DNA from: an uncultured virus (IMG/VR IMGVR_UViG_3300014160_000002)
Lineage: Duplodnaviria > Heunggongvirae > Uroviricota > Caudoviricetes
Strand: one strand, 5' to 3'
DNA length: 20,000 nucleotides
IMG/VR virus record: IMGVR_UViG_3300014160_000002
Location: 55,410-75,409 of that record
Part shown: positions 1 through 20,000 of the stretch, piece by piece
Layout: each line of letters begins with the position of its first letter
Numbering within the stretch: position 1 is the first letter of the stretch
Notes under the pieces: model-generated
What the model saw: only the letters and a program-made list of their open reading frames with translations
The model's database searches: none
What the model was told of the DNA's origin: nothing
Made by a program: the position numbers and the translations under genes

Positions 1-2
1 TG

Positions 3-359
3 AACAGTCTTCGACAATCCCTTAAACTACCCAAGTCTCGTATTAATATGTCTACGGCTCAAGCTGTTAGACGAAAAGCGGAAAGAGAACGGGGAGTGAA
101 ACCCACCCCGCATATTTGGACTCAACAGGAACGAATCATACAAGCAGAACGAATGCGGTCCGTTGGTCATAAAAATAAAGGACGTACTTTATCGGACTTT
201 CATAAACATACTATTTCTAATGCATTAAAAGGGTTAATGCGTGATGAAAAACGGAAAAACTCTCTCGATAAAGGCAGACACACTCGTTGGCATTCCTCAC
301 GAGGAGTTGTTAGTAAAGACTGCCGATTTTGTTTGGAGGGACTTTCCAAGCCTAATTAG
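3..359 (+). CDS. NUMOD3-like DNA-binding protein, probably the C-terminal part of a homing endonuclease (5' end likely outside the window)
   Basis: Frame is open from base 3 through ATG48 to TAG359. NUMOD3-like segment NKGRTLSDFHKHTISNALKG; C-terminal HTRWHSSRG...CRFC; AT-rich like the other endonuclease genes. Confidence 0.55.
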   Translation, partial: NSLRQSLKLPKSRINMSTAQAVRRKAERERGVKPTPHIWTQQERIIQAERMRSVGHKNKGRTLSDFHKHTISNALKGLMRDEKRKNSLDKGRHTRWHSSRGVVSKDCRFCLEGLSKPN

Positions 360-2891
360 ATGAGTGTAAAGACCAAGACAGCCTACATTTCGCCGACGTT
401 TGCTACGCTGGAGATTTCAGCGATGCACACAGGTTTGTCTCCCACCGCTTCCATTGTCCTCGATTTAGGAATCCCCAAGTTCACCACGTTCTCCATCAAG
501 TTCCCCATCCCCGAGGAGACCCAAGCTTTTCAACAGGTCGCCAGTGAGGCACTGGGGGTTATGTTGGATGAGATGACCGCCTTCATGATATCGGTGGGCT
601 ACAAGAAAGAAGTCATCGCCAAGATTTATGCCCTCACGCTAGCCTGCTACAAGGATTTGGTCGCCAATGACCACCCGGAGAATCGGGAGAAGGACCCCAG
701 TATTGGCTCCGTGCGGGGAGAGTTTCAAATCCCTGCGGACTTCATCAATGAGACCCAGCGGTATGTGGTGACAGCGGGTAAGAAGGTAGACCGCAGCCCC
801 CGGCAGCGCCGGGTGGAGATTGTCCCCAAGCGTCCGGTCAACCCCTCCAAGAACGATGTTCTCAAGGCTATCCGGCGCTATCGCTTCCAAAGCATTAAGA
901 GTCAGCCGTTCCCCTTATACCTCGTGGTCTATGACAACATGGGACAACCCAAGGGTACGCTGACACTGGGGCCGGGCTTCCACAATGAGCTTTTGAAGAT
1001 GCAGTACAAAAAGAAAGGGGCTGACCAAGACCCCAACCAAGCCTACAAAGACGCTGTAAGGGCCGGTGGAGGCGTTTGGAAGGGCATCGGAGAGAACGGT
1101 CTTGGCGGGTGGATGGTTTATTTCGATAACGCTGCTACCCGGTCAACCCTCACTTTGGATACCACGGAAGTGACGCCCGAGGCGGTCGCAGCCAAAATTA
1201 AGTTGAATCAGGATGCCACGGATGAACGAAGGAAGAAAATGGCCGGTCAGTGGGGACCTCGTTCCTATGATGGTGATTCTATTCACGATATATTAGACAG
1301 GCATCGGCCCGGATATGACGACGTGGGAGACCGGGAGCATTTGGGTTTTGATGAACCCATCCCCGAGGAGCAGTTGCCGTCCCTGTACAAAGAGATTGAG
1401 GCACTGGACCTCAGCCAGCCGGACATGATGCAGAACTACGTGGGCGTGGTAGTGTTTCTCATAGAGCATGGCACGCTGGTCCCCGATACTCTTCGCCACA
1501 AAGCGGCAGAGCTTGCCACGGCACTTCTCACCGGCACCAAAGGCGGCGGGCCGGGCGGAGCCGACGAGCGGGGGTGGAAGCTTTGGAAAGACCCAGAGGA
1601 GCGCAAGCAGCGGCTTCGGGAGGAGATTGCCCTCTTGAGCAAGGGTTCTCTCGCCAAGGAAGCACGTTTCCTCCGCATTGATGAGATGCAGGCTTGGGGG
1701 ACGGGCAAACAGGATGAGTATTATGCTCAACACCCGGAGCTTGGCAGTCCGGGAAAGAAGCTGAATCTCATGGTCACCGAGCCGGACGGAACCTCCACTC
1801 CGTTAGCTAAAGCGGTGAAGGCGGACTACGGCCCTGACGCCCGGCGCTGTCCTGAGTGTGGCTCCTCCAATGTTCATACGGTCCCGCACGTGCGAGGCGA
1901 TGTGACGCATTGTGACGATTGCCAGCACGAGGCCCACACCTCGTGGTTTAAGGGAGCGGCGGTTCACCCGGAGTATGGGGATAACACCGCTGCCGTAGAA
2001 GCCAACCGGCCTTTAGTCGCCAAGACAAACCTCGAACTTGCGGCGAAGGAGGGTATTGAAACTAAGGGGGAAAGCCTTGTTCTTTACCATGGCACCCGGA
2101 GCGCAATCAAGATACGGAATTCCGGGGTATTTCCCATCGGCACGTACTTTGCCACGACGGAAAAGGAAGCATGGCAGTGGGCTTTGTCGGCTTCCCCGCA
2201 GAAGAACCGGGCGGTAGTGCTGAAAGTCTTGGTGCCAGCGGGCACGGTGTTCCCCAGTGGAGGTGGTGTGAGGTATTTCAGCACTAACGAGCAGATTCCC
2301 TACCGTCCCATAGGGGAGCCTAAGACCGCCGACTATTACGACGAGCAGGGTTTCTGGGCCGGTGAGGGCGGCGGAGCCTCGGGGATTCTCCCGGTCTGCA
2401 CTACAACGGGTCGTATTTGCTTTGCATGGCGGTCTCCCGAGGTCCAACAGGGTTCCTGCTGGGGAACTATCGGCGGAGCCATCCAGAGGGGTATGCAGCC
2501 CGGTGAGAGCGCCAAAGAGGAACTCTGGGAGGAGACGGGGTACAGCGGAGGCATGACCCTCCATCCCGCCTACGTGTTCCAAAGTGGGACATTTCGTTAC
2601 TTTAACTTCATCGGTGAGACGGCACAGGAATTCGACTTCCAGCCTCAAAGTGATGCCGTATGGGAGACCGAAGGATTAGAGTGGTTTACACTCCCGCAGG
2701 TCCGGGAGTACATGGCAAAAAGTCCCCATGAGTTTCACAGTGGGGTAATAGCCCTGTTCAAGAATTCGGGGAAGCTTATCGAGCAGATTTGTGCGAAGGC
2801 AGCCCCCAAGAAGGGAAAAGGCGATGGAAAACCAAGCAAGGTTAGAGAGTCCAGCACTGGTAAAGCTCCGGGAGCAGGCGGCACAGCTTAA
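360..2891 (+). CDS. 843-aa multidomain (polyvalent) protein: DUF4259-like, Zn-ribbon, ADP-ribosyltransferase-like and C-terminal Nudix hydrolase domains
   Basis: Nudix box GGAIQRGMQPGESAKEELWEETG; LYHGT...GTYFATTEKEAWQWA (ART-like); CPECGS...HCDDC; GQWGPRSYDGDSIHDIL...WKDPEERKQRL (DUF4259-like). Confidence 0.7.
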   Translation: MSVKTKTAYISPTFATLEISAMHTGLSPTASIVLDLGIPKFTTFSIKFPIPEETQAFQQVASEALGVMLDEMTAFMISVGYKKEVIAKIYALTLACYKDLVANDHPENREKDPSIGSVRGEFQIPADFINETQRYVVTAGKKVDRSPRQRRVEIVPKRPVNPSKNDVLKAIRRYRFQSIKSQPFPLYLVVYDNMGQPKGTLTLGPGFHNELLKMQYKKKGADQDPNQAYKDAVRAGGGVWKGIGENGLGGWMVYFDNAATRSTLTLDTTEVTPEAVAAKIKLNQDATDERRKKMAGQWGPRSYDGDSIHDILDRHRPGYDDVGDREHLGFDEPIPEEQLPSLYKEIEALDLSQPDMMQNYVGVVVFLIEHGTLVPDTLRHKAAELATALLTGTKGGGPGGADERGWKLWKDPEERKQRLREEIALLSKGSLAKEARFLRIDEMQAWGTGKQDEYYAQHPELGSPGKKLNLMVTEPDGTSTPLAKAVKADYGPDARRCPECGSSNVHTVPHVRGDVTHCDDCQHEAHTSWFKGAAVHPEYGDNTAAVEANRPLVAKTNLELAAKEGIETKGESLVLYHGTRSAIKIRNSGVFPIGTYFATTEKEAWQWALSASPQKNRAVVLKVLVPAGTVFPSGGGVRYFSTNEQIPYRPIGEPKTADYYDEQGFWAGEGGGASGILPVCTTTGRICFAWRSPEVQQGSCWGTIGGAIQRGMQPGESAKEELWEETGYSGGMTLHPAYVFQSGTFRYFNFIGETAQEFDFQPQSDAVWETEGLEWFTLPQVREYMAKSPHEFHSGVIALFKNSGKLIEQICAKAAPKKGKGDGKPSKVRESSTGKAPGAGGTA

Positions 2892-3561
2892 TGCCGCTGC
2901 ACGGGGAAAGTGGGGGGAGAAAGTTCCTCCTCCGATAAAGAAGGGGAACATCACCGTCTACCGCCCGGACACCGGAGAGGTCCTTTACTCCGAGCGCAAT
3001 ATCATCACGTCCATATCCAGTTGGCTCTTTGCCCAGTTCATGGCGTGTGCCTCCCCCTTGAACCTCTCCCCACCACAGACTCAACCGGTCAGCATCGCTG
3101 CTACAGAACCGGCGTGGGGCGTCTGGGGGTTGGCTCTGGGCGCTGGCAGCCCCACGTGGGCACCAACTACTCAACCCGTGGAAACGGCCACTCAGGTAGA
3201 ACTCATTCAACCGCTCGCCCGTGTGCAGTTGAGCCGGGTGAACTTCGTCACTCAGGACAGCAGCGGTAACTGGAACCCGCAGGCGGTGTTGACCACCAAC
3301 GTGGAGTTTCAGACCACGGTGAACAGCACGACCAACAACATCAATCAAGGCATCCGGGAAATGGGCCTCATTGGCGGCGGTATCGCCAACATGGGCAGCT
3401 ATACCATGTTGACTGCTCCATACTTCAACGGCAACCCGTCTTCCTATGCCACGGTGCAGGCCAGTCAGCAAACGGTCATTCTTTTGAATTACAAGACTTT
3501 GCCGCCACTGCTTCTGCCGCCCGGCATCGACATCATTTTCAGTTGGATATTCCAATTCTAG
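2824..3561 (+). CDS. Putative baseplate/tail-associated structural protein
   Basis: ERNIIT...GLALGAGSPTW...IREMGLIGG...LNYKTLP...SWIFQF pattern resembles phage baseplate/tail-fibre N-terminal domains; ATG2824 follows a purine-rich stretch. Confidence 0.55.
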   Translation: MENQARLESPALVKLREQAAQLNAAARGKWGEKVPPPIKKGNITVYRPDTGEVLYSERNIITSISSWLFAQFMACASPLNLSPPQTQPVSIAATEPAWGVWGLALGAGSPTWAPTTQPVETATQVELIQPLARVQLSRVNFVTQDSSGNWNPQAVLTTNVEFQTTVNSTTNNINQGIREMGLIGGGIANMGSYTMLTAPYFNGNPSSYATVQASQQTVILLNYKTLPPLLLPPGIDIIFSWIFQF

Positions 3562-3568
3562 GAGATTC

Positions 3569-4066
3569 ATGGGGAACATCTTAGCGGTGCAGTTGGGAGA
3601 ATGGCAGGAGTTGTCGGATGGCGTAGTTGACACCGGCTATCGTGTCGTTCTCTCTACGCAACGTGTCCAGATGAATGTTCAGACCACCACTTTTTGGGGA
3701 CAACAGATTCTCATGGCGACTGGCTCCCCATGGGGGGTGGGAACCGTGGACATTGGCTCCCTTTCGGTCATCGCCCAGTTTAACCTGTTCCTCAATCAGT
3801 TCGTAGGCAAGCGCCGGGGATGGGGACAGTTCGTCAATGTTCCTTACAACCCGTCCTATTACCTCGCCCGCACCTACGTCATCGCCGTCCCCGAGGCCGA
3901 GCCGCCCGAGTCTGCCGGTCCTATGATTCTGCTTGCCAGCGGCTATGACCCCCTCAAGGGTTGGTGGTTGACCTTCAAGGGGAACTTCCGCCTGCACATC
4001 CCCATCTTCCAAGATTTCTGTCCGGTGGAGAACCAGACCCCAGATTATAGCATAAAAGTTAAATAA
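3569..4066 (+). CDS. Hypothetical protein, possibly virion-associated
   Basis: 165-aa ORF with AGGAG RBS, directly after the baseplate-like gene. Confidence 0.65.
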   Translation: MGNILAVQLGEWQELSDGVVDTGYRVVLSTQRVQMNVQTTTFWGQQILMATGSPWGVGTVDIGSLSVIAQFNLFLNQFVGKRRGWGQFVNVPYNPSYYLARTYVIAVPEAEPPESAGPMILLASGYDPLKGWWLTFKGNFRLHIPIFQDFCPVENQTPDYSIKVK

Positions 4067-4070
4067 ATCG

Positions 4071-4078
4071 AGTATTGT
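4071..4078 (+). promoter_or_regulatory. Putative -10 element (AGTATTGT) for a leaderless transcript
   Basis: Matches the recurring intergenic RGTATNNT motif; ATG4084 lies 5 nt downstream. Confidence 0.4.
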
Positions 4079-4083
4079 TCCTC

Positions 4084-4230
4084 ATGGTGATAAATTGGGG
4101 GAAGACTCTTTCCGGGGCTATGTTCGTCATGTCGATTGCGGCGAGCATCGCCTATTTTTGTGCCAAGGATTACCGCAAGGGCACTTACTGGTTAGGGTCC
4201 TCCATTCTTATCGCCTCTTTGACATTTTAG
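4084..4230 (+). CDS. 48-aa two-helix membrane protein (not in the ORF track)
   Basis: MVINWGKTLSGAMFVMSIAASIAYFCAKDYRKGTYWLGSSILIASLTF; two hydrophobic segments; fills the gap and its stop abuts the next RBS. Confidence 0.65.
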   Translation: MVINWGKTLSGAMFVMSIAASIAYFCAKDYRKGTYWLGSSILIASLTF

Positions 4231-4237
4231 GGGGAAT

Positions 4238-4561
4238 ATGGCACTCGAATTTTCACCCAATTGGACCGCTACCGGCAAGCACCTGAAATTCTCTTATCTC
4301 GGACCCAGTCCCAGCGGGAAGACGGGAATTTTCGGCGTCTTCTCTTCTCATAACGAGAACTATCTCGGCACCGTGGAGTACTACGCCTCATGGCGGCAGT
4401 ACAACTTTAATCCCGAGACGGGCACCACTTATGCCGCCAGTTGTCTCCGGGACCTTGCTGATTTCTGCGAGCACTGGACCAAGGAGCAAAAGGAGATGCA
4501 TGAAGGATTCCCCGCTATTTCGCTTCGAGCGGACCGTGGTGATGACGGCAACGGTGCTTAG
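4238..4561 (+). CDS. Hypothetical phage protein
   Basis: GGGGG RBS; 107 aa with WRQYNFNP...CLRDLADFC segment. Confidence 0.65.
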   Translation: MALEFSPNWTATGKHLKFSYLGPSPSGKTGIFGVFSSHNENYLGTVEYYASWRQYNFNPETGTTYAASCLRDLADFCEHWTKEQKEMHEGFPAISLRADRGDDGNGA

Positions 4562-4703
4562 TTTTTGGTACATCGACGTATCCACTTGGATTAACGGCAT
4601 CACCGAAATGGGTCCGGCATGGTGGGATTTCTGTGGCCTCGCCCTCGTGTTCTGTGGTTGGTGTTTGTACGTGGAAAGAACTTTGGAGAAGGAGAAACCA
4701 TGA
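4500..4703 (+). CDS. Small membrane protein (67 aa)
   Basis: AAGGAG before ATG4500; two hydrophobic segments; ATGA overlap with the next gene. Confidence 0.5.
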   Translation: MKDSPLFRFERTVVMTATVLSFWYIDVSTWINGITEMGPAWWDFCGLALVFCGWCLYVERTLEKEKP

Positions 4704-5305
4704 GAATTTTCCTGATTTGCCCCGTGCGGTACGCAAGCCCCGAGCAGACGGAGATGATAGCAAAGTACGTTGCCTTCCAAGAGAAGGTGGAGGGCAACAC
4801 CGTACACTGGCCTGCCCGTGACACACTGCAAACCCAAGATACCCTCAAGATTTGTGAGGACAACCGCTTCGCCATGGAGCATTCCGATGAAGTCCATATT
4901 TGGTATGATTACGAGAGTCAAGGAAGCGTGTTTGACATCGGCATGGCGTTCGTATACAAAAAGCCGGTCCTCATCGTGAACCGGGGGGACGTTAAGGCTA
5001 CGGATAGCAAGTCCGTGAACAACCTTCTCCTGTCCCTTGACCGGCAGGCACGGGATTTGAAAAAGCCTGTGGAGACTCCGCCCGAGAGCCGGATACCGCC
5101 TTACCACGTGCGTTATCCCAACGGTCATGGGATGCGGTCAGAAAGTGACATGTACGGGTACAAGGACCCGACGCCCGACGTTACCTTCCCGGATATTCCC
5201 GTCGCTCCCTTTGAGTCGGAGATTGAGGATGAACTGCGGGGGATGCCTGCCGATGAAATGCCCGGACAGGATGCGGCGGCTTTTCCTGTTGGAAGTGGAG
5301 GATAA
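4700..5305 (+). CDS. Nucleoside 2-deoxyribosyltransferase-like protein with acidic C-terminal tail
   Basis: MRIFLICPVR...HWPARD...SDEVHIWYD...SQGSVFDIGMAF...KPV; AAGGAG RBS. Confidence 0.65.
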   Translation: MRIFLICPVRYASPEQTEMIAKYVAFQEKVEGNTVHWPARDTLQTQDTLKICEDNRFAMEHSDEVHIWYDYESQGSVFDIGMAFVYKKPVLIVNRGDVKATDSKSVNNLLLSLDRQARDLKKPVETPPESRIPPYHVRYPNGHGMRSESDMYGYKDPTPDVTFPDIPVAPFESEIEDELRGMPADEMPGQDAAAFPVGSGG

Positions 5306-5306
5306 C

Positions 5307-5756
5307 ATGAAAGTCTGGACACTCCGGGAGCCATGGGCAAGTATGGTGGTTCTCGGAGAGAAGAAGTGGGAAACCCGCAGCCGACCCAACCGCAAGATTG
5401 TGGGGCAAACCGTGGGCATCCATGCCTCGGCGCATCACTTCAAGGATTTTCTTGACTCCGATGGGTGTTTCATAGAGCCATTCTTGACTCGCTTTGCCAT
5501 GCACGACGTGGACCCGGATATGCTCCGCCTCGGCTGCATCATCGGCACCGTGGATGTGGAAACTTGCCAGCCGGTGGAGGAGGTCGCCCCGGCGCTGGAT
5601 TACGTGCAGTACAGCCTCGGGGACTGGTCTACGGGTAGGTATTGCTTCCGGCTGGCGCATCCTCGAATGATTGAGCCGGTGGAAGCCAAGGGAGCGCTGT
5701 GTTTGTGGGAGTGGGATGCTAAGGACCTTCACTACAATGGATACCCAAACCCTTAG
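5307..5756 (+). CDS. ASCH domain protein
   Basis: TLREPWASMVVLGEKKWETRS...IHAS...GCIIGTVDV...KGALCLWEW; GGAGG RBS. Confidence 0.85.
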   Translation: MKVWTLREPWASMVVLGEKKWETRSRPNRKIVGQTVGIHASAHHFKDFLDSDGCFIEPFLTRFAMHDVDPDMLRLGCIIGTVDVETCQPVEEVAPALDYVQYSLGDWSTGRYCFRLAHPRMIEPVEAKGALCLWEWDAKDLHYNGYPNP

Positions 5757-5766
5757 TGAGGAGAAT

Positions 5767-6495
5767 ATGCCCACCTTTAACTTTAAGTCGTCCTTTTTGA
5801 AGAAACCCGCCGCCTTGGCTCGTCGCCCGGATTACATGTCAACCTCTGAACCGAAGGAAGCTACTGGATTGGGGTTTGGTGACCCGCAATCGGATAAACA
5901 GCGGCTCATGGAAGAGGTATCCCGGTACAAGGCACTTTTGGCTAAGACAAAAGACATTCAGGAATCAAAAGATTTAGCATTCAAGCTCTCATTGGCTGAG
6001 GCAAAGTTGAAATTGCTGAACCAGAAACAGGCCGCTGCTGGGTCCGCCCCGAGGGAGTATCCGGTAAAGAAAGACAAAGAGGGATTCTGGTACGTCATGG
6101 GCCTGCCCGGCGAGGAGCTTTCCGAGGGAATGAAGGATGCTCCCGTGGTCCCCACCCCCAACACGTGGCTGAACGTCCACAACGAAGTCAAGGGGCTGGA
6201 ACTGGCGGAGCAGCTTTATCGAGAGCTTTACGCCACATTTCAGACCAACGACAACCTTCGGGAGGGCGATGTATTCAGCACCCCCGTGGGCAAGTTTATC
6301 TGTCAGGGAGTGGATGTTCTTCCCTATGACGAACCGGCCAAACGCATCATTGGCGAGGTGGATGACAGCTACAAATGTGGCAACTGCGACTGTGACCAAG
6401 GGGAGCACCGGAAGAAGTTCGATGATAACGGCTATCCCTATTACGGCGAATGCACCCAGCACCCGGAGTGTAAGGAATATGTGAAGCGAGGATAA
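5767..6495 (+). CDS. Hypothetical protein with coiled coil and C-terminal Cys/His cluster
   Basis: GAGGAG RBS; CGNCDC...H...C...H..C at the C-terminus. Confidence 0.7.
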   Translation: MPTFNFKSSFLKKPAALARRPDYMSTSEPKEATGLGFGDPQSDKQRLMEEVSRYKALLAKTKDIQESKDLAFKLSLAEAKLKLLNQKQAAAGSAPREYPVKKDKEGFWYVMGLPGEELSEGMKDAPVVPTPNTWLNVHNEVKGLELAEQLYRELYATFQTNDNLREGDVFSTPVGKFICQGVDVLPYDEPAKRIIGEVDDSYKCGNCDCDQGEHRKKFDDNGYPYYGECTQHPECKEYVKRG

Positions 6496-6517
6496 TCTCC
6501 GCTAAATCGTCCATGCG

Positions 6518-6526
6518 TGGTATACT
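6518..6526 (+). promoter_or_regulatory. Extended -10 promoter (TGGTATACT)
   Basis: TGn-TATACT in an intergenic gap, upstream of RBS and ATG6543. Confidence 0.6.
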
Positions 6527-6542
6527 GTAAGTGGGGGGTACT

Positions 6543-6779
6543 ATGGACGACCTGACGAAAAAGTTGAAGGAAGAGTCTGAGAAACTTGCGGAAGAATACT
6601 TCCGTCACCCTAGCCCCATGGATTATATGGTGGTTAACAGCATTTTGGTGCGGGGATTTATCATGGGATGCAACCATGCCAAGGGAATTTTTTACCCGAA
6701 ACCACCCGCTTCCGTGCCGGTTGAGGGGACCTTGGAAAAGGCTTTGTCGGCTTTTTGCGATGCTTGGGAAAAGAAATAA
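6543..6779 (+). CDS. Hypothetical protein (78 aa)
   Basis: Promoter and G-rich RBS upstream. Confidence 0.6.
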   Translation: MDDLTKKLKEESEKLAEEYFRHPSPMDYMVVNSILVRGFIMGCNHAKGIFYPKPPASVPVEGTLEKALSAFCDAWEKK

Positions 6780-6800
6780 CTGCAAAAAACCGACTACCGG

Positions 6801-6809
6801 TGGTATTAT
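6801..6809 (+). promoter_or_regulatory. Extended -10 promoter (TGGTATTAT) of the leader/tRNA operon
   Basis: TGn-TATTAT; a weak -35-like CTGCAA lies 18 nt upstream; a stable hairpin starts at the predicted +1. Confidence 0.6.
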
Positions 6810-6814
6810 ATAGA

Positions 6815-6984
6815 AGGAGGGAGCTACGGCTCTACTCCTAACCGGGAACCTGCTTGTCCCCGAAAAATGGCTGGTCTTAAAAGGGCCTCCCGTTAGGTTA
6901 GACCCCGAAGCGGACTCGGACAAGGTCCCGGCGAATTACAGCAGATATACCCATCCGGGGTGGACGCTAGGCGACCGCCCCGGA
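6815..6984 (+). ncRNA. Structured 5' leader or ncRNA with three helical domains
   Basis: Hairpin 6815-6839 with C(UACG)G loop; domain 6842-6931 closed by CCGGGA/TCCCGG and TTGTCC/GGACAA; hairpin 6954-6984 (TCCGGGGTGG/CCGCCCCGGA). Confidence 0.5.
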
Positions 6985-7002
6985 CATTCAAAGAGAAGCG
7001 CA

Positions 7003-7077
7003 ATGTTGACTATCACCATGCCGCACACACAAACGCAAACTACGATTAGTTCAGGCGGCGGAGCCTGCTTGGCATAA
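7003..7077 (+). CDS. Attenuator leader peptide MLTITMPHTQTQTTISSGGGACLA (Thr/Ile/Gln-rich)
   Basis: 24 codons; AAGAGAAG upstream; 10 of codons 3-15 are Thr, Ile or Gln; the 3' end overlaps the antiterminator arm. Confidence 0.75.
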   Translation: MLTITMPHTQTQTTISSGGGACLA

Positions 7078-7107
7078 CAAAGACCAAGCCGAGACTCAGC
7101 AGCCGCC
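7052..7107 (+). promoter_or_regulatory. Protector and antiterminator segments of the attenuator
   Basis: Protector CAGGC(7052-56)/GCCTG(7063-67). Alternative pairing: GGCGG(7057-61)+CTGCT(7065-69) with AGCAGCCGCC(7098-7107), or GGCGGC(7054-59) with GCCGCC(7102-07); either sequesters the terminator 5' arm. Confidence 0.65.
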
Positions 7108-7129
7108 CAAAAGGCGGCTTTCGTGTTTT
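7101..7129 (+). terminator. Intrinsic terminator (attenuator)
   Basis: AGCCGCC-CAAAA-GGCGGCT stem followed by TTCGTGTTTT (imperfect U tract). Confidence 0.7.
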
Positions 7130-7143
7130 ATGGGGGTTTTTTG

Positions 7144-7506
7144 ATGGCGAAGTTTGAACAGCATTGCACGGACTGTCAAATCATCCTCGGCAAGAAGTAT
7201 GAGGATGTCAACCGGTGGGTCGATGGGTTGTTTTGGAAGTTCGGTCCCCGGCACCGCAGGATGCGCCACAACCTGCATGGTGTGAGAGAGGCGCAGAAGT
7301 TGTTCGGCCCGGATGGAGCGAAAGCGGCTATTGTTCACATCGTCCGGGATATGGGAAAGGTTCCGCATGAGCGGGATTACGATAGGGTCCCCGAGGGAGT
7401 GGAAATCTTCCCCGGCTTCTGTGACCCACCGCTTGGATTTGTGCAGCACTTTGCGTTGTTCCGTGCCGCCGCCGAAGCGGAGATAGAGCGAATCTTAGGC
7501 GGGTAG
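7144..7506 (+). CDS. His-rich small protein, DUF6915-like (possible metal-dependent hydrolase)
   Basis: EQHC...YEDVNRWVD...RHRRMRHNLHGVREAQKLFG...HIVRD; GGGGG RBS; stop codon lies inside tRNA-Ile. Confidence 0.6.
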   Translation: MAKFEQHCTDCQIILGKKYEDVNRWVDGLFWKFGPRHRRMRHNLHGVREAQKLFGPDGAKAAIVHIVRDMGKVPHERDYDRVPEGVEIFPGFCDPPLGFVQHFALFRAAAEAEIERILGG

Positions 7507-7572
7507 CTCAGCGATACGAGCAATCGGCTGATAACCGATAGGTCGAGGGTTTGACTCCCTCTCCGCCTACCA
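7497..7572 (+). tRNA. trnI: tRNA-Ile(GAU)
   Basis: Acceptor AGGCGGG/TCCGCCT; anticodon arm ATCGG-CTGATAA-CCGAT; T loop TTTGACT; encoded CCA. Confidence 0.9.
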
Positions 7573-7627
7573 TTTTGATACGGTGTACCGCATAGATAGG
7601 GTTTATGCGGTCAGCCGTATAAGTCAT

Positions 7628-7702
7628 GGCACCGTCGTCCAGCGGCTAGGACCTCCGCCCGATTAGCGGAAGACCCCGGTTCGAGTCCGAGCGGGGCTAC
7701 CA
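7628..7702 (+). tRNA. Atypical tRNA-like gene with GAU at the anticodon position (pseudo-tRNA or decoy)
   Basis: Cloverleaf with CCA; loop CCGATTA (C33, U37); one acceptor and one T-stem mismatch; Glu/Asp-like D arm GTCCAGCGGCTAGGAC. Confidence 0.65.
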
Positions 7703-7704
7703 TT

Positions 7705-7845
7705 TGAATGCCTGTTGACCGGGAGTTTTCCGGCTCAATGCAGCAGGTCCCGAGTGGGTTCATGATTCGTGCAAAGGCAGGTCATGGATTCCGGGAACCG
7801 GGGAGACCCGAGAAACCTGTTACCTTGTTCCTTGCCGGGCATTCA
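7705..7845 (+). ncRNA. Unassigned structured RNA within the tRNA array
   Basis: 10-bp closing stem TGAATGCCTG/CGGGCATTCA with several internal helices. Confidence 0.5.
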
Positions 7846-7905
7846 TCAGTTAGCTCATCCACCAAGTGTGGAAAGAGTTGGGACCGTCCTCGTGATGGTC
7901 CTTAT

Positions 7906-7981
7906 GCTACTGTAGCTCAATTGGCGGAGCGCCGGTCTCGTACACCGGAGGTTGCAGGTTCGACGCCTGTCAGTAGCTCCA
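7906..7981 (+). tRNA. trnT: tRNA-Thr(CGU)
   Basis: GCTACTG/CAGTAGC; CCGGT-CTCGTAC-ACCGG; TTCGA T loop; CCA. Confidence 0.93.
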
Positions 7982-8041
7982 AGTTTTAGGTATCGTATAA
8001 TGGACCTTATCTCGGATAACGTCCATTATATTGAACCTTAA

Positions 8042-8117
8042 GCTGCCGTGGCGCAGTTGGTAGCGCACCTGCTTGGTAAGCAGGGGGTCGGGAGTTCGAG
8101 CCTCCCCGGTAGCTCCA
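8042..8117 (+). tRNA. trnT: tRNA-Thr(GGU)
   Basis: GCTGCCG/CGGTAGC; CCTGC-TTGGTAA-GCAGG; CCA. Confidence 0.93.
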
Positions 8118-8123
8118 TTTTAA

Positions 8124-8198
8124 GCCGCAGTAGGCCAGTGGTAGACGGCATCCTTGGTAAGGATGAGGACGTGGGTTCGATTCCCACTTGCGGCTCCA
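8124..8198 (+). tRNA. trnT: tRNA-Thr(GGU), second divergent copy with weak D stem
   Basis: GCCGCAG/TTGCGGC; CATCC-TTGGTAA-GGATG; GTGGG-TTCGATT-CCCAC; CCA. Confidence 0.85.
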
Positions 8199-8202
8199 GT
8201 TT

Positions 8203-8284
8203 GCTACCGTGGCACAGCGGCGACTGCACCTGCCTTGTAAGCAGGCATATCACAACGGGGGTTCGAGTCCCTTCGGTAGCTCCA
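8203..8284 (+). tRNA. trnT: tRNA-Thr(UGU) with enlarged variable region
   Basis: GCTACCG/CGGTAGC; CCTGC-CTTGTAA-GCAGG; 11-nt variable region CATATCACAAC; CCA. Confidence 0.88.
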
Positions 8285-8326
8285 GTTTCCAAACGCACAG
8301 TTTTTGATGCGTTTGATGAATATCAT

Positions 8327-8401
8327 TCCAGAGTCGTCTAACGGTCGGACATGCGGCTTTGAACCGCAGAATGAGAGGTTCGATTCCTCCCTCTGGAACC
8401 A
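8327..8401 (+). tRNA. trnQ: tRNA-Gln(UUG)
   Basis: TCCAGAG/CTCTGGA (U1-A72); TGCGG-CTTTGAA-CCGCA; CCA. Confidence 0.9.
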
Positions 8402-8407
8402 AGTTAT

Positions 8408-8481
8408 TCCGGGGTCGTCTAATGTTAGGATAGGTGGTTTTGACCCATCAGATAGGGGTTAGAGTCCTCTCCCCGGAGCCA
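8408..8481 (+). tRNA. trnQ: tRNA-Gln(UUG), non-canonical D and T loops
   Basis: TCCGGGG/CCCCGGA, G73, CCA; GGTGG-TTTTGAC-CCATC; T loop TTAGAGT. Confidence 0.82.
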
Positions 8482-8523
8482 AGAAATCTCCCATCGTGAG
8501 TATCTAATGGTGTGGAGGTTCAC

Positions 8524-8922
8524 ATGAACAAGCTCTCAAAGTTTATTGCAGCGTTAGTACTGGTACTTGCGGTCAGTGCCCCGGCTTCGGCTTGGTGGGG
8601 TCACCCGCACTACGTTTTCTACTATGGACCCGTGGCTTACCCGGCGCAGTGCTTCGGCATCAATTGCGTTCCCCCGTGGGGGAACAACTACATCGTGGTC
8701 GCCGCCGCTGGCAGGGTGGAGATAAAGACCACCAAGGTAGGTAACCGGGTTATCGTGGATGGGGGATTCGCCGGAATGACCGGTACACTGCGGAAGTTCT
8801 GGCTCAAGGCCGGGTCGCACACCATTCAGATTGAAGACGACTACGGCAAGATTTTGTATCGAGAACGAATCGAGGTATTGGCCGGTAAGAAACTTAGGCT
8901 ATATCCCGATGAAAAGCACTAA
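8524..8922 (+). CDS. Secreted protein with PEGA-like domain
   Basis: Signal peptide MNKLSKFIAALVLVLAVSAPASA; RVIVDGGFAG...WLKAGSHTIQIE; GGAGG RBS. Confidence 0.7.
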   Translation: MNKLSKFIAALVLVLAVSAPASAWWGHPHYVFYYGPVAYPAQCFGINCVPPWGNNYIVVAAAGRVEIKTTKVGNRVIVDGGFAGMTGTLRKFWLKAGSHTIQIEDDYGKILYRERIEVLAGKKLRLYPDEKH

Positions 8923-8926
8923 AGCT

Positions 8927-8935
8927 CAGTATTAT
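8927..8935 (+). promoter_or_regulatory. Putative -10 (CAGTATTAT)
   Basis: Recurring motif, 5 nt before RNA motif copy A. Confidence 0.5.
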
Positions 8936-8940
8936 TCTTT

Positions 8941-9022
8941 GCATCGCCGAGGGTATGAAGGCGCTTCCTTCTAAAATTTGACGCCTAATCAAACCCTAGC
9001 TCCTTCGCTTTCCTCGGGATGT
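8941..9022 (+). ncRNA. Repeated structured RNA motif, copy A
   Basis: CCGAGG/CCTCGG stem; GGGTATG 8951-57; CTTCCTTCTAA 8964-74; inner hairpin TTTGA/TCAAA. Confidence 0.65.
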
Positions 9023-9033
9023 TTTGAGGTGTT

Positions 9034-9357
9034 ATGGAGAAGGTAATCACGAAGTATGTCAGTAAGACCCACGGCTTGAAAAAGCGGGGATTGTATCTGG
9101 CTCAACTCCGGGGGATACGCTTTAAGGACAGCAAGCGGCTCTTCGACATCTACACCATCATTGAGGCTAAGGACAAGAAGGACGCCGTGCGCAAGTTCAA
9201 GTCTGGTCTCGAAGGGCACCTCATCAAGGATGTTTTCTGGTTTGACCCGATACGTGGGCAGCACTCAATTGTGATTACAACCCCCCACGTTGAGGTTAAG
9301 AAAGACAGGCGCAAGCGCAATGCGGCAGTTAAAAAAGACAGGCGCAAGCACCTCTAA
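9034..9357 (+). CDS. Basic hypothetical protein
   Basis: GAGGTG RBS; Lys/Arg-rich, 107 aa. Confidence 0.6.
   Translation: MEKVITKYVSKTHGLKKRGLYLAQLRGIRFKDSKRLFDIYTIIEAKDKKDAVRKFKSGLEGHLIKDVFWFDPIRGQHSIVITTPHVEVKKDRRKRNAAVKKDRRKHL
9295..9349 (+). repeat. 22-nt direct repeat (period 33) encoding VKKDRRK twice
   Basis: GTTAAGAAAGACAGGCGCAAGC (9295-9316) and GTTAAAAAAGACAGGCGCAAGC (9328-9349). Confidence 0.85.
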
Positions 9358-9371
9358 GTTTTAGGAATTTT

Positions 9372-9380
9372 CAGTATCAT
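9372..9380 (+). promoter_or_regulatory. Putative -10 (CAGTATCAT)
   Basis: Recurring motif, 6 nt before RNA motif copy B. Confidence 0.5.
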
Positions 9381-9386
9381 ACAAGT

Positions 9387-9458
9387 GGTAGCCGGGTATG
9401 GGAGCGCTTCCTTCTAACTTTCAATGGTGAAAAACTAGCTCTTCTGATTTCCGGCTCC
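9387..9458 (+). ncRNA. Repeated structured RNA motif, copy B
   Basis: AGCCGG/CCGGCT stem; GGGTATG 9394-9400; CTTCCTTCTAA 9407-17; inner hairpin TTTCA/TGAAA. Confidence 0.65.
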
Positions 9459-9497
9459 GTTCCTGCAAGACAAACTAAAGCACGATTGGGGAGGCAC

Positions 9498-9866
9498 ATG
9501 TCAGAAGGTAATCCAGCACCCAGCGTCATTCTGCGCAAGGATGTTGTGGAAAGGCTTGCCGGTTCCGGCACGCAGGTTCGCAACCTTGTCGTGAATAAGC
9601 TGGTGGACGAAGAAATCGAGAAGCGCAAGGTCGCCGTCCTGAGTGTCCTCGGCAAGGTCGAAGACAAGTACAAGGAACTCAAGAAGGCGGAAAAACAGGG
9701 CACCGTGACGTATAACTCAGCGGGTGCGCCCACCACAGACCCCGTGTTCACGAAGCAGCAGGTGGACACCATGAACAAACTCCGTGAGGAAATCGAGTCC
9801 CTCCAGAAGGCTTTGGAGAAGGCGTTCACGGAGAGCGACTTCAAGAAACTCTATGAGCTTGCTTGA
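9498..9866 (+). CDS. Coiled-coil hypothetical protein
   Basis: GGGGAGG RBS; helical 122-aa ORF with strong codon bias. Confidence 0.75.
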   Translation: MSEGNPAPSVILRKDVVERLAGSGTQVRNLVVNKLVDEEIEKRKVAVLSVLGKVEDKYKELKKAEKQGTVTYNSAGAPTTDPVFTKQQVDTMNKLREEIESLQKALEKAFTESDFKKLYELA

Positions 9867-10251
9867 TTCAATTCAGCAAGAGGTCGCACTCAGGGCGGAC
9901 TCGCCAGAGGGAATGGAGAGGTTAGTTAATTCCCTCTTGGCGAGTCTTCTGCCTTTGGAGTCAGAGTTTTTGAGTCGCCTGAAAAGCTATATTCGGGCGA
10001 AGCGCATGTACATTCGCCGCATCCGGGAAACGAATACATTAAGCGGTTTGGGTCAATGGGCGGCGTTAGAGGCTCCCGGCCTTGGAGAAGTTGAGCGGCT
10101 TCGCTCCAGTTATCGAGAAGTTCAGTGGCAGCTTGAAAAAGAAGTGGGAATGGGGCGGATAAAGACCCTTAAGCGTCAAGAAGGTTTGTTGTGGAGTAGC
10201 GCTTCGGCGTGGAATACTCCATGCGAAACAGGCAGTCATTCTTTGTGGTAG
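9853..10251 (+). CDS. Hypothetical protein
   Basis: ATG9853 overlaps the end of the previous gene; fills the gap before the TerD-domain gene. Confidence 0.5.
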   Translation: MSLLDSIQQEVALRADSPEGMERLVNSLLASLLPLESEFLSRLKSYIRAKRMYIRRIRETNTLSGLGQWAALEAPGLGEVERLRSSYREVQWQLEKEVGMGRIKTLKRQEGLLWSSASAWNTPCETGSHSLW

Positions 10252-10260
10252 GAGGTAGTC

Positions 10261-12447
10261 ATGAACACCGTACAGAAGAACGATATCCTAATCCGTCGTC
10301 GGCATCTGGTCATTTGCCCGCCCGCCAGCACGAAGAACCGGGCCGGGCGTGCGTTCGTCGCCACGATGAACCGCAACTTACAGGACATCGGCTACACCTT
10401 CGCCCCCAAGGTCATCACGGCGCTCTCCAACACCACGGAGCGTAACGCCCTCGAAGTGTTCCACGGCGTCCTCGAAATCGTCAAGAAGATTCGGGGTGTG
10501 TACCGTTACAACCCGATGTACCCGAATTTCCCTCAGCAGGTCATCGACATGGATGCGGCGGAGCTTTACCTGAACGCCATTTTCCACTACTTCACCGTTT
10601 GGGCCGCTGATGTGACCGGGGAGCAGGACTACATCTGGCTTCCCCGCTACCACAAGGACAAGCGGGACCCGCTCAACGAGCGTGTGCAGCTACGTGTGCT
10701 TAATCTCGGCGGCGACGAGGATTTGTTCACCCTCGCCCGGCAGTTGGCTACCGCCAACACCTCTTTGTCTGAAACTGACAAGGCCGACCTTAAGGCTCTC
10801 GTTCCGGTCATGGCGGACGCCTGCGCTCCGCCCGTGGAAATTCCGAACAAGGAGAACCTCGCTTTCTTGGCTTCGCTGTACTTCGACACCGACGTGGACC
10901 TGTCGCCGTGGTTCAAGACCGCCACTGACGTACTACGTCTCGCCGTAGCGGTATCCGGGGGCGACGTATCTCTCGCCGAGCCGACCAAGTTCCGCAAGTT
11001 CAAGCGTGCCGAGCGGCGTAAGCTGCTTGCCCTTCTGAACAATTGCGGCAACCTTGAGGAAGACCTCATGCGGTGGGAAGGCCGGTGGATTAAGCTCTCC
11101 GAGCGTCTCCACCCCGGCGACTACTGGGACAAGTACGCCAAGGCGTTCTCCGCCATTCAAGCCGTCCGTAACGGGCAGACCGAGCAAACCTTCCGCTCCA
11201 AGGTGGAAGAGGCTGTGCGTGGCGGACATGTCGTAGAGGCAGCGGACCTGCTCCGGGACCGTCCGGGAGAGTTCGCCCGGCGTCTGGACCACCTGATGCG
11301 CACCGCCCGCACCCTTGAATCCAAGAAGAACGCTCTCTTGGAGTTCTTGGCTGTGGCTCCGAAGGCCAGCACTCCCTTGCTGTTGCAGTTGATGGCGCAC
11401 TTTGACCACCGTGACGAGGGCGGACGGCGTACCGTGTTCCCCAAGGGCAACGTGGCAAAGGCCATGACTATCGACGCTCTGCCGGGATTCGGCAAGGCCG
11501 GTGACGGACGCACGGAGTATCTGTCCGGTTGGGTGTCTCGTGGTATCCGTCGTGTTCTCCGCAAGCGGTTCAGTGAGCTTCCGTCGCTGGGCAAAGTGTA
11601 TCTGGACCCGGACCTCAAGAACTACCTGTTGCCGTTCAGCCAGCGGTCCGCCTCGAAGACCATGCGGACCCTTGTCCGGGGAAGCCACATTCCGTTCGGC
11701 TTTGACGACAAGAACACCGTGCGGTTCTTCATCCACTGGCACGATATGACCGGCGACAAGGACGGTTGGAGCAACCGGGTAGACATCGACCTGTCCGCCG
11801 TGGGTTATTCGTCTGACTGGCGCAATCTCGGAGCCATCACTTACTACAACCTCCGGGAGAACTTTGCCCGTCACTCGGGAGACATCACCTCGGCTCCGAA
11901 TGGTGCCAGCGAGTTTATTGACGTTGACATCAAGCGGGCGTTGGCGAACGGCTACCGGTACATCGTCATGAACGTCAACAGCTTCACAGGACAGTTTTTC
12001 TCCACTGTTCCCGAGTGTTGCGCCGGTTGGATGCTCCGGGAGGAAGCTCAGTCCGGGGAAGTGTATGACCCTCGCACCGTGGAAGACAAGGCCGACCTGA
12101 CCATGGAAGCGAAGGCAGGTATCCCGCTCATCCTTGACCTTGAGGAGCGGAAGGTCATCTGGTGTGACATGGCAATCACGGTCAACCGCTATGCCAGCAT
12201 CAATGTCCGTAACAACGAAGACACGATTGCGCTCATCGGCAAGGCGCTCTCGAAGGTCAACAAGGCAACCGTGTACGACCTGCTCTACCTGCACGCCAAG
12301 GCTCGGGGCGAGCTTGTAGACAAGCCGAAGGACGCCGACACGGTGTTCAGCACCAAAGTCGGAACCCAGTACGAGACCGAAAAGCTGGCTTCTGAGTTCA
12401 TGGCAGACGCCCCGAAAAAGGCAAAGGTTCAAAGGGCGTCTGCTTGA
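10261..12447 (+). CDS. 728-aa protein: long helical (TROVE/Ro-like, tentative) region plus C-terminal TerD-like domain
   Basis: YNPMYPNFPQQV, FKTATDVLRLAVAVSGGDVSL, RPGEFARRLDHL; TerD-like RFFIHW...RVDIDLSA...HSGDITSAPNGASEFIDVD; AGGAGG RBS. Confidence 0.75.
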   Translation: MNTVQKNDILIRRRHLVICPPASTKNRAGRAFVATMNRNLQDIGYTFAPKVITALSNTTERNALEVFHGVLEIVKKIRGVYRYNPMYPNFPQQVIDMDAAELYLNAIFHYFTVWAADVTGEQDYIWLPRYHKDKRDPLNERVQLRVLNLGGDEDLFTLARQLATANTSLSETDKADLKALVPVMADACAPPVEIPNKENLAFLASLYFDTDVDLSPWFKTATDVLRLAVAVSGGDVSLAEPTKFRKFKRAERRKLLALLNNCGNLEEDLMRWEGRWIKLSERLHPGDYWDKYAKAFSAIQAVRNGQTEQTFRSKVEEAVRGGHVVEAADLLRDRPGEFARRLDHLMRTARTLESKKNALLEFLAVAPKASTPLLLQLMAHFDHRDEGGRRTVFPKGNVAKAMTIDALPGFGKAGDGRTEYLSGWVSRGIRRVLRKRFSELPSLGKVYLDPDLKNYLLPFSQRSASKTMRTLVRGSHIPFGFDDKNTVRFFIHWHDMTGDKDGWSNRVDIDLSAVGYSSDWRNLGAITYYNLRENFARHSGDITSAPNGASEFIDVDIKRALANGYRYIVMNVNSFTGQFFSTVPECCAGWMLREEAQSGEVYDPRTVEDKADLTMEAKAGIPLILDLEERKVIWCDMAITVNRYASINVRNNEDTIALIGKALSKVNKATVYDLLYLHAKARGELVDKPKDADTVFSTKVGTQYETEKLASEFMADAPKKAKVQRASA

Positions 12448-12457
12448 ACGGAGACTT

Positions 12458-12778
12458 GTGATTACCAAGGAACAGCTTCGCAAATTGGCTGAGAAGTGGC
12501 TCGAAGAAGAGCAGGAAGCGGCTCGGAAGACAGTGGAATTAAACGAGCGGCTCCTGCGGGGTGAGACCCTGACAACCACCTACGTTGCCTGTAATGGGCC
12601 TTCACCGCTCAGCAAATGGGCGGCTGCACAGGAACTCTTGGCGGCATTGGATGCACCGGAAATTATCCCGTTGCCGCCGCCGAGTACAAGCGATAAGTGC
12701 CCAAGGTGTGGTTCACCTTTACGGTACTGCATAGAAGGTGAGTACTGTTCCAGTCCTGATTGTGGTTATGCTCTTTGA
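12458..12778 (+). CDS. Hypothetical protein with C-terminal Zn ribbon
   Basis: GGAG RBS, GTG start; CPRCGS...YCSSPDCGY. Confidence 0.65.
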   Translation: MITKEQLRKLAEKWLEEEQEAARKTVELNERLLRGETLTTTYVACNGPSPLSKWAAAQELLAALDAPEIIPLPPPSTSDKCPRCGSPLRYCIEGEYCSSPDCGYAL

Positions 12779-12782
12779 ATTA

Positions 12783-12860
12783 GCCGGGTATGCTGACCCT
12801 TCCTTCTAACATGCAGAGGCCCGAAAGGGCTTCACCAAAGCAGGTTTGGCGGTTTCCGGC
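12783..12860 (+). ncRNA. Repeated structured RNA motif, copy C
   Basis: GCCGG/CCGGC stem; GGGTATG 12786-92; CTTCCTTCTAA 12799-809; inner GAGGCCC-GAAA-GGGCTTC hairpin. Confidence 0.65.
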
Positions 12861-12865
12861 GAAGT

Positions 12866-12930
12866 GAAGAGGGCGGAGCATCGGGGGCGCAGCCGGTCAA
12901 CGACTGAAACCCCCGACTCCGACCCTCTTC
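12866..12930 (+). other. Long imperfect hairpin
   Basis: GAAGAGGG/CCCTCTTC, CGGAG/CTCCG, TCGGGGG/CCCCCGA, CAG/CTG. Confidence 0.7.
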
Positions 12931-12937
12931 TACGTTT

Positions 12938-13033
12938 ATGAAAAAAACCCTCATCGTATGTGCCGCCTGCATCATCCCCGGAGGTTTTATCGCCCTCGCT
13001 GTGTGGGGCATCCTCCGCCGTATCAAGAAGTAA
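12938..13033 (+). CDS. 31-aa hydrophobic peptide (not in the ORF track)
   Basis: MKKTLIVCAACIIPGGFIALAVWGILRRIKK; no obvious SD. Confidence 0.45.
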   Translation: MKKTLIVCAACIIPGGFIALAVWGILRRIKK

Positions 13034-13059
13034 AAAATCCCTCAAAATTCATTTCTCCG

Positions 13060-13068
13060 TGGTATACT
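13060..13068 (+). promoter_or_regulatory. Extended -10 promoter (TGGTATACT)
   Basis: Same CGTGGTATACTG context as the 6518 promoter. Confidence 0.6.
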
Positions 13069-13085
13069 GATAGTGGGAGAGAACT

Positions 13086-13277
13086 ATGACCATTGAACTA
13101 ATGAAGTTGCTCAGCAGGGGTGACAAAGTTTCCCGTCCTGATGGCACCATTGGTTTGGTCAAGGGCTGGAATGCGGACGGCGACGGTTTAAGGATTTTCT
13201 GGTATGGGGACCTGACCACGGACGAAGTCCTGTGGATTGCCGCTGACCGGCTAACTTTCGTTTCGAGGGCAAAATGA
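13086..13277 (+). CDS. Small hypothetical protein (SH3-like beta barrel possible)
   Basis: GGGAG RBS; ATGA overlap with the next gene. Confidence 0.6.
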   Translation: MTIELMKLLSRGDKVSRPDGTIGLVKGWNADGDGLRIFWYGDLTTDEVLWIAADRLTFVSRAK

Positions 13278-13465
13278 GACAACCCGTTAAGGTTGAAGAG
13301 CTTAAAGTGGGAGACATCCTCCATCACAGCAACATTGGGATGGTGCAGTATACGGATGATTGCGCCGAGTTGCAGCGCCGGAACCCCGACCCCACTTCTC
13401 TCTTTGTCCAGTACCGGGGAGCGACCATTGAGGTCAGCATCCATCTGGTCTACAAGGCCGGATGA
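13274..13465 (+). CDS. Small hypothetical protein
   Basis: GAGGG RBS; VKVEELKVGDIL start. Confidence 0.6.
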   Translation: MRQPVKVEELKVGDILHHSNIGMVQYTDDCAELQRRNPDPTSLFVQYRGATIEVSIHLVYKAG

Positions 13466-13766
13466 GGTAGGCTTGGAATTTTTTGTCAAGACCCTCGGTG
13501 ACGATGGCCTCCCACCACCCGAGAGCTTGATTGCATCTGTGGCATAACCAGCCACGAAATTTTCCGGTAAGGTGACTGTGGTCAACGTATAGTTTCTTCA
13601 CTTTACCGCAGATTTCACAGGGTCCGGTTCTTCGTTCACCGGGGGGGTCTATCATGCCCCTAGCTTTACGCTTGCTTTTTCTGATTTTGTCCGGGTTGGC
13701 TTTTTTCCAAGCGAGCGCCCTGTCGATATATTCTTGACGGTGTTCAAGATAGTGTTTTCGGCTCAT
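13434..13766 (-). CDS. Endonuclease VII-like (His-Me) homing endonuclease
   Basis: CEICG...VDHSHLTGKFRGWLCHRCNQALG. Confidence 0.85.
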   Translation of the reverse strand: MSRKHYLEHRQEYIDRALAWKKANPDKIRKSKRKARGMIDPPGERRTGPCEICGKVKKLYVDHSHLTGKFRGWLCHRCNQALGWWEAIVTEGLDKKFQAYLIRPCRPDGC

Positions 13767-13855
13767 GCAAAACCCCCTATAGTTAAAGGGTTTTGTAGTT
13801 GATATTCTGTTCGCACAAACCCCGAAAATTGGGGGGTTTTGATGAAAGGAATAAC

Positions 13856-14749
13856 GTGGCTAAGAGACAGCCCAAAGAGAAACAGCCCGAGACTTACGCC
13901 GAGTGGCTGGAGTGGGAAAAGCGCAACTGGCACTCTCAGGGAGAGGATTGGGTTGTGCCGCCGAACCCCACCTATCTCTACAAGGTGGGAGAGGAAGTCA
14001 TTCTCGGTGGTCTAAAGGACGCCCGGATAGAAGAAATTTTTGACAACGGAATGAGCTACCATATCTCCTACCATGACGTTCAACACGTCTATGGGAATGA
14101 GGTTGACTGCGGTCGGAAACCCCGTATCGTCTGGTGGAACCAGATTGCTCCCAAGTGCCTGCAAGAGAACACCAACTTTGCCCGCCCCCGCATCCACGCC
14201 CAATACGTCACCACCGGCATGGATGGCATGATATTGACCGGCTATCGCCGGGGATACATCGACAACCCGGAGTACCAGCGGGGATACGTGTGGAACCTTG
14301 AAGATAAGCAGCGGCTCATCGACTCCATCTTCAATCGGACTGACATCGGCAAGTTCGTCTTTGTGGAGTATCCCTATCCCGAATACCGGCTGGAAATCGT
14401 GGACGGCAAGCAGCGTATCGCTGCCATCCGGGAATATATCGAGGGGCGCTTTCCCTACAAGGGCAAGACCTTCTACCAGCTTTCCAACGCTGACGTTCAT
14501 GCGTTCGAGGATACCAATGTGCAGTACGTGATGCTGGATTCCACCAAGGTCAGCAAGGCGGATATCCTGTGGCTGTTCCTCAGCGTCAACGCTGCCGGGG
14601 TGCCACAGACCGAGGAGCACATCGCTAAGGCGAAGGCGCTCTACGAGGAAACTCTGGCGGAGGAGGCCCGGCAGAAGGCCGACACCGCCCTCCGTAAGCA
14701 ATACGAGGCCGCAATAAAGGAGCAAAGAAATGGCAATCAGGGTGCTTAA
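13856..14749 (+). CDS. DUF262 (ParB/GmrSD-like) domain protein
   Basis: NPEYQRGYVW...LIDSIF...EIVDGKQRIAAI...FLSVNAAG; AAGGA before GTG13856. Confidence 0.85.
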   Translation: MAKRQPKEKQPETYAEWLEWEKRNWHSQGEDWVVPPNPTYLYKVGEEVILGGLKDARIEEIFDNGMSYHISYHDVQHVYGNEVDCGRKPRIVWWNQIAPKCLQENTNFARPRIHAQYVTTGMDGMILTGYRRGYIDNPEYQRGYVWNLEDKQRLIDSIFNRTDIGKFVFVEYPYPEYRLEIVDGKQRIAAIREYIEGRFPYKGKTFYQLSNADVHAFEDTNVQYVMLDSTKVSKADILWLFLSVNAAGVPQTEEHIAKAKALYEETLAEEARQKADTALRKQYEAAIKEQRNGNQGA

Positions 14750-14945
14750 GGCTCCGCCTAAGTCGGAACCAAAGGAAGTCGAGTGTAAGGAATGCACGTC
14801 GCTCTTGAGTTACCTGCCCTCCGACGTTAAGATTCATGAGGGGGACGGTCAGCGGGAGCCGGATTACGCAACCATAGGGTGTCCGACCTGCGGCGATGAC
14901 GTGATTGTGCCGATGGTGAAAGCATGGGAAATAAGGCGAAAGTAG
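14730..14945 (+). CDS. Zn-ribbon protein
   Basis: CKEC...CPTCG; AAGGAG RBS. Confidence 0.7.
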   Translation: MAIRVLKAPPKSEPKEVECKECTSLLSYLPSDVKIHEGDGQREPDYATIGCPTCGDDVIVPMVKAWEIRRK

Positions 14946-15241
14946 TACAAAAGTTTGCGTGGACTCCTGTCCATACGGTCCACCTTCGGGATGGCGAGCG
15001 GACCCTTGCACTTGAAATACGGCATTGGGGTCCATGGGGAAACTGGGCGTGGCGTTGGGATGCGGAAATCACCATCATGCCCCACCCGGACCTCCGTAAC
15101 TCCGGGGGATATAGCGGCGTTCGTGTTACGAGAAAGGGACGCTCCGAAGCAGAGGCTACCCGTAAAGCCATGCGGGAAGTGCAGCGCCGAGGATTATGGG
15201 ATTTCCGAGGATACTGGAGGAATAATGCTATCGCCCATTAA
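14924..15241 (+). CDS. Hypothetical protein
   Basis: 105-aa ORF tiling between its neighbours. Confidence 0.5.
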   Translation: MGNKAKVVQKFAWTPVHTVHLRDGERTLALEIRHWGPWGNWAWRWDAEITIMPHPDLRNSGGYSGVRVTRKGRSEAEATRKAMREVQRRGLWDFRGYWRNNAIAH

Positions 15242-15551
15242 ACCACATGAAGTTGTTGGAAAGAAACAGGAAATCACTCCTGATTACGTCATTGCGGCGT
15301 TCAATGAACTCATCGCCAAAAACTGGAACGGAACTTATTCCGTGGTTGGTCAGCGGAGTGTTGTTCCCCTCATTCTCAAGAAAGCAGAGGAAGCCGGGGC
15401 CTGCATCTATGACAGGAACATCTACGATAACCACTGGCTGGATGTAGAGGAAATCTACCGGGCGGTGGGCTGGCAAGTGGAGTACGACAAACCCGGCTAC
15501 AATGAGACTTATGAGCCAACCTTCACGTTCAGGAAAGAGGGAAAATCATGA
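15225..15551 (+). CDS. Hypothetical phage protein
   Basis: GGAGG RBS; PDYVIAAFNELI...WLDVEEIYRAVGWQVEYDKPGYNE. Confidence 0.75.
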   Translation: MLSPIKPHEVVGKKQEITPDYVIAAFNELIAKNWNGTYSVVGQRSVVPLILKKAEEAGACIYDRNIYDNHWLDVEEIYRAVGWQVEYDKPGYNETYEPTFTFRKEGKS

Positions 15552-15850
15552 ACCCGTTCAAGCGGTATTGGCAGTGGTGCAAGGACACCGAGGCCGAAGC
15601 GTTCTTCGAGACCAGCGGTGCTACCAAGGAACCGGCTCGTAACAGCGGCATATACTACGTCATGATGAAATTCCCCGATGCCGGTATCCAGTGGACCACC
15701 GCCTACTATGGCGGAGTGACCATCAACGGTCACACCGGCTATGCTTGGCAGACCTTTCGGGACCGAAAGCTCCACCCCGATTCCTACTTCACTGCCATAG
15801 GCAAACGGATATTTCTCGCCCCGGATGCCTTCGATTCTCCTGCGAAGTAG
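15548..15850 (+). CDS. Hypothetical protein
   Basis: GAGG RBS; ATGA overlap. Confidence 0.6.
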   Translation: MNPFKRYWQWCKDTEAEAFFETSGATKEPARNSGIYYVMMKFPDAGIQWTTAYYGGVTINGHTGYAWQTFRDRKLHPDSYFTAIGKRIFLAPDAFDSPAK

Positions 15851-15856
15851 TATTAT
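15849..15856 (+). promoter_or_regulatory. Putative -10 (AGTATTAT)
   Basis: Recurring motif ahead of AGGAGG and ATG15873. Confidence 0.5.
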
Positions 15857-15872
15857 CCAGTAGGAGGAGTCT

Positions 15873-16262
15873 ATGGAGTTGACAGTTCATATTGATGCCA
15901 GCAGCGGGACCACCGCCGCTCTCGCCGGAATTCTCACCGACATGATTAAGGAACGGGTGTACGAAGAAAATACATGGGGTACCGTCTTCGATAACAAGAA
16001 CACCCTGAATGACTGGGTTACCTTTACCAATATCTACCTTGGCGGGGCGGCGGCTATAAAGGCCACACCGGGAGAGCAACGTAAGGGTGTCCTCAAAGCG
16101 GCCACTTTGCTTGTTGCGGCTTTACAGTCCTTTGACCGCAACGGAGGATTCGCTCCCCGGCATTACGACCCGGAGAACCCCAACCCGACTGCCCCTCTTG
16201 ATTTATCCCGAGCACGGGAAATTAACGACGGGTATATCGTTCCGGTGTGGGAAAGCCTATGA
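15873..16262 (+). CDS. Hypothetical protein (helical, MazG-like fold possible)
   Basis: AGGAGG RBS; ER...WG..FD..NTLNDW...KAATLLVAALQS. Confidence 0.65.
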   Translation: MELTVHIDASSGTTAALAGILTDMIKERVYEENTWGTVFDNKNTLNDWVTFTNIYLGGAAAIKATPGEQRKGVLKAATLLVAALQSFDRNGGFAPRHYDPENPNPTAPLDLSRAREINDGYIVPVWESL

Positions 16263-16891
16263 GAAAAGGCACTAAAAACCTGTTGTTCGGAGAGCACCAG
16301 GTTATTCTTCACTCCCTGTTTGTGGCTCGGGCGTGGTGGAAGCTCTTCGGGTTTCCCAAGGACCTACGCCTGTGGGCTTGCTTCTTCCTGCATGATATCG
16401 GCTACTGGGGCAAGGACGACATTGATGGGGAGATGGGCAGGACTCACCCGGAACTCGGGGCTCAGGTAATCCACTGGCTTTTCGACAAGAAGGCAAGGTC
16501 TGACTATTGTTTCGTTCCACCACCCCTCTGGTATGAATTCTGCCTCTATCACTCCCGCTACTATGCTAAGAGAGAAGACCACCCCATATCTGCTTTGGCA
16601 CTGGCCGACAAGATGGCATTTGTTATCATACCATGGTGGATGTTCCTGTTTCTGTCAAGACTGTCCGGGGGCATCAAGGAGTATGCAAGGCTCTACGGTA
16701 AGGGAGGCAAGCTTCCCAACGACTTGAGGGTATGGATTGAGGAACAACAGGATAGGACTTGGGACTGGATATGCCGGACGTTGGAGCAACCTCACCCCAT
16801 GCGTGGGTATTATAACTCTTGGGAGAATGGGAATGGCAAAGTACCTGCTGTCGAAGCGCCGGAAAAAGGAACTGTGGCGGCTGTTTCTTGA
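16259..16891 (+). CDS. HD-domain phosphohydrolase-like protein
   Basis: H...LHDIGYWG...HPELGA...YHSR...LALADK. Confidence 0.7.
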   Translation: MRKGTKNLLFGEHQVILHSLFVARAWWKLFGFPKDLRLWACFFLHDIGYWGKDDIDGEMGRTHPELGAQVIHWLFDKKARSDYCFVPPPLWYEFCLYHSRYYAKREDHPISALALADKMAFVIIPWWMFLFLSRLSGGIKEYARLYGKGGKLPNDLRVWIEEQQDRTWDWICRTLEQPHPMRGYYNSWENGNGKVPAVEAPEKGTVAAVS

Positions 16892-16971
16892 AAGTGTGGA
16901 ACGCTGCAAGCACCTTGGGCAGAAGCCACCCATCAAACGTCGTTGGCATTCCAAGTGGCATTAGGAGATGC

Positions 16972-17181
16972 ATGATTGACCTGAACTCCATCACGACCCT
17001 GTGTTTTTATATCGCAGGGGGTTGTTTCATTATCGTCGTCATCAAACACTTGGTTCGTTGGCGCTGGCGGGTACAAGATAAAGAACGAGAACGAAGGAAT
17101 CTTGACCGGGCAGTTGAAAAAGCCAAGGCAACCACCTACACGGATGTTGAGTGGCGTGGACCAAGAGGTAACGTAAAGTAG
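16972..17181 (+). CDS. Small single-pass membrane protein
   Basis: AGGAG RBS; hydrophobic N-terminus followed by a basic tail. Confidence 0.55.
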   Translation: MIDLNSITTLCFYIAGGCFIIVVIKHLVRWRWRVQDKERERRNLDRAVEKAKATTYTDVEWRGPRGNVK

Positions 17182-17192
17182 CAGGAGGGCAC

Positions 17193-17645
17193 ATGTCCAA
17201 CTACGACGCTTATTGCGATGAGTATCGGAAACAGAGGGATATTCCAAGAAGATTTAATATGAGGTTCCCCTCGTCCTTGGAAACGTTACAATTGAGTAAA
17301 GAACGTTGCTGGTATTGTGGCGTAGTCTTAATCTGTGACCCAAATAGTTTGAGTCATAACTATACTAGAGACCATCAAAACCCCGAAGGAGGAAACCAAC
17401 TATCTAATTTGGTAGCCTGTTGTAAAACCTGTAACTGTAGAAAAGGGCATAAAACTGTAGAAGCGTATCGTCAATGGTTGTGGGATAAAACCCCGGTAGG
17501 ACAAGCGTGGTTTGCTCTTCGGGATGCTTTATCTACAAATCAATTATCTGAAAGTGTAAGTAGTAAAATCGTAGAGGAAATGACAAGATTAGAAACCGGT
17601 AACCCCAAGGGTATATTTTTTGGTGAACGTAATATGTCTAGCTAA
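17193..17645 (+). CDS. HNH endonuclease
   Basis: CWYCG...TRDHQNPEGG...NLVACCKTCNCRKG; AGGAGG RBS; AT-rich. Confidence 0.85.
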   Translation: MSNYDAYCDEYRKQRDIPRRFNMRFPSSLETLQLSKERCWYCGVVLICDPNSLSHNYTRDHQNPEGGNQLSNLVACCKTCNCRKGHKTVEAYRQWLWDKTPVGQAWFALRDALSTNQLSESVSSKIVEEMTRLETGNPKGIFFGERNMSS

Positions 17646-18274
17646 AGATGCTTTCCACAGGTGCAGGACTTCCCACGGTTGATGTTCCATCGAAGACAAT
17701 TTCCCTTCCGTGGAATACCTCTTTGTGCCTCAGCTATCTTTCGTTTTGTCTCCTCTGAACGGGGCTTGCCAAAATTGGGATTCTTATCCCCCAGTTTAGA
17801 TAAACGGATATTTTCCAGCTTACCACGGGGTCCCCGTAACGCCGCCTTGTGAGCATAAGATTTGGGCACACCTCTTGTAGCCAAGGACATCAACCGCCTG
17901 CTGGCCTTGGTATGTTTCCTTCCTTTCCAAGCTTTTGCTAATTTGGCACGGGTCTCAGGAGATGGGGATAACCCAAGACAATTGCCCGCTACAGGACAGA
18001 TGTTGTACCCGTTTTGGGTGGTATTAAAACGGTCTATGAATTCCTGTTCGTATTTTATAAGTGAATCTCGGTCGCATTCAAGCAGGACCTCAAACTTGAA
18101 TGCTTTCGGTCCTCGTTTTTTCCAACTACTTTGAAGGTGAGGGGAATGGTGTTCCCCCCTATCAAGCCTCCAGCGGTGCAGTCTCCACCGATGGTAGATG
18201 TTGACGCTTGACCCGATGTACTTTTTTCCATTTTCAGTATTAGTGATTGAATAGACGCCGCACATTTTACTCAT
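17642..18274 (-). CDS. GIY-YIG homing endonuclease with NUMOD3 repeats
   Basis: GVYSITN...KYIGSS...RW..H...LQSSW...EQEFID...GYNI; SPETRAKL, GRKHT, NPNFGKPRSEETKRKI. Confidence 0.9.
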   Translation of the reverse strand: MSKMCGVYSITNTENGKKYIGSSVNIYHRWRLHRWRLDRGEHHSPHLQSSWKKRGPKAFKFEVLLECDRDSLIKYEQEFIDRFNTTQNGYNICPVAGNCLGLSPSPETRAKLAKAWKGRKHTKASRRLMSLATRGVPKSYAHKAALRGPRGKLENIRLSKLGDKNPNFGKPRSEETKRKIAEAQRGIPRKGNCLRWNINRGKSCTCGKHL

Positions 18275-18338
18275 AGGCTCCTCCTAAGTATAATTTCGGT
18301 AGTCATTTAGGTCACGTTTACGAACAAAGTGAGGTTCC

Positions 18339-20000
18339 GTGCAACTTACTGACGAGCAAATCAGAGCCGTGGCTCATCCAATAGGGCGTCCCGCTTGTTT
18401 GATAGCTGGTGCCGGTTCTGGTAAGACCGCTACCTTGACAGAGAGAGTGCGATGGTTGATGACTCAAGGGGTGCCTCCTTTTCGGATTGCGGCCATAACC
18501 TTTACCTCGAAGGCGGCATCCGAACTGGAGAGACGTGTTTGTGGCTCTGACGATAACCTTACCACCGAGAGACCGCACATCAGCACCATCCATAGTCTCG
18601 CCTTGAACGCCATTCGTAAAGACCCCGAGGGATTTGGGTTCGAGGGCAGGGTTACACCAATGGATGATTACGACCAGTCTCAAATGGTGAAGAAGCTCAT
18701 CGAACGGAGTAAGCCTGAACCGGGGGAGGAACACAACCCCTATCGGTTTCTTGAGAAGCTCGGCTACCATCGGGCACGGGGAATAGGATTCTCTGCCGAC
18801 TACACTGATGAAGTACATGAGGAGGCTCTCGAACACCACGCCGGATGCTCTGCCCTAGAAGACTGGGAAACCAAGATTTGGTACAGCTTCGAGGAAGAGA
18901 AGAAAAAGTGCCGGATGGTGGATTTTGACGACATGATTCATTTGGTTGTGCGCCGGGGCGAGACCGAGGAAACATGGCGGACGGCGGTGCAGAAACGCTT
19001 CCACCACGTTCTACAGGATGAGTCTCAGGACACCAGTCCTGTCCAGTGGCGGTTCGTCAACCTGCTCCTCGGGGATGATAACCCTAACCTGTATTGCGTC
19101 GGCGACCTTGCCCAGTCCATCTACGCATTTCAGGGGGCGGAGCCACGACTGCTCAAGGAGTTTAGTGAGGGTTGGCGTGGACACGTGCCGGACCTTTACC
19201 GCATCAGCCGTAATCACCGGAGCCTTCCCGCCATCATCCGGTTGTCCAACCGCATCAACGCCACGATGACCGAGGTTATTCCCCTCAAGATGCAAGTGTT
19301 CCGGGGAATGGAGGGCGACAAAGAAGTAGAGACCGGCACCGCCCGGCTTATCCGCTCCAGCACGCCGGGAGAGATTGCCAATATCATCGCTCGGGAGATT
19401 CAACACGACAATGGCGTTAAGGGAAAGCACATTGACTACAAGGATAATGCCATCCTCGTGCGTAGCGCCATACAGGTCCGGGACCTAGAAGGTGCGCTCG
19501 TTCGCCTGCGTATCCCCTATATCGTCCGGGGCGGCAGGGGTCTACTTCAAACCGAGGAAATCAAAGACCTGCTCTCCTATTTCCGGCTGGCGGTCAATCC
19601 CAAGGATTACACCGCTTTCAGCCGGGCAATCAGCACCCCTAAACGGGGAGTCGGGGACGTGGCTATCGAGAAGATACGGCTCCGGGCGGAAGCTGACCAC
19701 GGCGGTGACCTACTGGCGGCGTGCGGCAGCAATGACAAGCTGGACCTATTCTCTCGGGCAATGGGAGAAGTAAAGAGCCGTCTCTCTTCTCCAATGGCCG
19801 CTTTCGAGGAAATCATTAACCTCTTTCGGTACAAGGACTACATCAATCAGAAGTATGCACGGGAGGCCAGCAAGGCACGGACCAAGTGTGAGAACATTGA
19901 CCGGTTCGTTTCCTTGGTGGAAGGTTTGGTGAATGAGTCCGGCCTGTCCGCCGAAGACCTTGTGTTTCAGCTTGCCATGGAGCGCCCCACCGAAGAAGAT
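18339..20000 (+). CDS. uvrD: UvrD/PcrA superfamily 1 helicase (3' truncated; not in the ORF track)
   Basis: GTG start after GAGG; Q-motif LTDEQ; Walker A AGAGSGKT; AITFT; QDESQD; VGDLAQSIYAFQGA; RNHRS. Confidence 0.93.
   Translation, partial: MQLTDEQIRAVAHPIGRPACLIAGAGSGKTATLTERVRWLMTQGVPPFRIAAITFTSKAASELERRVCGSDDNLTTERPHISTIHSLALNAIRKDPEGFGFEGRVTPMDDYDQSQMVKKLIERSKPEPGEEHNPYRFLEKLGYHRARGIGFSADYTDEVHEEALEHHAGCSALEDWETKIWYSFEEEKKKCRMVDFDDMIHLVVRRGETEETWRTAVQKRFHHVLQDESQDTSPVQWRFVNLLLGDDNPNLYCVGDLAQSIYAFQGAEPRLLKEFSEGWRGHVPDLYRISRNHRSLPAIIRLSNRINATMTEVIPLKMQVFRGMEGDKEVETGTARLIRSSTPGEIANIIAREIQHDNGVKGKHIDYKDNAILVRSAIQVRDLEGALVRLRIPYIVRGGRGLLQTEEIKDLLSYFRLAVNPKDYTAFSRAISTPKRGVGDVAIEKIRLRAEADHGGDLLAACGSNDKLDLFSRAMGEVKSRLSSPMAAFEEIINLFRYKDYINQKYAREASKARTKCENIDRFVSLVEGLVNESGLSAEDLVFQLAMERPTEED

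Follow-up and report, generated by a model that had tools for sequence, protein, structure and literature searches.

The unit at positions 6801 to 8481 of the window (the whole 20,000-nucleotide stretch of phage DNA analysed here) is likely a transcription attenuator of the ribosome-mediated (leader-peptide) kind, which would control a phage tRNA operon as a negative-feedback sensor of tRNA supply. By such a device this giant wetland phage probably makes Ile, Thr and Gln tRNAs when the corresponding codons are decoded slowly. The predicted attenuator architecture and the match between leader codons and tRNA anticodons are strongly supported by the sequence (Table 1). The initial annotation had interpreted the unit as an attenuator of the thrL/trpL type; the architecture and the codon match stood, the latter holding for all four tRNA clusters of the phage and in its relatives, whereas the details given for the protector hairpin and the promoter needed correction.

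Table 1. Features of the tRNA operon and of its 5' leader region, in window coordinates.
Feature	Position	Strand	Basis or remark
Extended -10-like motif TGGTATTAT	6801-6809	+	Read from the sequence; conserved in relatives
Structured 5' leader RNA	6827-7002	+	RNA contig starts, fold score, conservation
Leader ORF, 24 codons plus stop	7003-7077	+	Reads MLTITMPHTQTQTTISSGGGACLA; start, frame and stop conserved among relatives
Shorter second codon run, codons 3-5	7009-7017	+	ACT ATC ACC
Main regulatory codon run, codons 9-15	7027-7047	+	ACA CAA ACG CAA ACT ACG ATT
Predicted antiterminator 5' arm (last leader codons)	7054-7066	+	Consensus fold, nascent RNA, 6 sequences
Small hairpin	7067-7089	+	GCTTGG 7067-7072 with CCAAGC 7084-7089; loop holds stop codon TAA 7075-7077
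Predicted intrinsic terminator	7101-7129	+	Stem-loop 7101-7119 plus T-rich tail; 5' arm shared with antiterminator
DUF6915-like protein gene, 120 aa	7144-7506	+	PF21866, E = 7.7e-6, 26.4 bits against a cut-off of 27
tRNA-Ile (GAU)	7497-7572	+	ARAGORN, Rfam tRNA model
tRNA-Ile (GAU), atypical copy	7628-7702	+	ARAGORN; Rfam tRNA model (7628-7699), 40.6 bits
tRNA-Thr (CGU)	7906-7981	+	ARAGORN, Rfam tRNA model
tRNA-Thr (GGU)	8042-8117	+	ARAGORN, Rfam tRNA model
tRNA-Thr (GGU)	8124-8198	+	ARAGORN, Rfam tRNA model
tRNA-Thr (UGU), 82 nt	8203-8284	+	ARAGORN, Rfam tRNA model
tRNA-Gln (UUG)	8327-8401	+	ARAGORN, Rfam tRNA model
tRNA-Gln (UUG)	8408-8481	+	ARAGORN, Rfam tRNA model

The leader ORF is short, has a start and a stop, and lies near the 5' end of the transcript, upstream of the genes that it would gate. 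Codons 3-15, re-read from the sequence, are those listed previously. Thr, Ile and Gln account for 10 of its 23 sense codons, compared with a share of 0.151 in the background (binomial P = 1.1e-3), and all 5 distinct anticodons of the array have a Watson-Crick cognate codon in it, as had been claimed. ARAGORN and the Rfam tRNA model also recovered all eight annotated tRNA or tRNA-like genes with the same anticodons, each above the 29-bit Rfam gathering score, the atypical Ile-GAU copy being the weakest. Two features count against the attenuator reading: the Shine-Dalgarno-like element of the ORF is weak (AGAGAAG), and each codon type occurs once or twice, without runs. The only protein gene between the terminator and the tRNAs is the DUF6915-like one, whose last 10 bases overlap the first tRNA. 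The nearest atlas clusters of its product are DUF6915, mostly viral; its AlphaFold model is all-helical and of low confidence (pLDDT 60.2), and a profile search of solved structures returned no solved relative (best E = 1.1).

A promoter had been annotated at 6801. A scan with the sigma-70 consensus found none there on the + strand; the site carries instead the extended -10-like motif, which is conserved in diverged relatives (L007, L008 and L020) and belongs to the same motif class as those found 5' of the other three tRNA clusters. Two RNA-library contigs from two studies (X3 and X4) share the start 6827 and, there, an identical loose end of non-genomic sequence; this start lies 18 nt past the hexamer of the motif, versus about 7 nt expected, a spacing that, like the lack of a sigma-70 call, counts against the attenuator reading. 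Contig X3 spans 6827-8314 with zero differences, across the terminator and into the tRNAs, in libraries that may also hold DNA, and X18 and X4 end at 7099 and 7482, respectively, such contigs being unable to show 3' ends or levels. Depth figures, which are given per contig and cannot rank the parts of the unit, were excluded as evidence of attenuation. The fold of 6780-7143 has a z-score of -3.36. Within the 5' leader, a conserved motif at about 6876-6912 is found in the diverged L119 too, and a 9-bp hairpin (6955-6963 with 6975-6983), retained with altered letters in L005-L008, directly precedes the purine-rich ribosome-binding region.

The codon match is not confined to the window. The near-complete 316,945-bp phage record (G001) holds 62 tRNA-model hits in four clusters, each of them lying behind a promoter-like motif, a short ORF, a small hairpin whose loop contains the stop codon, and a terminator. 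The leader of unit 1 (MKNLSSNSLSSLSYSSSLLSGLVLPDGWDG) precedes Tyr, Leu and Ser tRNAs, that of unit 2 (MRNRKPNPMQWQPKRHFSRPSFGGLPFAP) His, Arg, Asn, Lys, Phe, Met, Pro, Gln-CUG and Trp tRNAs, that of unit 3 (MNMKTAITNPVDLIEAVAAVCEGGDTSPSGGLG) Val, Gly, Ala, Asp, Glu and Cys tRNAs, and that of unit 4, which is the leader of the window (MLTITMPHTQTQTTISSGGGACLA), Ile, Thr and Gln-UUG tRNAs. In units 1-3, the first tRNA begins 5-12 nt past the T-run. Codons matching their own cluster make up 18/29, 22/28, 17/32 and 10/23 of the leaders of units 1-4 (binomial P = 7.2e-7, 5.1e-7, 2.5e-2 and 1.1e-3); the enrichment in unit 3, taken alone, is modest (P = 0.025) and counts against the attenuator reading. 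The true pairing of leaders with clusters gives 67 matches (67/112 codons), versus 50 for the next best of the 24 pairings. With wobble allowed, each of the 42 distinct anticodons finds a cognate codon in the leader of its own cluster; random leader sets covered 22.6 anticodons on average and 34 at most, and 0/20,000 reached 42. Gln is split at the codon level, the leader with CAG going with Gln-CUG and the leader with CAA with Gln-UUG. Jointly, the four units cover all 20 amino acids.

This coverage bears on what the operon is for. The same attenuator could serve, as the initial annotation proposed, as an inducible counter-defence, providing replacement tRNAs once a host anticodon nuclease or another tRNA-inactivating toxin has destroyed Thr, Ile or Gln tRNAs. 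Phage tRNAs can replace host tRNAs cleaved by defences, and the architecture suggests that losing decodable tRNA by any route, cleavage included, would trigger the circuit. We nevertheless consider this role unlikely: sensors placed on all four clusters, for 20 amino acids and 42 anticodon species, point to a general control of supply, neither a host nor a tRNA-targeting defence is known for the phage, and nothing within the window ties the unit to a defence system. Because the units cover 20 amino acids, the layout is better explained by a general feedback on tRNA supply than by a reaction to a toxin aimed at Thr/Ile/Gln tRNAs.

The terminator annotated between the leader ORF and the downstream genes was confirmed as a sequence feature: its stem has 7 pairs, 6 of them G-C, with a loop of 5, and is followed by TTCGTGTTTT; it was found in all relatives of the Thr/Ile/Gln unit. 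Its 5' arm and flank have a predicted competing partner in the last leader codons, with GGCGGC (7054-7059) pairing with 7102-7107, GAG (7061-7063) with 7095-7097, and CT (7065-7066) with 7091-7092. The 16 bases 7054-7069 are invariant across all group-A relatives, third codon positions included, and the consensus fold of 6 relatives, computed for nascent RNA, yields the same antiterminator. In nascent-RNA folds, i.e., those of RNA cut before the 3' arm of the terminator, the terminator 5' arm of the window unit is paired with a probability of 0.84 when no ribosome is present. The pairing of the leader end with this arm, already proposed in the initial annotation, is predicted in 4/4 units, with mean probabilities of 0.83-1.00 that apply to RNA carrying no ribosome or a ribosome at the early or middle regulatory codons. 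In relatives, a U-A pair of the small hairpin has become C-G, a compensatory change, and the stop codon lies inside the hairpin loop in the other three units as well.

In the proposed mechanism, transcription would start downstream of the conserved TGGTATTAT motif, and the 24-codon leader would be translated while RNA polymerase is still on it. When charged Thr, Ile or Gln tRNAs of the kinds encoded by the array are scarce, slow decoding would make the ribosome wait at codons 9-15, and the last leader codons (GGCGGCGGAG...) would pair with the terminator 5' arm. The resulting long antiterminator would enclose the small stop-codon hairpin, and the polymerase would go on to transcribe the DUF6915-like gene and all eight tRNA genes. 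With fast decoding, the ribosome would pass the antiterminator 5' arm and reach the stop, the hairpin at 7101-7119 would form, and transcription in vivo would stop at the T-run. The response would run in the direction in which the tRNA output relieves the slow decoding that is its input, and the unit would therefore be a negative-feedback sensor of tRNA supply.

Folding with ribosome footprints masked agreed with this scheme in part. The antiterminator appeared in nascent RNA, but the equilibrium folds of the full-length leaders showed no switch in units 2-4, the window's included, where the minimum-energy structure contained the terminator wherever the ribosome was placed. Any switch would therefore have to act kinetically, as in trp. 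A 28-nt footprint at the stop codon leaves the outer antiterminator stem uncovered, and with the ribosome at the stop the 5' arm is paired with P = 0.79-0.97 in units 1, 2 and 4; prevention of the antiterminator by full translation would rest on sterics and timing, which lie outside the present folds. When the last regulatory codon occupies the A site, the antiterminator arm is already within reach of the footprint and P goes down to 0.29 in the window unit, and only stalls at earlier codons appear to fit the model cleanly. Covariation is weak within the closest group (1/17 pairs changed on both sides) because the antiterminator arm is invariant. The protector hairpin annotated earlier (CAGGC/GCCTG) does form in the full-length minimum-energy fold of the window; it has only 5 pairs, however, and is not retained throughout the relatives, L005 and L007 having a U-U mismatch. 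Unit 3 holds a clearer 7-bp candidate for an upstream protector or pause pairing.

The leader was conserved among relatives, as the initial annotation had expected. Among the related loci having enough upstream DNA, 10/10 carry the Thr/Ile/Gln leader and the terminator (9 distinct peptides), and both are also present in L105 and L106. Replacements in the leader are confined to Thr, Gln and Ile, with Thr and Gln swapping positions between loci, and third-position changes are synonymous (ACA, ACG, ACT; ATT, ATC). In L108 and L119, it is the Leu/Ser/Tyr unit's C-terminal scaffold that carries the Thr/Ile/Gln codons; the units are therefore paralogues with exchanged regulatory codons. Relatives of unit 3 have a replaced terminator stem, yet their leader end remains complementary to the terminator flank. 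An exact 16-mer scan of viral contigs gave 75 stretches, of which 11 lie in a leader context, 8 of them in contigs already found and three (L020, L039 and L040) sharing one new leader; the other 64 were discarded as unrelated GC-rich coding DNA. Searching bacterial and archaeal genomes with a 19-mer gave at least 120 stretches, which we regard as chance matches that hold no clue to the host; among the matches listed, a single one is near any tRNA (L152, opposite strand, about 930 nt away).

Beyond these relatives, blastn of 6500-8600 against cultured phages returned matches at the tRNA level only, with no record covering 80% of the query, and in the cultured Xanthomonas phage XacN1, which has one candidate unit (Lys/Tyr), 8/9 of the upstream regions examined continue straight from protein genes and lack a leader. 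Codon-matched short ORFs do precede tRNA clusters in the very distant huge phage LR745208.1; a scan of these leaders found no hairpin with a T-run, and codon matching can therefore exist without a canonical intrinsic terminator. These leaders, together with the terminator being always kept in full-length folds, would suit an alternative in which the translated ORF steers RNA processing, stability or Rho access and the hairpin with its T-run is a constitutive partial terminator. We regard this alternative as quite improbable, since in 4/4 units the end of the ORF is complementary to the 5' arm of an intrinsic terminator, the hallmark of termination control. It is still more improbable that the ORF encodes a small functional peptide or is untranslated, its Thr/Ile/Gln richness being incidental and the terminator ending an upstream non-coding RNA: the weak ribosome-binding site, the long structured 5' leader with its conserved motif and a single-unit statistic of only P = 1.1e-3 would fit, but four leaders fit four tRNA sets at a coverage that no random set reaches, Thr and Gln positions permute between relatives with the set kept, unlike the evolution of a sequence-specific peptide, and the frame, the start and the position of the stop in the loop are conserved.

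The attenuator reading places the unit beside thrL, trpL, hisL, leuL and pheL, which likewise have a promoter-proximal short ORF rich in the sensed codons; the thrL leader of the E. coli and Salmonella thr operon mixes Thr and Ile codons. In classical attenuators, too, the terminator 5' arm has an alternative upstream partner, and stalling leads to readthrough. These attenuators gate biosynthetic enzymes, whereas the present unit would gate tRNA genes and one DUF6915-like gene; to our knowledge, all described leader-peptide attenuators gate genes for amino-acid biosynthesis or synthetases. The present leader has 1-2 codons per anticodon species where classical leaders have long runs, and its predicted antiterminator 5' arm lies inside the ORF, before the stop, which itself sits in the loop of the enclosed hairpin. 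Several amino acids are likewise sensed by one leader in ilvGMEDA (ilvL) and ilvBN, but these are three related amino acids made by the operon, whereas unit 2 would sense up to 16 anticodon species for 9 amino acids, and the products of the present units are the tRNAs themselves. The pheM leader of pheST similarly attenuates a component of translation in response to the same amino acid; its output is a synthetase and a single amino acid is sensed, in contrast to the tRNA output proposed here. T-box riboswitches also control terminator readthrough according to tRNA status, per codon or anticodon; they bind uncharged tRNA directly, without a ribosome, and are marked by a Stem I specifier together with a T-box sequence, whereas here there is a conserved ORF. 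Scanned against Rfam at E up to 1, the whole window gave no match to a T-box, an amino-acid leader (Thr_leader and the like) or a riboswitch, the non-tRNA rows being two sub-threshold chance ones located elsewhere. A Phe-rich leader before the E. coli tRNA-Phe genes was considered as a precedent and rejected, the ~100 nt upstream of pheV in MG1655 holding no such ORF; such a leader is not described in the consulted passages of PMC3082878. A literature search, with supplementary files outside its scope, found no description of such attenuation of tRNA genes.

Considered together, the four paralogous sensors are reasonably likely to form a genome-wide meter of decoding capacity, which would sample all 42 anticodon species, each sensor gating exactly its own tRNAs. 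The sensors would be modular, and one scaffold indeed bears codon sets that differ between units and between lineages. If this is true, phage translation would be kept supplied while host tRNAs are decaying or under attack, tRNAs would not be overproduced, and a sensor would be re-programmed by codon rewriting when tRNA genes change cluster. If the attenuator itself is true, classical attenuation would be extended from amino-acid supply to tRNA supply, one short ORF would be a sensor for up to 16 tRNA species, and the units would offer synthetic biology compact, re-programmable parts in the form of codon-specific reporters of translation stress. To the question of why tRNA-rich phages carry tRNAs, and how their timing and dose are set, the attenuator would give a direct answer, namely on-demand expression of tRNA genes with feedback from decoding speed. 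Similar codon-matched ORFs precede tRNA clusters in two very distant huge phages, which suggests a general and so far undescribed principle of viral tRNA gene control.

In the window, one ORF ends at 6779 and a DUF6915-like gene begins with the ATG at 7144. The intervening 364 nt have no long ORF, and in them we located a promoter-like motif, a short leader ORF and a terminator-like hairpin (see the table of features). The tRNA array follows the DUF6915-like gene. The eight tRNA or tRNA-like genes reported in the initial annotation are real, since all were called by ARAGORN and 8/8 exceeded the gathering score of the Rfam tRNA model. The promoter proposed at 6801 was retained in part: the sigma-70 scan called none there on the + strand, but the position carries an extended -10-like motif, which is kept in diverged relatives and recurs before the other tRNA clusters of the phage. 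The 'protector' hairpin CAGGC/GCCTG is short, and two of the fetched loci (L005 and L007) do not conserve it. No Rfam leader or T-box model matched the unit.

Features of the window's unit and cognate-rich short ORFs of distant phages (L-numbers denote fetched stretches of the records named)
Record	Feature	Position	Details
Window	Extended -10-like motif	6801-6809	TGGTATTAT
Window	Leader ORF	7003-7077	24 codons, MLTITMPHTQTQTTISSGGGACLA
Window	Terminator-like hairpin	7101-7119	then TTCGTGTTTT
Window	DUF6915-like gene	7144-7506	between terminator and tRNAs; E = 7.7e-6; 26.4 bits, just below the cut-off of 27
Window	tRNA-Ile (GAU)	start 7497	ARAGORN + Rfam tRNA model
Window	tRNA-Ile (GAU), atypical second copy	start 7628	ARAGORN + Rfam tRNA model, 40.6 bits, lowest of the eight
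Window	tRNA-Thr (CGU)	start 7906	ARAGORN + Rfam tRNA model
Window	tRNA-Thr (GGU)	start 8042	ARAGORN + Rfam tRNA model
Window	tRNA-Thr (GGU)	start 8124	ARAGORN + Rfam tRNA model
Window	tRNA-Thr (UGU)	start 8203	82 nt; ARAGORN + Rfam tRNA model
Window	tRNA-Gln (UUG)	start 8327	ARAGORN + Rfam tRNA model
Window	tRNA-Gln (UUG)	start 8408	ARAGORN + Rfam tRNA model
LR745208.1	ORF before Leu cluster	L095 ~14280-14518	
LR745208.1	ORF before Thr cluster	L094 ~14590-14680	
LR745208.1	ORF before Arg/Gly cluster	L093 ~12760-12887	
LR745208.1	ORF before Glu/Asp cluster	L093 ~3730-3821	
AP018399.1	ORF before Lys/Lys/Tyr tRNAs	L096 ~1490-1563	13 codons, MNKPYYKRYYAKA

The DUF6915-like ORF runs into the first tRNA-Ile gene: its final 10 bases, stop codon included, coincide with the 5' end of the tRNA (7497-7506). 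The metagenome contig L110 has a DUF6915-like gene, with 68% identity over 80 residues, inside a different array (Ser, Ser, DUF6915-like gene, Tyr, Asn, Met, Val, Ile, Arg), so members of this family occur repeatedly in association with phage tRNA genes. A 316,945-bp IMG/VR record (CheckV completeness 99%) matches the window, whose other genes are large-phage-like and include homing endonucleases of the GIY-YIG and HNH types, a UvrD-type helicase and members of several PHROG families. At 17193-18274, an HNH endonuclease ORF (+) stands tail to tail with a GIY-YIG/NUMOD3 homing endonuclease ORF (-), immediately before the UvrD-type helicase gene.

The RNA evidence consists of contigs, in which termination is not visible, from libraries that can contain DNA. 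A 1,511-nt contig of run X3 covers 6827-8314 with zero differences and thus bridges the terminator into the Thr tRNAs, while contigs of runs X4 and X18 cover 6827-7482 and 6832-7099, respectively. Contigs from the RNA libraries of two different studies begin at 6827, 18 nt past the hexamer; this position may reflect RNA processing or initiation at a phage-specific promoter. The X3 and X4 contigs carry before 6827 an identical non-genomic loose end of 23 letters, which we take to be the end of an Illumina adapter, suggesting that many fragments end exactly there. These contigs fit a transcript that starts around 6827 and is able to read through. A 203-nt spacer (7703-7905) that separates the second Ile tRNA from Thr-CGU folds well (z = -2.58). 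There, RNA contigs of two runs match only 7744-7800, with 5 differences and unrelated flanks, and thus point to a ~57-nt element common to transcripts of other organisms or relatives.

The 62 tRNA-model hits of this phage are grouped as four clusters, each preceded by the same series of elements. A promoter-like motif and structured RNA come first, then a short ORF, next a small hairpin whose loop holds the stop codon, and finally a terminator with a 5' arm that complements the ORF's last codons. In units 1-3, the first tRNA lies only 5-12 nt past the T-run, so that the terminator can hardly serve anything except tRNAs. Gln codons are divided between units at the codon level, CAG occurring twice in the unit 2 leader (Gln-CUG in its cluster) and CAA twice in the window's leader (Gln-UUG behind it).

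Leader peptides of the four units, tRNAs behind them, and leader codons readable by the unit's own cluster (binomial P; background codon usage from 82 ORFs, each 150 aa or longer, of the 75-kb record; leader sequences read by coordinates)
Unit	Leader peptide	tRNAs	Readable codons	P
1	MKNLSSNSLSSLSYSSSLLSGLVLPDGWDG	Tyr, six Leu, three Ser	18/29	7.2e-7
2	MRNRKPNPMQWQPKRHFSRPSFGGLPFAP	His, Arg, Asn, Lys, Phe, Met, Pro, Gln-CUG, Trp, further Arg	22/28	5.1e-7
3	MNMKTAITNPVDLIEAVAAVCEGGDTSPSGGLG	Val, Gly, Ala, Asp, Glu, Cys	17/32	2.5e-2
4 (window)	MLTITMPHTQTQTTISSGGGACLA	Ile, Thr, Gln-UUG	10/23	1.1e-3

Matches of leaders to foreign clusters ranged from 0 to 6, and among the 24 leader-cluster pairings the true one gave 67 matches against 50 for the runner-up. 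The match between leader codons and array anticodons, first noticed in the window, thus extends to all four units: with wobble allowed, each of the 42 distinct anticodons has a cognate codon in its own leader, and Watson-Crick pairing alone covers 8/9, 12/16, 10/12 and 5/5 anticodons in units 1, 2, 3 and 4. Among 20,000 sets of random leaders drawn from the background, coverage had a mean of 22.6 anticodons and a maximum of 34, so that 42 was never reached.

Several further elements were observed around these units. A 5' leader RNA motif at 6876-6912 (GGTCTTAAAAGG, a short variable stretch, TAGGTTAGACCCCGAA) occurs also in the otherwise diverged locus L119, is absent upstream of units 1-3 and has no Rfam match. 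Upstream of unit 1 (L084, 1560-1900), a second promoter-like motif precedes a highly structured RNA stretch of ~230 nt; behind it come a start codon with a strong Shine-Dalgarno sequence and a stop codon directly after it, and then a terminator-like hairpin. The stretch L085 contains, between called tRNAs (4100-4520 and 5240-5585), tRNA-like T-arm/acceptor ends and long hairpins uncalled by ARAGORN; it also shares a 14-nt identity, ACCTGCTTGTCCCC (~4397), with window 6849-6862.

The proposed pairing of the leader's end with the terminator was predicted in folds of nascent RNA, but full-length folds gave a different result. When the folded RNA was ended just before the terminator 3' arm, mimicking the polymerase position, the terminator 5' arm paired with the leader ORF end in 4/4 units (mean pairing probability 0.83 to 1.00 with no ribosome, and also when a ribosome occupied the first or the middle regulatory codon), whereas in full-leader equilibrium folds units 2-4 retained the terminator under every ribosome mask. 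A 28-nt footprint at the stop codon left the outer antiterminator pairs formally free in 3/4 units; with the ribosome on the last regulatory codon, the footprint already extends into the antiterminator arm. Judging from these predicted folds, the switch would have to be kinetic: the translating ribosome would unwind the antiterminator 5' arm while the polymerase makes the terminator, as is accepted for trp attenuation. A consensus fold computed from six relatives recovered the same long hairpin (GGCGGC with GCCGCC, GAG with CUC), enclosing a GCUYGG/CCRAGC hairpin that bears the stop codon and shows a compensatory U-A to C-G change. Covariation (1/17 pairs) is necessarily weak because the antiterminator arm is invariant.

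Relatives of the DUF6915-like protein were collected from 8 loci in viral contigs and 22 in metagenome contigs. A leader and terminator were present in 10/10 loci with the gene beside an Ile/Thr/Gln array and enough upstream DNA, the leaders encoding 9 distinct peptides; L105 and L106, which also carry the unit, have an extra ORF between terminator and gene. The unit was seen in 11 of the 22 metagenome loci, two are cut off (L102, L111), and the nine without it (L107, L110, L112-L118) all lack an Ile/Thr/Gln array behind the gene. Closer relatives show four versions of the regulatory stretch (TQTQTTI, TQTQTQI, TQTTTQI and TQTTQTI), with Thr and Gln trading positions and third positions changing synonymously; the 16 bases GGCGGCGGAGCCTGCT are invariant, third codon positions included. 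This is the pattern expected if the first part of the leader were selected for the tRNAs called and the second for RNA pairing. The more distant leaders L108, L109 and L119 are Thr/Ile/Gln-rich on a different scaffold (e.g., MTQSTQTRITTTTTTIIGGGGGILREGLDN). At the C-terminus, L108 and L119 have a scaffold similar to that of the Leu/Ser/Tyr unit, so that the units appear to be paralogues with a rewritten codon block. Two other contigs contain relatives of unit 3 in which the Gly/Asp/Glu/Ala/Val/Cys leader is preserved; their terminator stem differs, and the leader end is still complementary to the terminator flank. HNH-type zinc-finger ORFs lie between tRNA genes in L085 (~2672-3080) and L007 (~3417-3935), in the latter directly after a first Ile tRNA that looks truncated (no Ile tRNA of this locus is called by ARAGORN); the L007 ORF may be a homing endonuclease inserted in or beside a tRNA gene.

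Comparable ORFs were found in distant huge phages. Four of the six tRNA clusters inspected in LR745208.1, a very distant 485-kb uncultured phage, are preceded by a promoter-like site and a short ORF rich in cognate codons, such as MRFFTTTRTRTAGLTRKG upstream of three Thr tRNAs and MNSYTTSERERESDSERT upstream of Glu/Asp/Glu; one cluster is partial (Ile only) and one has none (Ser). Each ORF lies downstream of a TTGACA...TATACT-like site. Our scan found no hairpin with T-run in these leaders, which have instead a hairpin enclosing the stop codon. In XacN1 (AP018399.1), a cultured Xanthomonas jumbo phage, one of nine upstream regions inspected has such an ORF, directly upstream of tRNA-Lys(CUU), tRNA-Lys(UUU) and tRNA-Tyr(GUA); the other eight have none.

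Among known systems, the unit comes closest to the leader attenuators of enterobacteria, in particular thrL (Thr and Ile) and the multivalent ilv leaders; in the case of pheST, the leader governs a component of translation. The phage unit shares with this class a short leader ORF rich in the sensed codons and a terminator behind it, together with a predicted antiterminator. It differs in that its output is tRNA genes, that it samples many codon species once or twice instead of using runs, and that the predicted antiterminator 5' arm and the stop codon share one compound hairpin. In full-text searches, for the most part outside subscription journals, we found no account of leader-peptide-controlled tRNA genes, phage or cellular. 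A Phe-rich leader was considered for the E. coli tRNA-Phe genes, but the ~100 nt upstream of pheV in MG1655 contain no such ORF; the leader passages of PMC3082878 concern pheL only.

The comparative evidence strongly supports reading these sequences as putative attenuators, and the tRNA operon of the window is probably controlled by leader-peptide attenuation. A ribosome slowed at Thr, Ile or Gln codons would favor the antiterminator, hence readthrough and more of exactly those tRNAs, and fast decoding of the leader would lead to termination. The initial annotation had suggested a specific, inducible counter-defence. Such a circuit would indeed respond to tRNA destruction too, but this specific role is unsupported, and we prefer general tRNA homeostasis during infection because units of this design precede clusters that together serve all 20 amino acids. 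Each unit would thereby act as a negative-feedback sensor of tRNA supply.
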